Assembly: GCA_003243955.1 (NCBI GenBank) | Contig: QHCE01000009.1 | Location: 5,225 to 69,224, forward strand | Length of the DNA stretch: 64,000 nucleotides | Direction of reading: 5' to 3' | DNA from: Acidimicrobiales bacterium | GTDB taxonomy: Bacteria > Actinomycetota > Actinomycetes > Mycobacteriales > QHCE01 | In this document: one piece after another, positions 1-64,000 of the stretch | How positions within the stretch are numbered: the stretch's first letter is position 1 | Layout of the letters: every line of letters begins with the position of its first letter | Notes under the pieces: generated by a model | Told to the model about the DNA's origin: nothing | Database searches by the model: none | Seen by the model: only the letters and a program-made list of their open reading frames with translations | Program-made: the position numbers and the translations under genes

Positions 1-2191
1 CCGAACGCGCCGCCGAACCGAGCTCGGCCAGCCGCTGCGCTACCGCGTTCATAGCCGCGTCAGACTCGTGCAGCGCCGATAGCGTGGATTGCGCCACGCC
101 AGCAGCGACGCTCACGTCTTTTTCGGCTGCGTCCAGCTGCGTCTGAAGCTCCGCAGCGCGATCGATAGCCCTGCGTCGGGCAGAAATGGCCGCTTCCAGC
201 GTGGCTTGCACCTCAATAACGCTGGGCGCACTGGCAGACCCACCGGCGGCGTGGGTTAACCCGAGCACGTCGCCGTCTAGGGTGACGGCCCGAACACCGG
301 TAACCTCGGCAACGACGCGCCGCGCGGCGGCCAGATCGGAAGTGAGCACAACATCGTGCAAGAGCTGGGCCACCGCCGGCCCCACAGCAGAAGGCGCCTG
401 CACCACCTCGACCGCCCAGCGCGCTCCCAGCGGCAGCTCCTGACGCCTCGGCTGTAGTGCGGGAGCCTCGGGAGAGCTGCCAATCAGCACATGCGTTCGA
501 CCTGCATCATCAGCTTTCAGTAGCTCCAGTGCGGCCAGCGCCTGCGCGGCCGAAGACACCGCGACCCCGTTGGCCAGCTCACCTAGTGCCGCGGCAATCG
601 CCGCTTCAGTGCCGGGCTCCACCGAAAGCACAGCAGCCACACTGCCCAGCACTCCGCCGAGCCGATCCCCGGCCGCCAGCAACGCCCCTGCGGCATCCTT
701 GCGAGTCAGGCTAAGCTCCAGCGCCTCGGCCCGAGCGGTGCTTTCGGAAACTCCGCGGTCCGCGGTGTGAAGCTGCTCAGTGAGCTCAGCTACTCGCGCA
801 CGTGTACTCTCCATCGCCGCGGACGCCGCAACATGGCGGGCATCAAGGTCAAGCTCTCCTTCGTCGAGGCCATGTACGTCGTTTTGCAACCGGTCAAACT
901 CGGCCTCGGCGGCTTGGGCGCGTTGTCGAGCATCTGCCAACGCCAATAGCAGCCGGTCGATCTCATCACTAGCCGCCTGGGTACGGCTGCGCAGGGCTGA
1001 AACTCGCCCAGCCAGCTTGGCGAGCCCTTCCCGGCGGTCCGCAGCTGCCCGTACGCGTGCGACCAAAGTCTTTTCGGCCTGATCCGCACACTGCTCGGCA
1101 TCGGTCCGGCGCTGAACTGCCTCGCTCAAGCGCTCACGATCAGCATCGAGCGCGGCACACAGCTCGGTGTATTGCTCGCGCACAGCGTGAGCCTCGCGGT
1201 TCAGTGCATCTGGGTCACGTGACGACCGAGTTTCCAGCTGCTCGCTGGTAGCAAATCGCACCCGCTCAGCGGCCAGTTGGGTGGTGCCGCGAAAACGCTC
1301 GGCCAACGCAGAAAGTAAGTACCAGGTCTCTTGTGCTCGGGCGAGGGTAGGCGCCTGTGCGGCGAGCTGCTGCTCCAGAGCTGCCTCCTGTGTTCGACCC
1401 TGATTGAGCTGCTGTTCGTATTCATCTCGGCGGCTTCGCACTGACGCTTCGTCGGCGACCTCTTTGTCCAGCTCTGTCCGCAGGGCAAGCAAATCATCGG
1501 CCAGCAGTCGGAGACGTGAATCACGCAAGTCGGCTTGAATTCCAGCGGCGCGGCGTGCAACCTCTGCTTGGCGGCCTAGCGGTTTGAGCTGCCGTCTTAA
1601 CTCAGCGGTGAGGTCGTTCACCCGGTTGAGGTTGGCCTGCATTGCATCAAGCTTGCGCAAAGCTTTTTCTTTACGTTTGCGGTGCTTGAGAACTCCGGCG
1701 GCCTCCTCAATGAAACCGCGCCGATCCTCAGGTCTGGCCTGGAGCACGGAGTCTAGCTGCCCTTGCCCGACGATGACATGCATTTCGCGGCCAATGCCGG
1801 AATCTGACAGCAGCTCTTGAACATCGAGCAGGCGGCAGGAGTTACCGTTGATTTCGTACTCACTGTCGCCGCTACGAAACAAGCGTCGAGTGATGGAAAT
1901 TTCGGTGTAGTCAATAGGCAATGCGGCGTCGGAATTGTCTATGGTAAGCGTGACCTCAGCCCGGCCTAGAGGGGGCCGGCCAGCCGTGCCGGCAAAGATA
2001 ACGTCATCCATCTTGCCGCCGCGTAACGTTTTTGCGCCCTGCTCGCCAAGCACCCACGCGATGGCGTCCACCACGTTGGATTTACCGGAGCCATTAGGCC
2101 CGACCACGCAGGTAATCCCTGGCTCAAACCGGAACGTGGTAGCCGAAGCGAAGGACTTAAAGCCCTTGAGCGTCAAGCTAGACAAATACAC
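1..2191 (-). CDS. smc: Chromosome segregation protein SMC, N-terminal part. The 3' end runs off the window, so it is absent from the ORF track.
   Basis: Manual minus-strand translation from GTG at 2191 gives VYLSSLTLKGFKSFASATTFRFEPGITCVVGPNGSGKSNVVDAIAWVLGEQGAKTLRGGKMDDVIF (Walker A GPNGSGKS), followed by long coiled-coil-like sequence. It sits in an rnc-mutM-smc neighbourhood. Confidence 0.9.
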   Translation of the reverse strand, partial: MYLSSLTLKGFKSFASATTFRFEPGITCVVGPNGSGKSNVVDAIAWVLGEQGAKTLRGGKMDDVIFAGTAGRPPLGRAEVTLTIDNSDAALPIDYTEISITRRLFRSGDSEYEINGNSCRLLDVQELLSDSGIGREMHVIVGQGQLDSVLQARPEDRRGFIEEAAGVLKHRKRKEKALRKLDAMQANLNRVNDLTAELRRQLKPLGRQAEVARRAAGIQADLRDSRLRLLADDLLALRTELDKEVADEASVRSRRDEYEQQLNQGRTQEAALEQQLAAQAPTLARAQETWYLLSALAERFRGTTQLAAERVRFATSEQLETRSSRDPDALNREAHAVREQYTELCAALDADRERLSEAVQRRTDAEQCADQAEKTLVARVRAAADRREGLAKLAGRVSALRSRTQAASDEIDRLLLALADARQRAQAAEAEFDRLQNDVHGLDEGELDLDARHVAASAAMESTRARVAELTEQLHTADRGVSESTARAEALELSLTRKDAAGALLAAGDRLGGVLGSVAAVLSVEPGTEAAIAAALGELANGVAVSSAAQALAALELLKADDAGRTHVLIGSSPEAPALQPRRQELPLGARWAVEVVQAPSAVGPAVAQLLHDVVLTSDLAAARRVVAEVTGVRAVTLDGDVLGLTHAAGGSASAPSVIEVQATLEAAISARRRAIDRAAELQTQLDAAEKDVSVAAGVAQSTLSALHESDAAMNAVAQRLAELGSAARS

Positions 2192-2254
2192 GTTTTAAGA
2201 CTCTAGTGCTACAGGCCGGCCGCCGCTGGCACAGGTGGAACAAGCGCCGATAGC

Positions 2255-2335
2255 ACCAACCAAGGCCGCAGGAGCCGCCGTGTTCGAAAGATTCGGAAAG
2301 GCGGCTCCAGAACAGCAAACGCCGGCAGGGACCCA
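2255..2335 (+). repeat. Family-2 structured repeat, copy A (degenerate, left terminal arm missing)
   Basis: The core CCAAGGCCGCAGGAGCCGCC...GGCGGCTCC...AACGCCGGCAGGGACC is shared with 5333-5444, 46911-47006 and 51372-51476. It has an internal 9-bp stem GGAGCCGCC (2271-2279) / GGCGGCTCC (2300-2308). Confidence 0.5.
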
Positions 2336-2342
2336 TAGGGGC

Positions 2343-2552
2343 TTAGGTGAGCGCGGGTTCTTCCAGTGAGGTTGTTAGCCGACTGAAATCGTCGTTGTAT
2401 GCAGAGAGCGCCGCGGCAAGCCTGTCGTTGTCTGCTCGCAGCCGGGCAACTTCAAACCCTAAAGCCTGAACACTATCCTTGAGTCGCTGCAACTCATCGC
2501 GCAATGCTGGTTCTGTAACAGTGCCGATGTGGCCAAACAGCGCCTTTGCCAT
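2343..2552 (-). CDS. Hypothetical small coiled-coil protein (69 aa)
   Basis: ORF-track ORF with heptad-like Leu/Ala/Arg pattern (RDELQRLKDSVQALGFEVARLRADNDRLAAAL). I recognise no family. Confidence 0.4.
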   Translation of the reverse strand: MAKALFGHIGTVTEPALRDELQRLKDSVQALGFEVARLRADNDRLAAALSAYNDDFSRLTTSLEEPALT

Positions 2553-2974
2553 AATCTCTCCTCGTAAACCATCTCACGCCTGAGCTGGACGGACGCTAAA
2601 ACGCATCTCCAGTTACCGCCGTGCCATATGAAAAAATGCATACGTTCTGCTAACGCAGAACAAGGATAGCCAGGCTGGATCGGGTTTTACCTTTATGCCT
2701 ATCCGGTCTGGCTATGCTTGAGCTGATTCAGCACTACCTAATGTACTATACTCCCGCCGACGTTCGCGCAGGTCAATGCCTGACGGAAATGGGTTTTCTG
2801 TGCCGCGGCCTAAACAAGCGGGGGCGTTATATATACGGTAGTCGCGAAGCGTCTACCTCCGCGGCCAAACGGCTGATACCGCTGTGACCTTTAACACAGA
2901 TAAGAACTACAGCTATAGGCTTGTTTACCGGCAAATCCGCACTCAGCGGTAGAAATGAACATACCGTAACTGTC

Positions 2975-3643
2975 ATGGCAAGCCCCGGAAGCGCAATTTC
3001 AGCCGAGCTGATTGCTGCGCTTGTAGCAGCGCTCGCCGCGCTGACGACATACTCACACGCGCCGGTGCAGCCGGCCCCCACCGACGCGGTCCAGACTATT
3101 CCAAGCGCATCCAGCACCGTCAGCGAGGCTGCCTCATCACAGCCGACCACGGTGGTGCGGCAAGCAGCGCCAAGCCCAAGCATGGCTACTCCCAGTACGC
3201 AACTCCCCAGCGCCCCGATCGCTCCGGCAGCACCAGTTACCGATTCGCAAGCACAACAGGTCTTGCAGTTAGTGAATAGGCAACGTAGCGGCGCCGGTTG
3301 CGCTCCAGTGCAGCTGGAGCCACGCCTCACTCAAGCCGCATCGGCCCACAGCCGCGATATGGCTAACCGCCGGTACTTCGACCACCAAAGCCCCGACGGC
3401 GACTCCCCTGCCGAGCGCGTCACCAAAGCCGGATACAGCTGGTCCGGCACCGGGGAGAACATTGCGGCTGGGCAAAGCACTCCGCAAAAGGTCATGGACT
3501 CCTGGATGCACAGTGAAGACCACCGCAAAAACATTCTGAATTGCATGTGGCACGACATGGGCCTTGCCGTAGTGCATCAAGGCCCCCAGTCGCCGTACTG
3601 GACGCAAGAATTCGGCGCCCCACGCAGCCAGCGACGCGACTAA
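2975..3643 (+). CDS. Secreted or membrane-anchored CAP/SCP (YkwD-like) domain protein
   Basis: The C-terminal region has CAP-like motifs: NRQRSGAGCAPVQLEPRLTQAASAHSRDMANRRYFDHQSPDG...GENIAAGQSTPQKVMDSWMHSEDHRKNIL. A hydrophobic N-terminal segment is AISAELIAALVAALAAL. I chose ATG 2975 inside track ORF 2921..3643; the start is uncertain. Confidence 0.7.
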   Translation: MASPGSAISAELIAALVAALAALTTYSHAPVQPAPTDAVQTIPSASSTVSEAASSQPTTVVRQAAPSPSMATPSTQLPSAPIAPAAPVTDSQAQQVLQLVNRQRSGAGCAPVQLEPRLTQAASAHSRDMANRRYFDHQSPDGDSPAERVTKAGYSWSGTGENIAAGQSTPQKVMDSWMHSEDHRKNILNCMWHDMGLAVVHQGPQSPYWTQEFGAPRSQRRD

Positions 3644-3708
3644 ACGCAACCTTCGCGATAAGAGGCGCCAAGGTGCCGCAAGAAATTCAGGCATTATTTG
3701 GGGTTCCG

Positions 3709-4578
3709 CTAAGCTTGGGGCTGGCAGCTCGGGCAGTAGAAGGATGAGCGGTTCAGAAACGCTTCTCGCACAATCGCGGTACCGCAGCGCGGGCATGGTC
3801 GGCCATGCTGCCCGTAGGCGTGCAACGAACGATTGAAGTAGCCACTGCGACCATTGACATTCACGTACAGCGAATCAAAAGAAGTACCTCCCGCCGCCAA
3901 CGCCGCTGTGAAAACCTCCCGCAAGCCGACGAGTAGGGCACAAATCTCGAAATTAGTGATTTTCTGGGTGGGCCGTGCGTAATGTACTCGGGCCCGCCAC
4001 AACGCCTCATCGGCATAGATGTTTCCGACGCCAGAAATCAACGTTTGGTCCAGCAAAGCCCGCTTGATGTGAGTACGACGAGCCCGCAGCTTGGCGGAGA
4101 ACACCGCATCGTTGAATGCCCGATCTAGCGGGTCGGGCGCAATGTGCTCCAGACATGCTGGGGGTGCATCGCCAACGGTGGCAGCTACCCATAGCCCGCC
4201 AAAGGTTCGTTGGTCTACAAAGTGCAGACGGCTGGCCTCTGGATTGGCTTCCTGGCTAGCAGCACCAAGTTCAAAACTCACGCGCAGATGCGCGCGCTGT
4301 TGCGACGGCTGGGGCAGCGCAGAAACCAACAGCTGTCCGCTCATACCCAGATGTGCGAGCAGGCAGGCGCCGGTGTCGAGCGGAAGCCAGAGAAATTTGC
4401 CTCGTCGGCGAACGTCTCGAATAGTCGCCCCAGTGACCTGTTCGAGGAAGTCGTCAGGCCCAGCGGCATGCCGCCGAATAGCACGAGGATGCAATACCAC
4501 CGCGCCGGTGATGCGTCGCTGCCGCACCCAGCGATGCAGCCCGCGCCGAATAACTTCGACCTCAGGTAACTCCGGCAT
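3709..4578 (-). CDS. mutM: Formamidopyrimidine-DNA glycosylase
   Basis: It has the N-terminal MPELPEVE motif and a C-terminal zinc finger CPRCGTAI...CPSCQ, and sits beside rnc. Confidence 0.9.
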
Positions 4579-4587
4579 AACGCAGCT

Positions 4588-5310
4588 CTACTCAGCGCTC
4601 AGTAGCTGCCATGCCTGTTGCGCAGCGTGCTGTTCGGCCGCTTTCTTGCTGTTTCCACGGCCACTGCCTACCCTGCGACCGGCCACTAACAGGATCGCCT
4701 CAAAGCGCTTGGCATGGTCAGGTCCGGATTCACTGATCTCATACACCGGAACGCCTAGCCCCTGCGCGGCGGCGAGCTCCTGCAGCGACGTTTTCCAATC
4801 CAGTCCCACGCCGAGCTGTGCAGCCTGTTCAATCACGGGATCGAACAACTGATGCACGACTCGTGAGGCGGCCTCTAGCCCCAACTGGATGTAGATCGCA
4901 CCAAGCAGCGCCTCGCAGGTGTCGGCAAGAATACTGGCCTTTTCCCGGCCGCCGGTAGCCTCCTCGCCTTTGCCGAGTAGCACGTGCACGCCTAAACCGT
5001 GCTCGCCCAGCCGGCGCGCAACATCGGCCAATGCCCGCATATTCACTACCGAAGAGCGCAGCTTCGCAAGCTGTCCCTCAGGGAGTTCGGGGTAGTTGCG
5101 GTATAGCGTCGAGGTAACGACTAACCCCAGGACGGAGTCGCCTAGGAACTCCAACCGCTCATTGGTGGGCAGGCCGCCGTGCTCGTAGGCGTAGGAGCGG
5201 TGCGTGAGGGTGAGCCGCAGAAAGGGTTCGTCCAACGTCACGCCAAGCACAGCGTTCAGTTCCCGAGCAGCCGCGCGGACATGTGCGTCCACAGAGCTAG
5301 CCGTACTCAT
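4588..5310 (-). CDS. rnc: Ribonuclease III
   Basis: It carries the RNase III signature [13 protein letters not shown] plus a C-terminal dsRNA-binding region ([19 protein letters not shown]...[15 protein letters not shown]). Confidence 0.92.
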
Positions 5311-5332
5311 GACGTTATGTAAAGACAGAAGT

Positions 5333-5444
5333 GTGCGTCAATCGGTCTCTGCCAAGGCCGCAGGAGCCGCCGCCTACGAAAATGGAGCGCAGCGGAATGG
5401 GTAGGCAAGGTGACGAGAACGCCGGCAGGGGCCGATTGACGCAC
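5333..5444 (+). repeat. Family-2 structured repeat, copy B (complete)
   Basis: It has 21-nt terminal arms GTGCGTCAATCGGTCTCTGCC / GGCAGGGGCCGATTGACGCAC, which pair at 19 Watson-Crick plus 2 G.U positions on the + strand. The core is CAAGGCCGCAGGAGCCGCCGCCTAC...GTAGGCAAGGTGACGAGAACGCCGGCAGG. It fills the rpmF-rnc spacer. Confidence 0.7.
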
Positions 5445-5447
5445 GCT

Positions 5448-5630
5448 CTACGCAACTTCGAGGATCTGGCGGCCCTTATACATGCCACAGGTCTCACACA
5501 TCACATGCGAAAGTTTTGGCGCCCCACACTGCGGGCATGCACTGTAGTTGACCGGTTTGATCTTGCTGATCCAGTTCGCACGCCTCGAGCGAGTGTTCGC
5601 GCGAGACATTCGGCGTTTGGGGACGGCCAC
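5448..5630 (-). CDS. rpmF: 50S ribosomal protein L32
   Basis: MAVPKRRMSRANTRSRRANW... with CPQCG...CETCG zinc-ribbon cysteines. Confidence 0.92.
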   Translation of the reverse strand: MAVPKRRMSRANTRSRRANWISKIKPVNYSACPQCGAPKLSHVMCETCGMYKGRQILEVA

Positions 5631-5633
5631 GTC

Positions 5634-6263
5634 TTAGTTCTCCTGTTCACCTGACGGGCTCAGTACGGTAGAGCCCGTTGCCGCGCCGCCGGCGGTGTCG
5701 CCGGTGCGGCTGTCTAATAGTTCCTGCAGCGCAGCCCACCGAATATCGCTTTCTTCGTGGCAATGATCGGCGGGTAGCTGATCCACCTGCTCACCACAGC
5801 CAGCGCAGAGCCCTGGGCAGTCTTGCCGACACAACGGGGTGGTTGGTAACGCTAACAGCACCGCATCCCGTATTACCGGCTCGGTGTCTATCCTCTCATC
5901 CCGCAGTCGGCTGACTTCATCGGCGTCAGTCGTCTGGTCAGTAGTGCTGTCCGGAAAGGCGTACAGCTCGCAGATGTCCACTGCGAGCTCGTCATTGATT
6001 TCCCGTAAACAGCGGCCACATTCACCGTGCACACGTGCCTGCACAACACCGGTGAACACCACACCTTCCACCACCGATTCCAGGCGCGCTTCCAGCCGCA
6101 GCGTCGAATCAACTGGCACAACGATCATGTCGGTGCCAAATCCGGTGGGAGTGGGAATGTCTCGTTGCACTCTTCTCACGGAGCCAGCTCGCCGTTCCAG
6201 CTCTAGCGTGCTGAATACGAATGGCGAACGCGGATCAGGCGCAGCGTTGGTCATGGCAGTCAT
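5634..6263 (-). CDS. DUF177/YceD family protein (rRNA large-subunit accumulation protein-like)
   Basis: It lies directly upstream of rpmF, which is the usual position. It has the C-terminal cysteine motif CRQDCPGLCAGCG and an acidic tail. Confidence 0.8.
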   Translation of the reverse strand: MTAMTNAAPDPRSPFVFSTLELERRAGSVRRVQRDIPTPTGFGTDMIVVPVDSTLRLEARLESVVEGVVFTGVVQARVHGECGRCLREINDELAVDICELYAFPDSTTDQTTDADEVSRLRDERIDTEPVIRDAVLLALPTTPLCRQDCPGLCAGCGEQVDQLPADHCHEESDIRWAALQELLDSRTGDTAGGAATGSTVLSPSGEQEN

Positions 6264-6308
6264 CGCTCATAAAGTCTACTGCGCCTCACATTCGGGCACA
6301 GAGGCTGG

Positions 6309-8411
<2,103 letters not shown>

Positions 8412-8546
8412 CTATGAGGTTAGCGCCTCTGACACAGCACGGCTGTAATGGGCACGCATCCGCAATGGGAGGCAATTTAATGGTGAACATCGTTCCGGTT
8501 TGGATTCCCTAATCCCCTGTTGGAAAGCCAACATATACTTTCTCGA

Positions 8547-10772
8547 ATGAGCAATTCGGTGCCGGCAATCTCGACGCTCGAGGAGCGACCTGACCCCTCG
8601 CCGGCCTCTTGGAAGGACTGGGTGGGCCGGCGCTGGTCGTCGGCGGCAGCCATCCGCGCCGTGCAGGCAGCCGTGGTCCTACCCGGCCTGTTCGCATTTT
8701 GTTACCAGGTTGTAGGCGACCGGCAGATGGCTACCTTCGCCGCGTTCGGCAGTTTCTCGACCTTAGTGTTTGCCGGATTCACCGGGACTCGGAGAGACAA
8801 ATTGGCTGCCCATCTAGGGTTAGCAGTGGTCGGAAGCGTCCTAGTCGCTCTAGGCACCGTGGTGAGCTCATTACCGGTGCTGGCCACGCTCGTCATGCTG
8901 GTAGTCGGCTTCGCGGTGTTGTTCCTCGGGATCGTGGGACCGAATGTGGCATCGGGAGCCACGGCTGTACTGCTTGCATTCGTGCTACCGGCCGCTTCTC
9001 CGGGAACGATTTCAATGGTGCCGTCACGTCTGGAGGGGTGGTGGTTGGCGTCAGTGGCAGGAACGATCGCCATCCTGTTGTTCTCCCCTAAGCCAGCTGT
9101 TGACCCGCTGCGAGTTGACGTCGCGAGCTTGGCCCGAGCGTTGGCAGACGAGCTGGAGACAGTGACAGCGGGCGTGTTCGACGCGGACAAGCGGGACCAG
9201 TCGCTGGCGGCACAGCGAAAAATGCTCGCAGCGTTCACGGCGAGCCCATTCCGACCAACGGGTTTGACCACCTCTGATCAGGCGCTGAACAATATGGTGG
9301 GGATTCTCGAGTGGGTAAGTGGGTTGATCGGGGACGCCGTTCGCCAGTACTCCCGAGGTGTCGGCATCGACCAGGGTGATCAGGAACTCCTCCGCGAGGC
9401 AGCGATGACACTGCGACGCATAAGTTCGCTACTCGCTGGGGACAGCGGTGGCTTTGCTCTCGATCGCCTTAAGGAACTGCGTCAGCAGCGAGCGCACGCC
9501 GTGAGCGACACAGCAACAAACACACCCGAATTTTTTCAGATCGCCCACAGGGCTTTCCACGCCCGGATGGTGGCGCTCGCGGTGCAAGCCGCCGGCGCCG
9601 ATGCGCTCATTGTGGCCCGTCGTGCTGGCTCAGAGGCGATTGCCAAGCGACGCCTGCGATGGATTGGCAACGATACGGCTGTCGACGCCAAAGCGCCCCC
9701 CAGCCGTTGGGACGGGTTTCGCATCGGAGCGGGAGTTATCGGTCGCCATGCCAGCCTGCGTTCAATGTGGCTCCACAACAGCGCTCGAGGAGCACTCGCC
9801 CTGGCTGCTGCCGTTGCCATCGCCGATTTAAGCGGCGTTCAGCACGGTTTCTGGGTTGTGTTGGCCGCCCTGTCGGTCTTGCGAGCCAACGCCGCATCAA
9901 CCGGGGTCACCGCTGTACGGGCAATCGCCGGCACCGGCATCGGCTTCGTGATCGGCGCTGGCATCGTCGCGGCTGTTGGCACCAACCCTACGGCGTTGTG
10001 GCTGGTGCTGCCCGTGGCCGTCCTAGTCGCGTCATACACGCCGGGCGTCACATCGTTCGTGACCGGACAGGCCGCATTCACAGTCGCGGTGGCCGTGCTC
10101 TACAACCTGTTGGTGCCCGTAGGGTGGGTGGTGGGCTTGGTTCGCATTGAGGCCGTGGCCATGGGATGCCTGGTGAGCCTGGGGGTTGGTCTACTGCTGT
10201 GGCCCCGAGGTGCCGCAGCAGTAGTGGGCACCGACCTCTATGACGCATTCACCACCGGCTCCAACTACCTCCGCCAAGCGGCGAGTTGGGCGCTAGGGAC
10301 ACGGCCCAGCCCACCCGATGCGGGAGTGGAGGCGGTTGCCACCGCCGCTCGGCTCGACGATGCCCTGCGCGGCTATCTGAACGAGCAAGGCGCCAAACAG
10401 GTCATCAAAAACGACCTGTGGCGCTTAGTGGGGGCAGCGACGCGCCTGCGCCTCACCGCTGCATCCCTTGCTGGTATGGCTCCGTCTCCGACGAAAGCGG
10501 TGCAGGGTCACATCCTCGGCGAGAACGTGACCGCCTTGGCCAACTGGTACCAGAACCTTGCCAGCCACCTCTCACGGACTACCCCTTCTCGCATCGGCAC
10601 TATCACCCTCCCTGCGCTCCAGATGATCGAGGCCACCGCGCTTCATACCTGTGACCCCCGCAACCTCCTCGATATCGATTACCACCTGCGGGACCTCCAT
10701 GCCCACCAACGTGAGATAGTCGAGCCGGCCGGGCGAGTCGCAACTTTGCAACACCGGCAATGGTGGCGTTGA
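8547..10772 (+). CDS. FUSC-family (fusaric acid resistance / aromatic acid exporter-like) integral membrane protein
   Basis: Two multi-TM blocks are separated by a soluble helical region, which is the typical FUSC architecture. I chose ATG 8547 inside track ORF 8520..10772. Confidence 0.6.
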   Translation: MSNSVPAISTLEERPDPSPASWKDWVGRRWSSAAAIRAVQAAVVLPGLFAFCYQVVGDRQMATFAAFGSFSTLVFAGFTGTRRDKLAAHLGLAVVGSVLVALGTVVSSLPVLATLVMLVVGFAVLFLGIVGPNVASGATAVLLAFVLPAASPGTISMVPSRLEGWWLASVAGTIAILLFSPKPAVDPLRVDVASLARALADELETVTAGVFDADKRDQSLAAQRKMLAAFTASPFRPTGLTTSDQALNNMVGILEWVSGLIGDAVRQYSRGVGIDQGDQELLREAAMTLRRISSLLAGDSGGFALDRLKELRQQRAHAVSDTATNTPEFFQIAHRAFHARMVALAVQAAGADALIVARRAGSEAIAKRRLRWIGNDTAVDAKAPPSRWDGFRIGAGVIGRHASLRSMWLHNSARGALALAAAVAIADLSGVQHGFWVVLAALSVLRANAASTGVTAVRAIAGTGIGFVIGAGIVAAVGTNPTALWLVLPVAVLVASYTPGVTSFVTGQAAFTVAVAVLYNLLVPVGWVVGLVRIEAVAMGCLVSLGVGLLLWPRGAAAVVGTDLYDAFTTGSNYLRQAASWALGTRPSPPDAGVEAVATAARLDDALRGYLNEQGAKQVIKNDLWRLVGAATRLRLTAASLAGMAPSPTKAVQGHILGENVTALANWYQNLASHLSRTTPSRIGTITLPALQMIEATALHTCDPRNLLDIDYHLRDLHAHQREIVEPAGRVATLQHRQWWR

Positions 10773-10906
10773 GTAGCCAGAGGTCGCGTCGCGGGTAACT
10801 AACGAGTAAGTTAGCCGCACTCAGCAGTACTATCGTACCTATCGCCTAGTAACGTCACGACTGTTACGTTTGCGTTCTCTTCTCGGCGCCCAAAGGAGTC
10901 AATCCG

Positions 10907-12760
10907 GTGCGCGAATTCAGCATCCCTTCAGCCGTGGAGGTATCGGCGGAAGCCAACCTCGCTGACCCGGTCTGGCAGAACGCCGAAAGCCATCCCGATG
11001 AGATCGCCGTGCAGATTCTTCACGACGGCTTTCACCACGACAAAGTTGAGGAGATTAGCTACGCTGCGCTACGCGACAACGTAAGCGCGGTTGCGGCCGG
11101 ACTTATCGCTCATGGTGTGCAACCGGGAGAACGAGTAGCGATCATGTCGCGCACCCGATATGAGTGGATGCTCCTGGACTATGCCATCTGGTCGGTGGGT
11201 GGGGTCGTCGTGCCAATTTATCCCACCTCGTCGGTGAGCCAAATCGAATGGATGCTCTCCGACTCCGGCGCGGTAGCGTGCGTCGTGGAAAACCACGAAC
11301 AGCAACGGCTGCTGGACCAACTGGCACCCGCGCTGCCCGCGCTGCGACACATATGGCGAATTGAGACAACAGAAACTAAAACAGTAGAGACAGGTACGGC
11401 GGCCGCTGATCAGACATCTGGCGCTATTGCCACGCTCACGGCGGCCGGAACAACCGTTGATCCAATCCAGGTAACCAACCGCCGTGCCGCGCTGCGGGCG
11501 AGTGATCTAGCTACGATTATCTACACTTCAGGCACTACAGGTAAATCCAAAGGTTGCCGCATATTGCACCGCACCTTGCTCTTCGGTGTCTGTAACGGCA
11601 TGACAGTGTGCAGGCTCCTACTGAACCCGAGCGCCTCGACGTTAATGTTTCTCCCCTTGGCCCACGTGCTCGCACGCGAGATCCAATGTGGCGCCTTATC
11701 GACCCGCACCACTCTCGCATACAGCCCTGACACTAAGCAGCTGCTGAAAGACTTGGCACAGTTCGCTCCGACCATGCTGCTCGCGATCCCTCGAGTTATG
11801 GAACGGCTGTTCAACGGCGCGCAACAAAAAGCTCTCGCCGCTGGAAAAAGCCGAACCTTTAACGCGGCCGTAAACATCGCGATCAGCTACAGCATTGCTT
11901 TTGAGACCGGGACGGTTGGACTGAGGCTACGACTGCTGCGGGCAGTTTTCGACTTGCTGGTTTACCGCAAACTACGGGCGAGCCTGGGTGGACGGTGCAC
12001 ACGCGTACTTTCGGGCGGCGCCCCGCTGAGCACTAGGCTGGGGCACTTCTTTCGCGGCGCCGGTGTCACTGTCTACGAAGGTTACGGACTCACCGAAACC
12101 ATGGCTGCATGCACCGTCAACACTCCGGAGCACAATAAGATCGGCACTGCTGGCCGTCCGCTTCCTGGCGTGACCATACGCATCGCCGACGACGGCGAAG
12201 TATTGGTCAAAGGCGCCCTCGTCTTCGATGGCTACTGGCGCGACGAAGCCGCAACCGCACAAGCGCTGGATGACCAAGGCTGGCTATACACCGGCGACAT
12301 TGGCGCGCTCGACGAAGCCGGGTTTCTGCGGATCACGGGGCGCAAAAAGGAGTTGATTGTGACTTCGACGGGTAAGAACGTCGCGCCTGCACCGCTGGAA
12401 GACGCGCTGCGAGCCCATCCATTGATCAGTCAATGCATGGTGGTAGGTGACAACAAGCCCTTCATTGGGTGTTTGATCACTCTCGATATCGAAATGCTGA
12501 CCGCACGGCGAGAACTCGATGACGCGGCTGGGTCAGACAACGGCGCACCGCTGCACAGTGACCCCGCCCTGCACGCCCAACTCCAAGCGGCAGTCGATGC
12601 GGTAAACGCCACGGTTTCCCACTCTGAGGCGATCAAAGGGTTCCGCGTCTTATCCGAGGACTTCAGTGTGGAGAACGGCGAGCTGACCCCAAGCCTAAAG
12701 GTCAAGCGGGCCGTAATCGCCCAACGCTACGCTTGCGAGATTGCGGCTATCTATGGCTGA
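10907..12760 (+). CDS. Long-chain fatty-acid--CoA ligase (AMP-dependent synthetase, FadD15-like)
   Basis: AMP-binding motifs IIYTSGTTGKSKG, YEGYGLTET and YTGDIG are present, and the RBS AAAGGAG lies upstream of GTG 10907. Confidence 0.85.
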   Translation: MREFSIPSAVEVSAEANLADPVWQNAESHPDEIAVQILHDGFHHDKVEEISYAALRDNVSAVAAGLIAHGVQPGERVAIMSRTRYEWMLLDYAIWSVGGVVVPIYPTSSVSQIEWMLSDSGAVACVVENHEQQRLLDQLAPALPALRHIWRIETTETKTVETGTAAADQTSGAIATLTAAGTTVDPIQVTNRRAALRASDLATIIYTSGTTGKSKGCRILHRTLLFGVCNGMTVCRLLLNPSASTLMFLPLAHVLAREIQCGALSTRTTLAYSPDTKQLLKDLAQFAPTMLLAIPRVMERLFNGAQQKALAAGKSRTFNAAVNIAISYSIAFETGTVGLRLRLLRAVFDLLVYRKLRASLGGRCTRVLSGGAPLSTRLGHFFRGAGVTVYEGYGLTETMAACTVNTPEHNKIGTAGRPLPGVTIRIADDGEVLVKGALVFDGYWRDEAATAQALDDQGWLYTGDIGALDEAGFLRITGRKKELIVTSTGKNVAPAPLEDALRAHPLISQCMVVGDNKPFIGCLITLDIEMLTARRELDDAAGSDNGAPLHSDPALHAQLQAAVDAVNATVSHSEAIKGFRVLSEDFSVENGELTPSLKVKRAVIAQRYACEIAAIYG

Positions 12761-13883
12761 ACAAGAAGAGTATCTACAAGCAGCCCGGCTGCTCACTCAA
12801 CTACGTACCATCGCCCGGCAACTTCCCGGCACACTAGATCCCGTTGGAATCGCCGAGCACCTACTCGACGAGCTGCGCAGCATCATTCCAGCCGATAAGG
12901 CGGCGGCGTTCACCGCGAGTGGTGGCGGCCGTTTGGAGGTACTTGCGCAGCGTGGTCAGAATCGAGCCGCCTGGGAAACCTCTCTGGATAGCGATTCCCC
13001 CATCGCAGAAGCATGGGCAACACAACAGCCTGCGTTGCTTACCCGATCGGTTACCCGCATTGATGGTGACGGGCCGCGTGGAGCGGCCACCGGAGTAGTG
13101 CTGCCGCTCGTCACTGGGGTAAGGACAGTTGGCCTCATCGTATTGCAGGCGGACGCCTCTGACGCTTCGCCAACGTCTGATTCGGTAGAGCGCGCCGCGC
13201 AGATTACTCGCAGCGCCGCACTTCGACTGGAGACAGCCCTGCTCTTCGACGAGGTACGCAGCCTTGCTACAGCGCAGGAGCGACAACGTTTGGCGCGTGA
13301 GATACACGACGGAATCGCTCAAGAACTAGTGATTGTTGGGTACGCGCTAGACAACGCGATTGCTGAAATTGCCAGTGAAACACCTCGCCTAGACTCGGCC
13401 ACCAAGCAGCTGGAAACGCTGCGCGCGGAAGTTACCCGCATGATCACTGAGCTACGCTTGAGCTTATTCGAGCTGCGTAGCGACGTTGATCGACACGGCG
13501 GCTTAGGTAGCGCGATCGCTGAGTACGCCCGAACCGTGGGCAGCTCCGCTGGTTTGCGAGTGCATCTGAGCCTGGGTGAGTCGACTGCCCGGCTTCCCGC
13601 AGCCGTCGAATCTGAGCTGCTGCGGATTGCCCAAGAGGCCATTACAAACGCCCGTAAACACGCAAAAGCCGCGAACTTGTGGGTAAGCTGTGATGTAGAT
13701 CCACCTCGAGCGCAGCTGAAAATCAGCGACGACGGCACCGGTTTGAGTAGCAAGCAGCGGCGAAAGGACAGCTATGGCATGTCCATTATGGCCGAAAGGG
13801 CCCAACGCATCCGGGCTTGCCTGTCGATAACGACCCGCGAACCGAACGGAACAGTCGTTAGCGTGTCGCTAGGGGACAATTGA
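12753..13883 (+). CDS. GAF-domain sensor histidine kinase (HisKA_3 / NarL-partner type)
   Basis: H-box ERQRLAREIHDGIAQEL and ATPase N-box EAITNARKHAKA are present. ATG 12753 overlaps the fadD stop (ATGGCTGA). Confidence 0.8.
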   Translation: MAEQEEYLQAARLLTQLRTIARQLPGTLDPVGIAEHLLDELRSIIPADKAAAFTASGGGRLEVLAQRGQNRAAWETSLDSDSPIAEAWATQQPALLTRSVTRIDGDGPRGAATGVVLPLVTGVRTVGLIVLQADASDASPTSDSVERAAQITRSAALRLETALLFDEVRSLATAQERQRLAREIHDGIAQELVIVGYALDNAIAEIASETPRLDSATKQLETLRAEVTRMITELRLSLFELRSDVDRHGGLGSAIAEYARTVGSSAGLRVHLSLGESTARLPAAVESELLRIAQEAITNARKHAKAANLWVSCDVDPPRAQLKISDDGTGLSSKQRRKDSYGMSIMAERAQRIRACLSITTREPNGTVVSVSLGDN

Positions 13884-13961
13884 CCCCTTGGACACGGTAA
13901 CGTTGTATTCACTAGAAGCCCCGTGAGGGCCTACGGGAGCCGATGAGGAGCAAGAGTAGAC

Positions 13962-14678
13962 ATGACGACCCCAGGACTGAACCCGCCGCCCGGCTCGCGT
14001 CCTCCGCATATGCCGCTACGCGAGCAGCGGGCCAACGTCACCACCGTTCTATTAGTGGATGACCACGATCTGATTCGTCAAGGACTGCGGCACGCTTTCG
14101 AACGAGACCCGGAGTTTCGCGTGGTCGCCGAAGCAAGCACGGTCAAGGACGCGGTAGCCCGTGCCAATGAACTGCGGCCGGACGTCGTGATCATGGATCT
14201 ACGTTTACCGGACGGAAGTGGACTCGATGCCACTCGGGCGCTGCGCTCCTCTCGCTCCGATATCGGCATTGTAGTGCTTACTATGTACGCGGGTGACGAT
14301 CAGCTTTTTGGGGCCCTCGAGGCCGGTGCCAGCGCTTTCGTTCCAAAGAACGCCCCGGCCGACGAGGTTGTGGCGGCCGCGAAGCATGCCAAATCCTCCC
14401 CTAACGCGTTCACGGCGTCCGATCTTGCTGAGGCGATGAAGCGGCGGCTCACGCCCAGCGGACCCCACTTGTCGCCACGTGAGGGTCAAGTGCTCAAACT
14501 CCTGGCTGATGGGATGAGCGTCGCGGGCATCGCCAAGCAGCTCTATGTGTCTGAATCTACCGCTAAAACCCACATCTCCAAGCTGTACGAGAAGCTTGGC
14601 GCCGGAAATCGGGCGCAAGCGCTGATGACCGCGCTACGAGTCGGCCTACTGGAATCACCGCACCAAGGCGACGTGTAA
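13962..14678 (+). CDS. Response regulator, NarL/LuxR family
   Basis: It has a REC domain (VLLVDDHDLIRQGL..VVIMDLRLPDGSG) plus a LuxR HTH (LSPREGQVLKLLADGMSVAGIAKQLYVSESTAKTHISKLYEKLG), with RBS GAGGAG upstream. Confidence 0.88.
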   Translation: MTTPGLNPPPGSRPPHMPLREQRANVTTVLLVDDHDLIRQGLRHAFERDPEFRVVAEASTVKDAVARANELRPDVVIMDLRLPDGSGLDATRALRSSRSDIGIVVLTMYAGDDQLFGALEAGASAFVPKNAPADEVVAAAKHAKSSPNAFTASDLAEAMKRRLTPSGPHLSPREGQVLKLLADGMSVAGIAKQLYVSESTAKTHISKLYEKLGAGNRAQALMTALRVGLLESPHQGDV

Positions 14679-14707
14679 GTACGGCGTTTTCCCTGAAAAC
14701 GTCGTAC
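14679..14707 (+). terminator. Stem-loop immediately after the response-regulator stop
   Basis: GTACGGCGTTTTC-cct-GAAAACGTCGTAC forms a 13-bp stem with one mismatch. There is no clear U-tract. Confidence 0.45.
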
Positions 14708-14715
14708 TTAAGCTC

Positions 14716-14752
14716 GTGATTAGGACATTTTCCGGGAAAATGTCCTAATCAC
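14716..14752. terminator. Perfect 18-bp-arm palindrome between convergent genes (possible bidirectional terminator or protein site)
   Basis: GTGATTAGGACATTTTCC-g-GGAAAATGTCCTAATCAC. Confidence 0.4.
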
Positions 14753-14777
14753 ATTGGCGCATAAGGCTGAGAACCGC

Positions 14778-15899
14778 TCACGGACGCAGTAAACACGTCA
14801 TCCGCGCCGCGATGGTGTCCCAACGCCATGCCCGTTCCACCCATGCTCGGCCGGCCTGTCCCATCTTGGCCGCGAGTACAGGATCGGTCAGGACCTCAAC
14901 CTGCCGGGCCGCAATTTCATCGACATCGCGGCCATCTATCACGTATCCTGTCTCGCCGTGCCGCACGGCATCCGGCGCACCGCCGGAGTTGCCCGCTAGC
15001 ACCGGCAGCCCAGTGGCCGAGGCCTCCAAGTACACGATTCCCAAGCCTTCAACGTCCATACCCGCGCGACGGGTACGACACGGCATCGCAAAAACATCTC
15101 CGGCGGCATAATGGCTGGGTAGCTGCGCCGACGGCACCACTCCGGTGAAAACTACATGTTCGGCTGCCCCCACACTGCGAGCCAGTCGGCGCAGCCGGCC
15201 CTCATCTTTGCCTCCGCCGACCAGTAGCAAAGTGGCGCCGGGAACACTGCGCTGCACGACCGGCAGGGAACGAATCAACATGTCTTGCCCCTTGCGGGGT
15301 ACCAATCGGGACACGCACACCACCACTGGCCGATTACCTAGGCCATGCCGTCGCCGAACGCTAGACCCGTCCACATCTGGAGAATATGCCTCGGTATCCA
15401 CCCCTGGGGGCAACCACGCTAGCTCAGTACGCTCACCCAAGGCCCAAGCAAGCCGTTGCCGTGTGTACTCGCCCAGATAGGTAACCACGTCCACTTGCGC
15501 AGCGATACGCCGCAGCAGACTACGCGCGCCCGGCAAGGCCGCCCATCCGACCTCATGCCCATGGGTCTGCGCAATGATCCGCTGCACACCAGCTCGGCGT
15601 AGTGCTGGCGCGAGCAAGCCCAGCGGCGCCGCGGCGCCAAACCATGCCGTGTCACATGCATATGTCGTCACCAGCTTCGCGACACGCCGGGCCACGGTTG
15701 GAGTCGGCAATAGCATCGGGCCAGGATGGCGGATCACCAGAAATGGTTGCTGGGCGTCAAACTCCACATAACCAGGCGACGAAGAGGCGAATACCACAAG
15801 TCGATCGGTAGATATCCGCAGCGCCAGCTGGTGCACAAATGCTTGAATTCCACCAGGGCGCGGCGGGAAATCATTCGTAACCAGTAGCGTGTTCATCAT
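14778..15899 (-). CDS. GT4 glycosyltransferase, PimB'-like phosphatidylinositol mannoside mannosyltransferase
   Basis: It has the N-terminus MMNTLLVTNDFPPRPGGIQ and the C-terminal GT-B motif EGLGIVYLEASATGLPVLAGNSGGAPD. It lies between fadD15-like and ripC-like genes, as I recall for M. tuberculosis. Confidence 0.78.
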   Translation of the reverse strand: MMNTLLVTNDFPPRPGGIQAFVHQLALRISTDRLVVFASSSPGYVEFDAQQPFLVIRHPGPMLLPTPTVARRVAKLVTTYACDTAWFGAAAPLGLLAPALRRAGVQRIIAQTHGHEVGWAALPGARSLLRRIAAQVDVVTYLGEYTRQRLAWALGERTELAWLPPGVDTEAYSPDVDGSSVRRRHGLGNRPVVVCVSRLVPRKGQDMLIRSLPVVQRSVPGATLLLVGGGKDEGRLRRLARSVGAAEHVVFTGVVPSAQLPSHYAAGDVFAMPCRTRRAGMDVEGLGIVYLEASATGLPVLAGNSGGAPDAVRHGETGYVIDGRDVDEIAARQVEVLTDPVLAAKMGQAGRAWVERAWRWDTIAARMTCLLRP

Positions 15900-15948
15900 T
15901 GCGATGACCCTCTGGATTGGCTAACAAGGATCACCGCCGGTTGACCGA

Positions 15949-17004
15949 TTATGGCTGCCCGATACCAGAGACGGGGCTGCCACCCGCACCATCCATCGAA
16001 GCTACGTGTATGGGACTGCCGGGTTGTGATGCGTGCACCACTTGGCCACCTCCGATGTACAGTGCGACGTGGAAAGCAGGCGAACCGTAGAACACCAGAG
16101 CGCCTGGTTGCATCTCTGAGCGGGACACTTTTTTAACAACGTTGTACTGGAGCTGGGCCGAGTGCGGCAACGATTTACCACCGGCGCGCCATGCCGCCAT
16201 AGTCAGACCGGAGCAGTCATACAAAGCGGGGCCCGCGGCACCCCACAGGTACATCTTTCCCTGTTGCGCTAGCGCAAATTGCACCGCCTTGGCCGCGTCG
16301 CCTACGCCTTGACCTGTGTAAGCGACGGCGCCATACACTCTGTCGCGGACACCTCCGGCGAGTTGCGAACGTAACGCCTGCCATTTGGCCAGGTCTTCAG
16401 TGATGGAGCTTTGCTTCTTTCGAACGATGTCAAGCTGCTTTTTTTGTTCCGTCATCTCATCGGTGATGGACTTTTCTTTCCCCTCCAACGCGCGCTTGGC
16501 TTTAGCCAGCTTCGCAATCTTTGTCTGACGGTCTTGCTGAATTTGTTGCAGTACCGTGAACTGCTCAATCGTGGAGGAAGCATTCCGACTGCCCGCAATC
16601 AACGACATGGGTTCGAGGTTGCCTTGGCTATATACAAGGTTAGCGAGCTTGCCGACCTCAGCTTGATGTTTGGTGACCTCTGAGCGCGCGGCCTGGACCT
16701 GCGGTTGAAGCTGGGCCGCTGTGTCTTGGCTCTTCTGCACAACCACACGTGCCTGATCAAACTCTTCGGTAGCCGCAGCCATCTTGCTCTGCAGCTCATC
16801 AATCTGCTGCCGGGCCTGGCTCACCGTGGGCTCAGTCTTCACTCCGCCCCGCACGGCCTGGCTAACGCTCGCAGCCGCACTGTCGCTTCCGGCGAAGACG
16901 AGGACGGCACAGAGCGCACAGTTCGCAAAAAAAGCTAGCGCGCGGGTGGGGAAGTTGGCTCGGGACAATGCCACGAGTACGTACTCACTTTCTGCAGCGG
17001 ACAT
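15949..17004 (-). CDS. Secreted NlpC/P60 peptidoglycan endopeptidase with N-terminal coiled coil (RipC-like)
   Basis: It has a hydrophobic N-terminus, then about 200 aa of coiled coil, then a C-terminal NlpC/P60 domain: YLWGAAGPALYDCSGLTMAAW...HVALYIGGGQVVHA. Confidence 0.85.
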   Translation of the reverse strand: MSAAESEYVLVALSRANFPTRALAFFANCALCAVLVFAGSDSAAASVSQAVRGGVKTEPTVSQARQQIDELQSKMAAATEEFDQARVVVQKSQDTAAQLQPQVQAARSEVTKHQAEVGKLANLVYSQGNLEPMSLIAGSRNASSTIEQFTVLQQIQQDRQTKIAKLAKAKRALEGKEKSITDEMTEQKKQLDIVRKKQSSITEDLAKWQALRSQLAGGVRDRVYGAVAYTGQGVGDAAKAVQFALAQQGKMYLWGAAGPALYDCSGLTMAAWRAGGKSLPHSAQLQYNVVKKVSRSEMQPGALVFYGSPAFHVALYIGGGQVVHASQPGSPIHVASMDGAGGSPVSGIGQP

Positions 17005-17310
17005 TTGCGTATACCGGGGGTGGCAAACAAGAGGGCAACGGTACGGAGTAGCTCAAAGCCCCGCAACCCCCTGTGGCGTGCCTCACGAAGACTGATCTCT
17101 GGTCAGAAAAACGAACAAAAAACCACAATTTGCCCAAATGCATGAAGACCTAATGCCGCAAATAGAACAATCTGCCCCAGGCACAGTGCTGTCGACCCTA
17201 CATCCCTGCCCGACTCCTTCAACCCAGACCCCAAGTCGTCAGGCGGGCACGGCCCTCTTTTCCCACAACTTCTACGAAGTTCCCCAGATATGTTTCTCGC
17301 TCTAACCATT

Positions 17311-17450
17311 ACCCCTGGAGTCGGAGCGGAGGCGCTGCGGGCGGGGATGAGATGCAAGGCGGAGAAGGAGACGCATGTGGGCTATGCGCGACGACGACGC
17401 CGCGGATCGCCGCGTCAACCACGCTATGCGTCTGCACAATCAGGGGCTGG
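17311..17450 (+). repeat. Family-1 repeat, diverged core-only copy
   Basis: GATGCAAGGCGGAGAAGGAG-ACGCATgtgggctATGC-GCGACGACGAC-GCCGCGGatcgCCGCG...CAGGGG is collinear with the family-1 core. The hairpins keep their position but have different sequence. No terminal closing arms were recognised. Confidence 0.45.
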
Positions 17451-18339
17451 TCAATACCCCGAGGATAATGCCGATAGCAAACAAGGCCAGCAGAGTCCCC
17501 ATCACTAGCAGTGCGACCCAGCCGCGCACACCCTGCGCCTCTGGCTGTGCGGGTGCCGAATGCCCTATAATAGCACGTTCATGTAAGCCAGTGGGCGACC
17601 ACCAACTTGGCTTAGTGGAGGCCGCGAGGCGCTTCGTCGGGGGCTGAGCGGGAGGAGAGGCATCTACGAGTCGGGCCGGTGCGGCATCTGGGGGGGTGCT
17701 GCTTAAGCTGTCACGGATAGCTTGGGCCAGTACATGACTAGAAGCGCTTAGCGCACTGTATTCAGTCGAGGGGGGCGGATCGTTATCGACACTCGAATTG
17801 TTATCTACTCCCGAGACTGCAACCGAACCAAAACCTAAGGCGGATACTTCATCGGGTAGCTCGGTGGGGGAAGACTCCATAGGCTGCGCCGGCAGCACTC
17901 CACCATCACGTTGGGCGTACAACTCTTTCTCCCGCTGCCGCAGCAAAGCGGCCTCATGGCCAAGCTGCAGCCACGGCCGCCCGGCTCGTACCGCTGCTAC
18001 CCCAGTTGCGGGAACGCCGAGCACGAATAGGGCGCCCAGCAGCAGACCGATGCCGCTTTCGCCTCGAACAAAACTCATCAGCGAGCCGACTGATAGGACA
18101 ATGAGCGCGAGTGCGGCAAAGGCGAGCTTGAAGAAAACTCCGACTGACAAGGCGGAGCGCATACGCTGTCGTAGTTTGCCCAGCCGCGTGCAGATCTGCT
18201 CTAGCTCTAGCTCTACGCCCTGCGCTTGGTTGGCGCGATGCCGCCCAGCCGATGGTGTGGACTCGTCGAAAGGATCGAAATCGGCATCGAATACCGATGC
18301 ATAATACGCCGATTTTCTGGTTTGAGTGTCGCTCCTCAC
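17440..18339 (-). CDS. Hypothetical membrane protein (299 aa)
   Basis: ORF-track ORF with TM segments (VGVFFKLAFAALALIVLSVGSL; WVALLVMGTLLALFAIGIILGVL) and a Pro/Ser-rich disordered middle. I recognise no family. Confidence 0.45.
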   Translation of the reverse strand: MRSDTQTRKSAYYASVFDADFDPFDESTPSAGRHRANQAQGVELELEQICTRLGKLRQRMRSALSVGVFFKLAFAALALIVLSVGSLMSFVRGESGIGLLLGALFVLGVPATGVAAVRAGRPWLQLGHEAALLRQREKELYAQRDGGVLPAQPMESSPTELPDEVSALGFGSVAVSGVDNNSSVDNDPPPSTEYSALSASSHVLAQAIRDSLSSTPPDAAPARLVDASPPAQPPTKRLAASTKPSWWSPTGLHERAIIGHSAPAQPEAQGVRGWVALLVMGTLLALFAIGIILGVLTSP

Positions 18340-18480
18340 CTAATTAACGATACTCAGCTCAGCAAATAGGGCAATAGATTAAGCTGGGATTACACTAGGG
18401 TGTGACCGATTCCATTGCAGGAATACCCCAAACCTCCCACATAGTGGGAAACTTCAACGCTCCGATCGCGTGCATGATCA

Positions 18481-21400
18481 TTAGTCACTATGAATTAAAG
18501 TACGCAACTGGCGCAGCAACACCGAAAGCGTAGCCAGATCGGCCGGAGTTCTATCCCCGAGCATGGCCATGGTATTTTGCACTCGACCAATGTGCACCTG
18601 GTTGTGCTGAGACCAAATCTGTAGCCGCTCCTGTGGCGGTAAGGACGTGGCAGTGCCGGCCAACACTTGGCGCACTATCCCGGCCAAAACCGCGTACAGG
18701 TCATAACGCATGGCCATACGAGCCAGTACACTCCACCGATCCCGCCGCGGCAGCTGGGTGACGCGATCAAACAGCGCATCCATCCCGAATCGTTCGCTAG
18801 CGGCGAAGTACACCTGCGCTACTGAATGCACTGGTTCGTTAGTCTGCGTAGCCAGCTCCACGACGTCAAGTAGCCCGAATCCGCACAGAGCCCCCATGCA
18901 ACGGCGCGCGATATTGTCAGGCACGCCTTGTTCGATGAGCTCCTCGACGTAACCGTGTATCACCGTCGCCTCTGAACCCACGAATAGCTCGGTCGCACCG
19001 GGTAGCAGCTCGGCAACACCTGAGCCTAGTCGGTGGATCTCTGCCGTAACATCAATCGAGCCGGCTCGATTTTGTAACAGCCAGCGAACGCCCCTATCGA
19101 GCACTCGCCGTAGCCGAGATACCACAGCAAGTTGCGCGCTTGTGGAAATTACGTTGTCTAGCTGGTGCATCTCGTCCCATAGTTCACGCAGGCCGAGCAC
19201 AGTGGCGACGACATGATAGGCGCGCAGTACGTCGGCCGGCTCAGCTCCGGTCTCTTCCACGGCACGGTATACAAATGAAATTCCGCCGCGGTTTACCGCC
19301 TGGTTCGCCAGTAAAGTTGTGACGATTTCGCGTCGCAGCGGGTGTCCAGCCATCTGTTCGGCGAATCGTTCGCGCAGCGGGGTGGGAAAGTAGCGCACTA
19401 AAATGTCGTTGCACCATGGCTCATCAGGCAGTGATGTCGGCAGTACATCCTCAGCCACGCCAATCTTGACGTAAGCCATGAGCACCGACAACTCTGGTGA
19501 AGTAAGCCCGACACCTTCGGCTTCGCGGCGTGCACACTCGGCATCCGACGGCAAAAATTCCAACTCTCGGTCTAGCCGACTGACAAGCTCCATAGAGTTC
19601 ATCAAGCGGCGGTGCACATTGATCAGCCGAGAAGAGAGGTATGTGGACAGCGCGAGCGAGTGGTCTTGCAGATAGTTGTCACTCAGCACCAGCTGCGCGA
19701 TCTCATCGGTCATGCAGGCCAGGAGGTCATTGCGCTCGGATACCTGCAGCACACCCGCTTGCGTGGCTTGGCTAAGCAGAATTTTGATGTTCACCTCATG
19801 GTCGGAAGTGTTCACCCCAGCGACGTTATCGATGGCATCTGTGTAGATACGGCCCCCGCGCTGCGCGAATTCGATACGTCCGCGCTGTGTGAGCCCGAGA
19901 TTGCCACCCTCGGCCACAACTTTCACCCGGAGCTCAGCACCGTTTACCCGCACTGCGTCGTTGGATTTATCACCCGCTTCCGAATGCGGCTCACCGGCTG
20001 CCTTTACGTAGGTTCCGATACCTCCGTTGAACAATAAGTCCGCCGGCGTCAGTAAAATAGCCTGGATCAGCTCAGGCGGCGAAAGTGCGGTGATCTCCGT
20101 ACCCGATGAGCTCAGCCCGATCCCCAGCGATCGACGCATCTGCGCCGAGATCGGGATCGACTTAACCTCCCGCGAGAAGACCCCGCCACCGGAGGAGATC
20201 AGCTCAGGTACGTAGTTCGCCCAGCTAGAGCTAGGAAGATCGAATAGTCGCTGTCGCTCAGCAAACGATGTGGTTGCATCAGGGTCAGGATCCACAAAAA
20301 TATGCCGGTGGTCAAACGCGGCTAGCAGCCGGATGTGGCGGGACAGCAGCATTCCATTACCGAACACGTCGCCGGACATGTCACCGATACCGACCACGGT
20401 GAACTCCTGGGTCTGCGTATCCACTCCGATACCCCGAAAGTGTTGCTTTACCGACTCCCAGGCGCCTCTAGCCGTGATGCCCATCGCCTTGTGGTCGTAG
20501 CCAGCAGAGCCACCAGAGGCAAACGCGTCATCAAGCCAGAAGCCGTAGCTCGCAGCCACTCCATTGGCAACATCGGAGAACGTCGCCGTGCCCTTGTCGG
20601 CCGCTACCACCAAGTAGGAGTCTGCGTCGTCGTGACAGACAACGTCGGGCGGAGGCACAATAACCCCATCAACCCGGTTGTCGGTAACATCGAGCAAGGC
20701 GCAAATAAACCAGGTGTAACAGGCCACTCCTTCGGCTCGCAGGGCAGCTGCGCCCTCGGTGGTCTTCGGCGGCCGCTTCAGCACGAAACCACCCTTGGAG
20801 CCCACCGGTACGATGACAGCATTCTTGGCCATCTGGGCCTTCACTAAGCCCAGAATCTCGGTCCGGAAGTCCTCTCGCCGATCCGACCAGCGCAACCCTC
20901 CGCGAGCAACCTTGCCAAACCGCAAATGCACACCCTCAAGGCGAGGCGAGTACACGAAGATTTCGAACTTAGGGCGCGGCTGTGGTAAGCCTGCAATCGC
21001 CGCTGGGTCCAGCTTGAATGCTAAGTACGGCTTGCGCGGAGTGTCTTTACCCCGCTGGAAAAAATTAGTACGCCGGGTCGCTGTGATCAATGTCAAGAAC
21101 GAACGTAATATCCGATCGGAATCAAGGCTGATGACCTCTTCCAACGCCACGTTGAGCTGTTTCCGAGTGCGCTCTATCAGTTCTTGCCGTAGCGCGTCCG
21201 ACCGCGCGTCGAGGCTGCCACAGGCCGGATTGAAGCTCACCTCAAATAGTGCAAGCAGCAACGTGGCGACATGCGGATACTGCACTAGGGTTCGTTGTAA
21301 ATACTCTTCGCTATACACCGTCCCGATCTGGCGCAGATATTTCGCATAGCCGCGCAGCACCATGATCTGGTCCCATCGGAGCCCAGCCCGTAGCACCAAT

Positions 21401-23394
21401 TCATTGAAACCGTCAACCTCACAAACATCACGCCAACACGCTACAAATGCGTTCTCCATAGCTCGACGCACCTGAGGTGGGAGCTGAATTTCATCGACGT
21501 GCACATCGCTCGGCAACAACAAACCAAAATCATAGATCCACAACGGTGCGCCATCGTTGGAATTCACCCGGTAGGGCCGCTCATCGATCACCGTGACACC
21601 CAAAGACTGCAGCACCGGTAGCACCGCGGATAGCGACATGGGCTCTCCGCGGCGATACACCACGAATCGCAGCGTTTCCGCCCCCCCGGCAGCCTCCGGC
21701 CGACTGATCTGGCTCGAGCTAGACCGCTCAATATGCACAGCGATTTGATCGTCTTCTTCTAGCGTCTCCAGTCGAGCCACATCAGATACCGCCATCTGCG
21801 CACTGCGCTCAGATGTGTAACCATCGCCGAATGCCGCTTCGTAGCGTTCCTGTAGATGCCTCGCCTGGCGACCGCCGAACTCAGTGGTCAACGCGGCGCT
21901 AAATTCCTCTTCCCATAGCCTGGTGATGTCTGACAGCTGCGCCTGCAAAGCAGGGGTGTCGATCTCTCCAACTGGTGACGCGGGATCGGTGCGAACCACA
22001 AATCGGACCCGCGCAAGCTGCCCCTCGCTGACCCGCGCCGAGTAGTCGACACCCACGCCATTGAGCGCTTTTGTCAGAAGCTCTTGCATACGCAGCCGAG
22101 TACGGGTTGTGTAGCGGTCGCGCGGTAGATACACCGAACAAGAAATGAAACGGCCGTAGGCATCCTTACGAATAAACAACCGAAGTTCGCGCCGGCCAGT
22201 AAGCCGCAGCACGGTAAGCACCGTCTGCCGTAGCTCGTCGGTACTCATTTGAAACAGCTCGTCGCGTGGATATGCCTCTAGTATCTGTAGCAGTTCCTTG
22301 CCGGAGTGACTGCGTAAGCTTAGGCCAGCGCTGGCGATAACCTCCTCGACTTTCCGAGAAATCACTGGGAGCCGTCGCACACTCTCGGAGTAGGCAGCGG
22401 CCGAAAATAGGCCAAGAAATCGTCGCTCACCCACCACCGCACCAGTGGTATCGAACGTTTTGATGCTGATGTAATCCATGTAGGAAGGGCGATGCACAGT
22501 CGCACGAGCGTTGGCTTTCGTGATGATCAGCAGCCGGTGCTCCATCAGCTGTCGATACACTTGCGGCGACAATTCCGACAAGTTCCGTACCGTGGAGTTG
22601 TCACTGCGCAGAATGCCCAGGCCAGTACCCGGGATCGCGTGCAGATAGCTGCCCGTCTCCGCGTATTCGATGCTGTACTCCCGATAGCCCAAAAACGTAA
22701 AATGCCCCTCGGCGAGCCACTGCAGCAACGCTCGGGCGTCGAACACGTCCTTGCTGGGCACCGGAAGATCGGCTTGCATCAGCTCGTCTGCCAGGGACAG
22801 CGCGATAGTGCGCATCTTGGGCCAGTCTTCGACGGCTTCGGCCACATCGGTAAGCACTCGACGAAGGTTTTCTTGTAGCTCGCTGATTGCTGCGGGGTCA
22901 GTTTGGTGGTCGATTTCCACGTGCATCCACGACTCCACCAGCTGGTCGGAACTGGCGTCATCAAGTTCAACGTCGTCGTGCACAGCAGTGAGTACGCCAA
23001 GTGCGTCGCGAGCAACCACGATCTGGGGGTGGATGAACAACCTAACCCCCGCGCCCATGTGGACTAGCTCGGAGCTCACCGAATCCACTAGGAATGGCAT
23101 GTCATCGCAGACGATCTCTATCGCGCTACGCGTGACAGCGTCATCGTCATGATTGTGCGAGGCTGTGCTCGGAACGTCGGCAAGCACGCGCAGTAGCAGT
23201 TGTCCTGGCATGCGACGCGCCGCAAACTCGGCATGAGACCGCACCGCTGCCGAGAGTTCTCCTCCGCTGCGCCCGGAGAGCTCCCAGTCAGGCACTAGGC
23301 GCCAGTACACGCTGTCTACCGCGCGGAGGAGTTCCTCAGACAGCTGTTGCACGTCAGGCATATCCACCGTAGAAGACGACGTATTCATCAGCAA
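18481..23394 (-). CDS. gdh: Large NAD-specific glutamate dehydrogenase (about 180 kDa class)
   Basis: A single 1637-aa ORF. The length and sequence character match the Bac_GDH family (Rv2476c type), including the catalytic-domain-like region ...[39 protein letters not shown]. Confidence 0.9.
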   Translation of the reverse strand: [1637 protein letters not shown]

Positions 23395-23438
23395 GAAGTC
23401 TCTCTTCCTAAAGGTGCCCCAACCGAGTAGTTCAGCAC

Positions 23439-24407
23439 TTAGAACAACGCGTTGGACAGATTGCGGCGAGCTACGCGCACCGCCGGATCATCGGCTGGCA
23501 CAATGGATAGCAGCTCCAGCAGCCGGTTGCGGGCAAAATGACGTAGATCGTCACTCGTGTGCCGAACTACGGTGACCAGCCGCGCGAACGCCACGTCGAT
23601 CTGATTTCGTGCGAACTCTACGTCCGCGGCCTGACACTGCTGCTGCACCACGTCAGCACTGATAGCGGCGGAGGTAAGCGCCTCAGGCGCCCCTGCCGCG
23701 GCCAGCGCCTTTTCGGCATCTACTCCTTGCAGTCGGCGCAGCAGTTTTACCTGCACCAACCCGGCCAATGCGGCCTCGTCGGCAGGTGATGACGCCAAGA
23801 TCTGGTGAAACAACTCCTCAGCACCAGCTAGGTCTCCGGATTGGGCGCGTTCGGTAGCCGTGCTAAACCGTTCGTCTCCGGACGGTCCCGCTGCGGACTC
23901 AGCGAGTTGACTGCCTGCACCCCGAACTCCTAACTGGGCCGCTGCTTCCAGCACAGCAGTAAGCCAGCTACGCAGCTGGGGCTCGTCCAGAACGCCAGAG
24001 AAGCCGTCTATTGGCTGCGCCCCAGCAATCGCCATCACCATGGGCACGCTGGAAATTCTAAATGCACGCGCCAGTCCCGGACTAGCTTCGATGTCGATTT
24101 TTGCCAGTAACCACGCTCCTTGTGCAAGCACCGCTTGCCGCTCCAACACTGGGCTGAGCCGCTTGCAAGGCTCACACCACTGCGCCCAAAAATCCAGCAC
24201 TACTGGAACTCGTTGTGAGGCTTCTACGACATCAGTCTGAAATGACTGCTCAGTGACGGTGAGTACAAACTCCGACTGCGCACCTGTGGCCGGCTGTGGA
24301 GTGGGCTTGGCTAACGATGACAGGTCAAGCGCACGCGCCCACGACGATGGTGTGGCACGAAGGCCGGCATCGGGATAAGTCTGTGGTGAATTTTTGGAGT
24401 ACTGCAT
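23439..24407 (-). CDS. Thioredoxin-domain / TPR-like co-chaperone (YbbN/CnoX-like)
   Basis: A thioredoxin fold with the CxxC motif WAQWCEPCK is followed by a helical TPR-like C-terminal half. Confidence 0.7.
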   Translation of the reverse strand: MQYSKNSPQTYPDAGLRATPSSWARALDLSSLAKPTPQPATGAQSEFVLTVTEQSFQTDVVEASQRVPVVLDFWAQWCEPCKRLSPVLERQAVLAQGAWLLAKIDIEASPGLARAFRISSVPMVMAIAGAQPIDGFSGVLDEPQLRSWLTAVLEAAAQLGVRGAGSQLAESAAGPSGDERFSTATERAQSGDLAGAEELFHQILASSPADEAALAGLVQVKLLRRLQGVDAEKALAAAGAPEALTSAAISADVVQQQCQAADVEFARNQIDVAFARLVTVVRHTSDDLRHFARNRLLELLSIVPADDPAVRVARRNLSNALF

Positions 24408-24562
24408 ACGCCTAGTCTGTCACTTCACGCACCAGATCCCGCCAAGCCCTCTAGGGTAAGGAAAAGCGGAATTGAGCACAGCAGCACTGAATCGTGACCA
24501 CCTGTACGAGTTTGAACGATATACCGCGATTTGAGATACCAGAGGCAGACGGAGCGCCATTA

Positions 24563-24723
24563 AGAGGTCGCGCGGGTTGGTCGTTCGTTGCGAGGTGGTG
24601 CCTGGTCGAGGATGGCAAGGCGGAGGAGGAGTTCATGCTGGATGCATGGGCGACGACGACAACACAGCCAGGCGAAGTGCCAGGGGACACCGCAGTAGAA
24701 CAGCACCAATCCGCGCGACCTCT
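24563..24723 (+). repeat. Family-1 structured repeat, copy 1
   Basis: The closing helix AGAGGTCGCGCGGGTTGGT / ACCAATCCGCGCGACCTCT is 19 bp with one G.U. The core is GGCAAGGCGGAGGAGGAG, hairpin CATGC-tggat-GCATG, GGCGACGACGAC, ...GTGCCAGGGGACACCGCAGTAGAACAGC. It is near-identical to 41057-41232. Confidence 0.78.
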
Positions 24724-24745
24724 CAGCAAGAAAGGCGGCTTGCGC

Positions 24746-26374
24746 ATGGCCGTCAAAAAACTGAAGGCCGCCAGGGCCACAGTCTGCGGCAATAGTCATG
24801 GGCTCGTAGGCGCCGCAGTCGTGCTAAGCCTACTGGCCGTACTGTCCATGCTCACCGGTTGCGGTGCTGCTCATCGCGCATCTGCGACCAAAGATTTCGC
24901 CGCGATTACTGTTCCCACCGGAATCCCGACACCGGCGCAAGCAACGCTGCGCCATGGCAGCTATACCCAAACCCGGAGTGGACTGCACATACGCGTAGAA
25001 CTACTACATCGCATCGCCTTAGGTGACATCAGCGGCGCTGCCGCGCCAGACACGGCAGCGCTTGTGCAGACCAGCCTGAACTTGGATTCAGCCAGTGCAG
25101 CACTGCGTTTCCTCAGCGTCATTGTGCTGCGCAGCGCACCCCACAATCGGCCTCGCCAGTGGCAGAGTGCCCCTATCGTCAGTAACGCCCTCCCGCTCGG
25201 CGCGGGTGCGCGGTTAAAATCCATCGCGGTCAAACCGGCTGAGCTCCTGCACGGGCCTACACTGCGGGTGAGCTCAACCCAAATCATCGTTGGCTACGAG
25301 CTACCTGACAGCGAACACGTCGAGCAGATGCAACCCCGGCGGCTCACCGCAACACTGGTCGGAAACACGCTCGTTCCGCTAGAGGACGTGTCGACACACG
25401 AGCATTCCATGTATCGGGTAGCAGCACCTACCGTGCTGGCACTTAGCGCTTTAGGTGGAAAAGATCATCAACCCGATGGTGCCGGAGAAACACACGTGCA
25501 CGGTTTCGTGGCATACGGCGGAAACCAGCGCTACGCCATCTCGGTGCAGAAGGGATATCAGCTGCGGATCGACACCGCGGCGAGTTCGCCATCAAGCTCA
25601 CAGCAGCTACGGCTGAGTGTGAGTGGAGACGACGGCACTGTGCTGCAGAATGCTGGTAGAAGCGCATCGAACTACAGCAGCCCGGTGCCCAGCACCCAGA
25701 ACTATCAGCTCGAAGTCTTCAGCGCCACCGCCGATCCGGCCAGCTACATTCTCACCGTGAACGTGACCGCACCTTCCCCATCACCCTCGAGCGGGAAAAT
25801 TCTGCCCGAGCGTGCCACGAGCGGCAAAATACTACATCTGACATTTGACGACGGGCCTAATCCGCGTTTCACCGGTCAAATCCTCGACGTGCTCGCGAAG
25901 TACGGCGCAAAAGCAACGTTCTTCGTAGTGGGAAAGAACGTCGTAGAGCACCCGGAATGGATTGAGCGAGAGCTCCAATCCGGACATACCGTCGCCAACC
26001 ACAGTTATAGCCACCCTCGGTTGACGAATATCAGCCAACAGGCCTTCGATGCCGAAATTGACCAGACAGCGCAAGCCATCGGTCCGCATGGGGCCAAGTG
26101 TTTAAGGCCGCCCTATGGAGCCGTGGATGCACAAGTGCGGACCCGAGCTGCCGACAAGGGCTTAGCCGTGGTGCTCTGGGACGTAGACACCCAAGATTGG
26201 CGGCGGGGACCACCCGAGCAGATCGCGCAATCGGTGATCGACGGAGCCGAGACCGGCAACATCATTTTGATGCACGACGGCGGTGGTAACCGCGACAACA
26301 CCGTAAAAGCGCTCGACATAGCGCTAGCGAAGTTGTCCGCGCAAGGCTGGAGTTTCCAACCGATCTGTACATGA
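24746..26374 (+). CDS. Lipoprotein with C-terminal NodB-type polysaccharide deacetylase domain
   Basis: It has a signal peptide with lipobox (LSMLTGC) and NodB motifs LTFDDGP, HSYSHP and LMHDGG. The track ORF starts at 24494 only because the upstream repeat is open in frame. Confidence 0.8.
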   Translation: MAVKKLKAARATVCGNSHGLVGAAVVLSLLAVLSMLTGCGAAHRASATKDFAAITVPTGIPTPAQATLRHGSYTQTRSGLHIRVELLHRIALGDISGAAAPDTAALVQTSLNLDSASAALRFLSVIVLRSAPHNRPRQWQSAPIVSNALPLGAGARLKSIAVKPAELLHGPTLRVSSTQIIVGYELPDSEHVEQMQPRRLTATLVGNTLVPLEDVSTHEHSMYRVAAPTVLALSALGGKDHQPDGAGETHVHGFVAYGGNQRYAISVQKGYQLRIDTAASSPSSSQQLRLSVSGDDGTVLQNAGRSASNYSSPVPSTQNYQLEVFSATADPASYILTVNVTAPSPSPSSGKILPERATSGKILHLTFDDGPNPRFTGQILDVLAKYGAKATFFVVGKNVVEHPEWIERELQSGHTVANHSYSHPRLTNISQQAFDAEIDQTAQAIGPHGAKCLRPPYGAVDAQVRTRAADKGLAVVLWDVDTQDWRRGPPEQIAQSVIDGAETGNIILMHDGGGNRDNTVKALDIALAKLSAQGWSFQPICT

Positions 26375-26437
26375 CGGAGCCGTCTTCACGATATTCTAGA
26401 TCTTGATCGTAAGTTTCTTCCCATGCCACGCCAATGT

Positions 26438-26498
26438 GGGATTTGGATAGACAACTCTGCGGGATTTGGATAGACAACTCTGCGGGATTTGGATAGGC
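26438..26498 (+). repeat. 23-bp direct tandem repeat, 2.6 copies
   Basis: GGGATTTGGATAGACAACTCTGC occurs twice, followed by the partial copy GGGATTTGGATAGGC. It ends 9 nt before ATG 26508 of the ATPase gene. Confidence 0.85.
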
Positions 26499-26507
26499 TT
26501 GCTCTTT

Positions 26508-27749
26508 ATGGAGCAATATGTGCCTAGATTAGTGGATAAACTACTAGCGCGTCGCATACAGCACCACCCTGCGCTTTTAATTACAGGACCCCGAGCAAGC
26601 GGAAAGACAACTACGGCAGCTCGGTTTGCTCATAGCGTGATTTCTCTGGATCAGCCTGCTTTAGCCAGCGCGGTACGGGGGGACGCGGATGCCGCTATTC
26701 GCGGACTTGAAGAACCCATTCTCATCGACGAATGGCACATCGTTCCGGAAATCCTTGGCGCAGTAAAGCGTAGTGTCGATAAAGACCCTCATCCTGGACG
26801 TTTCATCGTCACAGGATCGGTACGAGGAGACATAGACTCGGTTACCTGGCCCGGCACGGGCCGACTTCTGCGAGTGAACATGTTCGGTCTCACCATGGGC
26901 GAGATTGGCAGACACATATCACCAGTTCCGCTGTTGGACCGTCTTGCCACAGGGGAACTTGAATCCTTGCTTACCTCACCCCGACAAGTGCTCGACCTAC
27001 GTGACTATGCCGAAATCTGCCTGCGCAGCGGGTTTCCTGATCCTGCCCTGCGTCTCCCATCCGAAGAACGTGGCCCATGGCTGGAAAGCTACATCGACCA
27101 CTTGTTCACTCGCGATCTCGAAGAGCTTGCCCGGCGGCGCAATCCGGAGCTTGCGCAAAGGTTCTTCGAGGCTTACGCACTCAATACCGCTGGCGTAGTG
27201 GATCAACGGACGTTGCACGCCAGCGCTGGAGTCGCCAAAGCTACTGGCGAAGCATACGAAAAGCTACTTCGGAACCTCCTGGTCGTGGATGCAATACCCG
27301 CGTGGTGGAGCAACAGACTGAAGCGGCTCATCCGCTCACCGAAACGTTACGTCGTAGACTCAGCACTCGCGCTCGTCGCGCTCCGTATGGATATCCGCGG
27401 GCTGATGAGTGACGGCAACATGCTAGGTCGCATCCTCGACACTCTGGTTATGGCGCAGCTTCGCTCAACGATTTCATGTTGTACATCTGCACCGCGACTG
27501 TTTCATCTTCGACAAGAAGACGGCCGGCATGAGATAGATATTGTGGTGGAATACGGTGGTGGCCGAATCTTCGGTATTGAGATTAAGGCCACGAGCGCCC
27601 CCAAACAGGAAGATGGCCGCCACTTGGTATGGCTCCGCGAAGAATTCGGTGATCGTTTTCTCGGTGGGGCGGTGCTACACACCGGCCCACGGGCTTTTCT
27701 CCTCGAGGAGAAAATCGTGGCTGCCCCTATCTCCAGCATCTGGAGTTAG
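26508..27749 (+). CDS. AAA ATPase with DUF4143 C-terminal domain
   Basis: It has Walker A ITGPRASGKTTTA and Walker B-like ILIDEW. The C-terminal HEIDIVVEYGGGRIFGIEIKATS resembles a D...ExK nuclease-fold motif. The flanks are AT-richer than the surroundings. Confidence 0.8.
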   Translation: MEQYVPRLVDKLLARRIQHHPALLITGPRASGKTTTAARFAHSVISLDQPALASAVRGDADAAIRGLEEPILIDEWHIVPEILGAVKRSVDKDPHPGRFIVTGSVRGDIDSVTWPGTGRLLRVNMFGLTMGEIGRHISPVPLLDRLATGELESLLTSPRQVLDLRDYAEICLRSGFPDPALRLPSEERGPWLESYIDHLFTRDLEELARRRNPELAQRFFEAYALNTAGVVDQRTLHASAGVAKATGEAYEKLLRNLLVVDAIPAWWSNRLKRLIRSPKRYVVDSALALVALRMDIRGLMSDGNMLGRILDTLVMAQLRSTISCCTSAPRLFHLRQEDGRHEIDIVVEYGGGRIFGIEIKATSAPKQEDGRHLVWLREEFGDRFLGGAVLHTGPRAFLLEEKIVAAPISSIWS

Positions 27750-27842
27750 TACTGGCTATTGATGAGATTCCACAGCCGTAGTGGCAGGGCCGTAACTCGT
27801 CACATCTACGTGAGTGGGTGTTTCAACCACGGCAAGCAGCTG

Positions 27843-29246
27843 TTAGCAATTCACGCTCAACTGGCTAGCCGCGGCGCGACGACCAGAATACCGCAGCAGT
27901 AACCAGCCCACCGCAACGAAAACCAGACCTGACGCCGCACTTACCGGCACCAAAATGCGGAGCTCAGCTTCTGCATTCAGCACGTTGTTCAAACCGTTGA
28001 AGGCAACCCCAAGCACCCCGATAGCGGCCACCGTTATGCCGATCGCCGGCAGAAGCGCTCCCCCGCCATGCGCCGCGCCTGGACTCGGCCGCTCGGCCGC
28101 CCGAAAAACCCCAACCAATGCCACGCATAGCGCCGCCAGCAGCATCAACCATGGCAGCCGTGATGCCCACCATATGGCGCTACCCACAGCCGGAAGTGAG
28201 ATATTGAAACCAATAAGCACAAGGTAGGCAATGAACAGTGCCGACAGGTGCCACAGGAATGTCGTCATCACCACAGCGTTGGCGCCGACCACATACCGCC
28301 ACACCTTTGGTCGACTCAACCATCGTGAAACCGGAGCTTTTACCAACAGTGCCAGACCAATAAGCCAGAGCGCCTGCACCAGGATTGCTAATGTTGGTGG
28401 GTTCATGTTGGAAAATCGATCCCCTGGCAGCCCCACCATGGAGATGGGATACCAGCCGCTCACCACAGTAAGTACGGTGAGCGCGGCGAGACCGCCTACC
28501 GCGAAGATTGCGCCGACGCGGCGCCCCAGCGCGCCATCGGCGTAGCTAAAGCCTAATTGATGCACCGCAAGCCAGATAAAAATCACGTTCAGCGGAGCCA
28601 GGGCCGCAAGGTCAAACTGGAAGCGGGATACATCTACCACCACAGCCGCTATTATCAACGCCAGGCTCACAGCCGAGCCCCAATGCTCATGCAGGACGAA
28701 CATTGGGGGCGCGAGTGCGATCAACGCCAAGTACACGCCAATGAACCACAGCGGCTGCACGGCGGTATCGGTGACCAGAGCTTCCAGCTGACCTTGGCGG
28801 CCAGACAGTTGGAACACCACCGCAATAGCTAGCCAGATCAGCAGAAAAAGCAGCGTAGGGCGAAGTAGACGGTTAGCGCGCGCACGCACGAAGTCGCCGT
28901 AACCGCCACCGCGAATCCGGAGCGACCGCACCCCGGTAGCGTGCACAAACCCACCGACGAAGAAAAACAACGGCATCACCTGCAGTAGCCACGTGAGCAC
29001 CTGGGCACCTTTGAGTTGCTCGAGCGCGTTCGTCGTAGTCGCGCCGCCATCGTCGGTAGGCTGCACGACCGCCATCAGCCAATGCCCTGCCACTACCGAG
29101 CCAATAGCCACCACGCGCAGCAGATCAATGTAGCGATCCCGTCCGGGTGGCGTGGCGTCGGAGATTTCTTGCAGGCTTGCAGCTTTCACCGTCGGGTCTC
29201 CCAGGTTGAGTTGCATATTATGGTCTGATGACACCCATGGCCTCAC
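27843..29246 (-). CDS. Acyltransferase family 3 integral membrane protein
   Basis: It is a protein of about 10 TM segments with the N-terminal motif DRYIDLLRVVAIGSVVAGHW typical of acyltransferase_3. An alternative start is ATG 29216. Confidence 0.72.
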   Translation of the reverse strand: MRPWVSSDHNMQLNLGDPTVKAASLQEISDATPPGRDRYIDLLRVVAIGSVVAGHWLMAVVQPTDDGGATTTNALEQLKGAQVLTWLLQVMPLFFFVGGFVHATGVRSLRIRGGGYGDFVRARANRLLRPTLLFLLIWLAIAVVFQLSGRQGQLEALVTDTAVQPLWFIGVYLALIALAPPMFVLHEHWGSAVSLALIIAAVVVDVSRFQFDLAALAPLNVIFIWLAVHQLGFSYADGALGRRVGAIFAVGGLAALTVLTVVSGWYPISMVGLPGDRFSNMNPPTLAILVQALWLIGLALLVKAPVSRWLSRPKVWRYVVGANAVVMTTFLWHLSALFIAYLVLIGFNISLPAVGSAIWWASRLPWLMLLAALCVALVGVFRAAERPSPGAAHGGGALLPAIGITVAAIGVLGVAFNGLNNVLNAEAELRILVPVSAASGLVFVAVGWLLLRYSGRRAAASQLSVNC

Positions 29247-29797
29247 CTCGCAGCCTGAGTCTCGTCAGCTGGACCGCAGACGACCTGCAGCAGCGCATGG
29301 ATGAACTGCTCGACGTGTACGCGAGCGCGATGGGCTATCACCGCACCATTATGGAGTGGCGGCGAGGTTTCATCGCGTCCCACACCCAGCGCGTCGGCTT
29401 TCGCGCCGTCGCCACGCTCAGCAACAACCGGCTAGTCGGCTTCAGCTACGGCTATCTGGGACGCCCCGGCCAGTGGTGGCACGACCAAGTCCGGGCGGCT
29501 CTGAGCGTGGCGGCGTATGCGCAATGGTTAAGCGATTGCTTCGAGATCGTCGAGCTACACGTTCACCCAGAGGTTCAAGGCGCGGGAGTTGGCCAGCGCC
29601 AGCTCGCAGCGATACTACGCGGAGTACAGGCCCACACTGTGGTGCTTTCCACCCCTGAACAGCCAGCCGCTGCTCCGCTTTCACCAGCGTGGCGACTCTA
29701 TCGGCGGTGTGGTTTCGTGGATGTGATCCGCAGACTGCGCTTTCCTGGAGACGAACGTCCTTTTGCGGTGCTGGGTAGGACGCTTCCACCAACCTGA
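29228..29797 (+). CDS. GNAT family N-acetyltransferase
   Basis: It has the acetyl-CoA-binding-type motif LHVHPEVQGAGVGQRQL and a C-terminal YRRCGF. Confidence 0.72.
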   Translation: MTPMASPRSLSLVSWTADDLQQRMDELLDVYASAMGYHRTIMEWRRGFIASHTQRVGFRAVATLSNNRLVGFSYGYLGRPGQWWHDQVRAALSVAAYAQWLSDCFEIVELHVHPEVQGAGVGQRQLAAILRGVQAHTVVLSTPEQPAAAPLSPAWRLYRRCGFVDVIRRLRFPGDERPFAVLGRTLPPT

Positions 29798-29872
29798 CGA
29801 GGTGGCCTGACTTTCAACAACCCTGTCGTCGACAACTTCACACAGACCATGCAATCAATTACGTGACGCTAG

Positions 29873-29903
29873 TAGTAAAAATTCATCCGCTTTAGCTCGG
29901 ATG
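29873..29903 (-). terminator. Putative intrinsic terminator of metF
   Basis: The minus-strand RNA CAUCCG-agcuaaag-CGGAUG is followed by AAUUUUUAC. The hairpin spans the stop codon. Confidence 0.45.
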
Positions 29904-30776
29904 TAACCGACGCCAGACCTGCCGGGTCGCCGGAGAGCGATTCAGCGTGATGAAGTGCAGCCCGGGCGCGCCCTCGGCGAGTAGCCGCTGTGACAGCGCA
30001 GTGGCTACATCCACCCCAATGGCCTCAACCGCGGCCGGATCGTGCTCCACCGCGTGCAACTGCCGCGCCAGCTCAGGTGGAAATGCCGCACCAGACAGTT
30101 CCGCCATTCGTTCAATCTGCCGCACGTTAGTCACCGGCATGACGCCTGGCACGATCGGGACGTCGCACCCGGCGCGAACCACCGCATCCCGCAATCGGGT
30201 ATAGCGTTGCCAGTCAAAGAAGAACTGCGTGATAGCGAACTGCGCACCGGCACGGCATTTGGCGATGAAGTGCTTGACGTCACTGGCAAAGTCCAGCGAC
30301 CGCGGGTGTACATCCGGGAAAGCGGCCGCACCCACTACGAAGTCGCCGCTATTGGCAATCAGCTCCACTAGCTCGTGTGCGTACCGCAAGCCTTCCGGAT
30401 GTTCCACCCATTCACCGGCCGGATTTCCTGGCGGGTCTCCACGCAGTGCTAGCACATTTCGTACGCCAACATCGGCGTAGTGTCCAATCACATTGCGCAG
30501 CTGCGCAATGGAGTGATTCACCGCTGTCAGGTGAGCCATCGGCAGCAAGGTGGTCTCAGCAGCAATTCTGCCGGTCAGCGTAACCGTGCGATCTCGAGAC
30601 GAACCGCCCGCGCCATAGGTGATGGACACAAAAGACGGACTCAGGGATTCCAGCTCACGGATCGTTTGCCACAACGTCGTCTCCCCAGCATCGGTCTTCG
30701 GCGGAAAGAACTCAAACGAAAAACTCCGGCGCGGGGCGTTGATCAGATCCGCGACGCTAGCCTGTTTGCCGGGCAT
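29892..30776 (-). CDS. metF: Methylenetetrahydrofolate reductase
   Basis: It has the MTHFR-like motif RSFSFEFFPPKTDAGE...VSITYGAGGSSR. I chose ATG 30776 inside track ORF 29892..30977 because the upstream extension is non-homologous. Confidence 0.8.
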   Translation of the reverse strand: MPGKQASVADLINAPRRSFSFEFFPPKTDAGETTLWQTIRELESLSPSFVSITYGAGGSSRDRTVTLTGRIAAETTLLPMAHLTAVNHSIAQLRNVIGHYADVGVRNVLALRGDPPGNPAGEWVEHPEGLRYAHELVELIANSGDFVVGAAAFPDVHPRSLDFASDVKHFIAKCRAGAQFAITQFFFDWQRYTRLRDAVVRAGCDVPIVPGVMPVTNVRQIERMAELSGAAFPPELARQLHAVEHDPAAVEAIGVDVATALSQRLLAEGAPGLHFITLNRSPATRQVWRRLHPS

Positions 30777-30898
30777 AACGGAGGCGGCACCTAAACCCAC
30801 GAAAACATGCTCCTCATCCTCGTGGGCGCACCAACGAGTGGATAGGCGGCTCAATAGGCGTTGACCTATGCAGACGGACAATAGGTTAGCGTGCCAGC

Positions 30899-31984
30899 GT
30901 GGAGCTCTCAGCGCAGCAGGCCAACATACGTAGCGATGTCCAGTCAGCACTACGCAGCTTTTTCGCGCTGCGTGCACAGCAACTCGCAGATATCAGCGGT
31001 GAACTGCCCTCAGTCATAGCAGAACTTTCCCAGCTCGTACTTAGTGGCGGAAAGCGCCTGCGACCAACGTTTGCCTACTGGGGCTGGCATGGCGCTGGTG
31101 GTGGAGATATCGACCGCGAGGCGGCCGTGGCGGCCGCGGCAAGTCTAGAGCTGATCCAGGCGTGTGCGCTGATCCACGACGACGTTATGGACGGCTCGCT
31201 CACTCGCCGGGGTAAGCCCGCGATGCATCGACGTTTCGCGGCGCTGCACCGCGAAGGCTTCGGACGAGGCGATGCCGACTCCCACGGTGTGGCAGTGGCC
31301 ATCTTGCTGGGTGACTTCGCGTTAGCCTGGGCCGACGAGCTACTGCGTGGGTCAGGCTTTAGCGATAGCCAGTTGTCTGCCGCATGGCCGATCTTTGAAC
31401 AGATGCGCACGGAGCTAATGGCGGGTCAGTATCTCGATTTGGCAAGCCAGGCGTATGGCGATCATTGCGTGGCTCGCGCCAGGCAAGTCGCGGTGTTCAA
31501 ATCAGCGAAATACACCATCGAACGCCCGCTTCACTTGGGTGCCGCGCTGGCTGCTGGCAGCCAAGACACTATGCGCGCCTACACCAAATACGGCATCCCG
31601 CTCGGCGAAGCGTTTCAGCTCCGCGACGATGTGCTCGGCATCTTTGGCGACCCAGCAAAAACCGGAAAGCCAACCGGCGACGACCTGCGAGAGGGCAAAC
31701 GAACGGTGCTAGTGGCGGCGGCTTTTGAACGCGCTGACGCCGCACAACGCAGCGTGCTGGAGCGCGGACTTGGCGATGCTGGACTCACCGAGGCTGCCGT
31801 GGACAAGATCCGCGAGATCTTTGTCGAGACTGGAGCACTCGCTGAACTGGAAGTCATGATCAGTGCGCTCACCGAGCGCGCCTTGGACGCGCTGGAGGAA
31901 GCAGGCACGCGCGGATATATTGAACCTTTAGCACTTGAAGCACTCGGCGCCCTCGCCGTAGCCACCACAGCGCGGGTCAGCTGA
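30899..31984 (+). CDS. Polyprenyl (geranylgeranyl) diphosphate synthase family protein
   Basis: It has two Asp-rich motifs, LIHDDVMD and QLRDDVLG, and is divergent from metF as in the Rv2172c/idsA2 arrangement. Confidence 0.85.
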   Translation: MELSAQQANIRSDVQSALRSFFALRAQQLADISGELPSVIAELSQLVLSGGKRLRPTFAYWGWHGAGGGDIDREAAVAAAASLELIQACALIHDDVMDGSLTRRGKPAMHRRFAALHREGFGRGDADSHGVAVAILLGDFALAWADELLRGSGFSDSQLSAAWPIFEQMRTELMAGQYLDLASQAYGDHCVARARQVAVFKSAKYTIERPLHLGAALAAGSQDTMRAYTKYGIPLGEAFQLRDDVLGIFGDPAKTGKPTGDDLREGKRTVLVAAAFERADAAQRSVLERGLGDAGLTEAAVDKIREIFVETGALAELEVMISALTERALDALEEAGTRGYIEPLALEALGALAVATTARVS

Positions 31985-32076
31985 GCTTGGCTAATGAGCC
32001 GACACAGAACTCTAAGAAGAATCTCTACTCATCATGCAAGGCCACGAAGCAATGAGATACGCACATTAGGGTCGAA

Positions 32077-33705
32077 ATGAATAGCCACGGCTGCCATGCC
32101 ACGATGGACAACGTGCAGCACACCGATCCAAGCGGCCACGGTGAGGTGCGTAGATCCACAGACACCCTCTTGCGGCGATCACGCTGGCTAGGACTGGGCG
32201 GCACTGTGCTGTTGGCCATCGGCGCGCTCGGGGTGGGAGTATTGCCGCGACCGGACCCGCTGGCTAATGCGCCAGTGCTGCGCCTACTGCGAGATGGCAT
32301 CGGGGCTCCGACCAGCGGAGCGCTTGCCGTCATCGGCATGGCGCTCTGGGTCGTGGCATGGTGGTCACTGCGCCGTCGCATCGGCAACGGTCTAACCACA
32401 CGCTGGATGAGCGTAACCGCGGCACTCTGGTCTCTACCCTTAGCGGTGGCTCCGCCGCTGCTAAGCCGTGACGTCTACTCCTACGCGGTGCAAGGCCAGC
32501 TCGCCGAGCATGGTCTCAATCCGTATGAGCATGGGCCGGCTGAGCTCAGCTCTAGCTGGGATACCTCGGCCTCGGCAGCATGGGATCTCTCCCGCACGCC
32601 ATACGGCCCGCTGTTTGTGCTTATTGCCCGCGCTTGCGCCACGCTAGGTGAGCTCAGCGGTCATCTGGAAGTGACAATCCTGGCGTTGCGACTATTCGCT
32701 ATCGCCGCCGTAGCGTTGCTGGCGGTGTACTTGCCGCAGCTTGCACGAAGCTGCGGGGTGGACGAAAGCCGCGCGCAATGGCTCGGGCTGGGGTGCCCCC
32801 TCGTGCTAGCGCACAGTATTTCTGGTGCGCACAACGACATCATCATGGCGGCGCTAATCGTGGCCGGACTAGCACAGCTGGCCCGGAGACGGCCGCTGCT
32901 TGCTGGGGCGCTACTAGGCGCGGCTATCGCGGTGAAGGCCCCCGCGCTGCTAGTGCTACCGCTCGCGGTACTGCTGGCCCTAGCCGTCGAGCGGGGCCGA
33001 AGCACAGGGCGTAAACCCAGCATCAGCAGCGCACTTGTGGTGATCGCGGCCGCGGTGGCCGCTCTCACTGTGGTGACAGTTATCGCGGGCTTTGGTTGGG
33101 GATGGGTGAACGCACTCCACGTTTCCAGCGGCAGTGTGCAATGGACTTCAGCGCCAACCAGCTGGGGCATCGCAACCCGCTGGTTAAGCGACCCATTCGC
33201 TACCCCATCAGCCAACGACGCGGCACTACGGATTGCTCGCGCGATAGGAACGGTGCTATTGGCTATCGTTTTGTTAGCCATCTGGGGGCGTGCGACGCAA
33301 CGCGTGTACAACGCGGCACGCACGACCTACGTTAGGTCGACACCAAACAAGCACGCGTTACTCATCGACACACCTATCGATACAGAAAGCGTCCGATATG
33401 TGGTACGGGCCGCCGGGTTAGCGCTACTGGCCGCAAGCATTTTGGGGCCCACGTTCCATCCGTGGTATTTCCTGTGGCCGCTGATATTGCTGGCGGCCAG
33501 CACTCGCAGCATCAGCGGCCGAACCGCTGCCGCAAGTGCTGCGGCAGCCCTATGCTTCATAGCGCTGCCTGATGGCTACAATCTGGCTCGCTCGACAATG
33601 TCGGTAGGAGTCATCGCCGTAGTAGTCGCCACCCTTGTACTCCCAGCTAGTGCCCTGTTTGTAGCAGGCCGCCGCTCATATGCCGACCGAATAGGCGCAT
33701 CCTAG
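32077..33705 (+). CDS. GT-C polytopic membrane glycosyltransferase, MptA-like alpha-(1->6)-mannosyltransferase candidate
   Basis: It is a 542-aa multi-TM protein. Its position after idsA-like and before the Rv2175c-like/pknL-like genes matches the mptA locus as I recall it. The family call rests on synteny and topology only. Confidence 0.5.
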   Translation: MNSHGCHATMDNVQHTDPSGHGEVRRSTDTLLRRSRWLGLGGTVLLAIGALGVGVLPRPDPLANAPVLRLLRDGIGAPTSGALAVIGMALWVVAWWSLRRRIGNGLTTRWMSVTAALWSLPLAVAPPLLSRDVYSYAVQGQLAEHGLNPYEHGPAELSSSWDTSASAAWDLSRTPYGPLFVLIARACATLGELSGHLEVTILALRLFAIAAVALLAVYLPQLARSCGVDESRAQWLGLGCPLVLAHSISGAHNDIIMAALIVAGLAQLARRRPLLAGALLGAAIAVKAPALLVLPLAVLLALAVERGRSTGRKPSISSALVVIAAAVAALTVVTVIAGFGWGWVNALHVSSGSVQWTSAPTSWGIATRWLSDPFATPSANDAALRIARAIGTVLLAIVLLAIWGRATQRVYNAARTTYVRSTPNKHALLIDTPIDTESVRYVVRAAGLALLAASILGPTFHPWYFLWPLILLAASTRSISGRTAAASAAAALCFIALPDGYNLARSTMSVGVIAVVVATLVLPASALFVAGRRSYADRIGAS

Positions 33706-34047
33706 CTTCACGGCGGCAGCCTCTAGACGCTTGTCCTGTGTCCACAGCTGAACGCCCGGGGTAAGTCTGGCTGCCGCGAGAAGCTGCGCATCAACATACC
33801 CAATTCCTATGCCGTATAAAAGCTCAGCGCTTATCAGCTTCATAACTTCATCATTGGTAGCTAACGTGGCCTGAGGTAAGGAGTTCAATAAACCGATGGT
33901 TTCGACGCGCTGGCGAAGATTGCCTAAAGCAAGTTCTCCTGTAACCCACGGATGGGCGCACACCTCTAGGCGTTGGAGTAGTTCTGTCAATAGAGAATTT
34001 TCGCTGCGGAAGTGATCCACCCAGACGGAGGTATCGACTAAAATCAC
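33676..34047 (-). CDS. vapC: VapC PIN-domain toxin
   Basis: It has the N-terminus MILVDTSVWVDHF, conserved acidic residues, and a 4-nt overlap with the upstream antitoxin. Confidence 0.85.
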   Translation of the reverse strand: MILVDTSVWVDHFRSENSLLTELLQRLEVCAHPWVTGELALGNLRQRVETIGLLNSLPQATLATNDEVMKLISAELLYGIGIGYVDAQLLAAARLTPGVQLWTQDKRLEAAAVKLGCAYSVGI

Positions 34048-34241
34048 CTTGCGTCGCTCTGGCGTCTAGGGGCAGCCTCCAACGTAGGATCGCTACCGCC
34101 TAATCGCGCAAGACGTCGTGCGCTTTCTCTTTCAATCAGCGCGCGTAGCCCTTCGCGAACTAGCGTGGTCTTCTCTGTGGTTCCAGTCAGACGCTTTGCT
34201 TCCAGCAAGAGCGCATCATCTAGGGCAAGGGTTGTTCGCAT
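34044..34241 (-). CDS. vapB: VapB-type antitoxin (65 aa)
   Basis: MRTTLALDDALLLEAKRLTGTTEKTTLVREGLRALIE. I chose ATG 34241 inside track ORF 34044..34406. It is coupled to vapC. Confidence 0.7.
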   Translation of the reverse strand: MRTTLALDDALLLEAKRLTGTTEKTTLVREGLRALIERESARRLARLGGSDPTLEAAPRRQSDAR

Positions 34242-34314
34242 TGCCACTCCTTCGGCATCACTTTCATCATCTAATAATGACTCAACTAGTGCCATGTTAG
34301 CCCAGCAACACACC

Positions 34315-34382
34315 TGTCGTCGAACTCGACAAAACTGCTGTTTTTTAGCCTGAAATGCACGTTTCTGTCGAGTTCGACGACA
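34315..34382. promoter_or_regulatory. Perfect 17-bp inverted repeat upstream of vapB (operator or hairpin candidate)
   Basis: TGTCGTCGAACTCGACA (34315-34331) and TGTCGAGTTCGACGACA (34366-34382) are separated by 34 nt, 74-141 nt upstream of the vapB start. Confidence 0.5.
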
Positions 34383-34432
34383 CAAACATGCATCCCTACA
34401 GCTCACTAACTAGTTCCCAGACGCGATCCTAG

Positions 34433-34786
34433 CTACAGCGCGAGCGCCTGTGCTCGACGCTTGACCTCACGTGCTTTAGGACCGTACAGCGCATCCACTG
34501 GCTTGCCGCCCAGCGATTCATCCGGGGTAAACAGCCAGCGCAGCATCTCTTCTCGCGAGAACCCGTCATCCCGCAGCACGATAAACAACCCCGCAAGGTG
34601 AGCGGCAACGTGTTCATCCGTGGGTACCAGCTCGCCAGGGATATACACCACTCCATCTCGGCGTAGCGCAAAAAGCTCACCCTCGGCAATCATGCGATGC
34701 ACCCGCGTGATGCGCACATTGAGCCGCTGCGCCACGGCAGGAACGGTAAGCCATTCGTTAGAGGAGATCAGCTGTTCGTCAGGCAT
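34433..34786 (-). CDS. Rv2175c-like winged-HTH DNA-binding protein
   Basis: It contains the HTH-like segment WLTVPAVAQRLNVRITRVHRMIAEGELFALRRDGVVYIP and is divergent from the Ser/Thr kinase. An alternative GTG start is at 34825. Confidence 0.6.
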   Translation of the reverse strand: MPDEQLISSNEWLTVPAVAQRLNVRITRVHRMIAEGELFALRRDGVVYIPGELVPTDEHVAAHLAGLFIVLRDDGFSREEMLRWLFTPDESLGGKPVDALYGPKAREVKRRAQALAL

Positions 34787-34835
34787 GATGAGAAACCGTA
34801 CACTGGCCTTCGTGAACGTAACCACGAGCGACCCG

Positions 34836-36917
34836 ATGCAGGGGATGTTGCTCGAAAAGCGCTACCGAATTCGCGGCAAAATAGCCCAGGGCGGCATGGC
34901 CTCGGTGTATGAGGCCTTCGACGAACGACTTGAGCGCCTGGTCGCCGTAAAGATCATGCGTCCGGAGTACGCAACCGACGCAGTGTTCGCCAGCAGGTTC
35001 ATGCGTGAAGCCCGATCGACCGCGGCGCTCAATCACCCACACATCGTCGCAGTGTTCGATCAGGGTCACCACGACAACACCATGTTCCTGGTTATGGAGA
35101 AAGTAGATGGCACCACGTTGCGCGGGGTGCTGAAGCAGCGAGTGCGGCTGAACCTCGCCGAGGCGATCGGCGTAATAGAGCCTGTACTTGCGGCGCTAGC
35201 CCAAGCACACGAGCGGGGCATCGCGCACCGCGACGTGAAACCAGAAAATGTTCTGATCTCCTCGACTGGAATCGTGAAAGTCGCGGACTTCGGCCTTGCC
35301 CGCGCGGTAGAGAGCACTCATCAACTCACCAGCCGCAACACGCTGCTAGGAACCGTCGCCTACTTGGCTCCCGAGCAGATCACCAACGCTGAATCTGATG
35401 CCCGAAGCGACGTCTATGCCGTCGGAATTATGCTATATGAAATGCTCACCGGGGTTAAGCCGCATCAGGGAAGCTCGGCGATGCAGGTCGCTTACCAACA
35501 TGTGAACTCCGATGTGCCGCCACCATCAGACGTTGTGGCACAGCTTCCACCACAGTTCGACGAGCTTGTTGCCGCTGCCACTCGGCGCGACCGCACTCAG
35601 CGGCTGGCTTCCGCCGGGGTTTTCCTCACCGCGCTACGTCAAACTCGGCTTGCTCTAGGCATCACTCCATTGCTTGTTCGGGCCGCTGATGAAGTGAACG
35701 GCGCGACTGAAGCTACGCCACCAGACCCACGATCGCGGGAAAGTGCCTCCGGACTGCCTCCTGCCGCCTCAGGTCAGCAGGAGTCCGCAGAGCCGCAGGA
35801 GGAGCAATCTACTGCTCCACGAAACGATCCCGGCCAGAGCCGGAAAGCACCCAGTACGGGCACCTCAGTGATGCCGCCGCTGGGCCAGCAGCAACTAGGC
35901 GGCTCACTCACAGGAATGCATCGCGGAACCGCCGCCCCAGAGATTTATCAGCCGCCCGAGATGCCATCCGAGCCTCCGCCGCTGGCATCCTCGGCAGAGG
36001 GCGCGCGGCAGGAAAAAGATAAAAAACGCAGACTCCTCATGACCGCGTTGGCCGCGGCAGTGGTGCTGGTACTGCTAGCTGGGGGGTTGCTGTGGTGGTT
36101 AGGCGGGCGCAACGACGTTACCGTTCCCCAGTTCATCGGGTTGGATAAAACCGCGGCGGAAAGCGTTGCTAAAAAAGCGGACATCAAGGTTAGCTACGGC
36201 ACATCCAAATTTTCTGATTCGGTGAGTGAAAACGTCGTATTAGAGCAGAAGCCCGGTGCAAAACAACGCGTGGGTTCTGGCGACACCATCACGCTGGTGC
36301 TCTCGGGTGGGCCAAGGGTCCGCAGCGTACCTCAGGTGCGCGGCAAGACTCGCGACGAAGCTACAAAACTGCTGGAAGCCGAGCATTTCACGCCCGTTGT
36401 CAGCGAAGAAGAGAGCCAAGACATACCCAAAGACAGTGCAATCCACACAGATCCTGGCGAAGGTAGGAAACTTAACGTCGACTCGCAGATCCGGTTAGTA
36501 ATCAGCAAGGGGCGCGGATCTACCCAAGTTCCTGATGTGGTGGGTCTAAGTAGGGCTGACGCCGTAGCTTTGCTCGCCGAGCACGGACTTAAAGCTACGT
36601 TCACTGAAGAAACAACCGACAATGACCCGAATAGCAATGCCAGAATCGACAGTGTGCTCCGGCAACAGACGGCACCTAACTCCACAGTAGAAAAGGGCAG
36701 CGAAGTTGTGCTGGTGATCTCTGGTGGCCCCGCTCAGGTTCAAGTACCCAACGTCCGCGGCTTGGATTGCGCACAGGCACGTGAGCTTCTACGCGGCGCG
36801 GGATTGAAAGCCAACTGTCAAGGTGCAAGTAGGGGCAAAGTCTTTTTCCAGTCACCCAACGCTGGTAGTACAGCAGAGCGAAAAAGCTCCGTGGCACTGT
36901 TCACGTTTCCCATTTAA
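34836..36917 (+). CDS. Ser/Thr protein kinase with four C-terminal PASTA repeats (PknL/PknB-like)
   Basis: It has Hanks motifs GGMASVYEA, VAVKIM, HRDVKPENVL, DFGLA and APE, a TM segment (LLMTALAAAVVLVLLAGGLLWWL), then four PASTA-like units. I chose ATG 34836. Confidence 0.88.
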   Translation: MQGMLLEKRYRIRGKIAQGGMASVYEAFDERLERLVAVKIMRPEYATDAVFASRFMREARSTAALNHPHIVAVFDQGHHDNTMFLVMEKVDGTTLRGVLKQRVRLNLAEAIGVIEPVLAALAQAHERGIAHRDVKPENVLISSTGIVKVADFGLARAVESTHQLTSRNTLLGTVAYLAPEQITNAESDARSDVYAVGIMLYEMLTGVKPHQGSSAMQVAYQHVNSDVPPPSDVVAQLPPQFDELVAAATRRDRTQRLASAGVFLTALRQTRLALGITPLLVRAADEVNGATEATPPDPRSRESASGLPPAASGQQESAEPQEEQSTAPRNDPGQSRKAPSTGTSVMPPLGQQQLGGSLTGMHRGTAAPEIYQPPEMPSEPPPLASSAEGARQEKDKKRRLLMTALAAAVVLVLLAGGLLWWLGGRNDVTVPQFIGLDKTAAESVAKKADIKVSYGTSKFSDSVSENVVLEQKPGAKQRVGSGDTITLVLSGGPRVRSVPQVRGKTRDEATKLLEAEHFTPVVSEEESQDIPKDSAIHTDPGEGRKLNVDSQIRLVISKGRGSTQVPDVVGLSRADAVALLAEHGLKATFTEETTDNDPNSNARIDSVLRQQTAPNSTVEKGSEVVLVISGGPAQVQVPNVRGLDCAQARELLRGAGLKANCQGASRGKVFFQSPNAGSTAERKSSVALFTFPI

Positions 36918-37090
36918 GAGCGCTCGGTAATTGATGCTGTTCTACTGCGGTGTCCCCTGGCACTTGTGTCTCGGCTGTAGCCGAGGATATTGTCGTCGTC
37001 GCCCATACCTTCTCGGTATGAACTCCTCCTCCGCCTTGCCATACTCGACCAGGCACCACCTCGCTACGAACGATCAAATGCCGAACACTC
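36918..37090 (-). repeat. Family-1 structured repeat, copy 2 (inverted orientation, diverged)
   Basis: It is the reverse complement of the family-1 core, with rewritten but still pairing stems. It begins on the nucleotide after the kinase stop codon. Confidence 0.72.
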
Positions 37091-37154
37091 TAACCGGCCG
37101 CAATCGTGAGCTAAGCCACTTCCCGTTGCATAATTCTGATCTTAGGGTCACTTT

Positions 37155-37172
37155 AGTTAGGTAAACCTAACT
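37155..37172. promoter_or_regulatory. Palindromic operator candidate upstream of bfd-bfr (iron-regulator box-like)
   Basis: AGTTAGGTAAACCTAACT is a perfect 8+2+8 palindrome containing TTAGGT/ACCTAA half-sites like DtxR/IdeR boxes, but with different spacing. It ends 15 nt before GTG 37187. Confidence 0.4.
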
Positions 37173-37186
37173 CAGTCGGGTGGACC

Positions 37187-37387
37187 GTGTACATCTGTAT
37201 CTGCGCCCAAGTCCGCGAATGCGAACTCCGCGATGTCATCACCGCCGGTGCGCGCAACGTTGATGACATCGCGCAAGCCTGCGGCGCAGGAACCGGTTGC
37301 GGCTCCTGCACACGGCGAGTGCAAGCCGTGCTCGGCAAGTTAGCCCTACCTGAGCTCAAGAGCCTGTGCCCGGCAGAACTACGCTGA
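37187..37387 (+). CDS. bfd: Bacterioferritin-associated ferredoxin (BFD-like [2Fe-2S])
   Basis: MYICICAQV...CGAGTGCGSC cysteine pattern, directly upstream of bfr. Confidence 0.85.
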   Translation: MYICICAQVRECELRDVITAGARNVDDIAQACGAGTGCGSCTRRVQAVLGKLALPELKSLCPAELR

Positions 37388-37447
37388 ACCCACTATGCGG
37401 CTGCCGGTGCTCGCCGGTGCCGAGCACTAGTGATCAGGGACGGTGTC

Positions 37448-37927
37448 ATGCAGGGCGATCCAGGAGTCTTAGAATTTCTCAACGAACAACTCACCGCGGA
37501 GCTCACCGCGATCAATCAATACTTCTTACATGCAAAAATGCAAGAAAACTGGGGTCTGGGCAAACTTGCGGCGCACACCAAAGCTGAATCACTGGATGAA
37601 ATGCGGCATGCCGAGATCATTACCGACCGCATCCTCTTCCTCGACGGACTTCCGAACTATCAGCGGCTATTTGCTGTGCGGATCGGCGAAACAGTGGCTG
37701 AGCAGTTCAGCTGCGACATGCTGATCGAGCAGGAGGCCATCGACCGGCTGCGCCGAGCGATCGACCACTCCCGATCAGTAGGTGACGTAACCTCGGCGAA
37801 GTTGTTCGAAGACATCCTCGCCGACGAGGAGCATCACATCGATTACCTGGAAACTCAGCTGGAGCTGATCGCTAAGCTCGGCGAACAGCTGTACCTAAGC
37901 AGCTTAGTGGCGCATCCCACCGAGTAG
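37448..37927 (+). CDS. bfr: Bacterioferritin
   Basis: MQGDPGVLEFLNEQLTAELTAINQYFLHAKM...EMRHAEIITDRILFLDG...EEHHIDYLETQL. ATG 37448 lies inside the track ORF. Confidence 0.92.
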   Translation: MQGDPGVLEFLNEQLTAELTAINQYFLHAKMQENWGLGKLAAHTKAESLDEMRHAEIITDRILFLDGLPNYQRLFAVRIGETVAEQFSCDMLIEQEAIDRLRRAIDHSRSVGDVTSAKLFEDILADEEHHIDYLETQLELIAKLGEQLYLSSLVAHPTE

Positions 37928-37960
37928 TCCTCTTCTACTTCACGGTGGTTACCACCGCGC

Positions 37961-38275
37961 TTAGCCGCGAAACGGTACCGCTGTGAGCTTAATGAGTAAT
38001 TCGCTGTTGTCGGCTGCCGCGGCGCGGTTCGGTTTGTGCACCCCACAGCGCTGACACTCGTGCAGCACCACGTAACGGCCTCGCTCATAGCGAGCCGCTA
38101 CTGGACGCATCAGGCCACCACATTCAGCGTCGCGGTCTCCTGGAGCGTTGTCTACGTGGCGTGACCATAGGCACGCGGAGCAATGGTTCGTGAAACCCGA
38201 GCCGACTACGCTGCGCCCGCACGCGCCGCAGATGAAATCCTCGACACGGCGCTGAAACCGCGGCCCCGTAGTCAT
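37961..38275 (-). CDS. RNHCP domain zinc-ribbon protein
   Basis: FICGACGRSV...FTNHCSACLWSRHVD...CGGLM...HECQRCG. Confidence 0.7.
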   Translation of the reverse strand: MTTGPRFQRRVEDFICGACGRSVVGSGFTNHCSACLWSRHVDNAPGDRDAECGGLMRPVAARYERGRYVVLHECQRCGVHKPNRAAAADNSELLIKLTAVPFRG

Positions 38276-38288
38276 CCTGATACCTCTG

Positions 38289-39620
<1,332 letters not shown>

Positions 39621-39647
39621 CTACAGTCTGAGCCGTTGGGCGAACGC

Positions 39648-40673
39648 TCACCCAAAGAAGACCTCAGCTTCGGCCAAACGCTCCATCGGAACCGTCTTGA
39701 GCTCTCGCGTAGCTTCCTCCAACGGAACCCGGATGATGTCAGTACCGCGCAACGCAACCATCATGCCCCAGTTCCGGTCATGCGCGGCGTCGATGGCGTG
39801 CAGGCCAAATCGGGTGGCCAACACCCGATCGTAGGCGGTAGGTGAGCCACCACGCTGCACATGCCCAAGCACTACCGCGCGCGACTCTTTACCAGTCCGT
39901 TCCTCAATGGTTTGGGCAAGCCACTGGCCAATTCCACCGAGCCGAACGTGACCAAACGCATCCTTCTCCCCGCTGAGCAGCACCTCTGCTCCTTGGGCAG
40001 GCAAGGCACCTTCGGCTACCACCAGGATAGGCGAGTACTGGGTGGCGAACCGGCTCTCCACGTGCTTGATCACCATGTCTAGATCGAACGGACGTTCCGG
40101 CACCAAGATCACGTTCGCGCCTCCAGCAAGCCCGGCATGCAATGCTATCCATCCAGCGTGGCGCCCCATTACTTCCACCACCAGCGCGCGGTGATGGCTC
40201 TCTGCCGTGGTGTGCAACCGGTCGATGGCTTCCATACACACCGTCACCGCAGTGTCGAAACCGAAGGTGTAGTCCGTGGCGCCTAAGTCGTTGTCAATAG
40301 TCTTAGGCACACCGATGACCGGCAAACCCTCGTCAGTGAGGCGCTTGGCCACGCCAAGGGTGTCTTCCCCGCCGATAGCGATCAACGCGTCAATACCCGC
40401 GGTACTCACATTGCGTTTAATTCGATCCGCGCCGCCATCAACCTTGAACGGATTGGTCCTTGATGAGCCCAAAATTGTGCCACCCCGCGGCAAAATGCCC
40501 CGTACTTGCGGCACACCCAACGGCGTAGTGTTTAGCTCCAACGGCCCCCGCCAACCATCACGAAACCCAACGAACTCGTGACCATAAACGCCTACGCCTT
40601 TACGAACGACCGCTCGAATGACCGCGTTGAGCCCCGGACAGTCGCCACCACCCGTGAGTACCCCGATGCGCAT
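39648..40673 (-). CDS. pfkA: 6-phosphofructokinase
   Basis: MRIGVLTGGGDCPGLNAVIRAVV...IGGEDTLGVA...PKTIDNDL...MGRHAGWIAL. Confidence 0.92.
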   Translation of the reverse strand: MRIGVLTGGGDCPGLNAVIRAVVRKGVGVYGHEFVGFRDGWRGPLELNTTPLGVPQVRGILPRGGTILGSSRTNPFKVDGGADRIKRNVSTAGIDALIAIGGEDTLGVAKRLTDEGLPVIGVPKTIDNDLGATDYTFGFDTAVTVCMEAIDRLHTTAESHHRALVVEVMGRHAGWIALHAGLAGGANVILVPERPFDLDMVIKHVESRFATQYSPILVVAEGALPAQGAEVLLSGEKDAFGHVRLGGIGQWLAQTIEERTGKESRAVVLGHVQRGGSPTAYDRVLATRFGLHAIDAAHDRNWGMMVALRGTDIIRVPLEEATRELKTVPMERLAEAEVFFG

Positions 40674-40776
40674 GAATCCGTTACTCCTTCATAGTTAGGT
40701 CTAGACCGATATGGATCGATACCGCACAGCTTGCCACTAACGTCGATTACGAGTTCCGCCGGGCGTTAAAGGGTAT

Positions 40777-40946
40777 CTAGTGTTGTGTAATCGATATCGT
40801 CGTGTGTGTGCTGGGGCTCAGGCGGCGCCTCGCGGCGTTGTCGAAATTTCGGAGGTAGGACACCGCTACCTGAAAATTCTCCGCCTTGCGATCCATCCAC
40901 CTGAACAACCAGCACCCAGAACGGAACATCGATTACACAACACTAG
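40777..40946. other. 170-nt long imperfect hairpin with perfect 19-bp termini (single copy). It could be a 6S-like ncRNA or a MITE-like palindrome.
   Basis: The termini are CTAGTGTTGTGTAATCGAT (40777-40795) / ATCGATTACACAACACTAG (40928-40946). The inner helices are GTGCTGG/CCAGCAC and TCAGG/CCTGA, and the apex is GGTAG-gacaccg-CTACC centred at 40862. Confidence 0.5.
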
Positions 40947-41056
40947 TGCCGTGCCGGGCGGCGGGAAAATTCCGCAGAGCTCGAAAAAAACATGCCCCCA
41001 AGTTTCGCCAAGCTCACGTCAGCTGAGTAACAAATCTGCAAGGATCACTACCACTA

Positions 41057-41232
41057 AGAGGTCGCGCGGGTTGGTCGTTCGTAGCGAGGGCGAAGTTGGC
41101 TAGCGCAGTCCTGGTCGAGGATGGCAAGGCGGAGGAGGAGTTCATGCTGGATGCATGGGCGACGACGACAACACAGCCAGGCGAAGTGCCAGGGGACACC
41201 GCAGTAGAACAGCACCAATCCGCGCGACCTCT
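41057..41232 (+). repeat. Family-1 structured repeat, copy 3
   Basis: It has the same termini and right half as copy 1. The left arm carries a different or inserted segment (GCGAGGGCGAAGTTGGCTAGCGCAGTCCTGG). Confidence 0.78.
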
Positions 41233-41314
41233 CAGCTAAGAGTGTCCAACCTAATTCATGCGGCGCGCATCTGTCGGATAGTGATTGCCGCCAACGGGTG
41301 CGAAAGGATCGGGT

Positions 41315-42397
41315 ATGCAACGCGGCAGCCCACGTATTCCTCCAGTGCTGCGGCGTGGCACGAACCCGATCAATCATCTAGCGGGCGGGCGTCGTCGGCT
41401 ATCTCGTCCATTGGCGGAGGCGCTGCCGGCCGACAAACCGTACTTTTCGGCCTGGACACCCAGCCGAGCGCGAACTGTGGCAAAGCTTCTGGCTGGTCAG
41501 CTCGGCTTCTCCGGCGAGCCGGAGCTACTCCGGCACGGGAACAGCTCGCGCTTTCAACTCGGCGACACCACCGCTAAGCTCACCAACCCCGAATGTACCA
41601 GCCCCGAGGATGTGCAACGGGAGCTGGATTTTGCGCAGCTGTGCCATGACAGTGGCGCGCCAGTACTTACACCGCGGGAGAACACGGTCCGCACGGTCAC
41701 ACAAGGCGGCGAACAGTTCGCCGCCACGTTATGGCCGCATATCCCCGAGGCCGACAAGTCCGCAGACCCATTCCAAGCCGGTCAAGTGCTGGCGACGCTT
41801 CATCAGCTACGGCTGAACACTTCTATTGCCCAGAAGTTGGCCCCGGTCGACCCATGCCGAGTCATCGCACAGTTCATCGATCTGATCACGCCTGTAGCCA
41901 CCTCAGCCGAGCGTACGCTCCTACGCGAGCGTGCCCAGCTTGCGCGTGCAGCCTGGGGCGAGCTCGCCAGTCATCGCGGTCTACCGCAAGTGCCCGTGCA
42001 CCTGAATCATCACGATTCCAGCATCACCGGCAGCCCCCTACATGACGGCAAGCCCGGACCATGGATCGTTAACACTGAATGCTCAGGCCTTGGGCCAGCT
42101 GAGCTGGATCTGCTGCGTGTGCAGCTGCGAGTAGATCGCTTCGGAGCCTCGCCACATATCGTTGACGATTTCCGTGCGGGCTACGCCGCGGTAGCCGGCA
42201 CGGAGGCGCTAAGCGATTGTCCTGAGCTGCTGCGCACTCTGCGCTGCGTGTGGGAGCCGTTCGTGATCGCGGAGCGCTGCTCGGAGTTGGTATATGACGA
42301 GCCTGAGCTGGAGGCAGAGTTCCATATTCGGATAGACAGCCTGCGCTATGAACCAGACGATCCGCACGCGCAGCAGTGGACCCACGTAGCTCACTAA
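41315..42397 (+). CDS. Phosphotransferase (APH/choline-kinase-like) fold protein with degenerate catalytic motifs
   Basis: ATG 41315 follows RBS AAAGGA. The pattern IVNTECSGLGPAELDL resembles the APH motif xIDWExAxxGxPxxDL, and VHLNHHD stands where HGD..N is expected. The family call is weak. Confidence 0.4.
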   Translation: MQRGSPRIPPVLRRGTNPINHLAGGRRRLSRPLAEALPADKPYFSAWTPSRARTVAKLLAGQLGFSGEPELLRHGNSSRFQLGDTTAKLTNPECTSPEDVQRELDFAQLCHDSGAPVLTPRENTVRTVTQGGEQFAATLWPHIPEADKSADPFQAGQVLATLHQLRLNTSIAQKLAPVDPCRVIAQFIDLITPVATSAERTLLRERAQLARAAWGELASHRGLPQVPVHLNHHDSSITGSPLHDGKPGPWIVNTECSGLGPAELDLLRVQLRVDRFGASPHIVDDFRAGYAAVAGTEALSDCPELLRTLRCVWEPFVIAERCSELVYDEPELEAEFHIRIDSLRYEPDDPHAQQWTHVAH

Positions 42398-42400
42398 GCG

Positions 42401-43078
42401 TTACGGAAGTTTCCAGTCAATAGGCGTAGCGCCTTGCTCGATCAGAGCTTGATTGGCGCGGCTAAATGGTCGCGAACCGAAAAACCCACGATCTGCCGAC
42501 ATCGGACTCGGGTGGGCACTGGCAATGATTGCGGTCTCGCCCAACGCCGGCTGCAGAGACTGCGCATCGCGCCCCCACAGGATCGCTACCAGCGGCACCT
42601 TGCGCTCGACCAGAACCTTAATGGCAGCATCAGTGACCTGCTCCCAACCTTTACCGCGATGTGAAGCCGGAGTGCCAGGGCGTACCGTAAGCACTCGGTT
42701 GAGCAGCAGAACTCCGTGCTCGCTCCAGGGAGTCAAATCTCCGCTGCTTGGACGTGGGTAGCCCAGATCCGCGACGTACTCGGTAAAAATGTTGCGCAGG
42801 CTGCCGGGCAGGGTGCGGACGTGCGAGGCAACAGAGAACGACAGCCCGATCGGATGTCCTGGAGTCGGGTACGGATCTTGACCGACAATAAGAACTTTGG
42901 TCTGCGCCAGCGGTGCGCTAAACGCCCGCAGTACGTTTTTTCCAGCGGGAAGGTACTCCCGGCCTTCGGCGATCTCAGTCCGCAGAAACTGGCCCATAGC
43001 CGCGATCTGCTCGGCCACTGGTTCAAGCTTGCGAGCCCAACTCGGGTGAATCAGCTCGGTGAGTGGTTGGGGGGTCAT
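42401..43078 (-). CDS. ung: Uracil-DNA glycosylase (family 1)
   Basis: It has motifs [16 protein letters not shown] and SAHPSPMS. Confidence 0.92.
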
Positions 43079-43104
43079 GGCAAAGAGTCAATCACGCCAA
43101 GGAA

Positions 43105-43851
43105 TTAACCACGCCAACGAGTGTGGGCTAACAGCACGGCCGCGGCAGCGGCACCCGCGGTGGAAGTGCGTAATACCTGATCGCCAAGCCGCACCGCCGT
43201 AGCCCCAACCTCAGAGAATGTCTCTAGCTCCGTCTCAGTGATCCCACCTTCCGGGCCTACCACCACGGCAATCTGGCCACAGCTGGGAAATGGGCCGCTG
43301 GCAAACCGGCGGAGTGCGGACTCATACAGCACAAAAGCCGAGTCGCTAGCCTGGAGCAGCTGAGCTACCTCGACAGTCCCAGCCAACGGCGCAATCCTCG
43401 GAAAGTGCACGCGACGCGATTGCTTGGCTGCTTCGCGGGCAGTGTCGGACCACCGTGCCAGCGCTTTTTGGGCTTTGTCGCCATCTGGCTCGCCCCACCG
43501 CGCGATACAGCGCTGGGCAGCCCAGGGCACGATTTCGTCGACCCCAAGCTCGGTCAGCAGCTCGACGGCACGCTCAGCGCGATCACCTTTCGCGAGCGCC
43601 TGCACCACCACGATACGAGGACTAGGCACTGCGTGCTCAGCCGCTTCCCCGACTTCCAGAACAAGCCGATCGCGCAATACGGCAGTTACGGTTGCCGACG
43701 CGTACCGGCCATGACCATCAGTGAGCAGCAACTGCTCGCTAACTCGAAGGCGCCGAACCCGCGCGGCATGGTGACCTTCCGGACCGTCCAAAACCCCAGC
43801 ACCTCGCGGCGGTATGGGGTTTGCGTAGAACACTGGCTTACTAGTGGCCAT
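43105..43851 (-). CDS. rsmE: 16S rRNA (uracil1498-N3)-methyltransferase
   Basis: It is 248 aa with the C-terminal SPOUT-like motif VVVGPEGGITETE...LGDQVLRTSTA, downstream of dnaJ as in hrcA-dnaJ-rsmE clusters. Confidence 0.85.
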   Translation of the reverse strand: MATSKPVFYANPIPPRGAGVLDGPEGHHAARVRRLRVSEQLLLTDGHGRYASATVTAVLRDRLVLEVGEAAEHAVPSPRIVVVQALAKGDRAERAVELLTELGVDEIVPWAAQRCIARWGEPDGDKAQKALARWSDTAREAAKQSRRVHFPRIAPLAGTVEVAQLLQASDSAFVLYESALRRFASGPFPSCGQIAVVVGPEGGITETELETFSEVGATAVRLGDQVLRTSTAGAAAAAVLLAHTRWRG

Positions 43852-43890
43852 TGGTTTTAGTGGCTACTGATTCTGATGGCCACTGACTCT

Positions 43891-45048
43891 CTAATGACCA
43901 TTGAGCGCGTCACGCATTTTGGACAGAAACCCACCGGCTTGCCGGATAGGCTCAGGACGCTCCTCGTCGCGCAGTCGCGCTAGGTCACGGATCAGTTTCT
44001 CCTGCTCCGGGTCGAGCTTGGTAGGCGTTTTGACTTCAAGGTGTATGTGCAAATCACCGCGTCCAGCGCTACGGAGATGCGGCACTCCACGCGCCCGAAT
44101 CCGTACCACGGCACCTGACTGAGTTCCGGATTTGATGTCAATCGCTTCTTCGCCATCCAGCGTCTTTAATGTTACCCGGGCACCAAGTGCGGCCGCTGTC
44201 ATCGGCAACGAAACCCGGCAATGCAGATCATCGCCCTTGCGGGTGAACACATCATGGGGCCGTTGATGCACTTCCACATACAGGTCTCCAGGAGGGCCGC
44301 CACCAGGACCGACCTCGCTCTCGCCAGCTAGTCGGATGCGCATGCCGTCTTCCACCCCGGCGGGCACCTTCACTCGCAGCGCTCGGCGCTCCCGTACTCG
44401 ACCTTCGCCGCCGCAGGGTTGGCAAGGGTGCTCGATGATCGTGCCGAACCCTTGACACGCCGCGCACGGACGCGAAGTGATCACTTGGCCAAGTAGCGAA
44501 CGCTGCACGCTTTGTATCTCGCCTCGGCCACCACACGTCTGGCACGTGTGCGGGTGCCTACCCGGTTCGGTCCCCGCACCAGCGCACACAGCACACACCA
44601 CCGCGGTATCTACGGTGAGCTCGCGGTTGACCCCAAACGTGGTCTCCGACAGCTCCAAGTCCAGCTTGATCAGCGCGTCAGCACCCGGGCGCGTTCGTGA
44701 TCGAGGCCCGCGCGAACGCGCGGCACCACCGTTGAAGAAGGTATCCATGATGTCTTGGAAACCCATCCCAAACGGGCCGCTATCGGCTCCGCCGTTCATA
44801 CCCGACTGCGCCAACGGATCGCCGCCCAGGTCTACGATCTCACGCTTTGCCGGGTCAGATAGCACCTCATAAGCCGTCGATACTTCGGCGAATCGCTCCT
44901 GAGCATCCGCATCGGAGCTCACGTCCGGATGCAACTGGCGGGCAAGCTTGCGATACGCGCGCTTGATCTCCTCAGGTGTGGCATCCCGGCGCACACCCAA
45001 TAGGCCGTAGTAGTCTTTGGCCGCTGTGCTCATAGTCTCACTCGTCAC
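43891..45048 (-). CDS. dnaJ: Chaperone DnaJ
   Basis: It has a J domain (DYYGLLGV...AYRKLARQLHPD), a G-rich linker and four CxxCxG zinc motifs. An alternative start is ATG 45033. Confidence 0.92.
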   Translation of the reverse strand: MTSETMSTAAKDYYGLLGVRRDATPEEIKRAYRKLARQLHPDVSSDADAQERFAEVSTAYEVLSDPAKREIVDLGGDPLAQSGMNGGADSGPFGMGFQDIMDTFFNGGAARSRGPRSRTRPGADALIKLDLELSETTFGVNRELTVDTAVVCAVCAGAGTEPGRHPHTCQTCGGRGEIQSVQRSLLGQVITSRPCAACQGFGTIIEHPCQPCGGEGRVRERRALRVKVPAGVEDGMRIRLAGESEVGPGGGPPGDLYVEVHQRPHDVFTRKGDDLHCRVSLPMTAAALGARVTLKTLDGEEAIDIKSGTQSGAVVRIRARGVPHLRSAGRGDLHIHLEVKTPTKLDPEQEKLIRDLARLRDEERPEPIRQAGGFLSKMRDALNGH

Positions 45049-45088
45049 CTGAAATAGATTGTTGCCAAATCAGCTTGAACCGGACACT

Positions 45089-46111
45089 CTAATTGTCCAC
45101 CAAAACCTGGCCCACATAGCGGGCGACCGCGCGCACCGCACTGATGGTGCCCGGATAGTCCATTCTCGTGGGGCCTAGCACCCCGAGCCCCGCGTAAACA
45201 GTACTTCCAGAACCATAACCGGTGCTGACAACCGAGGCCTCGCGTAGCCCCTCAACGGAATTCTCTCCGCCTATACAAATACGTAGCGCACTGGGCTCGC
45301 TGAGCTCACCGAGCAGCTTGAGCAGCACGACATGTTCTTCCAGTGCCTCTAAAATCGGATACACGGAGCTACCTAGTTGCCATGCTTCTCGAGTCAAGTT
45401 CGCGGTTCCAGCGAGCATGACCCGCTCCTCGGGCTGCTCCAGCACGGTTTCGGCCAGCACCGTCGATAGCGTAGCCATGGACGGACGCAACTGCGGCGGC
45501 GATTGGGCCACCAGCTGTTCCACTTCGGTCACGATGTCGGCCAGGGGCTGGCCAACAAGCGCCCCATTGATCGCATCCCGCAGGACACTGACGTCAGCTA
45601 ACTGCAGCGGCTGATCGAACTCGATAGTGCGCTGCTCAACCCGACCAGTGTCAGTGATCAACACCGTCAGCAACCGCTGCGCCGACAGTGGCACTAGTTC
45701 TACGTGCCGGACGTTACTGCGAGTAAGACGCGGATATTGCACAACGGCAACCTGCCGAGTGAGCTGCGCCAACATGCGGACGGTGCGTGCCACTACGTCG
45801 TCGAGATCTACCGCGCCTTCCAAGAACTGACTGATCGCTCGGCGTTCGGCGCTCGAGAGCGGCTTCACAGTTGAAAGCCGATCTACAAATAGGCGATATC
45901 CCTTGTCGGTGGGAACCCGACCCGCACTGGTGTGGGGCTGGTAGATGTAACCTTCCTCCTCCAGCAAGGCCATGTCATTTCGTACCGTGGCCGAAGAGAC
46001 CCCCAATTGGTGACGGGAGGCTAGTGCCTTGCTACCGACCGGCTCATTGGTGGAAACGTAGTCTTCAACTATGGCTTTGAGTACGTCGAGTTTACGCTCA
46101 TCTAGCGGCAC
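45089..46111 (-). CDS. hrcA: Heat-inducible transcription repressor HrcA
   Basis: The N-terminus reads [29 protein letters not shown] chose GTG 46111, preceded by GAGGGGAGG. The track ORF extends to 46267 with non-homologous sequence. Confidence 0.88.
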
Positions 46112-46171
46112 GCAACCTCCCCTCTTCACGGGTTCGTCTTGTGGTACTGAAACGGCATTTGAGTGGCCCTG

Positions 46172-46199
46172 ATGGCATTCGAACGGTATTGAGTGCCAA
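46172..46199. promoter_or_regulatory. Degenerate CIRCE-like inverted repeat upstream of hrcA
   Basis: ATGGCATTC-N10-GAGTGCCAA compared with the CIRCE consensus TTAGCACTC-N9-GAGTGCTAA. The right half matches 8/9, the left half about 6/9, and the spacer is one nt too long. Confidence 0.3.
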
Positions 46200-46237
46200 G
46201 CATACGTGGAGTAAGGCTTTTCCGTAGGCTGTCGGTC

Positions 46238-46807
46238 ATGAATCAAGATCGGGAACCACAAGCACACCCCGAGCCAGATCTCGGAGCCACCGGGAACCGT
46301 AGCCCCACTGAGCAGCCTAACCTCGAACAGCTCAACCTCGAGCAGCCCAACTTCAGACCAGGATTACTGCCGCTCTCGCGGACCGCTACTCCGGAATCCG
46401 TCCGGCAGCCTGCTTTGGGAATGCCCCCAACGCCTCCGGTGCCCGTATCTGAAGAGGACCAGCGCTGGAGCCTGATTGCACACTACGGCGCTAGCGCTCT
46501 CCTGGTGCTTACCGTCGGTACCGTCGGCTGGCTGGCCGGCTTGGTCACCCTGTTTTTGAAGGGGAACTCACCTATAGTACGGGCTCATGCCGTGGAATCG
46601 ACGAACTTCCAACTTACCTGGGGAGTGTTCACTATCGTCGAGGTCGCGTTAGGTGTGCTCACTTCCTGGACCTGCTTCAGTGTGCTGCTTGCGCTGTCGG
46701 CGCTAATCTCCGGAGGATTTGCGTTCGTGTTCTCCATCATTGGGGGGTACCACGCCTCGCGCGGCGCGCTATATCGCTACCCGGTTAGCTTCCGCATCAT
46801 CCAGTGA
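46238..46807 (+). CDS. DUF4870-like small membrane protein with low-complexity N-terminus
   Basis: The C-terminal 3-4 TM region has the pattern [10 protein letters not shown]...[24 protein letters not shown] chose ATG 46238. Confidence 0.55.
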
Positions 46808-46910
46808 GCCTGCCCCTATCCGCCTCCTGACAACTTCATAAAAGTTGCTGCCCTGTTAGAGCGTCCACCACTGAGCCGATTGTCGCTGATCTAACTCGAT
46901 CAACGAACGT

Positions 46911-47006
46911 GGCTCTGCCAAGGCCGCAGGAGCCGCCGGCCTACGAAGAAAGTGGAGCAAGGCGGCTCAAAACATGTAGAACGACGGCAGGGACCGATTG
47001 GTGCGC
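46911..47006 (+). repeat. Family-2 structured repeat, copy C
   Basis: GGCTCTGCCAAGGCCGCAGGAGCCGCCGGCCTACGAAG...GGCGGCTC...GTAGAACGACGGCAGGGACCGATTGGTGCGC. It lies between convergent genes and ends 3 nt before the hemW stop. Confidence 0.6.
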
Positions 47007-47008
47007 GC

Positions 47009-48313
47009 TCAAGGGTTCAGCTGAGCGAGGACGGTGTCAGCAAGTAGCCGACCGCGTAGCGTGAGGCAGGCGCGACCAGCGGTATATGCGTCGGGGCGGA
47101 GCAAACCGTCGGCCACGGCGAGCACTGCGCCGTCCTGGCCCGCGGCCTCCAGCTGGTGCAGCGGATATCCCTCTACAAGCCGCAACCGCAGCATCAGATC
47201 CTCATCGCGGCGCTGCCGCAGAGTGAGCAGCTCGCGAGCCTGTGCCGGTGAGCTACCTCCCGCCAACCGGGAAGCATAAGCGGCTGGGTGCTTTACATTC
47301 CACCAGCGCACACCACCCACGTGGCTATGCGCACCAGGACCAAGCCCCCACCAATTGCCGCCCCGCCAATACAGCTGATTGTGTCGACATCGATCCTCGC
47401 TCGTGCGGGCCCAGTTCGAGATTTCATACCAGCCCATCCCCGCCTCGCCGAGTATCTGTTCGGCGAGCAGATACCGGTCTGCCAGCGTGTCATGATCTGG
47501 GGCGGTCAACTCGCCACTACGCACTTGGCGCGCGAGCCGGGTTCCCGGCTCCACAGTAAGCGCATAGGCCGATATGTGATCGGGCTTAGCCGACACGGCT
47601 GTGCGCAAGGACTCCAGCCAATCGGTATCAGTCTCGGTGGGAGCACCGTAAATAAGATCTACATTCACGTGGGTAAATCCCGCTTGACGCGCCTGCGCGG
47701 CCGCGGCTACGGCGCGCCCAGGGGTATGGCGCCGGTCCAGTGTTGCCAGAACGTGCGGCATCGCGGACTGCATACCCAGCGAAATTCGAGTAAAACCAGC
47801 ATCTACCAGAGCAGCCAAACTGCTGAAGTCCACCGACTCCGGATTGGCTTCCGTGGACACCTCAGCGCCCGACGCGAGGCCAAAAACACTGTCCAGGCGA
47901 CGCAGAATCGTCGCCAAGTGCGATGCGGGTAACAATGTGGGGGTACCCCCACCGAAGAAGACCGTATCTATCTGCGGCAGCCGCGCCTCCGGCTTGGTGC
48001 CCAGCACCCGGCTGGCAAGCTCGATTTCGGCAAGCACGGCGCTGAGGTAGGAGTCGATGTCGGCCACGGTGCCTGTGGGGGCGGCGTGAGCTGCTAACTC
48101 GCTGAGCGTATAGGTGTTGAAGTCACAATATCCGCAGCGTGTAGCACAGTAGGGCACATGTACATAGACGCCGAAATGATCGGCGGGCTGACCCTGTTCC
48201 TCCCTTTGCACACCCTCCTCTCGCGCGTGCTCCCAGCGCAGTCCTGCTCGCGTGGACGTAGGCAAGCTGCCATCGCTGGGGGCTGGTTCACCTTCAGGTA
48301 GCTTTGCGGACAT
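47009..48313 (-). CDS. hemW: Radical SAM heme chaperone HemW / oxygen-independent coproporphyrinogen oxidase-like
   Basis: It has the motif GVYVHVPYCATRCGYCDFNTY (CxxxCxxC). The start is uncertain: ATG 48313 is chosen, GTG 48211 behind GAGAGGAGG is an alternative, and the track ORF runs to 48391. Confidence 0.8.
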   Translation of the reverse strand: MSAKLPEGEPAPSDGSLPTSTRAGLRWEHAREEGVQREEQGQPADHFGVYVHVPYCATRCGYCDFNTYTLSELAAHAAPTGTVADIDSYLSAVLAEIELASRVLGTKPEARLPQIDTVFFGGGTPTLLPASHLATILRRLDSVFGLASGAEVSTEANPESVDFSSLAALVDAGFTRISLGMQSAMPHVLATLDRRHTPGRAVAAAAQARQAGFTHVNVDLIYGAPTETDTDWLESLRTAVSAKPDHISAYALTVEPGTRLARQVRSGELTAPDHDTLADRYLLAEQILGEAGMGWYEISNWARTSEDRCRHNQLYWRGGNWWGLGPGAHSHVGGVRWWNVKHPAAYASRLAGGSSPAQARELLTLRQRRDEDLMLRLRLVEGYPLHQLEAAGQDGAVLAVADGLLRPDAYTAGRACLTLRGRLLADTVLAQLNP

Positions 48314-48346
48314 GGTTCTAGTCTGCTGGACAGTAATCTCTGAAGC

Positions 48347-49123
48347 ATGAACGCACTCGTGCACAGCAGAATTCGCGGGCCGATAGCTCACGTGACGCTA
48401 GATTCGCCTAGTAACCGCAATGCGCTTTCGGTAGAGCTGATCGAACAGCTATGTAGCACGCTGCGAAAACTGGGAGCTCAGCCAGCCGTGCGAGCGGTGG
48501 TGCTCAACCACACCGGGAGCACGTTCTGCTCCGGAGTCAATCTACGCGCCGCATCGAGCTGCATCGAGGGCGTCGCGGAGCTGCTTGCCACAGTCTGGGA
48601 ACATCCCGTTCCCGTGATCGCCGCCGTTTCCGGTGCGGTGCGCGGCGGAGGGCTTGGTCTACTCTGCGCTACCGACATCGTGGTGGCCAGTACCCAGAGC
48701 AGCTTCAGCTTCAGCGAAGTGCGGGTGGGGGTGGTACCTGGCACTATCTGGCCGCTGGTAGCAGGTCGCATCGCGGCATCGGCGCGCTACCTGCTTCTCA
48801 CCGGGGAGACATTTAATGCCACCCAAGCGCAGCACATCGGTTTGGTCACCGCCACGGTCAACCCGGAACAGCTCGATGACACCGTTGCCACCTACGCGTC
48901 AGCGGTACTTCAGGGGGCTCCCGGCGCGGTCATGGCCACCAAGCGGCTGTTGCGCACGGTGGATACCCGGTTACCCGCCGAGGGATCGCTACGCGAGTTA
49001 CTAAGACCACTAGCAGCGGCTTCGGGTGAGAAGTTTAATTTCACGGAGGCGCGCGAAGGCAGGGCAGCATTTGCCGATAAACGCAGTCCCAGCTGGGTAC
49101 CACATCCGCAGCAAGACACCTAA
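48347..49123 (+). CDS. Enoyl-CoA hydratase/isomerase (crotonase) family protein
   Basis: It has the crotonase-fold pattern VVLNHTGSTFCSGVNL...VIAAVSGAVRGGGLGLLCATDIVVA...F.F.EVRVGVVPG. Confidence 0.85.
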   Translation: MNALVHSRIRGPIAHVTLDSPSNRNALSVELIEQLCSTLRKLGAQPAVRAVVLNHTGSTFCSGVNLRAASSCIEGVAELLATVWEHPVPVIAAVSGAVRGGGLGLLCATDIVVASTQSSFSFSEVRVGVVPGTIWPLVAGRIAASARYLLLTGETFNATQAQHIGLVTATVNPEQLDDTVATYASAVLQGAPGAVMATKRLLRTVDTRLPAEGSLRELLRPLAAASGEKFNFTEAREGRAAFADKRSPSWVPHPQQDT

Positions 49124-50016
49124 TGGCCAGACCACTGCCGACAGTAGCCATCGTCGCGATCACCCTGGTGACATGTGCCACACTACTCGCCGCCGCTGGC
49201 TACGTCCTGATGCGCTTCACCGACGTTCGAATTCCGTTTATCTCCGACACGTGCCGAGCCTATGCTGATGGCGATCATGTACAGCTGGAACCCGAACAGC
49301 TCACTCACGCCGCCACTATCGCGGCGGCGGGCACCATGTCCAGAGTCGGCGAACGCGGAGTGGCCATCGCCCTGGCTACGGCACTGCAAGAGTCCAAGCT
49401 GCGCAACCTGTCTCACGGCGACCGGGACTCGCTGGGCTTATTCCAGCAACGCCCCTCGCAGGGATGGGGCACTGCTGAGCAGCTGCAGGACCCGCACTAC
49501 GCCAGCACTATATTCTTCTCGCGGCTGCGAAAGATCCCGAACTGGCGGGAGCTGGCGATCGCCGACGCCGCGCAAGCCGTCCAGCACAGCGCGCATCCGT
49601 CTGCCTACGCCAAATGGTCAACTGAGGCGACCACGCTGGCCGGCGCTCTCGCGGGAAAGCAAACCCGTGCAGTGACATGCCAGCTGCGGGAGCAGCTAGA
49701 TTCCCACGGACAGACGAATGTAGAGCAGCTACGGAACGCGCTGCAACGCGATTACGGTGGTCTCAATCTTCACCTAATACAGGGGAATGAGCTGCGGCTG
49801 AGTTTGGACTTAAGCGGGGGCAAAAATAGCAGCAGCTTGCCGCCTGGTGGCCCAGTAACCGGATGGCATCTCGCACACTGGTTCGTGGCGAAATCGCGCG
49901 ATTACGGGGTGCAGCAGGTCGCCTTTGATGGTGCGGCTTGGAGCGCCTCGAGCGGAAAATGGGAGTCGAACAAATCAGCACGACCAGGACAGCTCACGCT
50001 GCGCCTTTCCGACTGA
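49123..50016 (+). CDS. Conserved hypothetical secreted or membrane-anchored protein
   Basis: It has an N-terminal TM segment (VAIVAITLVTCATLLAAAGYVL) and the central motif QESKLRNLSHGDRDSLGLFQQRPSQGWG. Its start overlaps the echA stop. I cannot name a family. Confidence 0.5.
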   Translation: MARPLPTVAIVAITLVTCATLLAAAGYVLMRFTDVRIPFISDTCRAYADGDHVQLEPEQLTHAATIAAAGTMSRVGERGVAIALATALQESKLRNLSHGDRDSLGLFQQRPSQGWGTAEQLQDPHYASTIFFSRLRKIPNWRELAIADAAQAVQHSAHPSAYAKWSTEATTLAGALAGKQTRAVTCQLREQLDSHGQTNVEQLRNALQRDYGGLNLHLIQGNELRLSLDLSGGKNSSSLPPGGPVTGWHLAHWFVAKSRDYGVQQVAFDGAAWSASSGKWESNKSARPGQLTLRLSD

Positions 50017-50045
50017 ACACCTACTGTAATTTCGAGAGCGCTCGG

Positions 50046-50876
50046 TTACGTTGCTCTGAATCCAGTCTCGGAAATCGGCTCTGCGCTTGTTAATACACCC
50101 AAGTGTAGGCGCGCAAAGCGCAGAGCCTCGGCGAGCTCGGCTTCTCGCTGTTGGCAATTCAGCGCGAACCGGGTACTCGCCTCTACCGCGACCGTGCCGG
50201 TGAAACCGTTGCGAGCCAGCCGCTGCAGCAGCAATGCGCACGGCTGGTTTCCCCGACCAGGCAGCAGATGCTCATCGCGGCTCTGCCCCGTGCCATCGCC
50301 TAAATGCACGTGGATAAGCTGCGCGCCCATCCGATCGGCGATGTGCAACGCATCTGACTGCGCCACGGACGCATGAGATAAGTCCAGGGTGTAGTGCCGA
50401 TAACCACCTGGCACGCTCGGGTCCCAATGCACTGAATAAGGGCACCATTGGCGGGCTCGGGCCCGCAGCGGAAACATGTTTTCTACTGCCACCGCCACAC
50501 CATAGGTCTCCTCGAGCTGGCGAAGCTGAGTGGCGAAACCACGGGCGTAGTCCCGCTGCCATCGAAACGGTGGGTGCACCACGACGATACGAGCGCCGAC
50601 GCGCACCGCTGCCTGAACTGCCAAGTGGAGCCGAGTGACTGGATCGCGCGACCACACCCGCTGCGAAATGATCAGGCAAGGGCTATGAAGAGCCATGATT
50701 GGCACGCCGTAGCGGTGGGACAGCTCAATAAGCGCGTCGGTATCTTGACTTACCGGATCCGACCAGACCGCAACCTCTACGCCGTCATATCCCAGCGCGG
50801 CGGCAATTTCAAAAGCTGTCGCGGACTTCTCTGGATACACCGAGGCCGAAGACAGCAGCACCGGGATGTGGTTCAC
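50046..50876 (-). CDS. Sugar phosphate isomerase/epimerase (xylose isomerase-like TIM barrel)
   Basis: 276 aa. The pattern AALGYDGVEV...VVHPP...VAVENM...HVHLGD is typical of the AP_endonuc_2 fold. Confidence 0.72.
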   Translation of the reverse strand: MNHIPVLLSSASVYPEKSATAFEIAAALGYDGVEVAVWSDPVSQDTDALIELSHRYGVPIMALHSPCLIISQRVWSRDPVTRLHLAVQAAVRVGARIVVVHPPFRWQRDYARGFATQLRQLEETYGVAVAVENMFPLRARARQWCPYSVHWDPSVPGGYRHYTLDLSHASVAQSDALHIADRMGAQLIHVHLGDGTGQSRDEHLLPGRGNQPCALLLQRLARNGFTGTVAVEASTRFALNCQQREAELAEALRFARLHLGVLTSAEPISETGFRAT

Positions 50877-50993
50877 AACTACTAGCGTACTTAGAGACTG
50901 TAAAGAGCGGAATGCTGCTGGGACCGGTGTCTCACTGCAGTTATAAACTTGCCCACTGCCAGGTCAGTTGCTTGCTTGAGACAAGGGTGCGAA

Positions 50994-51368
50994 ATGACAG
51001 CAAAACGGGAACAACCGCAGAAGGCGCAGATAACTTTTGGGAAGTTCGAGAACGTTGACCTGAGAGTGGCGCGTGTGACGTCAGCACCGCTAGCTGAGGG
51101 TACTCGGTTTCCTTGTCGAGTGATCACACTTGAGCTTGGCCATCTAGGGCAGCGTACCTCGGTCGGGCAGTACGCACTGCATACCGAAGCTGAACTTGTT
51201 GGCAAAAACGTTGTTGCCTGCATCAATCTGGGCCAACGAGAGATGGGTTCATACACATCTGAGGCTTTGGTATTGGGCGCCCCGCATCCCCAGAGCCCCG
51301 AGGACCAGTCCCAGGCCACCCCACTGTTCGTCTCGCCAGATGCTACTGCGGGCGACCAAGTCTTTTAA
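50994..51368 (+). CDS. tRNA-binding domain protein (CsaA-like)
   Basis: ITFGKFENVDLRVARVTSAPLAEGTRFPCRVITLELGHLGQRTSVGQ. I chose ATG 50994. Confidence 0.72.
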   Translation: MTAKREQPQKAQITFGKFENVDLRVARVTSAPLAEGTRFPCRVITLELGHLGQRTSVGQYALHTEAELVGKNVVACINLGQREMGSYTSEALVLGAPHPQSPEDQSQATPLFVSPDATAGDQVF

Positions 51369-51371
51369 CTC

Positions 51372-51476
51372 AGAGGGTGTGCCAAATAGACCCCTGCCGG
51401 CGTTCTCGTCGCCTTGTCTACCTTCGTAGGCGGCGGCTCCTGCGGCCTTGGCAGATGCCCTATTGGCGCACCCTCT
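51372..51476 (-). repeat. Family-2 structured repeat, copy D (inverted orientation)
   Basis: Its terminal arms are AGAGGGTGTGCCAAATAGACCCCTGCC / GGCAGATGCCCTATTGGCGCACCCTCT. The core is the reverse complement of copy B. It lies 60 nt downstream of the antitoxin-like gene, on that gene's strand. Confidence 0.7.
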
Positions 51477-51536
51477 GACCATCCCCTACGAGCACCCCTA
51501 GCGGGTCAAGGTATTGCCTGCAAGATTCTGGCGGGC

Positions 51537-51866
51537 TCATGCGGCGCGGGATTGCTCGGCCAGCTCCTGGTGAACTCGGCGCGCAATGTTTTCCACCTGC
51601 TGGACGCTCAGCACGGCCGCAGTGGGGCCATCTGTGGCTTGGCTGAGGATACGCCGCACAAGTGCTGAAGCAGGTATGTGTTCAGCAACGGCCCGAGCTT
51701 TAATTCTGTCGGCCAGATATGTGGGCACACGCACGGAGATCACGGCTTTGTCCGCCTCAGCCGCCTCAGCGGCCTCAGCTTCAGCGGCTTCAGCCTCTTC
51801 CTCGGCGACTTCAGCGCGAATGGCCTCAATCCGCTCGCGGTCGGCATCGGTTAGTTGTTGTCTCAT
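51537..51866 (-). CDS. Ribbon-helix-helix antitoxin, BrnA/CopG-like
   Basis: The segment VISVRVPTYLADRIKARAVAEHIPASALVRRIL is an RHH pattern. It has an acidic EA-repeat N-terminus and a 4-nt overlap with the upstream small gene. Confidence 0.55.
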   Translation of the reverse strand: MRQQLTDADRERIEAIRAEVAEEEAEAAEAEAAEAAEADKAVISVRVPTYLADRIKARAVAEHIPASALVRRILSQATDGPTAAVLSVQQVENIARRVHQELAEQSRAA

Positions 51867-52156
51867 GAATCCGCCTCCTTACCTTCCAAATATTCGCGTA
51901 GATCCGCACCCCGCGTCTTCCACGCGGTGACACCAGTACCTGTAGCGGGATCAATTATCACGGTAATAGCAAACTTGGCTGTAGGCGAATAACCGATGAG
52001 CCGGGTATATCCTGCTCGACTTTTCAGGTCTGGAGCACGAACGACCTGGTAGGGATCGGCGGCCACTTCCAAAGTCCAACCCAGGTCAATATTTGTCGCG
52101 CCCGAATACCGACTAGAACGGTTAAGGATGTGTTCGGCCTCCGTATAGTCCACCAC
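51863..52156 (-). CDS. Putative toxin partner (BrnT-like small protein, 97 aa)
   Basis: It has the position and size of a toxin upstream of an RHH antitoxin. RLIGYSPTAKFAITVIIDP...GVTAWKTRGADLREY loosely resembles the BrnT C-terminal pattern. Confidence 0.4.
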   Translation of the reverse strand: MVDYTEAEHILNRSSRYSGATNIDLGWTLEVAADPYQVVRAPDLKSRAGYTRLIGYSPTAKFAITVIIDPATGTGVTAWKTRGADLREYLEGKEADS

Positions 52157-52219
52157 AGATCATCTACCACGCTTACACTGTCACACATTTACTTACTTAT
52201 CGCAAGTATGTGACTCCCG

Positions 52220-52993
52220 CTACCGCCCCTGGTTCTTCACCGCTTGCACTGCGGCCGCTGCGGCGGCTGGATCAAGGTATTGGCCACCGGGCACCCTCGG
52301 ACGCAGCGAGGTATCCAGCTCGTAGCGCAGCGGAATTCCGGTGGGGACGTCCAAACCCACAATCTCGGTGTCGCTGATGCCGTCCAGGTGCTTGATGAGC
52401 GCCCGCATCGAGTTCCCGTGCGCCGCGACCAGCACGGTGCGCCCAACCAGCAGGTCGGGCACGATTGCGTCGTACCAGTATGGCAACGCCCGGACCAGGA
52501 CGTCGGCAAGGCATTCCGTACGCGGCCGAGCCTCGGGTGGAAGTGTGGCGTAGCGGACATCATGGAACTGGGAGTACTCAGCGTCGGGCTCGAGCTTGGG
52601 CGGCGGTACATCGTAGGAGCGGCGCCAGCGCATGAACTGCTCGTCGCCGAATTGATCCCTGGTTTGCTTCTTGTCTTTACCTTGCAGTGCGCCGTAATGC
52701 CGCTCGTTGAGCCGCCAGCTCCGCCGTATGGGCACCCAGTGCCGATCGCAGCCGTGTAGCGCCGCTTCGGCCGTACGGATGGCCCGTCTCAGCAGCGATG
52801 TGTGCACTACATCGGGGAGCGCACCCGCATCAGCGAGCAGCGCGGCGGCGCGGCGCGCCTCGTCTTCACCCTGGGCGGATAGATCTACATCTACCCAGCC
52901 GGTGAACAAATTCTTGGCGTTCCATTCGCTTTCGCCGTGCCGCAGCAGAATCAAGGTGCCCGGTGACGACGTGGCCGCAATAGTCATAGCCAT
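52220..52993 (-). CDS. gpmA: 2,3-bisphosphoglycerate-dependent phosphoglycerate mutase
   Basis: [26 protein letters not shown]...[15 protein letters not shown]...[12 protein letters not shown] trimmed the start from the track ORF, which runs to 53089. Confidence 0.9.
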
Positions 52994-53078
52994 AAGCCTG
53001 CCAGAGCAGTCATATGGCAGCACCCACCGGCTGGGGTCAGGCTCGATAACGGAGGCTATAGAGCCTGCGGCCGCTAGA

Positions 53079-53687
53079 TTAGACATCACCCGTGTCGGTT
53101 GAGCCCTCGCGATGACTTAGCGCCTCGAGCAAACTTTCTTGTAAGTACGTCAGGTGCTGATACATGGCAAGCAGTAACCTGGCTTGCTGAGGTCTTTCGC
53201 GCTCGCAATCCTCGGTCAGCTGGGCGAGCACATCGGTCTGGCTGTTGATGTCAAGCCGGATGCCCAACACCAGGCGGGCGTCCGTCAACGAGATGAGCCA
53301 GGTCTGAGCTTGAGCAGCAGAGAGTCGGATCTGTCCCTGCCCAGTTGGCAGGTCGGCTAGCACTTGACGACAAGCCGCGAGCTTGCCGGTGCGCAACGCG
53401 GCTTCACTGAACCGGCGAAGCTCGTTGGCGGCGGCCTGATCGTCACGGTAGCCGTCGGGGAACAACCGACGCAGTGCTGGATCAGAACGGATCGAACCTC
53501 CCTCAAGTAACTCAAGCACTTGCTGGAACACCTGCCGCATGGCGTCAGCTTCCAAGGAGGCGACTTCGGCCACATACTCCACGCCGGACTGAGTTGACGA
53601 TTCGGCAGCAGCACCCGGCTGAGCGGTAGTGAATGTGTCTTGATGACGTCGATGAAACCCGCGGAATACGGTGGGCACGACCATCAA
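53079..53687 (-). CDS. DUF2017 domain protein (ClpS-adjacent)
   Basis: It sits immediately downstream of clpS with a 4-nt overlap, which is the arrangement typical of actinobacterial DUF2017. Confidence 0.65.
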
Positions 53688-53971
53688 CCCGTCCGCTGCA
53701 GCGTAGCCCAGAGCCCGTACGCGTGCAGCTGTGTTACATCGTGCTCCATTCGCTCCCGGGCACCAGAAGAAACCGCCGCTTTGCCTTTGCGATGTACGTC
53801 CAGCATGAGTGCGGTGGCTTTGGCTTCGTCATAGCCGAACAGAGTTTGGAAAACGTACGTCACATAAGACATCAAGTTGACTGGGTCATCCCACACGATG
53901 GTCGCCCATGGCCGCGCGGAGCATGCGGCCTCATTTACGTCAGGCTCCCGAACGCTAGTTGGTGTCGCCAC
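53684..53971 (-). CDS. clpS: ATP-dependent Clp protease adaptor ClpS
   Basis: [46 protein letters not shown]. Confidence 0.88.
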
Positions 53972-54069
53972 GCCTCCATGATGCCATTTCCGGTTCGCGC
54001 GAGCATCATCAGCACACCTAGAGGTCGCTCAGGTGCGGCTTAACCACGGCGTGCCGTAGGGTAACCGGC

Positions 54070-55353
54070 GTGACCTCAATGGGGTTGTTCACCGATCGCT
54101 ACGAGCTCACCATGCTCAGCGCGGCGCTAGCCGATGGCACCGCACATCGGCGCTGCGTTTTTGAGACATTCGCCCGGCGTCTCCCTCCCGGTAGGCGCTA
54201 CGGCGTCGTCGCCGGCACTCAGAGGTTGATCGAAGCGATCGAGCGGTTTCGATTTAGCGACCAGGACTTAGAATTCCTACACGACTGTGGGGCGGTCAAT
54301 ACCCAAGCCCGCGACTGGTTGGCGAAGTATCGCTTTTCCGGCGAGATAACCGGCTACCCCGAAGGCGAACTGTATTTTCCGGGTTCTCCCGTGCTCACCA
54401 TCAGCGGCAGCTTCGCCGAAGCCGTGATTCTGGAAACGCTCGTGCTGTCGATACTCAACCATGATTGCGCCATCGCCGCCGCCGCGGCCCGCATGAGTAG
54501 CGCAGCCGCCGGCCGCCCGTTGATCGAGATGGGCTCACGCCGAACTCATGAATACGCCGCCGTCGCGGCGGCCCGTGCCGCTTATGTAGCCGGTTTCTCC
54601 GCCACCTCCAACCTTGCCGCGGGCGCCCGCTACGGTATCCCCACCCAGGGCACGGCCGCGCACGCTTTCACGCTGCTGTACGGCAGTGAAGCCGAAGCTT
54701 TCGGCGCCCAGCTCAAGGCTTTCGGCCACGAGACCACGCTGCTGGTCGATACGTATGACATCAGCAACGGCATCGCTACCGCGGTGGAGGTTTCTGGTGG
54801 CAGACTCGGTGCCGTGCGCATCGATTCCGGCGATTTAGCCGAGTTAGCTCGGCAATCGCGGGCTCAACTGGACGCCCTCGGTGCCACGGATACCCGCATT
54901 GTGCTCTCCGGCGACTTGGACGAGTACAGCATCGCCGCTCTAGCCGCGGCTCCGGTGGACGCCTATGGGGTAGGAACGGCGCTCGTCACTGGCTCCGGAG
55001 CCCCAACCGCAGGCATGGTGTACAAGCTTGTCGAAGTGGAAGGTAAGCCAGTGGCTAAACGTAGTCAGCACAAGACCACCGTGCCAAGTCGCAAGTATGC
55101 GCTCCGCCGACATCGATCGACCGGAACGGCAATCGAGGAAGTACTGGTCACTGGCGCGCCACCGCCAGTGAGAGAGCACGATCGCGCGCTGCAGCGTCCA
55201 TTCATGTTTGAGGGCGTCCGGGTCGCGCAACCTCCAAGCCTGGTGGAGTCGCGTGAACACTTGGCGCAGCAGCTGGTCACACTCCCGTGGGAAGGGTTGC
55301 GGCTTTCGGCTGGAGACCCCGCAATTGGAGTGACATATGAATCGGCTCAGTAG
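54070..55353 (+). CDS. pncB: Nicotinate phosphoribosyltransferase
   Basis: LFTDRYELTMLSAAL...GSRRTHE...GTAAHAF...VRIDSGD...SGDLDE. Confidence 0.9.
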   Translation: MTSMGLFTDRYELTMLSAALADGTAHRRCVFETFARRLPPGRRYGVVAGTQRLIEAIERFRFSDQDLEFLHDCGAVNTQARDWLAKYRFSGEITGYPEGELYFPGSPVLTISGSFAEAVILETLVLSILNHDCAIAAAAARMSSAAAGRPLIEMGSRRTHEYAAVAAARAAYVAGFSATSNLAAGARYGIPTQGTAAHAFTLLYGSEAEAFGAQLKAFGHETTLLVDTYDISNGIATAVEVSGGRLGAVRIDSGDLAELARQSRAQLDALGATDTRIVLSGDLDEYSIAALAAAPVDAYGVGTALVTGSGAPTAGMVYKLVEVEGKPVAKRSQHKTTVPSRKYALRRHRSTGTAIEEVLVTGAPPPVREHDRALQRPFMFEGVRVAQPPSLVESREHLAQQLVTLPWEGLRLSAGDPAIGVTYESAQ

Positions 55354-55374
55354 TCAGCCGCTGAAGGAGGCACC

Positions 55375-56085
55375 ATGACCACGTTGGACACCACGCTGCA
55401 GAAACTGGCGGCCACAGCTGGACAGCCGCTGCGCGTACCCACGCCTGGCGCTGCCATCGAACCCGATCCGCTAGGACAGCTGGACAAGCTTCCACCAGTA
55501 GTCCGCCGGGCGTTGATCATCGTTGATGTGCAAAACGACTTCTGCGAGGGTGGGTCGCTTGCGGTCTCCGGTGGAGCGAACGTGGCACGCGAGATCACCG
55601 AAACGCTGGAAGCAGATACCGATAGCTGGGATTTTGTGGTCGCCACGCGAGACCACCATATCGACCCCGGTGCGCATTTCTCCAACGCGCCCGACTACCA
55701 AACCAGCTGGCCACCGCACTGCGTGACGGGTACACCCGGCGTGCAGCTACACCCGGCGCTGTCCACCGATCGGATCGCGGCAGTGTTCGATAAGGGCGCA
55801 TACACCGCGGCCTACTCGGGCTTTGAAGGTAAAGCTGACGGGGTAGAGCTGCGCGACTGGCTTGAAGATCGCGAGGTACGCGACGTGGACGTCGTGGGAA
55901 TCGCCACCGACCACTGTGTCCGAGCTACCGCGCTGGATGCCGCGCGGTATGGCTTTGCCGTGACCGTGCTGCTGGACCTGACCGCCGGCGTCGCGCAGGC
56001 AAGTGTGGAGCAAACGCTCGTCGACCTGCGGGAGGCAGGCGTACGGCTGGTCGGCGAAGGACATGAGCCGTTCAGCCCAACCTGA
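55375..56085 (+). CDS. pncA: Nicotinamidase / isochorismatase family hydrolase
   Basis: LIIVDVQNDFCEGGSLAV...VGIATDHCV (Asp/Lys/Cys-type motifs), adjacent to pncB. Confidence 0.8.
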   Translation: MTTLDTTLQKLAATAGQPLRVPTPGAAIEPDPLGQLDKLPPVVRRALIIVDVQNDFCEGGSLAVSGGANVAREITETLEADTDSWDFVVATRDHHIDPGAHFSNAPDYQTSWPPHCVTGTPGVQLHPALSTDRIAAVFDKGAYTAAYSGFEGKADGVELRDWLEDREVRDVDVVGIATDHCVRATALDAARYGFAVTVLLDLTAGVAQASVEQTLVDLREAGVRLVGEGHEPFSPT

Positions 56086-56262
56086 CCTCACCACGCCGGC
56101 AGACTAGTCTCGGCTTACCGGATCATTTTTACGCCCGGTAAGGCCTGGTTATGTAAAAGAACTACCAGTTGCGACGCTGGTAGTCCTAATCTGAGTATGG
56201 GCGCTGCGGCTTAGGAATAAGCGACACGCATCAGCTCGATTTTCGGCTCTAGGAGCGCTGTC

Positions 56263-57903
56263 ATGGACATCAGCACGATTCTCAAATCCCTCATCGCGCT
56301 CATCGTGGCCCTGACTGCCGGCACGGCCCAAGCGACTCCTAGCGATGCGCCAGACCCAGCCACCGTTCCTATCACTAGCGTCCATGCCCCGGCCTCGCCC
56401 AACGGCATCACGCCCAGCGTTACCACAACTGACAAGCCCAGCACTGCCCAGCCAGTTGTCTCCCCCTCTGTCACTAATGTCACCGGCACGTCTGCGGCAG
56501 ACGCTCCTACTTCCAGCGGCGGTCTCACCCCAAGCGTGGCCAACTCTCCCATCTCTGGTGTCGGTTCTCCTATTTCTGGTGTCGGTACCACGTGCCCGCC
56601 AGGCTCCTCCATTCCCTCCGCAGGCGCCCCGCCATCGACGCCCTCCCGTGTCGATGCCCCCGCTACGGCACGCCCCCGCACCTCCCGTGGTGGGGATGCA
56701 TCCCTGACGCCTCAGCGCGCCTCATCTGGAGTGAATACCCCAGGCGTCATGGCCTCTCCGCCTATGTCTCCGGCGGCCTACTCAACCGACGGACGCTCAG
56801 TCACCGAAGCAGCCCAAGCACCAAGGGAATACAGCAGCTCCCGCGATACTTACGCCTCTGGTGCCGGCTCACGTGGCGGTTATGACCCGAACGCCACGGG
56901 TACAGCACAGACGGAGAACTGCGTACAGCCTGGAGTGTCCTCGCTCCCAGTTAGGAATGTCGCGGATGCCCAGCCAGATTCATTAGCTCCGGCCGCACGG
57001 GCTCCACAGGGATCCGGTGGTCGGGGAGGTCGTGGGAGCCATGGTTCTGGCGGTCGCGGTTCGCGGGGCGGCCCTGGTTCGCGGGGTGGCCAGGGAGACG
57101 CCCCGGACTCGCAGGGTGTTGCCGCTGGTCCGCCGGCCGCCGGTCAGCCGGTTGCCGGCGCGCCAGCCTTACCGGCTACTAGAACTGGAGGCGCTCGGGG
57201 GTCCAACCACCCGGACGACTGCACCAAAGCTGGCGCCAGTACCAGTGGTAGCCCACTCCGCATCACCCAAAGTGGTACCTATGACGGGACGGGCAAACCC
57301 CCAGTTGGCGCCATTGACATCGAAGCTGACAATGTCGTCTTGCAAGGCTACACAGTATGCAATCCCAATGACACCGGAATCACAATCGGTGAAAAAAGGG
57401 GCGCAAATAACGTGACCGTAAGGAACAACACGGTCTCCCATCCGATGGGTCACGATGGCGATACTCTGCGTTTCTTCGGCAACAACATCACGATCCAGCA
57501 CAACACCTTCGGTAACACTGACAACGTCGGCGGCAAACGCCACGCCGACTGCATGCAGACCTTTGTTACTAGCACAGTACCCAGCCAGAACGTGACGATC
57601 GACAGTAACGTATGCGCAAACATCGCCAATATCTGTCTCATGGCCGAAGGCGCCGGCAGCAAAAGTGGTGGCCAAGGCAAGGGTCCCTCGTCGAACTGGA
57701 GATTCACCAACAACACCTGCCAGTTCGGGGCCTCTCAAGGCCTCCAACTCGAGTCAGTGTCGAACGTCACGGTCACCGGAAACACCTTTTCTGGGCATTC
57801 AAACAAGGCCGTTAGCTGTGTGCGATCCTCCGGGATTACCGCGAGCGGCAATACGGGCAATCCAACTGCAGCCCAAGGCTGCGGTGGTGACAGCCGCGCG
57901 TAA
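56263..57903 (+). CDS. Secreted protein: long Pro/Ser/Gly/Arg-rich region plus C-terminal right-handed beta-helix (pectate-lyase-fold-like) domain
   Basis: It has a signal peptide ending TAGTAQA, an internal tandem SPISGVG x2, and an RGG-like tract GSGGRGGRGSHGSGGRGSRGGPGSRGGQG. The C-terminus has repeated NNxT/NxT beta-helix rungs (NNVTVRNNTV, NNITIQHNTF, QNVTIDSNVC, SNVTVTGNTF). Confidence 0.6.
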   Translation: MDISTILKSLIALIVALTAGTAQATPSDAPDPATVPITSVHAPASPNGITPSVTTTDKPSTAQPVVSPSVTNVTGTSAADAPTSSGGLTPSVANSPISGVGSPISGVGTTCPPGSSIPSAGAPPSTPSRVDAPATARPRTSRGGDASLTPQRASSGVNTPGVMASPPMSPAAYSTDGRSVTEAAQAPREYSSSRDTYASGAGSRGGYDPNATGTAQTENCVQPGVSSLPVRNVADAQPDSLAPAARAPQGSGGRGGRGSHGSGGRGSRGGPGSRGGQGDAPDSQGVAAGPPAAGQPVAGAPALPATRTGGARGSNHPDDCTKAGASTSGSPLRITQSGTYDGTGKPPVGAIDIEADNVVLQGYTVCNPNDTGITIGEKRGANNVTVRNNTVSHPMGHDGDTLRFFGNNITIQHNTFGNTDNVGGKRHADCMQTFVTSTVPSQNVTIDSNVCANIANICLMAEGAGSKSGGQGKGPSSNWRFTNNTCQFGASQGLQLESVSNVTVTGNTFSGHSNKAVSCVRSSGITASGNTGNPTAAQGCGGDSRA

Positions 57904-58487
57904 CCAGCCGAACTAATCCCGTCGCGCCACAGCCACGCTATAGGTGCGGCAGCTCGCCGCCAACGTATAGAGCAGCTTCTCGACGATCCATACTCCCTAG
58001 GAGTCGGCCCTGACATCACTGATCCAAAGATCATGCGTCAGTCTCGTCGATGACCACACCAGTAACACCTAGTTGGGACTTATCCGAATATGAGTCTCCC
58101 GGTCACCGATCAGGTAGGTAACCTTCCTCTTTGTCGACGAACTCGACAGTTTTGTCGTTTTAGCCGTTCAAAATCGCGGCTGGCTCATTAACTACAAGAA
58201 TGTAGTAAACATGCCGCAGCGCTGTTGCGCGCGATTCGTTAACGCAGGTCTTGAGCCGAGTTGCCGCGCTGGACCCGTAGACAAGTCGGCAATACGGGCT
58301 CGAGACCATGCTGTTGTCTTTATGGCCGGTTTATCCAGATGCCGAGACTTTGGCGCTCGCCAGAAAATCCGCTCGAACACCGTCGATACCGGAGGGAATT
58401 TACAATCCTCTATTCCGATATCGGCCGCCCCACTGAGTTCTCTTTACGAGTCTCAGCGGCAAACCACGCTACTTTGGGGCCGGTAAC

Positions 58488-60194
58488 TCAGCCCGGTTCG
58501 GTGATCCGGGGGGCATCGGGTCTTGGCTCAGCCACAACTTTGCGTGACCATGCCGCTAGGTGGGGAAACTTTGCCTCAAATGCGGGCCGCTCGGAGCGGA
58601 TGCGCGGCAACTTCACGAAGTTATGCCGGGGCGGCGGACACGAGGTTGCCCACTCCAAAGACGCCCCGTATCCCCACGGATCGTCAACGCTGACAACCTT
58701 CCCCAACCGATAGGACTTCCAGACATTCCACAGGAACGGGATAGTGGAAATACCCAGAATGAACGCACCAATCGTCGAGATCGTGTTCAGCGTGGTGAAA
58801 CCGTCGCTGGGTGAATAGTCCGGGTATCGGCGTGGCATGCCTTTATTACCCAGCCAGTGCTGCACCAGGAACGTGGTGTGGAAGCCAATGGAGGTGAGCC
58901 AGAAGTGAAACTTGCCGAGCCGGTCATCGAGCATGCGGCCGGTCATCTTCGGGAACCAGAAATAGATTCCGGAGTATGCGGCGAAGACGATCGTGCCAAA
59001 TAACACGTAGTGGAAATGCGCCACCACGAAATAGGAGTCTGATACGTGGTAGTCGATCGGCGGTGCGGCCAGCAACACACCCGACAAGCCACCGAACAGG
59101 AACGTCACTAGGAAACCGAGAGCAAACAGCATCGGCGTCTCAAATGTCAGCTGTCCCCGCCACATGGTTCCGATCCAGTTGAAGAACTTCACCCCAGTCG
59201 GAATGGCGATCAGATAACTCAGGAACGAGAAGAATGGCAAAAGCACCGCACCGGTAACAAACATGTGATGCGCCCACACCGTCATCGACAGCGCAGCTAT
59301 CACCAGCGTCGCGCCCACCAACCCGGTGTAGCCGAAGATAGGTTTGCGGCTGAAAACCGGAATAACCTCGGAGATGATGCCGAAGAACGGTAGCGCGACG
59401 ATGTACACCTCAGGGTGCCCAAAAAACCAGAACAGGTGCTGCCACAAAATTGCGCCACCGGTTTCGGCGTCGAAAATATGTGAACCCAGATGGCGGTCAG
59501 CTAACAGTGCGGCTAGGGCTGCGGCAAGGATCGGAAACACCAACAGCACCAACAAGCTGGTGATCAAAATGTTCCAGGTGAAGATCGGCATCCGCCACAT
59601 CGTCATCCCGGGAGCTCGCAGGGTGAGAATGGTGGTGATCATGTTCACCGCGCCCAAGATGGTACCCAGACCAGAGATCATCAGTCCGACGATCCACATG
59701 TCGGCGCCCACGCCTGGAGAATTGATCGCGTTGTTCAGTGGGGCGTAGGCGAACCAACCAAAGTCCGCGGCCCCGCCCGGAGTGGCGAACCCTAAAATGA
59801 CGATGCCACCGCCGAAGGCATAAAGCCAGTAGGCGAAAGCGTTCAGCCGCGGAAACGACACATCGGGAGCGCCGATCTGCAGCGGCACAATGTAGTTAGC
59901 AAACGCGAAAACCAGCGGGGTAGCAAATAGCAGCAGCATGATGGTGCCGTGCATAGTGAATAGCTGGTTGTACTGTTCGAAGCTCAGAAACTGCATACCC
60001 GGACGAGCCAGCTCAGTCCGCATCAGCAAAGCCATCACGCCACCGATGACGAAAAAGGCGAACGAGGTCACCAAATACATGATCCCGATGGTCTTGGCGT
60101 CGGTGGTCCGCAACATCTGCGACAGGAACGAGCCTCTAGCGGGCTGTCGCACCGGATAGGGGTGAACCTGAATAGGCGCTGGCGCAATGGTCAC
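58488..60194 (-). CDS. ctaD: Cytochrome c oxidase (aa3) subunit I
   Basis: It is a 568-aa polytopic protein with heme-copper oxidase signatures ([24 protein letters not shown]). Confidence 0.95.
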
Positions 60195-60467
60195 AGGTGG
60201 TGAGAATAGTCTTCGTTGGCGATCAGCTTGCGCTGGCCCTTGTGGTTAAGGCACGCCACCAACTCTGCCGCGCCTAACGACAGATAGGCTCGCGGGCGCG
60301 ATGATCAGTTGTGATGTTTTGAGCATGTCGGCTGTTAGCTCGACAGGCTTGGACTAACCTTTCCTATAGCAGCACACACCACTAAGCTCAGGCGAGATGA
60401 AACTGACCACCACATCGATGAGCCCTCACGGAATTTATCGTGCTACGGAGAATCTGAGCCTGCCCGT

Positions 60468-62030
60468 ATGAGTCGAACATCCAGCTCGCGTCGCAGTCTA
60501 CGCAAACCTGCCACGAAGAAAGCCACCGCTGCTACTACCGAGCAGACGGCGTCCGACACCGCAGAGCATGCGCAGGCGAACGAGCCAACTCCCGACGATA
60601 CGAGGGCGCAGACACCCACGGTGCCCACTTGGCCCGAAGCGATCGAGGCGATGAATCGGCTCGCTGTGCTACTAGAAGAACGCGGCGAGGTTGCCGACGC
60701 GGTGCTGTGGTACGCCAAGGCCGCGGTTGCCGGAGACTTAGCGGCCGCGTACAACTTGGGGTTGCTATACCGGGATTTGGGTGAGACCGAAGCAGCCGGC
60801 CAGTGGCTGTCGCATGCGGCAACCGCCGGTGACATCGACGCGGCATACGCTCTGGGTGCGCTGCTACTGCAGCAAGGCGATCGTAGCGCCGCCGAACGGT
60901 GGCTGACCGTGGCCATGTCGGCGGGTGATCCAGATGCCCTCAACGCGATGGGCGTGCTGCGCCGAGAACGCGACGACACCCCGGCGGCAGAAAATTGCTT
61001 CCGGCGTGCTGCTGAAATGGGCAGCTCCAGTGGCGCCTACAACCTGGCGATGCTGTTGCGGGAGAGCAGCCGGCCAGCCGACAACGCCCAAGCGCGCAGC
61101 TGGCTACTTACCGCAGCCGATGGCGGGGACCCCGACGCCGCCTACAGCGCCGCTATCTCTGCTCGATCCGGTGGCGATACGGAAGCGGCCGAAAAGTACT
61201 TCGGTATCGCCGCTGAAGCCGGAAGCCTCAAAGCGGCGCACACCTTGGGCCGGTTACGGCACGACCGCGGCGATCTGGGTGCCGCGGAGCGTTGGTACCG
61301 AGTTGCCGCCGAAGGTGGCCATGTCAATGCCATGAACAACCTGGGTGTCTTTTACGGTGACCTTGGAGATGCCCAGCAGGCCGAACATTGGTATCTGCGA
61401 GCAATTGAGGCTGGGCATCAGCCCGCTGTGTACAACTTGGGAGTGCTGTTAGAGCAGCAGAATAAACTGAGCCGCGCCGCGGAGTGGTATCAGCGCGCCG
61501 CCGAAACCGGAAACTCTGATTCCGCATACAACCTAGGGGTGCTACTTCGCGACAAGGGCCGAACTGGCGAGGCGGAGCCGTGGTTCCGGCAAGCCGCCAC
61601 AGTTGGCGACAACGATGCCGCGTACAACTTAGCGGTGCTACTCGCCGAACGGGAAGAGTACAGCGAAGCTCAGATCTGGTTTCAACAGGCGGCAATCGCC
61701 GGAGACGCCGAATCAGCTGAGCAACTTGCGGTGCTACTGGAACGCCAAGGGAATGCGGCACAGGCACAGGAGTGGCGAAACCGTGACATGTTGGGCGAAC
61801 AAGGCTCGGGGCCAGTGACATTGAGCACTCTCCTGAACGCCGAACCGTCAAGCGCGACAGCATGGATGCCTGAACCGGCAAAACCAGAGGTGTCGGAGCT
61901 CGAGGTGCCGCAGTCGGAGGCGTTGCAGTCGGAGGCAGCGCAACTCGAGGTGCCAGAACCGCAGGCATCTGAACCGGATCCATCTAAGCAGCAGCCCTCA
62001 GTAACCGAGCTCTCCAGCAGGACCGCCTAA
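60468..62030 (+). CDS. Sel1-like / TPR repeat protein with acidic Pro/Glu/Ser-rich tail
   Basis: It has at least 10 units of about 36 aa of the type AAYNLGxLLxxxGxxxEAxxWYxRAAxxG, and the C-terminus EVSELEVPQSEALQSEAAQLEVPEPQASEPDPS. Confidence 0.72.
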   Translation: MSRTSSSRRSLRKPATKKATAATTEQTASDTAEHAQANEPTPDDTRAQTPTVPTWPEAIEAMNRLAVLLEERGEVADAVLWYAKAAVAGDLAAAYNLGLLYRDLGETEAAGQWLSHAATAGDIDAAYALGALLLQQGDRSAAERWLTVAMSAGDPDALNAMGVLRRERDDTPAAENCFRRAAEMGSSSGAYNLAMLLRESSRPADNAQARSWLLTAADGGDPDAAYSAAISARSGGDTEAAEKYFGIAAEAGSLKAAHTLGRLRHDRGDLGAAERWYRVAAEGGHVNAMNNLGVFYGDLGDAQQAEHWYLRAIEAGHQPAVYNLGVLLEQQNKLSRAAEWYQRAAETGNSDSAYNLGVLLRDKGRTGEAEPWFRQAATVGDNDAAYNLAVLLAEREEYSEAQIWFQQAAIAGDAESAEQLAVLLERQGNAAQAQEWRNRDMLGEQGSGPVTLSTLLNAEPSSATAWMPEPAKPEVSELEVPQSEALQSEAAQLEVPEPQASEPDPSKQQPSVTELSSRTA

Positions 62031-62068
62031 GAGGTTGCCTAACTGATCAACGAGAGAGGACGAAGCAG

Positions 62069-62541
62069 TTGCACAAGATCACCCCCTGCTTGTGGTTTGA
62101 CACCCAAAGCGAAGAGGCAGCGAAGTTCTATACCACGATTTTTAAGAACTCCAGGATCACCGACATTGCCTACTACGGTGAAGCTGGGCCCGACCGCAAG
62201 GATCAGTCATGACAGTGACCTTTGAGTTGGACGGCCAGGAGTTCACCGCATTGAACGGCGGCCCGCAGTTCAGGTTCAACGAGGCCATATCGTTCCAGGT
62301 GAGTTGTGTGACGCAGCAAGAAGTCGACGGTCTCTGGGGCAAGCTTTCCGCGGATGGAGAAGAGGGCCCCTGCGGTTGGTTAAAGGATAGATACGGCGTG
62401 TCGTGGCAAATTGTTCCTACAGTCTTGCCGAAGTTGCTCAAGGATCCCGACTCGAAAAAATCACAAAGAGTCATGCGAGCCATGCTCGGCATGAGCAAAA
62501 TCGACATTACCGCCCTGGAACGCGCAGCTGAGCAGCCATAG
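62069..62541 (+). pseudogene. VOC/PhnB-like (3-demethylubiquinone methyltransferase-domain) gene split by a frameshift
   Basis: Frame A runs from TTG 62069 (RBS GAGAGAGGA): HKITPCLWFDTQSEEAAKFYTTIFKNSRITDIAYYGEAGP, ending at TGA 62210-62212. Homology continues in another frame as PQGSVMTVTFELDGQEFTALNGGPQF...CGWLKDRYGVSWQIVP (track ORF 62209..62541). Confidence 0.7.
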
Positions 62542-62635
62542 ATGTGGCCCACGCCGCCTAGCGAGAATACGACTCAGCCGTGCGAAGCCGATCCACTACA
62601 GTTTGACACCTCAGCCTGTCTATCCCGCCACCTGA

Positions 62636-63664
62636 CTACTGCACGGACAGATGCACGTGATTGGTGTGGGCAGCCGATGGATTACCACCACCAGAATACG
62701 AACGCCATCCGGTAGATGGCAGCCAAATCTGTCGATACCAGATAACATACAACACGCCAAGACGCTCATTATTGGAAATGAACCATCCCGCGAGCCGGTT
62801 ACCGTACTCCTTGTCGCCGCCAGAAGCGGCACCCTCAAAACCACCCGTAGCGGCCGCGAAGTCACACGCTCGGCCTTTGCCGTGTTCACCAGAGCGCTCC
62901 ACGCGGTAACATCTGGTATAGCGACTAAACCCCGCGGCACGTGCTTCATTAAAGGCATGCAAAGTGCGCGGAGTAAGACACCCATTCGTAGTGGGATCCT
63001 TCACCGCGCACGACTCTTGAGACCAGGTTCCGTCGGGGTTACGTGGAGCGGGATCAGCGCTCGCGGCGCCACCGTCATAACCGGCTGTGCTTGATCCGCC
63101 AAAACGCGCAAGAGCCTTCTCGGCATCGGCCTTACTTTGGGCCATCTCTTTCGCGTGTTGCTGCTGCTTACGAATCTCTTCCTTGAGCTGCTCGCGGCTG
63201 TCGGTCAGCAATCTTCGCTCGTACGCCGCATGCTTAATCTGCTGAGTGTCACGGTGGGAAAGATGATCTACGTACGACAGGCGCTGCAGAAGCTCGGTGA
63301 ATGTAGCGCTCTGCAACACAGAGGACAGTAATCTTAGCCCGTCTCCACCATCGATATATGCCGTGGCCGCGACGCGCTGTAGGTCCCGGCTACTTAAGGC
63401 TGCTTGTTCTTCTAACTTGGCGATGCGGCCATTAAGCTCTTGATCCTTCCGCTGTGACGCCTGAAGTTGCGCTTTAACTTCCACATAACCGCGCGAAGCA
63501 GTCTCCAGCGCCTTATTCAGCGCTGAACTACCACCCTCAGGATCGGCGGCAGCAGGGCGGCTCGGCGCCGAGGATACTGGCGGCACCGCCAACAACAGTG
63601 CGGCCACCACGGCGAAAGCGCAGCCCACCACAAGATGGATGCGAGAAATGCGGATTAAGCGCAC
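62636..63664 (-). CDS. Secreted coiled-coil protein with ARB-07466-like C-terminal domain (putative cell-wall-acting enzyme)
   Basis: It has a signal/TM segment, a coiled coil, and a C-terminus GEHGKGRACDFAA...LGVLYVIWYRQIWLPSTGWRSYSGGGNPSAAHTNHVHLSV. The domain name is from memory of similar actinobacterial proteins. Confidence 0.5.
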   Translation of the reverse strand: MRLIRISRIHLVVGCAFAVVAALLLAVPPVSSAPSRPAAADPEGGSSALNKALETASRGYVEVKAQLQASQRKDQELNGRIAKLEEQAALSSRDLQRVAATAYIDGGDGLRLLSSVLQSATFTELLQRLSYVDHLSHRDTQQIKHAAYERRLLTDSREQLKEEIRKQQQHAKEMAQSKADAEKALARFGGSSTAGYDGGAASADPAPRNPDGTWSQESCAVKDPTTNGCLTPRTLHAFNEARAAGFSRYTRCYRVERSGEHGKGRACDFAAATGGFEGAASGGDKEYGNRLAGWFISNNERLGVLYVIWYRQIWLPSTGWRSYSGGGNPSAAHTNHVHLSVQ

Positions 63665-64000
63665 GATCCAAAAGTCCTCATCCGGTCTTCACGCCTATGC
63701 AACGCCTTTAACGCGAGGCAACCACGTAGGCAGAACACAGCTAGCCTTGGTATCTAGAGGCAGTGAGAATACCGCTGTGCCCAGCGGCCGAGCCGGCGTA
63801 ACGGATGAAACACGGTAACAACTAGCACTCAAAAGCTAAATAAGTTGGCTATCAATTCGTGCCAAAACCGGAGATACCGACTTGTTTCGACCCGCTATGG
63901 TCGCTGCTGACTCATTGACCACCTACTAAGCACGGCGAAGGATATCTACCGTGACTGAAAGCGCCGCACAGCTACCGCCAAATACCATGTGGTTTCGCCG

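Follow-up and report, generated by a model that had tools for sequence, protein, structure and literature searches.

The hairpin repeats described here, roughly 100-170 bases long and found in genomes of uncultured actinomycetes, form a previously undescribed family in which a near-invariant core is closed by a long outer stem whose sequence differs in nearly every copy while its pairing is kept. Members of the family are docked to stop codons, with an orientation that is fixed with respect to the gene that ends there, and this docking is a new finding of the present analysis. Most probably they are small pieces of mobile DNA that form a long RNA hairpin on co-transcription. The fuller reading that we prefer, in which the element is a non-autonomous, structure-dependent, multi-copy hairpin repeat, mobile DNA of the MITE/REPIN kind that is tolerated at the 3' ends of genes, is one in which we place about even confidence. 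Four copies (A to D) lie in the window, by which we mean the whole stretch of 64,000 nucleotides that was analysed (Table 1). A preliminary description of the element as structured, polar and without a named family is partly supported, in that it holds part by part, on evidence other than its own.

Copies, conserved core and variable stem

The four copies had been placed from the letters of the window, and the placement was borne out: the invariant 20-mer CCAAGGCCGCAGGAGCCGCC has four exact matches (2260+, 5352+, 46918+ and 51432-) where 0.01 are expected in shuffles, and a covariance model built from relatives found exactly these four copies and no fifth. The shared core that had been proposed is made up of this 20-mer together with the 3' motif GAACGCCGGCAGGG or a near match, which is present in each copy. 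Copies B and D are intact and fold far more strongly than shuffles (z -5.1 to -6.2), and the long terminal arms ascribed to them were confirmed as stems of 24 bp and 29 positions, respectively. Copy D has a core of 53 nt between its anchors and a fresh mismatch in the inner hairpin P2 (GTAGA, which is GTAGG in a related assembly). Copies A and C are decayed, copy A having two degenerate arms and an anchor without its CTG, and copy C having kept its 3' arm and lost its 5' arm. The two sub-variants of the core were recovered as well, with GGAGCCGCC/GGCGGCTC(C/A) in A and C and the GCCTAC/GTAGGC hairpin in B and D.

Table 1. Hairpin elements of the window, parts of copy B, and genes to which copies are docked or adjacent.
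Feature	Position	Strand	Details
Copy A, decayed	~2244..2342	+	A-type core, GGAGCCGCC 2271-2279 pairs with GGCGGCTCC; covariance model 15.2 bits; abutting stop TTA 2343-2345
Copy B, intact, focal	5330..5447	+	5' arm 5330-5353, 3' arm 5424-5447, 24 bp stem
Copy B anchor	5349-5353 / 5424-5428		CTGCC pairs with GGCAG
Copy B invariant 20-mer	5352-5371	+	
Copy B P-mid	5368-5371 / 5409-5412		CGCC pairs with GGTG
Copy B P2	5372-5377 / 5401-5406		GCCTAC pairs with GTAGGC; 23-nt insert GAAAATGGAGCGCAGCGGAATGG
Copy C, decayed	46911..47011	+	A/C-type core GGAGCCGCC/GGCGGCTCA; 3' arm 46986-47008; covariance model 27.5 bits
Copy D, intact, short type	51370..51478	-	5' arm 51478-51450, 3' arm 51398-51370
rpmF (ribosomal protein L32, PF01783), docked to copy B	5448..5630	-	stop TAG 5450-5448 (CTA 5448-5450), flush with 3' arm
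rnc (RNase III), downstream of copy B	4588..5310	-	start 19 nt past element
Radical-SAM (hemW-like) gene, docked to copy C	47009..48391	-	stop TCA 47009-47011, flush with copy C
tRNA-binding-domain (tRNA_bind) gene, docked to copy D	50994..51368	+	stop TAA 51366-51368, 1 nt from arm
Family 1 element	24556..24727	+	arms TAAGAG...CTCTCA; longer core, centre homologous to Family 2 core
Family 1 element, second	41050..41236	+	
Family 1 element, third	36917..37093	-	starts at stop codon of pknB-like kinase gene (34785-36917)
Third hairpin kind	40777..40946	-	different arms CTAGTGTTGTGTAATCGATATCG...; same module GCAAGGCGGAG-hairpin-CGACAACGCC

The layout common to the family is an outer stem of 22-30 bp enclosing CTGCC-AAGGCCGCAGGAGCCGCC-P2-CAAGGCGACGAGAAC-NNN-GGCAG, in which P2 is a variable hairpin. 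Read on the forward strand, the outer arm often starts with (T)[A/T]AGAG, runs through 4-10 hypervariable bases to the semi-conserved mid-arm motif CCAATAGG (variants CCAGTAGG, TCAGTTGG, CCAAAAAG and CACATGAGG) and reaches the anchor CTGCC after a further 3-4 bases, mostly pyrimidines. The anchor is followed by the invariant AAGGCCGCAGGAGCCGCC, the P2 hairpin, CAAGGCGACGAGAAC and three free bases, and the element is closed at its 3' side by GGCAGGG(G/A) and the complementary arm. The P2 stem covaries (GCCTAC/GTAGGC, GTGTAC/GTACAC, GCGTAC/GTACGC, GCGGCC/GGCCGC) and holds the conserved insert GAAAATGGAGCGCAGCGGAATGG in some copies, and the short helix that flanks it (P-mid), CGCC/GGCG, is changed on both sides to CGGG/CCCG in the diverged copy L094. 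Two alternative 3' modules occur: AAGGCGGCTC...AGAACAGCGAAACGCC, which pairs with GGAGCCGCC in the A/C type, and an additional hairpin, GCCCGGGTGCGGGTGTCCCGCA. None of the core lengths is a multiple of three.

That the element is structured was established by covariation, which was computed on a covariance-model alignment of 74 copies and in which 25 of the 26 outer-stem pairs and 4 of the 6 P2 pairs show changes on both sides. Standard pairs fill 89.6% of the cells of this alignment, compared to 68% in shuffles and 33-42% with slid partners. Arms are 86% complementary within one copy versus 50% when they are taken from different copies, and the mean identity of arms between copies is only ~50%. 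Such covariation is no proof of RNA function: quasipalindromes become perfect inverted repeats through template switching during replication (PMC7202029), and the hairpins of REPINs, which are mobile DNA, likewise show common compensatory changes (PMC3116915). Three processes can keep a stem complementary without RNA function, namely a need for the hairpin in propagation, template switching (PMC7202029) and conversion between copies. The family is a strong confounder for the covariation-based discovery of non-coding RNAs; its massive 'compensatory' change may be largely mutational.

A defined polarity had been argued from the arm mismatches of copies B and D, all of which were said to be T opposite G and hence to give G·U pairs on one strand. 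This stands for copy B, which has three G·T pairs and no other mismatch and folds at -62.1 kcal/mol on the + strand versus -53.7 kcal/mol on the - strand, but not for copy D, whose arms also contain an A·C mismatch and bulges and whose complementary strand folds slightly better (-57.2 versus -54.7 kcal/mol). Among the 74 members, G·T outnumbers A·C by 92 to 9 in the four columns next to CTGCC/GGCAG, where 5'-side pyrimidines lie opposite the conserved GGG(G/A), versus 69 to 50 in the remaining arms and 13 to 8 in the inner stems. The excess being confined to these four columns, the G·U argument is valid locally only. Polarity as such is upheld through the orientation of the element to its docked gene, and not as a general excess of G·U.

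Stop-codon docking and orientation

All four copies had been noted as intergenic and often flush against stop codons, and every copy abuts one (Table 1). Across the family, with genes called by a simple codon-usage caller and verified in part with Pfam, 39 elements occupy tandem, 23 convergent and 2 (doubtful) divergent settings, and 22-26 nt separate the core anchor from the stop codon, which meets or overlaps the forward-3' arm at its outer end. Of the docked genes, 39 lie on the strand opposite to 'forward' and 13 on the 'forward' strand itself, 11 of these 13 being the second gene of a convergent pair. Where a single gene abuts the element, 28 are antisense and 2 sense (p ~1e-6), and all seven of the Pfam-verified docking genes that were checked (rpmF, hemW-like, tRNA_bind, rplW, carD, DivIVA-like and ccsA-like) are antisense and flush. 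Since the docked gene runs opposite to the 'forward' strand, its mRNA carries the reverse complement of the element. Copy D, the inverted copy of the window, is flipped together with its docked gene. Control of orientation by the replication strand was rejected, as the forward-strand GC skew is positive at 26 loci and negative at 36, and an enrichment of TAG among the docked stop codons was not significant relative to the stop usage of the lineage itself (p = 0.19).

In tandem settings the upstream stop codon directly adjoins the element, the next start codon lies 20-250 nt away from it, and some elements are internal to operons, essential ones included (tuf-element-rpsJ, rplW-element-rplB and rpmF-element-rnc). 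Copies within the S10 operon and in the rpmF-rnc spacer imply that the elements are no efficient terminators in the orientation in which they are found. A U-tract is absent, the tails holding 2.8-3.5 T per 12 nt in either orientation, and neither a promoter nor a terminator consensus was detected at the elements. On these grounds, that is the missing U-tract, the missing sites and the operon-internal copies, a canonical (Rho-independent) terminator or a promoter was rejected.

Strict docking in a fixed orientation relative to the gene speaks for a cis-acting RNA element maintained by the host, be it a stabiliser of mRNA 3' ends, an RNase III site that uncouples cistrons or a terminator without U-tract, with dispersal being secondary; we regard this as a possible but on balance unlikely explanation. 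The stems of 22-30 bp match the length that RNase III requires of its substrates, copy B lies directly upstream of rnc, and orthologous copies are found in 2-3 species with compensated arms and a core conserved to ~90% amid intergenic DNA that is unalignable (L019/L064, L004/L066, L007/L074). Weighing on the other side are the contrast of presence versus absence in most syntenic comparisons, the persistence of decayed or truncated copies (A, C and the L004 remnant), the lack of a common function among the docked genes, the absence of a U-tract together with an S10-operon position that excludes efficient termination, and the fact that compensatory change can be wholly mutational (PMC7202029). 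Host-maintained RNA function and mobility partly overlap as explanations, since mobile elements can be co-opted.

Much less probable still is a family of small RNA genes, in which the free stem would be a processing stalk of the kind found around rRNAs and RNase III would free a core that acts in trans. A near-invariant core inside a stem that needs only to pair would suit such genes, the conserved purine-rich internal loops and the columns compatible with G·U point to the 'forward' strand as the one that folds, and P-mid covaries (see L094 above); in tandem contexts, however, all local transcription runs antisense to the forward strand, no promoter-like site was found and the variable arms cannot carry a promoter, and copies A and C decay.

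A purely selfish model would need added assumptions to predict the rules of docking and orientation. On the one hand, selection may purge the other orientation at all co-transcribed sites; this would also account for the presence of both orientations, relative to either gene, at convergent sites. On the other hand, the reverse-complement RNA hairpin may function at the 3' end of the docked gene, through protection or RNase III processing. The local pyrimidine-opposite-G columns and the purine-rich conserved loops suggest that the folded strand that is recognised is the one absent from the mRNA, and this makes an intermediate at the DNA level more likely than an RNA role of the core. Under the preferred reading as tolerated mobile DNA, copies would persist only where they are harmless, directly behind a stop codon and, if co-transcribed, in the tolerated orientation. 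Within the mRNA the element would present a perfect double-stranded stem of at least 22 bp, a 3' hairpin that is predicted to be a natural substrate of RNase III and, having no U-tract, is not a canonical terminator.

Hosts, gain and loss

A scan for the 20-mer that took one genome per species returned 74 loci, comprising 62 family members and 12 chance matches inside genes of unrelated bacteria. The 62 member loci belong to four related MAGs, LS6_sbin.2 (~29 copies), JTS-RE384 (~23), SMAG_U5548 (~8) and MFD00822.bin.2.24 (5), and the covariance model gave 74 matches in 524 kb. An independent search of metagenomes by the 3' motif yielded six further members from soil metagenomes, in which, save for the most diverged member, the 5' 20-mer is intact or differs by a single change; the conservation of the core is therefore no artefact of the 20-mer search. 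Every 5' half has a 3' partner within 55-115 nt, with the exception of the truncated L065 and the upstream tandem copies at L052 and L066. No family match was found among phage records, plasmid records or viral contigs, and a phage or plasmid origin was set aside.

The MAGs that bear the element are labelled 'Mycobacteriales' or 'Acidimicrobiales' at NCBI. The RNase III of the window, which itself carries the 'Acidimicrobiales' label, is 75-78% identical to the proteins of its nearest relatives, one of which is from a 'Mycobacteriales'-labelled MAG, 70% identical to that of the MFD00822 MAG and ~70% identical to Actinocatenispora and Micromonosporaceae proteins. As these similarities conflict with the 'Acidimicrobiales' label, we treated the MAGs as one actinomycete lineage, and the idea of transfer between bacterial classes was dropped.

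At seven orthologous sites among the MAGs, a whole element in one genome is matched by a short spacer without palindrome in another, the genomes being too diverged for exact junctions. These empty-site spacers measure 7-47 nt, for example 9 nt between convergent stop codons at L048 and 7 nt at L019. Because the empty sites contain no palindrome, the arms belong to the element and not to a hairpin that pre-existed at the target. Identical arms recur at unrelated loci, within and between genomes (L040/L073, L038/L049/L067 and L002/L027/L046/L057), which together with the empty sites led us to reject insertion of the core into the loops of existing terminators or palindromes. Copy B is likewise a lineage-specific insertion, since the element is absent between rpmF and rnc in four relatives (RNase III 75-78% identical): in the three relatives with rpmF called the spacer is 15 nt, 44 nt or an overlap, compared to 137 nt in the window, and in the fourth (L095) ~90 nt of unrelated sequence separate the rpmF stop from the rnc start. 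The rpmF stop codon occupies the same position in the window and in the relatives, where it is TGA; in the window it is TAG and lies within the typical terminus of the element, GCTCTA.

Copies also recombine and decay. The copy at L026 is chimeric, its 5' and 3' arms coming from two different subfamilies; tandem or nested copies occur at L052 and L066; and L004 is an arm remnant only, with a full copy at the orthologous L066. For at least three sites (L019/L064, L004/L066 and L007/L074) two species carry an element, with arms that differ by compensated substitutions, and the differing core subtype at one doubly filled site indicates replacement by conversion. L026 and the L004/L066 pair provide the direct evidence for conversion between copies. 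In some orthologous copies the core is ~90% conserved across species compared to ~70-80% for the flanking genes, which fits selection at the level of the host as well as conversion between copies. The orthologous site of copy C in JTS-RE384 (L038) holds a diverged copy in the opposite orientation, as judged by the covariance model.

Gain and loss as a unit, recurring arms, recombination, nesting and the decay of copies support the mobile reading. Propagation could proceed by way of a folded single strand whose recognised parts are the conserved core and the anchor helix, not the termini; such recognition would account for the constancy of the core and for a stem of which only pairing is required. 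The complementarity of the stem would then be kept by the requirement for a hairpin, probably aided by template-switch correction and inter-copy conversion.

How the elements might move bears on two further explanations, both of which we consider improbable. IS5/Harbinger-type elements generate a 3-bp TAA/TTA target duplication. A cut-and-paste MITE mobilised by a DDE transposase in this way would have the arms as terminal inverted repeats beginning at GAG, and TA-rich stop codons would be natural targets in a GC-rich genome. As DDE MITEs do, the elements stay small, non-coding, multi-copy and polymorphic for presence or absence, and they come and go as whole units at orthologous sites. In the 'AGAG' subfamily ~10 of 22 copies, counted by eye, have flanks of the form TAA-GAG...CTC-TAA or TTA...TTA, versus ~5 with the inverted pattern, and the termini T[A/T]AGAG...CTCT[A/T]A and the mid-arm CCAATAGG are common to the present family (Family 2) and to another hairpin family of the window (Family 1, Table 1) despite its different core. 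Yet these termini and the mid-arm motif are only semi-conserved and the arms are hypervariable beyond the terminal GAG, unlike the repeats that transposases bind, which are as a rule conserved. GAG ends and any direct repeat are missing from many subfamilies, the TAA/TTA repeat being absent from the subfamilies other than 'AGAG', and no long autonomous version was found among the 62 loci. A symmetric target with symmetric repeats leaves the orientation bias unexplained, and the pairs of filled and empty sites come only from diverged genomes, with no clean junction.

The other explanation, a REPIN-type system in which an ssDNA hairpin is mobilised by a single-copy, vertically inherited RAYT (a HUH tyrosine transposase), gains from the strand-specific G·T feature beside the core, from the persistence of orthologous copies across species and from the resemblance of the elements to REPINs as extragenic, multi-copy hairpins of ~100 nt with frequent compensatory changes (PMC3116915). 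It suffers from the reversed pattern of conservation, REPINs having conserved REP ends and a looser spacer, and from the absence of a terminal tetranucleotide of the GTAG/CTAC type. A tblastn search with approximate IS200/IS608 TnpA queries, which is a weak test, found no RAYT or other Y1-transposase-like sequence in ~650 kb, made up of the loci and the window, and no transposase or mobilising gene of another kind was found in this DNA either. The idea of a transposase encoded by a gene that recurs beside the elements was rejected too, no protein family recurring beside the elements at the loci examined, and the genes flanked by two elements are housekeeping genes.

Related hairpins and comparison with known systems

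The central module of the element recurs in other hairpins of the window. Family 1 elements have arms of the form TAAGAG...CCAATAGG-like...CTCTNA, which vary with compensation, and the centre of their core, ATGGCAAGGCGGAGGAGGAGTT-CATGC..GCATG-GGCGACGACGACAACACAGCCAG, aligns with CTGCCAAGGCCGCAGGAGCCGCCG-CCTAC..GTAGG-CAAGGCGACGAGAACGCCGGCAG of Family 2. The anchor helix covaries across three families (CTGCC/GGCAG, TGGC/GCCA and TCGC/GCGA). As the third kind of hairpin differs in its arms and shares the module, the common denominator is the central module in the anchor helix and not the termini. It is tempting, if rather speculative, to see in this module, AAGGCNG...hairpin...CGACNNAAC within an anchor helix in at least three families, the site for a new structure-specific enzyme that places hairpins on stop codons in a fixed orientation, or else a domesticated, lineage-wide signal for the processing of RNA 3' ends. 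If the enzyme reading were true, the hairpins would represent a new class of mobile elements that targets the 3' ends of genes.

No named family had been recognised for the element, and this was sustained by our searches. Rfam gave no match at the gathering threshold over the whole window and, at a permissive E-value of up to 10, only chance-level matches to two copies (13-17 bits versus thresholds of 37-85); tRNA and tmRNA genes were looked for and none was found. A known RNA family was rejected on this basis. The core sequences occur in the text of no searchable paper. Homology to MIRU was rejected as well, because local alignment to the motifs quoted in PMC6286618 was no better than shuffles (z <=1.6).

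The family belongs to the small hairpin-forming interspersed repeats, among which REP, REPIN, Correia and ERIC repeats shape mRNA stability, operon processing and genome rearrangement. ERIC/IRU elements are imperfect palindromes of ~127 bp in transcribed intergenic regions, with an orientation-dependent effect on mRNA. They differ from the present elements in sequence and host and in having conserved arms, and they are not known to dock to stop codons. Integron attC sites, for which structure and not sequence is the recognised feature, are variable but complementary, with one strand active when folded, and they follow closely on the stop codon of the cassette gene, always in the same orientation; their outer R boxes (RYYYAAC/GTTRRRY) are conserved around a variable centre, and they are arranged in arrays next to intI. 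The stop-adjacent position, fixed orientation and variable-but-complementary pairing make attC a working analogy only: here it is the centre that is conserved, the termini T[A/T]AGAG/CTCT[A/T]A are unlike R boxes, and copies are dispersed between housekeeping genes, in either orientation on the genome.

The Correia elements of Neisseria (CREE/NEMIS) have inverted repeats of a fixed ~26 bp sequence, a TA duplication, and IHF and promoter motifs within the element. The arms of the present elements vary, no promoter motif was found in them, their orientation to the upstream gene is fixed and their hosts are actinomycetes; there is no sequence similarity between the two. Both consist of an inverted repeat around a conserved core, measure ~100-150 bp, and are intergenic and co-transcribed (PMC2649163). 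The RNA hairpin of Correia elements binds RNase III and is cleaved or protected, and their presence varies between strains (PMC2649163), variation between genomes in presence or absence being a trait that the present elements share.

REPINs consist of highly conserved inverted REP units at the ends with a less conserved spacer between them (PMC3116915). Like the elements described here, they are extragenic, multi-copy hairpins of ~70-110 nt with common compensatory changes on both sides of the hairpin, they persist for long, with orthologous copies in related genomes, and they are presumed to act in a single-stranded folded form (PMC3116915). In both cases the whole unit forms the hairpin in which compensatory changes occur. 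The 16-mer REP ends of REPINs are conserved and their middle is loose, whereas here the middle is near-invariant and the ends drift; and REPINs are described as being spread at random over extragenic space, whereas here elements are docked to stop codons in one orientation.

In sum, the elements work like REPINs and Correia elements, while the features that define REPINs, Correia elements, attC sites, intrinsic terminators, MIRU and every Rfam family set them apart from each of these. The family inverts the usual pattern, combining a constant core with free stems, and follows a strict rule of position and orientation at stop codons that extends to ribosomal-protein operons. Should the docking prove to be the work of an enzyme or of a selective rule, the choice of safe sites by non-autonomous elements becomes testable, and so does their co-option as RNA processing signals in actinomycetes.

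Repeats related to Family 2 in the window

The core centre of Family 1, the other repeat family of the window, is homologous to that of Family 2, and its elements (approximately 170-190 nt) are bounded by arms of the form TAAGAG...CTCTNA that are variable yet complementary, in the same style as those of Family 2. Two of the window copies lie closely 5' of genes in sense orientation; another is docked where a pknB-like kinase gene has its stop codon. A further inverted-repeat element of 170 nt, with arms beginning CTAGTGTTGTGTAATCGATATCG, carries the same central module, but its arms are unlike those of Family 1 or Family 2. This element, the Family 1 copy at 41050 and the arm-like TAAGAGTGT that immediately follows this copy make window positions 40700-41250 a repeat nest. 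The window also holds strong inverted repeats without relation to Family 2, including two neighbouring, near-perfect AT-rich palindromes at approximately 14.7 kb and, at 34.3 kb, a hairpin whose arms are 20 bp each.

Repeat elements and rearranged copies (L-numbers, loci from related MAGs or assemblies in their own coordinates)
Feature	Position	Strand
Family 1 copy	window 24556-24727	+
Family 1 copy	window 41050-41236	+
Family 1 copy	window 36917-37093	-
Family 1 copies outside the window	L012:3020-3190; L049:3314-3481; L017:6439-6599; L040:7836-8000; L038:3114-3289	
170-nt inverted-repeat element	window 40777-40946	central module on -
Chimeric Family-2 copy, arms from two different subfamilies	L026:2812-2926	
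Tandem or nested Family-2 copies	L066:7005-7209; L052:7075-7270	
Solitary Family-2 arm remnant	L004:405-451	
Inverted repeats unrelated to Family 2	window 14676-14710; 14716-14752; 34315-34382; 2641-2740	

Divergence and rearrangement of Family-2 copies

In a related assembly, the counterpart of copy D (L082:1647-1751 versus window 51372-51476) is identical except for one base, which restores the pair in the variable internal hairpin P2 (GTAGG in place of GTAGA in the window). Elsewhere, the chimera, the tandem or nested copies and the lone arm remnant indicate that Family-2 copies have undergone recombination and deletion. At the site orthologous to that of copy C (46911-47011), flanked by a DUF4870 gene and a hemW-like gene, a related MAG (JTS-RE384) harbors a diverged Family-2 copy in the opposite orientation (L038:1411-1512). 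Either this copy was inserted independently, or the segment between the arms was inverted.

Stop codons and host lineage

Crude gene calls at all loci of this lineage (~60% G+C) gave stop-codon frequencies of 39% TAG, 35% TGA and 26% TAA. This TAG share is unusually high and may stem partly from the crudeness of the calls or from TAG supplied by element termini. The recA gene of MAG LS6_sbin.2 (L004:541-2664), which contains a LAGLIDADG intein, is docked to an element. The NCBI labels conflict, with the MAG of the window entered as 'Acidimicrobiales bacterium' and its close relatives as 'Mycobacteriales bacterium'; protein similarity of the RNase III gene at window 4588-5310 suggests that they form a single actinomycete lineage close to Micromonosporaceae and Actinocatenispora.

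Follow-up and report, generated by a model that had tools for sequence, protein, structure and literature searches.

We analysed a 64-kb window of DNA (the whole stretch of 64,000 nucleotides, to which positions refer unless another locus is named). On its plus strand, a segment at 17304-17454, called the candidate below, lies between a gene for an NlpC/P60 hydrolase and a gene for a 299-aa protein, in an orientation antisense to both. The locus contains the following features.

15949-17004, minus strand: gene for an NlpC/P60 hydrolase, the downstream gene; its start is preceded by the candidate at a distance of about 300 nt
17304-17454, plus strand: the candidate, a divergent member of the hairpin family described below, aligned end to end to the family model (cmsearch, 40.4 bits, E about 1e-6)
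17354-17370, plus strand: purine box GCAAGGCGGAGAAGGAG, with one G>A change relative to the canonical GGAGGAGGAG
17372-17388, plus strand: apical hairpin CGCAU-GUGGGCU-AUGCG, at the family position and with a sequence unlike that of the other copies in the window
17388-17398, plus strand: GAC box GCGACGACGAC, an exact 11-mer; the AAC that usually follows it is absent
17401-17414, plus strand: second hairpin CGCGG-atcg-CCGCG, which matches the inner right arm of the family (consensus CGCCGCGAGGCGCCG)
17440-18339, minus strand: gene for a 299-aa protein with no Pfam match, the upstream gene; its last codons and stop lie inside the right end of the candidate

The purine box and the GAC box recur together elsewhere in the window. 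A 17-mer covering the purine box, GCAAGGCGGAGRAGGAG (R at one position), was found four times (17354+, 24615+, 41124+ and 37039-), against a chance expectation of 0 in 100 dinucleotide-preserving shuffles. Every one of these four 17-mers is followed by GCGACGACGAC at a distance of 17-20 nt. When GCGACGACGAC was sought alone with one mismatch allowed, 7 occurrences were found against 2.9 expected, which is not significant. The stem of the hairpin between the two boxes changes from copy to copy: the copies at 24.6 kb and 41.1 kb have CAUGC/GCAUG, the one at 36.9 kb has CAUACC/GGUAUG, and the candidate has CGCAU/AUGCG, which comprises 5 bp (17372-17376 / 17384-17388). The G>A variant of the purine box is shared with two further loci (L092 and L107). 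The other members of this family (family 1) in the window are listed here.

24556-24730, plus strand: full-length copy (111 bits; fold z -7.2), 16 nt upstream of the start of a polysaccharide deacetylase gene
36911-37097, minus strand: full-length copy with an extra nested hairpin, abutting the stop codon of a PASTA kinase gene
40773-40950, minus strand: fifth family copy, not caught by the 17-mer search (75.1 bits; CTAG termini)
41050-41239, plus strand: full-length copy with a 16-nt insertion in the left arm

The three full copies marked by a 17-mer are imperfect hairpins of about 170-185 nt with fold z-scores of -4.3 to -7.2. Those at 24.6 kb and 41.1 kb are 100% identical over 127 nt, and the stop codon of the PASTA kinase gene, TAA at 36915-36917, falls within the terminal TTAA of the copy at 36.9 kb. 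In the copy at 40773-40950, two of the three GGA/GAC units are swapped for Watson-Crick AAUUUU/AAAUUU. A first-pass annotation of this DNA had called the candidate a fourth core of family 1. The homology stands, and the count has to be raised, as the copy at 40773-40950 brings the window to at least five.

We scored the candidate with a covariance model (R1) made from 32 copies of other genomes and two window copies, the candidate itself being left out. The E-values of this model are rough, and the value of about 1e-6 for the candidate refers to the 128 kb searched. The core alone (17355-17405) scored 33.2 bits and the full length 40.4 bits, so that the arms add about 7 bits. By comparison, the copy at 24.6 kb scored 71.6 bits for the core and 111 bits in full, the arms adding about 40. 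In the model alignment the candidate has an 8-nt deletion in each strand of the outer stem and lacks the AAC after the GAC box. Its termini are aligned as TTA/CCCC...GGGG/CTG and depart from the Y-TA-G...C-TA-R arrangement of the family. Its fold z-score is -1.0 on either strand, no better than shuffled sequence, and in place of a long closing hairpin there is a remnant, a short CCCCTGG/TCAGGGG outer stem. When the candidate arms were compared with all family arms, no similarity beyond that of shuffles was found (58 of 300 shuffled left arms and 68 of 300 shuffled right arms did equally well). A resemblance of the candidate arms to the L100/L024 sub-family, noticed by eye, was ruled out by the same kind of control.

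The whole apical module of the family can nonetheless be followed through the candidate, from GC-AAGGCGG over the purine box, the variable hairpin and the GAC box to (AAC)GCCGC, and the score against the full model is significant. On these grounds we regard the candidate as truly a homologue of family 1. Since it has neither TA termini nor a significant closing stem, it has lost the ability to move. The first-pass annotation had noted that the core is collinear with family 1, that the closing arms are absent and that the right part overlaps the 3' end of the minus-strand gene at 17440-18339. All of this agrees with our results, with the absence of the arms to be read as essentially so. It had also placed both hairpins at the family positions with different stem sequences, which is correct for the apical hairpin; the second hairpin is present, but it is no family feature.

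Next, we examined how far the family extends. A scan of one genome per species with the pattern AAGGCGGAGRAGGAG-N10-40-GCGACGACGAC yielded at least 118 loci, almost all of them in Actinomycetota (Mycobacteriales, Nocardia, Rhodococcus, Kribbella, Streptosporangiaceae, Microbispora, Streptomyces, Pseudonocardia, Jiangella, Sporichthyaceae and others), with several loci per genome in a number of carriers. An independent scan of metagenomes in which the flanks alone were fixed, GCAAGGCGG-N25-55-CGACAACGCCGC, yielded at least 120. In nearly all loci a long hairpin has the core at its tip; its arms vary among copies yet remain complementary, and cTAG...CTAg is read at its ends. When 34 diverse full-length copies were aligned, one hairpin of 41 pairs resulted. 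Stem covariation, which had been suggested as a check, was evident in it, with compensatory double changes in 36 of the 41 pairs and a covariation score of 0.68 against 0.20, a level reached by none of 500 shuffles. Paired cells amounted to 91%, against 64% after shuffling and 31-55% with slid partners. The whole element is thus a single long, covarying, imperfect hairpin.

Element boundaries were set by a strict terminal-stem criterion, because boundaries drawn with RNAfold ran into the GC-rich flanks. Under this criterion all but 2 of 102 pattern-selected instances possess the closing stem. The two failures are the candidate and L079, and in the latter CTAG ends can be seen by eye. Sequence conservation in the family is highest in the apical region, and the stems covary freely. 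As the purine and GAC boxes were fixed in the first scan, their invariance there is circular. Outside the search pattern, the GC before AAGG, the AACGC after GAC and the CGG in the loop are each conserved at 90% or more, compared with a mean column identity of 53%. In the flank-only metagenome scan the canonical middle, GGAGGAGGAG with GACGACGAC, was present in 20 of 125 instances. Other middles vary on both sides jointly (AGGAATGA...CGATTGA, AGGAGGGAG...CGACTGA and AGGAGTGGCCGATAC...GTATCGGCCGCGA), and the joint changes either keep G-C pairs split by tandem G.A/A.G or swap in Watson-Crick pairs.

From these patterns the GGA and GAC boxes are predicted to oppose each other in the stem, as one variant of a broader apical helix. 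The layout of this helix runs from GC-AAGGCGG through a G-C run split by tandem G.A (GGAGGAGGAG opposite GACGACGAC) and a small variable hairpin to CGAC-AACGCCGC, and the deeper signature of the family is GC-AAGGCGG...CGAC-AACGCCGC. The first-pass annotation had favoured the core, with an AUG-containing hairpin and a second hairpin, over the whole element as the conserved unit. Our data point the other way. Besides the near-universal closing stem and the infrequent canonical middle, arms are kept where the core is point-mutated (L048), replaced (L013) or absent (L016:305-417), and conservation among orthologues of the candidate covers the arms as well. Of 118 members, 40 have an AUG within the apical hairpin. 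A hairpin formed locally right after the GAC box was seen in 17 of 116, compared with 6% of GC-rich windows by chance; the one in the candidate is conserved in sequence among the orthologues of its locus. The whole hairpin, rather than its tip, is the unit that propagates.

Searches for a known identity of the family gave the following. Rfam 15 had no match for the window at gathering score and none for 24480-24800 at E<=10, and on 18 loci from other genomes it recovered tRNAs only. No description of the family was found in literature searched by core sequence and by MITE, IS630 and the actinobacterial genera. This actinobacterial family of TA-flanked hairpins is apparently undescribed. A protein-coding reading was rejected: start codons and frames are not conserved, and the spacing of the boxes, 17-21 nt, includes non-multiples of 3. 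No gene recurs as a neighbour (transposase, TnpB or reverse transcriptase), one protein family being shared by at most 9 of the 118 listed loci with side and strand varying. Plasmids gave one weak match and phages none.

The two strands of the element are not equivalent. To compare them, the left arm was aligned to the reverse complement of the right arm with symmetric DNA scoring, no structure prediction being used and the core being excluded. G.T mismatches outnumbered A.C mismatches by 424 to 95 (about 4.5:1). Purine-purine mismatches (G.G, G.A) likewise far exceeded pyrimidine-pyrimidine ones, giving a strand-specific excess of G.T, G.G and G.A over A.C, C.C and C.T. Among 51 arm lineages (below 80% identity, one representative each), G.T was in excess in 46, fewer in 2 and tied in 3 (p = 8e-12), and the metagenome sample replicated the asymmetry with 74 G.T against 29 A.C. 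Of the two strands, the one with the purine box (sense) is predicted to be the more stable in all 83 elements compared, also when the arms are taken alone, with a median difference of -25 kcal/mol under RNA parameters and -7.6 kcal/mol under DNA parameters. A G.T on one strand corresponds to an A.C on its complement, and an inverted repeat acting as double-stranded DNA would accordingly give no asymmetry. The excess of G.T over A.C therefore implies that the purine-box strand has to fold single-stranded, as RNA or ssDNA. The family is hence shaped by a single-stranded form of set polarity, whether RNA or ssDNA.

These observations lend themselves to an account in which the family is not a DDE-type MITE at all, but propagates or acts via a single-stranded form of one strand, with the apical tandem-G.A module as a protein recognition site. 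The form might be a ssDNA hairpin on which an enzyme specific to that strand acts, in the manner of IS200/IS605, REP-RAYT or integron attC, or a small RNA gene hitch-hiking between inverted repeats. Apart from the mismatch excess and the stability of the sense strand, this account gains from the two halves of the apical module, which co-vary while preserving the layout of G-C pairs and tandem G.A, and from the failure to find a transposase nearby. It also gains from the commonest apical loop, a GGA triloop closed by C-G; GNRA and UUCG loops were not seen. GNA triloops are hyperstable in DNA. With respect to RNA, no conserved internal promoter was seen, and the orientation of elements relative to their flanking genes is unbiased (same/same 22, opposite/opposite 26, convergent 17, divergent 9). 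Both results argue against read-through RNA, with which the absence of an orientation bias is hard to reconcile. The element is also one long hairpin including its termini, not a pair of subterminal hairpins. With the junctions described next counting against it as well, we consider this account unlikely.

The termini were examined in 39 cleanly bounded elements, with a median of 161 nt between the TAs. The left TA is preceded by C in 32 elements and by T in 7, and the right TA is followed by G in 28 and by A in 8. All 39 elements begin with G, and 36 end with C. Positions further outward are unbiased. These junction statistics fit a duplication of TA within a YTAR target, mostly CTAG. Known IS630/Tc1-mariner elements duplicate TA on insertion (PMC2170065), and IS630 prefers the TA in CTAG according to Tenzen & Ohtsubo 1991, as cited in PMC2170065. 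Symmetric Y-TA-G...C-TA-R junctions together with a preference for CTAG thus make up the textbook IS630 pattern. The family has inverted repeats with termini such as TA-GGGCGTGTC and TA-GTGCC, which are more conserved than the middle of the arms, yet lineage-specific, and the 4-mers at the two ends are unequal in 15 of the 39 elements. Because an element begins with G and ends with C, its insertion restores TAG on both sides, and many copies consequently sit exactly on a stop codon. The closest ORF boundary is very often the terminus of the element.

Direct evidence of movement was obtained from a Mycobacteriales MAG (L001) with flanks 91-95% identical to the window. The window element at 36918-37095 is absent from L001, and an L001 element at 531-693 is absent from the window. 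The empty allele of site A has the sequence CCCATTTAAGTGG, and the filled one has CCCATTTAAG, then the element (AGCGCTCGG...CCGAACACTC), then TAACCGG. TA occurs once in the empty allele and twice in the filled one, although a 3-bp TAA reading is also possible. Site B is blurred by local indels, with a right end of ...CTCT-CA-G. In the sub-family of the window, CA replaces TA at the right end, and some copies thus lack a clean duplication. The reciprocal filled and empty sites of the window and L001 show that the elements move. The identity over 127 nt between the 24.6-kb and 41.1-kb copies fits recent movement, as does a second assembly of the same organism, which is broken exactly inside two elements. 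An empty site was also sought in other assemblies of the same strain, and both were identical to the window.

The family thereby shows what is expected of IS630-type MITEs: 1) its elements are short, non-coding, present in multiple copies and scattered over non-orthologous sites; 2) their ends are inverted repeats; 3) TA is duplicated with a preference for CTAG; and 4) insertions are polymorphic. By contrast, it does not look like IS200/IS605 or REP-RAYT elements, being one hairpin that includes its termini and having no recurrent neighbour protein. The TA/CTAG junctions are the signature of IS630/Tc1-mariner transposases, which are taken to act in trans. Judged from the junctions, the family is thus most likely mobilised in trans by transposases of the IS630 type. 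An autonomous partner or transposase with matching termini was not found in the roughly 1.5 Mb of DNA searched, the search being both motif-based and generic, with matching termini 0.7-3.2 kb apart. Two apparent partners were discarded, one (L230) as an assembly palindrome and the other (L175) as an unrelated 1.1-kb segment without a transposase-sized ORF.

Three further points speak against the IS630 view. The junctions would equally fit a single-strand mechanism that inserts 3' of YTA with the element's own terminal CTA. A DDE-type MITE is not expected to show a strand-specific fold, and classical double-strand cut-and-paste does not require single-strand folding. The requirement for single-strand folding makes a single-strand mechanism or a function as RNA conceivable. 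In its widest form, such a reading would make the family a new mobile class of Actinomycetota that uses a single strand of set polarity, either a structured RNA gene or a hairpin transposon with a ssDNA intermediate, recognised via the apical helix of G-C pairs and tandem G.A. The 17.35-kb copy would then be a domesticated, structured cis-regulatory element beside a cell-wall hydrolase gene. We assign this wider reading a low probability.

The family can be set beside several known systems. RUP of Streptococcus pneumoniae and Correia/NEMIS of Neisseria, bacterial MITEs of the IS630/Tc1-mariner type, are among the systems closest to it. In common with IS630-type MITEs (RUP, Correia/NEMIS; IS630, ISY100, PMC2170065), the elements are short, non-coding, dispersed hairpins in multiple copies with a duplicated TA, often at gene ends and polymorphic in presence between close relatives. 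In contrast to such MITEs, the terminal repeats differ between lineages, and it is the apical module of about 40 nt that is conserved across orders; compensatory stems, the 4.5:1 ratio of G.T over A.C and the actinobacterial host range further set the family apart. ERIC/IRU elements are imperfect palindromes of about 127 bp in enterobacteria, with a conserved centre, located in transcribed intergenic DNA in either orientation. They share with our family the palindromic form, the conserved central region and the retention of some copies at orthologous sites. They belong to another phylum, have no sequence relationship to it and are conserved throughout, whereas here an apical module sits on variable arms.

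REP elements of 20-40 nt and REPINs of about 100 nt are mostly proteobacterial, the RAYT being TnpA_REP, and the ends of IS200/IS605 are two separate subterminal hairpins with no duplication. Like these REP/REPIN-RAYT and IS200/IS605-derived palindromes, the present elements are hairpin repeats for which the fold of a defined strand matters and whose enzyme is encoded elsewhere. A tetranucleotide at the foot of the hairpin is found in both, GTAG in REP and CTAG here. Unlike them, each of our elements is a single hairpin of about 160 nt with symmetric TA junctions. Finally, exapted MITE copies can act as cis-regulatory or RNA elements. As in those cases, a single copy has become fixed here and is conserved at its locus, in a family whose other members turn over; the candidate differs in lying antisense to both flanking genes.

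We then asked whether the candidate is conserved at its own locus. In its nearest relatives the NlpC/P60 proteins are 58-65% identical, and the gene order GDH - p299 - NlpC/P60 is common to them. A homologous element (54.1 bits, E about 4e-10) occupies the same intergenic position in the same orientation in L242. In L249 the core directly follows the orthologous gene, the contig ending within the element, and in L243 the left arm and the right half are retained. Three orthologous loci (L246-L248) are without the element, L247 keeping only GAGTCGGAGCGGAG; any role it has is therefore not universal. Between the window and L242, 117 of 144 aligned columns are identical (81%), over arms, core and apical hairpin. 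Four-fold degenerate sites of the three flanking genes are 29-41% identical in the same comparison and hence saturated, and the GDH gene has a DNA identity of 72%.

The apical hairpin is nearly identical in the window, L242 and L249, and the second hairpin is conserved in sequence among the locus orthologues (CGCGGC-AGATC-GCCGCG). The indels between the window and L242 are of 1 nt, and no reading frame is conserved. At its right end the L242 element has a CTAG that forms the stop codon of the upstream gene, which is the typical insertion geometry of the family. Three-species consensus folds gave -30.1 kcal/mol for the sense and -32.3 kcal/mol for the antisense strand, with 4 and 3 compensatory pairs respectively. 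The two strands are thus similar, and a set of three or four orthologues is too small to favour one of them or to establish a conserved structure. A scan for promoters and terminators at the candidate locus revealed no such consensus.

These results bear on the possibility that the candidate is a decaying, functionless relic, its arms lost neutrally and its core left by chance. Such decay would account for arms that add about 7 bits and resemble no family arm, for the fold z-score of -1.0 and for the lack of TA termini. It is difficult to reconcile with an identity to L242 that extends over core and arms alike while four-fold sites have saturated, and with the presence of the same element in the same orientation in four species, when active members of the family turn over within about 5% divergence. 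We consider this possibility largely refuted and its remaining probability small. The notion that the similarity is mere chance among GC-rich purine tracts, as the first-pass annotation had allowed for, or a short conserved peptide (KAEEE...GDDDN), has in its favour that codon strings such as GGAGGAG and GACGAC are frequent where genomes are rich in GC and that GCGACGACGAC with one mismatch is not significantly enriched, but it is refuted to near certainty by the shuffles of the 17-mer, the model score, the box spacing, the 1-nt indels among orthologues and the unconserved start codons and frames.

Having outlasted synonymous saturation while active members turn over within about 5% divergence, the candidate appears to be under purifying selection as an exapted copy. 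Our preferred reading is that 17304-17454 is probably an ancient copy of a non-autonomous mobile hairpin of MITE-like character, long immobile and held by purifying selection. Its present role is most likely cis-acting, exerted between the gene for the 299-aa protein and that for the NlpC/P60 hydrolase. If this reading is true, the candidate offers a clean natural case of exaptation, a copy that outlived synonymous saturation beside relatives as short-lived as those described. More broadly, actinobacterial genomes, including those of genera mined for antibiotics and of relatives of pathogens, would hold a large unannotated family of mobile hairpins, which break short-read assemblies and sit on stop codons and upstream of genes. 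The combination of DNA-transposon junctions with signs of single-strand-specific structure poses a concrete and testable question on the spread or use of MITE-like elements, and the apical tandem-G.A module is a putative protein-binding motif.

A related hairpin family (family 2), with the apical module GCCAAGGCCGCAGGAGCCGCCG...CAAGGTGACGAGAACGCCGGCAGG, was also seen in the window, and two of its copies were delimited.

5320-5456, plus strand: family 2 copy (26 bits)
51335-51512, minus strand: second family 2 copy (26 bits)

Altogether, family 2 has about four copies in the window, near 2.3, 5.3, 46.9 and 51.4 kb.

The window holds a fifth copy of the hairpin family, a second conserved block and members of a related hairpin family (family 2), as follows.

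40773-40950, minus strand: fifth copy of the hairpin family, with CTAG termini
5320-5456, plus strand: family 2, one of its two best copies, 26 bits against the family model
51335-51512, minus strand: family 2, the other of the two best copies, likewise 26 bits against the family model
~2253-2330, plus strand: family 2, approximate bounds
~46914-47010, plus strand: family 2, approximate bounds
~17005-17092, minus strand: second conserved block, directly upstream of the NlpC/P60 start codon

The fifth copy carries AAUUUU/AAAUUU in place of two out of three GGA/GAC units. Both it and the copy at 41050-41239 lie within the divergent intergenic region 40674-41284. The latter is identical to the 24.6-kb copy except that its left arm has gained 16 nt (GCGAAGTTGGCTAGCGCAGT region) at 41089-41110. 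An extra nested hairpin directly 3' of the GAC box is optional, being found in L016, L041, L113, L029, L093 and the window copy at 36911-37097; an insertion of this hairpin, 12-13 nt long, sets apart elements of the same sub-family in the window and in L001, a close relative. AT-rich arms (TAGTACAGCGAAAATTA...) were found in four metagenome contigs (L165, L190, L199 and L222) and in a fifth member, L163, the only one of the five of human-gut origin. These members retain unchanged apical flanks and have the middle AGGAATGAGGCGTAGCGGTGGCTACGGCGATTGA in common, so the family extends to lower-GC hosts. The apical module of family 2 reads GCCAAGGCCGCAGGAGCCGCCG...GCGACGAGAACGCCGGCAGG. Two further matches were rejected: L230:3353-5166 is an assembly artefact, a palindromic contig with identical ORFs on both strands, and the pattern match at L175:2540-2820 lies within a ~120-nt tandem array and forms no hairpin element.

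The element ends in G...C, so that TAG is re-formed upon insertion into TA. The terminal TAG/TAA of the element often also serves as the neighbouring gene's stop codon, on either strand (36915-36917 in the window, and many other loci). Adjacent copies have one CTAG in common (...CCTAGGG...) at L033:3815-3990 and following, L067:589-763 and following, and L118, as expected if new CTAG targets arise with each insertion. The family also fragments assemblies, because short-read contigs stop in or beside its elements: both ends of L120, corresponding to window 36965-41236, fall there, L249 terminates within its ortholog of the candidate, and L244 begins 37 nt, and L245 57 nt, upstream of NlpC/P60.

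The block at ~17005-17092 reads ACAGGGGGTTGCG...GACTCCGTACCGTTGCC...GTTTGCCAC.CCC on the minus strand and matched no Rfam family. L242 and L243 retain this block at their orthologous loci but show no conservation of the stretch that separates it from the candidate. The block is possibly a leader or 5'-UTR element.

Follow-up and report, generated by a model that had tools for sequence, protein, structure and literature searches.

A multicopy, recently mobile MITE of Actinomycetota with a conserved hairpin core and a strand-specific fold

A structured repeat of the window (the whole 64-kb stretch of DNA that was analysed) is a MITE and not a free-standing RNA gene. We consider it probable that it represents a non-autonomous DNA transposon of about 160–175 bp, belonging to a large Actinomycetota superfamily and presumably served in trans by an IS5-type transposase. 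It is shorter than 300 bp, lacks coding capacity, has terminal inverted repeats, shows a target-site duplication when filled and empty sites are compared, is multicopy, and is polymorphic for presence and absence. Its conserved, one-strand-specific hairpin core is unusual and sets the element apart from a plain MITE.

Family-1 and family-2 elements in the window

An earlier note had placed three family-1 copies at 24563, 41057 and 36918 (minus strand), and all three were found there, together with the 19-bp closing helix with one G.U pair, the GGUG and CCUGG helices, the GGAGGAGGAG purine box, the AUG-bearing hairpin and the GACGACGAC tract that it had described. As a count of full copies, three was too low, a fourth at 40780–40943 (−) having been overlooked, and the copy at about 17.35 kb, taken to consist of the core only, exists but is a decayed full-length element (17300–17459). 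The estimate of about eight structured repeats, right in its four family-2 elements, is therefore replaced by four full copies, one decayed copy and four family-2 elements in the 64 kb; the density in the source MAG is approximately one copy per 15 kb.

Copy 1 (24564–24722, +; ends GAGG...CCTC; 121.6 bits with the covariance model) is flanked by TAA (24561–24563) and TCA (24723–24725) and occupies the intergenic region that separates the divergent thioredoxin/TPR (−) and polysaccharide deacetylase (+) genes. Copy 2 (41058–41231, +; 98.4 bits), flanked by TAA (41055–41057) and TCA (41232–41234), is 100% identical to copy 1 across 127 nt at the right (24601–24727 = 41110–41236) and carries a 15-nt insertion that disrupts one helix. 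Copy 3 (36918–37090, −; 79.8 bits) shows 86–97% identity in blocks, has an additional hairpin inserted 3′ of GACGACGACAA, and shows, relative to copy 1, compensatory changes both in the closing helix and in the apical hairpin. Its flanks are a 3-bp target-site duplication, TTA (37091–37093 and 36915–36917), and positions 36915–36917 read on the plus strand are the TAA stop codon of a PknB-like kinase gene (34620–36917). The fourth full copy, at 40780–40943 (−) and recognized also as an inverted repeat, scored 71.3 bits (E = 8.8e-12) in a covariance-model match spanning 40775–40948 (−), the model being run with filters off. It has another end type, C TA-GTGTTGTG...CACAACAC-TA G, and a core of which only GCAAGGCGGAG...GACAACGCCGC is left, with a single G.A unit per side, and it folds at −89.5 kcal/mol in the sense and −77.1 in the antisense direction. 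The decayed copy (17300–17459, +; 38.7 bits, E = 1.4e-5) retains the core, GCAAGGCGGAGAAGGAG-hairpin-GCGACGACGAC, on eroded arms. Sub-motifs of 20 and 26 nt had three occurrences against 0.00–0.01 expected by chance.

Among the family-2 elements, element a (2196–2345, +) has the core with a longer internal hairpin and ill-defined ends, and element c (46893–47008, +) has the core with degraded arms. Element b (5333–5447, +) is a shorter fold-back with the ends GTGCGTCAATCGG.../...CCGATTGACGCAC, a core related to that of family 1 (CTGCC AAGGCCGCAGGAG ... GACGAGAACGCC GGCAG) and a fold of −63.8 kcal/mol in sense versus −54.0 in antisense, and element d (51369–51476, −) ends in AGAGGGTG...CACCCTCT, similar to the family-1 type of the window. 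The two families have in common a core, AAGGC(G/C)G...GA(C/G)AACGCC, and their ends are alike; further, the family-1 covariance model weakly detected elements d (26.9 bits, E = 0.0025) and b (20.3 bits, E = 0.04). The common core, the ends and the cross-detection together indicate that families 1 and 2 are subfamilies of one system, as the earlier note had surmised.

Insertion at TA and TNA sites

The element is multicopy and has been recently mobile. In a related genome that is 91–95% identical to the window (L001), the site of copy 3 is empty and holds a single TTA (...CGACCAC TTA AATGGGG...), while in the window it is filled, TTA-[GAGTG...CGCTC]-TTA. An element copy in L001 (L001:531–693) in turn occupies a position that in the window is an empty target site (38287–38291), namely the TAG stop of a DAHP-synthase-like gene (38289–39611, −); at this L001-filled site no clean duplication was seen, TGA standing against TAG between diverged flanks. 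Filled and empty sites are thus reciprocal between the two genomes, at two polymorphic sites.

Three end types were distinguished: in types A and B the element and its flanks read TA-G(G/T)G...C(C/A)C-TA, and in type C, the type of the window, TNA-GAG...CTC-TNA. Of the 49 classifiable type A/B copies, at least 29 have TA at either end, and seven type C copies are bracketed by an identical TNA; the terminal complementarity extends over 14–25 bp for most of 108 elements. Insertion occurs at TA or TNA with duplication of those 2–3 bp, and in these GC-rich genomes such a site is frequently a stop codon. A stop is then rebuilt, either by the duplicated TNA or by TA together with the first G of the element, and therefore the host gene is unharmed. 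Approximately half of the elements adjoin a stop codon, and PGAP-annotated CDSs terminate exactly at the TA flank of the element. Landing on the TA of a stop codon and rebuilding the stop is a simple route to transposon tolerance where TA is rare.

A conserved core and a strand-specific fold

That the element is structured, as first proposed, is borne out by copy 1, the RNA fold of which has a minimum free energy of −85.5 kcal/mol (z = −6.9) in sense versus −65.3 in antisense. From end to end the element is an imperfect palindrome, and one of its strands folds to a rod with about 60–65 base pairs on average. In the alignment, which was fitted by the covariance model and leans towards the model structure, 93.2% of cells were paired, compared with 64% in shuffles and 30–48% with slid partners, and 1071 cells were compensatory; helix 1 was paired at 95% across 106 sequences. 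The sense strand was the more stable one in 85/85 distinct elements with RNA and DNA parameters alike, at −112.2 versus −88.6 kcal/mol (RNA) and −56.8 versus −48.6 (DNA). G.U exceeded A.C by 313 to 34 (approximately 9:1), also inside the terminal repeats. Such a strand-specific fold is not predicted by a purely double-stranded-DNA repeat. The earlier note had held that MITE insertions with target-site duplications and no structure-preserving variation would speak against its reading; the insertions and duplications were found, as filled and empty sites, but structure-preserving variation is abundant and the fold is strand-specific.

The rod is capped by the asymmetric superfamily core, GC-AAGGCGG(AGG)n / variable hairpin / (GAC)n-AACGCCGC. 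In copy 1 it occupies 24615–24669 (+), with GCAAGGCGGAGGAGGAG at 24615–24631, the variable apical hairpin at 24632–24649 and GCGACGACGACAACACAGCC at 24650–24669. In the pairing model, lone G-C pairs (every 3 nt in RNAalifold) are separated by tandem G.A/A.G mismatches, and these lone pairs are invariant or near-invariant across 106 sequences. One core pair is flipped from G:C to C:G in two loci found via their arm only (L124, L126) and in family 2 of the window, and a matched G/C insertion occurs in the core of another arm-only copy (L122). An alternative register, with a GGCG/CGCC helix and an AA bulge as in the minimum-free-energy fold of L010, is disfavoured because window copies carry ACAC there and because of the 102:146 G:C to C:G covariation. 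The core is common to subfamilies with differing ends, and three end types occur within the window itself. It is better conserved than the inverted repeats, which is not explained by conventional cut-and-paste DDE transposition on double-stranded ends; its apparent conservation is inflated because most loci were found through the core motif, for which an arm-ascertained Streptomyces set and the window end types correct only partly.

A core that outconserves the inverted repeats and a 9:1 excess of G.U over A.C are unexpected for double-stranded cut-and-paste. If mechanistic, they would suggest either that IS5-like transposition includes an as yet unrecognized single-strand step or that a host factor reads the (GGA)n/(GAC)n tandem-G.A helix. 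It is possible, if rather unlikely, that a folded single strand (ssDNA or read-through RNA) is recognized by the mobilising machinery or by a conserved actinobacterial factor; if true, this would be a hairpin-dependent transposon with TA/TNA duplications, a combination so far undescribed. Somewhat more doubtful still is a new mechanistic type, in which the folded sense strand is itself copied or integrated through an ssDNA/RNA intermediate by an enzyme that reads the tandem-G.A core and not the inverted repeats, as at attC sites, REP/RAYT elements and IS200/IS605 ends, yet with TA/TNA duplication. The preference for the sense strand in every element, the excess of G.U even in the terminal repeats, and a core kept across subfamilies with different ends and duplication lengths would fit it, as would the failure to find a matching DDE partner among the loci (about 1 Mb) and plasmids that were searched. 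No candidate enzyme of the kind it calls for came to light, however. A weak bias of the sense strand to the C-rich flank strand (48 versus 29, p = 0.03; GC skew) points the same way but is marginal and one of several tests. Against it stand the fixed 2–3 bp duplications and precise inverted ends, a hallmark of DDE transposition, and the existence of core-less derivatives with the same arms (L130).

Distribution and genomic setting

Scanning for the core motif yielded at least 119 loci, several per genome, across Actinomycetota, the carriers among the matches listed including Nocardia, Micromonospora, Streptomyces, Kribbella, Streptosporangium, Rhodococcus and many MAGs; stray members were found in one myxobacterial and one Gemmatimonadota assembly. 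A 5′-arm query matched 26 Streptomyces plasmid records, and the covariance-model search added a diverged family member (L017:4029–4210). By BLASTN, a window copy had no match among phages and plasmids, and a type-A copy matched only two Streptomyces plasmids, via the core. Among viral contigs, the one match was in a giant-virus MAG; it covers part of the core and falls short of a full element.

The elements are 145–190 bp long, and only one of 87 lies inside an ORF. Flanking sequences are almost never orthologous, and orthologous insertion sites within genera were looked for and not seen. Orientation relative to the neighbouring genes is random (same/same 21, opposite/opposite 19, convergent 21, divergent 12); these genes are unrelated to each other, and many copies lie 3′ of stop codons. 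Judged by its density in the source MAG, the element shapes intergenic regions in many Actinomycetota, including antibiotic-producing genera and linear plasmids. RefSeq records leave it unannotated, and assemblies break at its copies, short-read assemblies among them. Searches for actinobacterial RNA motifs will go on meeting this repeat, and therefore its model is useful as a mask.

Alternative explanations

The copies could be free-standing structured ncRNA genes or cis-regulatory RNAs, sRNA- or riboswitch-like, conserved through the cellular function of the RNA and copied by duplication. Extensive covariation, a strand-specific and G.U-rich fold, and unpaired or non-canonical core nucleotides conserved across orders are what this explanation leads one to expect. 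As the earlier note had claimed, the repeat corresponds to no known RNA family: Rfam 15 at the gathering threshold gave 0 matches, both for the window and for 12 loci of other genera, and at E ≤ 10 on 24400–24900 nothing relevant, so that an undescribed class might be involved. The target-site duplications and the reciprocal filled and empty sites, however, show transposition and argue against a dedicated RNA gene or riboswitch-like element, and insertion sites are not conserved even within genera. Nor is there any gene association: with the random orientation (21/19/21/12), no consistent position or orientation upstream of functionally coherent genes was found, and a cis-regulatory RNA or riboswitch was rejected. 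A scan not tuned to actinobacterial promoters found no sigma-70-like promoter and no intrinsic terminator at the copies; since the two termini of the element base-pair, a full-length RNA would need an outside promoter. We regard an RNA gene as improbable.

An origin as a palindromic element (PATE) of the REP/BIME type, or as one derived from IS200/IS605, with a HUH tyrosine transposase (RAYT or TnpA) as the mobilising enzyme, would account for an intergenic, multicopy, strand-specific hairpin. Such elements, however, have neither target-site duplication nor long terminal inverted repeats, where a 3-bp duplication is found here; the ends carry no conserved GTAG-type tetranucleotide, and the 160-nt unit folds back on itself once, over its full length, and does not form two subterminal hairpins. 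The duplication largely refutes this origin, and we give it very little credence.

The remaining idea, a small peptide translated from the AUG in the hairpin with GGAGGAGGAG as ribosome-binding site, can draw on an ATG, GTG or TTG 3–12 nt after the purine box in 54/85 elements and on the AUG of copy 1 at 24635, in frame with the downstream deacetylase ORF, but was rejected as scarcely credible because the start codon and reading frame are not conserved: the start codon is missing in 31/85 elements and sits in a stem that varies by compensatory changes, frames vary between subfamilies (RRRQRR, TTTT, DDDN), and most leave the element without a stop.

A proposed transposase acting in trans

For the MITE, the mobilising enzyme would be a DDE transposase acting in trans, most likely of the IS5 family (IS427/IS1031-like). 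This family is marked by a 2–4 bp duplication of TA, TNA or CTAG, with which the TA and TNA duplications found here agree, and the ends of the element (GAG.../GGG..., GAGCCTGTT-like) presumably resemble IS5-family inverted repeats. IS5 is the most likely assignment, judged from target and end resemblance and partly from ISfinder tables. CTAG direct repeats have been reported for mycobacterial IS5-family elements (PMC9241763), and a 3-nt target, a common feature of the IS1031 group, is also present in ISLxx6 of Leifsonia, an element placed in the IS427 group (PMC2516522). A derivative of IS630/Tc1-mariner was rejected: types A and B fit TA, but the strict TA duplication fails for type C of the window, which duplicates 3 bp (TTA at the empty/filled site; TAA, TTA or TCA elsewhere).

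An autonomous partner with matching ends was looked for in loci totalling about 1 Mb and among the plasmids, and none was found. Scanning for G(A/G)G-initiated inverted repeats 0.6–2.5 kb apart gave only noise, terminal 9–11-mers outside the known copies were chance matches and revealed no partner insertion sequence, and 5′-arm BLAST of the plasmid collection returned further MITE copies and no transposase.

Beyond the transposase, three tentative proposals may be made. The step that chooses which copies multiply might use the single-stranded sense strand, as read-through RNA or ssDNA; the core might be the module that a host factor or a transposition factor recognizes; and a transcribed copy might act as a strong hairpin at gene ends, like REP, ERIC and Correia elements.

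Comparison with known systems

The available parts of the literature on MITEs, Actinobacteria and IS630/IS5, and of the Breaker-lab 26- and 50-genome surveys, contain no description of the element. Its target resembles that of the IS5 family (IS427 and IS1031 groups) and its MITEs, with TA, TNA or CTAG and a 2–4 bp duplication, but a transposase partner with matching ends was looked for here and not found (about 1 Mb of loci, plasmid collection), and to our knowledge the IS5 family requires neither a folded single strand nor an internal conserved core. Tourist MITEs (eukaryotic PIF/Harbinger) duplicate TAA or TTA, which is like the TNA of this element.

Correia elements (NEMIS) of Neisseria are MITEs of about 100–155 bp that duplicate a TA target and carry long terminal inverted repeats; located between genes, they reach hundreds of copies and have a functional central site, and their transcripts form a long hairpin that affects mRNA processing. 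The present element is like them in MITE size, terminal inverted repeats, TA duplication and intergenic location, but it belongs to another phylum, has no sequence similarity to them, and includes subfamilies with a 3-bp TNA duplication. The centre of a Correia element is an IHF-binding DNA site, whereas the element described here has at its centre an asymmetric purine-rich core, with tandem G.A pairs, and folds strand-specifically.

ERIC/IRU sequences of enterobacteria are similar as imperfect palindromes (about 127 bp) that are conserved across genera, intergenic and found in either orientation, with orientation-dependent RNA-hairpin effects and an internal sequence conserved beyond the expectation for a selfish repeat. 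They differ in host range and sequence, and we know of no (GGA)n/(GAC)n core in ERIC; the mobility of the present element, unlike theirs, is seen directly from filled and empty sites.

Comparable, too, are the mobile or repeat sequence candidates (MRSC) of the Breaker-lab surveys, which are structured, multicopy and inconsistent in orientation, show covariation, and were suggested to be relevant in transposition as DNA or RNA (PMC11109978). MRSC-65-2 differs in having a UYCCGG repeat and not the core of this element, the motif strings of which are absent from the one supplementary file of that study that was compared (PMC11109978). REP/BIME (RAYT) and integron attC sites, finally, are likewise imperfect palindromes in which selection acts on the fold of one strand and not on its sequence; they make no target-site duplication, and their ssDNA is recognized by HUH or tyrosine recombinases, whereas the present element combines DDE-like ends with a duplication of its target.

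Copies of the element in the window

Checking the sequence at 24563 (+), 41057 (+) and 36918-37090 (-) confirmed the positions that an earlier note had given for three family-1 copies (copies 1, 2 and 3; structured repeats of about 160-175 nt). Copies 1 and 2 share 127 identical nt, with a 15-nt insertion present in copy 2; copy 3 shows a blockwise identity of 86-97%, and sub-motifs of 20 and 26 nt were found three times where chance would give 0.00-0.01. Run on the window with filters off, a covariance model derived from 53 elements scored copy 1 (24558-24728, +) at 121.6 bits, copy 2 (41052-41237, +) at 98.4 bits and copy 3 (36912-37096, -) at 79.8 bits, and recovered a decayed copy (17300-17459, +, 38.7 bits) and a fourth full copy missing from the earlier list (40775-40948, -, 71.3 bits; element 40780-40943). 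This fourth copy ends in CTAGTG...CACTAG, unlike copies 1-3, has a core shrunk to GCAAGGCGGAG...GACAACGCCGC, and lies only some 100 nt from copy 2, the 5′ ends of the two facing each other, in the intergenic region between PFK and a 360-aa gene. That families 1 and 2 form one system, as had been suspected, is supported by their cores and by the family-1 model picking up family-2 elements d (51345-51503, -, 26.9 bits) and b (5289-5480, +, 20.3 bits); the family-2 elements are shorter fold-backs with the core CTGCC-AAGGCCGCAGGAG...GACGAGAACGCC-GGCAG.

In another assembly of this organism (GCA_050999955.1), breaks fall exactly within copies 2 and 3: its 4.3-kb contig is equivalent to window 36965-41236, with both ends inside these copies. 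The repeat fragments short-read assemblies.

The right flank of copy 2 (41232-41250) reads TCAGCTAAGAGTGTCC, in which TAAGAGTGT is similar to the sequence at which copy 3 starts on its left (TTAGAGTGTTCGG), suggesting a leftover of another element, or insertion beside an older end. A similar right-end remnant adjoins the TA of a full copy at another locus (L122:19930-19945). In copy 1, the apical-hairpin AUG (24635) lies 3 nt past GGAGGAGGAG and shares its reading frame with the polysaccharide-deacetylase ORF that follows (annotated-type start, 24746); translation through 24635-24745 could yield an N-terminally extended isoform, but the arrangement is probably coincidental. GC skew is negative over 1-64000, so that the window lies in a single replichore.

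Insertion sites and gene context

Comparison with a Mycobacteriales MAG locus (L001), 91-95% identical to window 31.7-38.8 kb, revealed two reciprocal presence/absence sites. The copy-3 site is empty in L001 (...CGACCAC-TTA-AATGGGG...) and filled in the window (...TTA-GAGTGTTCGG...CCGAGCGCTC-TTA-AATGGG...), with 3 bp of the target site duplicated; read on the plus strand, this triplet is the TAA stop of a PknB-like kinase (34620-36917). Conversely, L001 carries its own copy at 531-693, at the TAG stop of a DAHP-synthase-like gene, where the window is empty (38287-38291); at this site the flanks are diverged and show no clean duplication. Among the three subfamilies distinguished by end sequence, types A and B have ends of the form TA|G(G/T)G...C(C/A)C|TA, often inside CTAG, and at least 29 of the 49 copies that could be classified have TA at either flank; type C, that of the window, has TNA|GAG...CTC|TNA, with the same TAA or TTA on both sides in seven copies and TCA/TCA in one further locus (L117).

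Only one of 87 elements was located inside an ORF, and roughly half adjoin a stop codon. In the annotation of Streptomyces plasmids, CDSs called by PGAP terminate exactly at the TA flank, where the gene keeps a stop because TA and the first G of the element make TAG. Orientation relative to neighbouring genes was random (same/same 21, opposite/opposite 19, convergent 21, divergent 12). No conserved ORF was found among the elements, and no sigma-70-like promoter or intrinsic-terminator signal at the copies. In its insertion sites, duplication, ends, placement and lack of such signals or an ORF, the element is a miniature inverted-repeat transposable element (MITE), and the same results make a dedicated RNA gene or a cis-regulator less likely. 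Across the whole 64 kb, no Rfam family, tRNAs and riboswitches included, came up at gathering score, and Rfam 15 gave no match in the window, at the locus in E-value mode, or in 12 related loci from other genera.

Fold and strand specificity

Copy 1 folds into a single long rod (-85.5 kcal/mol, z = -6.9). Relative to it, copy 3 carries compensatory changes in both its closing helix and its apical hairpin, and the non-Watson-Crick pairs among them are G.U in the sense of the element. Pairing is kept through variation along the whole rod, beyond the terminal repeats: across 106 model-aligned sequences, 93.2% of cells were paired, compared with 64% for shuffled and 30-48% for slid partners, with 1071 double changes, and RNAalifold, applied to sequences aligned with MAFFT, agreed.

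Such pairing could arise from inverted DNA repeats alone. A double-stranded palindrome decaying at random would accumulate G.U and A.C equally, and the structural alignment contained 313 G.U against 34 A.C cells, a ratio still about 8:1 in the terminal helix alone. The sense strand was the more stable in all 85 distinct elements, with means of -112.2 versus -88.6 kcal/mol under RNA parameters and -56.8 versus -48.6 kcal/mol under DNA parameters, and G.U pairs in the RNA-parameter MFE folds numbered 509 on the sense strand versus 150 on the other.

The conserved core

The core is central and asymmetric and is common to three different end types present in the window. Its 5′ side reads GC-AAGGCGG-AGGAGGAG and its 3′ side GCGACGACGAC-AACGCCGC, with a variable, covarying hairpin between. 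RNAalifold places a G-C pair at every third nucleotide, and the intervening dinucleotides would then oppose one another as tandem G.A mismatches (5′-GA-3′/3′-AG-5′), C.U/U.C on the opposite strand. This register is supported, also by copies retrieved through the 5′ arm only, because a 5′ C (AAGGC-C-G) occurs together with a 3′ partner G (GACGA-G-AAC) in two loci (L124, L126) and window family 2, an extra G is matched by an extra C in L122, and the fourth window copy keeps a single G.A unit per side. GGA/GAC units number from 0 to 3 or 4, and a derivative of about 75 nt on a Streptomyces sp. NBC_01591 plasmid (L130:300-380) retains both Streptomyces-subfamily arms without the core.

Extra hairpins recur at two points, directly after GACGACGAC(AA) and within the apical hairpin, in L020, L041, L055, L126, L129 and window copy 3 (about 36960-36990); L126 and L129 have in common an insert resembling GGGGGTACCTCCCAGCGGTAGCTGGGGGA. 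Their recurrence hints at modular insertion sites inside the element. Type-A elements (for example L010:3301-3464, L018, L062) carry GGATCTT/AAGATCC in both arms, which matches, perhaps by chance, the motif GATC(A/T)T described for Gbn, a nucleoid protein of Streptomyces (PMC9239103).

Occurrence in other genomes

A scan for the core pattern AAGGCGGAGRAGGAG-N10-30-GACGACGAC, in which each species was represented by a single genome, returned at least 119 loci. The matches listed include Nocardia, Micromonospora, Streptomyces, Kribbella, Streptosporangium, Rhodococcus, Jiangella, Pseudonocardia and many actinobacterial MAGs, with several genomes holding more than one locus; outside Actinomycetota they comprise two Byssovorax and one Gemmatimonadota. 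All listed loci except one fold back on themselves over about 160-170 nt and have a common architecture. The exception (L085:989-1040) is a false positive at a response-regulator gene start (GGAGGAG-AG-ATG...LLLIDDD), showing that a Shine-Dalgarno sequence and codons for DDD together can produce the pattern. The single viral-collection match, on an IMG/VR giant-virus MAG contig (L123:6565-6614), is not a full element, matching model positions 60-110 only (30 bits), and may be contamination or chance. Flanking DNA is almost never homologous between loci, even inside one genus; therefore, the copies occupy different genomic places.

Mobilisation and relation to known elements

The element is non-autonomous and jumps into TA or TNA, and its insertions are tolerated because stop codons are preserved. 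The 3-bp duplication in the window is at odds with a strict-TA family such as IS630. Targets of TA (2 bp), TNA (3 bp) or CTAG with GAG or GGG ends resemble those listed in ISfinder for the IS427 and IS1031 groups of the IS5 family. CTAG direct repeats have been reported for mycobacterial IS5-family elements (PMC9241763); a 3-nt insertion site has been described as common among IS1031-group elements and was reported for Leifsonia ISLxx6, assigned to the IS427 group (PMC2516522). An IS5-family DDE enzyme would probably mobilise the element in trans; no autonomous element with matching ends was found in the loci analysed or the plasmid collection.

Orientation relative to host transcription being random, the strand-specific constraint would not come from a host-level cis function. 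We infer that it acts on which copies propagate, so that some step would see the sense strand single-stranded, as read-through RNA or ssDNA, and a host or transposition factor may use the core as its handle. Since the element's two ends pair together, full-length RNA requires a promoter outside it. A flank GC-skew test of strand bias was marginal (48 vs 29, p = 0.03). To the host, a transcribed copy would present a highly stable hairpin where genes end, as REP, ERIC and Correia elements do.

No prior description of the element was found in the searchable literature, and we regard the family as a MITE superfamily. It is peculiar in that the core is better conserved than the inverted repeats and folding is selected on one strand; a mechanistically new, hairpin-dependent transposition route seems unlikely. 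The known elements nearest to it in kind are Correia and ERIC elements, the IS5-family or Tourist-type MITEs, and the mobile or repeat candidates of RNA-motif surveys (PMC11109978); it has no sequence in common with any of them.

Follow-up and report, generated by a model that had tools for sequence, protein, structure and literature searches.

Small TA-duplicating elements are well known from bacteria: Correia and RUP elements both duplicate TA, and RUP is mobilised by a transposase of the IS630 type. IS630/Tc1-mariner elements and some members of the IS5/IS427 group insert in CTAG, again duplicating TA, a dinucleotide that is rare in G+C-rich genomes and concentrated there in stop codons and spacers. 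Correia (CREE/NEMIS) of Neisseria and RUP of Streptococcus pneumoniae are MITEs of ~100–160 bp with terminal inverted repeats, found near gene ends and polymorphic for presence or absence between close strains (PMC3184786). ERIC is a small, intergenic, TA-flanked non-coding imperfect palindrome of ~127 bp, likewise with terminal inverted repeats, which is co-transcribed with its neighbours and whose RNA hairpin can affect mRNA stability (PMC3184786). In REPINs it is a long hairpin that forms the replicating unit, with compensatory changes on both of its sides, and a single-stranded form has been proposed (PMC3116915).

The element described here occupies positions 36917–37090 of a 64,000-nucleotide stretch of actinobacterial DNA (hereafter ‘the window’). 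In behaviour its family is closest to ERIC, Correia and RUP, and in the logic of its hairpin to REPINs; by sequence it is a member of none of them. With ERIC it shares the form of a short, TA-flanked, non-coding palindrome with terminal inverted repeats and an RNA hairpin, but there is no sequence relation, and ERIC belongs to Gammaproteobacteria whereas the present family belongs to Actinomycetota. To our knowledge, neither invariant asymmetric loops, nor a strand bias (88/88 members here), nor frequent siting on stop codons is known for ERIC. Correia and RUP are restricted to one genus each and their conserved parts are their termini; in the actinobacterial family, by contrast, it is internal loops that stay conserved over many genera, and the termini that differ from one sub-lineage to the next. 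A REPIN is built from a pair of inverted REP sequences and has a linked RAYT gene, whereas the actinobacterial elements have true terminal repeats, a TA duplication and no recurrent neighbour gene.

Database and literature searches gave no prior description. No part of the window matched Rfam 15 at gathering thresholds, and searches with the element and a typical family member at E values up to 10 returned chance-level matches only; the family is absent from Rfam. The only near-match there was the plant microRNA precursor MIR1437 (40.9 bits, against a threshold of 168), which we take to be a MITE-derived microRNA precursor. Plant Stowaway and Tourist MITEs resemble the family in being TA-flanked and in having transcripts that form long hairpins, although the MIR1437 match lies far below threshold, concerns shape only and comes from another domain of life. 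Neither this family nor any other actinobacterial MITE appears in the 2011 Delihas review, a 2024 review or a 2024 census of prokaryotic MITEs; the core strings of the family occur in no indexed paper with relevant context, and searches combining MITE or REP with actinobacterial names likewise gave nothing relevant. As far as we found, the family is also without annotation in RefSeq records. This is apparently a new and hitherto undescribed family of MITE type, large and confined chiefly to actinobacteria.

Positions 36917–37090 are very probably a copy of a MITE-type transposable element, small, non-coding and non-autonomous. Two public contigs share synteny and 91–98% identity with the window: L120 and L002, the latter from a metagenome-assembled genome (MAG) that carries the label Mycobacteriales. 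At the end of a PASTA Ser/Thr kinase gene, L002 (~95% identical here) reads ...CCCATT-TA-AGTGGTCGC..., with a single TA and no element, whereas the window reads ...CCCATT-TA-[AGAGCGCTCGG...CCGAACACTC]-TA-ACCGGCCGC...; a single TA in the one against TA-element-TA in the other identifies this copy (copy 2, c2; 174 nt, its ends given by the comparison of filled and empty sites) as an insertion that duplicated the TA. On the kinase side the duplicated TA lies at 36915–36916 (empty CCCATT-TA-AGTGG, filled CCCATT-TA-[AGAGCGC...]) and on the bfd side at 37091–37092 (...GAACACTC-TA-ACCGGCCGC, against the single TA of L002). The sense strand of c2 is the minus strand, antisense to the kinase. Its match to a covariance model of the family (R1) scores 66 bits, with E = 4e-14; all E values from this model, which was built from our own alignment of 88 members (A2), are rough.

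The TA that received c2 was that of the kinase stop codon. This codon, TAA at 36915–36917, is made up of the duplicated TA and the first base of c2, so that the kinase ORF ends at 36917, and the empty site in L002 likewise spells TAA; the terminal purine of c2 therefore restored the stop codon, leaving the kinase protein unchanged. An earlier note, made from the window alone, had started the element on the base after the TAA: it does adjoin the stop, but its first base is 36917, inside the codon.

Read on its sense strand, c2 is closed by a helix whose arms are the terminal inverted repeats, the 5′ arm at 37072–37090 (GAGTGTTCGGCATTTGATC) and the 3′ arm at 36917–36935 (ending ...GATCAATTACCGAGCGCTCT; repeats I2 and I3). 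That this helix has been rewritten yet still pairs, as the note had proposed, is borne out: GAGTGTTCGGCATTTGATC / GATCAATTACCGAGCGCTC pair at 17/19 positions (15 Watson-Crick, 2 G-U), while ~9/19 bases of each arm differ from those of copy 1 (c1). Further in lie the two strands of a conserved core, the 5′ strand at 37023–37039 (GCAAGGCGGAGGAGGAG; exact in c1, c2 and copy 3, c3, with one mismatch in copy 4, c4) and the 3′ strand at 36989–37002 (GCGACGACGACAAU, placed by sequence and covariance model), which in folds come together as G-C pairs separated by tandem G.A/A.G mismatches. Both coordinates are on the minus strand, as are those of the terminal hairpin CAUACC-GAGAA-GGUAUG (37004–37020), variable in sequence and conserved in pairing. 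The proposed correspondence of the c1 hairpin CATGC-tggat-GCATG (24634–24648) with CATACC-(ttctc/gagaa)-GGTATG in c2 is correct, and it is this terminal hairpin of the family that is concerned.

A third example of compensation fared less well. The palindrome CTCGGC-tgta-GCCGAG is indeed present at 36970–36985, but it is not compensatory: this CTCGGC-NNNN-GCCGAG is specific to c2 and derives from a 10–12-nt insertion. Its supposed counterpart in c1, GCC-a-GGC, would leave a loop of a single nucleotide, which is impossible, and so is not a stem; each fold instead pairs this GCC, as 3′ strand, with the GGC that stands before AAGGCGG. The palindrome cited from the copy at 17.4 kb aligns to the 3′ strands of two other helices of the family. 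Two of the three cited examples are thus genuine helices, the sequences quoted in the note all lie where it had placed them, and the broader proposal, of a structure conserved through compensatory change, becomes strongly supported once relatives are added.

As RNA, the c2 sense strand folds at −73.4 kcal/mol (z = −4.8; 0/200 shuffles as stable), and the antisense hairpin is weaker (−57 kcal/mol, z = −3.25) and lacks a U-tract. There is no sigma-70-like promoter at c2, neither strand carries a terminator-like site, and no T-run follows the hairpin. Relative to c1, both termini of c2 have been replaced as blocks while the interior is 86–95% identical, and c2, inserted recently, belongs to a sub-lineage that differs from c1 and c3 in both termini and terminal hairpin; it is this difference that the note had read as compensatory change. 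The same terminus type recurs in L002 and L120, in a copy inserted at aroG.

Three clear copies of ~165 nt each, c1, c2 and c3, are present in the window. The first (24563–24723, plus strand) lies in the 5′ region of a polysaccharide deacetylase gene (assigned by Pfam), scores 111 bits against the covariance model and folds at −86.2 kcal/mol (z = −6.0); c3 (41057–41232, plus strand) folds at −83.9 kcal/mol (z = −4.4), although a ~15-nt replacement disrupts one of its middle helices. The degenerate c4 (17304–17456, plus strand; 45.6 bits) has kept its core while its arms have largely decayed. Copy 5 (c5; 40780–40943, minus strand) is CTAG-flanked with a variant core, in which most of the G-C/tandem G.A extension is replaced by an AAAUUU/AAAUUU helix, and scores 74.7 bits (E = 3e-16); it was not among the copies listed in the earlier note and came to light through the covariance model. 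Two members of a shorter sister family are also present, one at 5293–5479 on the plus strand (core AAGGCCGCAGGAG...GACGAGAACGCC; 32.5 bits, E = 9e-6; repeats I5–I7 and D3) and one at 51337–51508 on the minus strand (25.1 bits, E = 6e-4). The 64 kb thus hold at least five copies, the degenerate c4 included, in addition to the two of the sister family.

These copies are dispersed, and they are polymorphic for insertion among relatives that are 91–98% identical. Besides c2, checked in L002, both c3 and c5 are missing from the syntenic sites in L120, where fast-evolving flanks make the alignment at these two empty sites only approximate. The reverse situation is seen at the aroG stop codon, which carries an element of c2 type in L002 and L120 and is empty in the window (empty GGGGC-TAG-CAGAGG; filled GGGGC-TG|AGAGCGC, giving the stop TGA). 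Duplication of the target is not always perfect: at c1, c3 and the aroG copy the 3′ flank is CA instead of TA (TA...CA). A set of repeats in the source genome is in this way explained as recent insertions and not as gene-specific regulators.

Genomes and metagenomes together yielded more than 200 relatives, the majority with flanking TA in a YTAR context and frequently sited at a stop codon. When one genome per species was scanned with the core common to c1–c4 (AAGGCGGAGNAGGAG-N10-30-GCGACGACG), at least 118 loci came to light, nearly all in Actinomycetota and often several per genome; hosts among the listed matches include Kribbella, Microbispora, Streptosporangium, Nocardia, Rhodococcus, Streptomyces, Jiangella, Pseudonocardia and many MAGs. 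Two matches, L036 and L117, are false positives in coding sequence, and the few hosts outside Actinomycetota (MAGs of Gemmatimonadota, ‘Melainabacteria’ and Byssovorax) may be binning errors. A second sample, drawn from metagenomes with an arm motif as anchor (CCGTCGCGAGCGG...GCGCAGCAGG), gave at least 120 loci and 116 distinct members. Copy numbers and host range from both scans are lower bounds. In the metagenome sample termini vary widely and are still TA-flanked inverted repeats.

Members are 155–175 nt long, and copies within a genome end sharply at (C)TA|G...C|TA(G). Ends were set by comparing intragenomic copies with one another and occupied sites with empty ones; automatic end-finding by MFE folding and extension alignment over-extended into the G+C-rich flanks and was dropped. 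The A2 consensus reads Y-TA | GGGCGTGTCCCGTAGATC.. CGTCGCGAGCGG .. TCCAGGCGGCG. CCGGC AAGGCGGAGGAGGAG in its 5′ half and, after a variable hairpin of 7–8 bp, GCGACGACGACAACGCCGCCGG .. GCGCAGCAGG .. GACACGCCC | TA-R in its 3′ half. The outer helix of ~20 bp reaches the ends of the element and constitutes its terminal inverted repeats (GGGCGTGTC...GACACGCCC in the consensus, GAGTGTTCGG...CCGAGCGCTCT in c2).

Among the 88 members of A2, a flanking TA is present 5′ of the element in 54 and 3′ of it in 59, and 38 have one at each end. C or T precedes the 5′ TA in 52/54 and G or A follows the 3′ TA in 52/59, giving a symmetric, CTAG-like target context, Y-TA-R. The element begins with G in 51/54, so that TA followed by G or A always makes a stop codon, whichever strand is read. 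At least 35/79 copies abut the stop codon of a coding-like ORF (counted over long ORFs with coding-like codon-position G+C), against a background of 23–26% for all YTAR/CTAG sites in the same DNA. Insertions into TA are tolerated because the stop codon is rebuilt; a mobile element in a gene-dense, G+C-rich genome has here a route in which the rare TA of stop codons is targeted and the stop is rebuilt by the element's first base.

All members of the family form one long imperfect rod of ~160 nt. A rod of 65 pairs, derived from individual folds and then counted on A2, has 83.7% of its A2 cells paired, compared with 36–45% when 3′ partners are slid by 1–3 columns, and 54/65 pairs are altered on both sides. 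The covariation score is 0.466, against 0.18 in shuffles (0/500 reach 0.466); these counts are inflated by shared ancestry, the cells not being independent events, and A2 is a MAFFT alignment, not structure-aware, of the same sequences from which the rod was derived. RNAalifold on A2 recovered the outer helix, the core-adjacent helix and the terminal hairpin, with 23/28 pairs changed on both sides; across the 88 relatives the terminal hairpin is 96% paired and 7/11 of its pairs are doubly changed. Per-pair counts between c1 and c2 were dropped, as the register slips by one base at the termini in both the family and the pairwise alignments.

Covariation of the outermost helix could reflect co-change of two transposase-binding ends instead of pairing. 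Inner helices, which are not transposon termini, covary too (A2 columns 108/170, for example, hold GC in 44 members and CG in 37). Every member folds into a long, strand-specific hairpin, and paired bases accordingly change together. Family-wide, then, the helices, including the terminal inverted repeats, keep their pairing while their sequence drifts or is swapped, and in a few asymmetric internal loops the sequence itself is retained. Members are abundant in actinomycetes, antibiotic-producing genera included, and with covariation this strong the family can be mistaken for a riboswitch-like RNA.

Pairing is not equally well kept on the two strands. The sense strand, which carries AAGGCGG, was more stable than its complement in 88/88 members of A2, by a mean difference of −24 kcal/mol. 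The same held for 79/81 rod-folding members of the metagenome sample, which had not been selected on the core; among these are 46/48 members without the (GGA)3 core. At consensus pairs, terminal repeats included, G.U outnumbers A.C by 521 to 129 (G.U in excess at 47 pair positions, the reverse at 8), and purine-purine mismatches outnumber pyrimidine-pyrimidine mismatches by 517 to 269. This bias does not come from transcription of host genes, since orientation is random (55 elements in the same orientation as the upstream gene and 49 opposite; for copies on stop codons, 16 sense and 22 antisense to that gene), and should reflect the element's own cycle.

Asymmetric internal loops are conserved at GCAAGGCG...CAACGCNGC and at CGUCGCGAGCGG/GCGCAGCAGG. 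Invariance of the whole (GGA)3/(GAC)3 core is not claimed, being partly ascertainment bias: in the metagenome sample the full search pattern occurs in only 29/116 members and GGAGGAGGAG in 36/116. Shorter motifs are more widespread there, S-AAGG-Y being found in 90/116 distinct members, both S-AAGG-Y (5′) and S-AAC-R-C (3′) in 83/116, and at least one of the two in 99/116. The minimal signature is GC-AA-GGCG ... AA-CGCN-GC, a G-C helix of 4 bp in which AA precedes each strand on its 5′ side, lengthened in the lineage of the window by G-C pairs alternating with tandem G.A/A.G. Extra hairpins are inserted in several members at one position just 3′ of GCGACGACGA, as c2 illustrates on a small scale. 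Internal loops that are better conserved than the termini, together with strict strand specificity, go beyond the usual description of a MITE.

The earlier note had read the hairpin as a possible 3′ structure of the kinase gene, and its start at the kinase stop codon, together with the fact that the strand present in the kinase mRNA still folds (−57 kcal/mol, z = −3.25), would suit a terminator or mRNA-stabilising structure evolved for that gene. It is nonetheless very unlikely to be one: the element is missing from the same kinase end in the ~95% identical L002, its better-folding strand is antisense to the kinase, there is neither a U-tract nor a terminator-like call, the window holds further copies, and more than 200 relatives stand beside unrelated genes in both orientations. 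An intrinsic (Rho-independent) terminator was rejected for want of a U-tract on the gene strand, and a gene-specific cis-regulatory RNA (riboswitch or leader) on account of unrelated neighbours and of the 55 same against 49 opposite orientations; among 969 flanking ORFs there was no recurrent protein family. The conserved structure is real, and it is a property of the mobile element, not of the kinase. Read-through transcription would put the weaker antisense hairpin of c2 into the kinase 3′ UTR, and if c2 influences the kinase mRNA at all, it would do so only as a side effect of having inserted there. To a small protein we give almost no credence: c1 and c3 do hold a 31-codon frame behind a strong GGAGGAG ribosome-binding sequence (GGAGGAG-N5-ATG), but c2 has ATA in place of the ATG, as the note had rightly observed in calling the frame unconserved, most relatives have no ATG there, and hairpin-length indels are not multiples of three; a coding element was rejected because members share no conserved frame or start codon. 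Pairing might also persist without selection, if intra-strand template switching or gene conversion copied one arm onto the other and the termini co-varied to match one transposase. The near-palindromic form of the whole element and the block replacement of termini between c1 and c2, with an interior 86–95% identical, are what such homogenisation would leave; being strand-symmetric, however, it does not predict a 4:1 excess of G.U over A.C, nor the purine-purine excess (517 vs 269) and the conserved asymmetric loops, and we consider it quite unlikely.

Two further readings take the folded strand itself as the functional form. One is a single-stranded DNA hairpin moved by a tyrosine (HUH) transposase, in the manner of REPIN/RAYT or IS200/IS605 derivatives, inserting 3′ of a TA and bearing a terminal TA of its own. 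Strand-specific pairing with its G.U excess, the asymmetric loops as possible protein-recognition sites on the folded strand, and the compensatory changes also seen in the long hairpin of REPINs (PMC3116915) all speak for it, and the flanking TA pattern fits a duplication and a target TA plus an element-borne TA alike. We regard it as unlikely, however, as a symmetric Y-TA-R context is what insertion into double-stranded DNA would lead one to expect, the element ends in genuine terminal inverted repeats and not in two self-folding subterminal hairpins, no gene such as RAYT recurs among 969 flanking ORFs, and with DNA parameters c2 folds weakly (sense −29.8 kcal/mol, z = −2.4; antisense z = −0.09). 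This modest fold leans slightly towards RNA, without being decisive. A REPIN/RAYT system proper was rejected, since the arms are not self-palindromic REP units and no linked RAYT was found among those ORFs. On the other reading each copy is a mobile gene whose product, a structured non-coding RNA, serves the cell or the element itself, for example as a protein-binding or processing substrate, and the conserved loops would be its functional sites. Such a gene would account for covarying helices and conserved internal loops, for the greater stability of the sense strand in 88/88 and 79/81 members of the two samples, for the entry of extra hairpins at one permissive position and for the core that the decayed c4 still has; it is improbable given that c2 has no promoter-like or terminator-like signal, that orientation is random with respect to host transcription and that Rfam holds no relative.

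For the MITE-type element that we prefer, the mobilising enzyme would act in trans and would probably be a TA-duplicating DDE transposase of IS630/Tc1-mariner or IS5/IS427 type; the TA duplication and CTAG-like target preference fit IS630/Tc1-mariner mobilisation, without being exclusive to it. An autonomous partner, sought as matching termini 600–2500 bp apart or as split halves of the core, was not found in ~1.5 Mb of loci, where the only candidate was an unrelated IS in L017. One would expect a double-stranded cut-and-paste element to be strand-symmetric, and the 88/88 sense bias counts against this model. The folded single strand, whether a transcript or a single-stranded DNA form, would matter for spread or retention of the element, because pairing is kept on one strand only.

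More tentatively, these elements may make up a superfamily of mobile hairpins spread across the phylum, in which selection acts on the folded single strand, transcript or ssDNA, as its unit; the conserved loops would then be recognition sites for a protein by which the element is copied, moved or protected. We hold this to be possible, if doubtful; the loops concerned would be GC-AA-GGCG...AA-CGCN-GC with its tandem G.A pairs, and CGUCGCGAGCGG/GCGCAGCAGG. If true, propagation would differ from that of double-stranded MITEs in combining TA duplication with structure- and strand-specific recognition. With its strand-specific rod and invariant loops, the family lends itself to testing whether recognition of a single strand plays a part in the life cycle of a MITE. 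The viral contigs searched gave no match to the element; a Streptomyces plasmid in RefSeq carries one partial copy, unannotated.

An extra hairpin module of ~50 nt lies directly 3′ of GCGACGACGA in some members of the hairpin family, namely L018, L033, L065 and L101 (and in L017 and L046), at the position that is occupied by the small insertion in c2, the copy in the kinase stop codon, and this shared position suggests that the rod has one permissive insertion site. A group of metagenome loci (L134, L145 and L160 among others) has CCGTCGCGAGCGG...GCGCAGCAGG as a common arm motif, yet its centre is of quite another kind (CAGCA..GAGAAGCGCAGC-hairpin-AGCGAGCATCGCAGG..TGCAAC), a combination which suggests that related hairpin families exchange modules.

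A fifth copy of the family, c5, was detected in addition to those described in the earlier note, at 40780–40943 on the minus strand, flanked by TA at 40778–40779 and 40944–40945, with CTAG on its flanks. c5 and the copy c3 lie head-to-head, 100 nt apart, within the divergent spacer between pfk and a gene for a 370-aa product, and c5 is absent from the syntenic relative L120. Its core keeps GCAAGGCGGAG...CGACAACGCCGC, with an AAAUUU helix instead of the GGA/GAC repeats. c3 was 100% identical to the copy c1 over 127 nt, apart from a replacement of ~15 nt at 41079–41098, in which GCGAAGTTGGCTAGCGCAGT takes the place of TGGTG and by which one middle helix is broken. The frame from GGAGGAG-N5-ATG ends after 31 codons in c3, whereas in c1 (ATG at 24635; region 24622–24750) it matches the reading frame of the polysaccharide deacetylase ORF downstream (24494..26374; its start is likely at 24746), so that insertion of c1 could yield an N-terminally extended isoform of that protein.

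The 3′ junctions of c1 (24724–24725), of c3 (41233–41234) and of the aroG copy in L002 and L120 show CA instead of TA, followed by GC; in the aroG copy, the CA junction makes the rebuilt stop TGA. At c1 and c3, transition under G+C pressure is one possible origin of the CA, and copying with the flanks included is another.

Members of a shorter sister family of rods were found at 5293–5479 (plus strand) and 51337–51508 (minus strand), with fragments at 2253–2289 and 46918–46947. Their core is AAGGCCGCAGGAG...GACGAGAACGCC, and this same variant core was also present in the metagenome sample; their ends read CA|GAGGGTG...CACCCTC|TG, where CA and TG look like decayed TA. For a typical member of the main family (L026, 3689–3875), the top Rfam near-match was the plant microRNA precursor MIR1437 (40.9 bits, gathering score 168), which is MITE-derived; the likeness is one of shape only.

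Near c2, a near-perfect palindrome, TTAGTTAGGTAAACCTAAC (37153–37171), lies directly upstream of a bfd-like ferredoxin gene (37187–37387), with a bacterioferritin gene at 37430–37927; it may be an IdeR/DtxR iron box, the consensus of which it resembles. L017 carries a TA-flanked element of 1.56 kb (5955–7517), probably an insertion sequence, with perfect terminal repeats, CTACAGTCCGGGTTTGTGA, and termini unrelated to the hairpin family.
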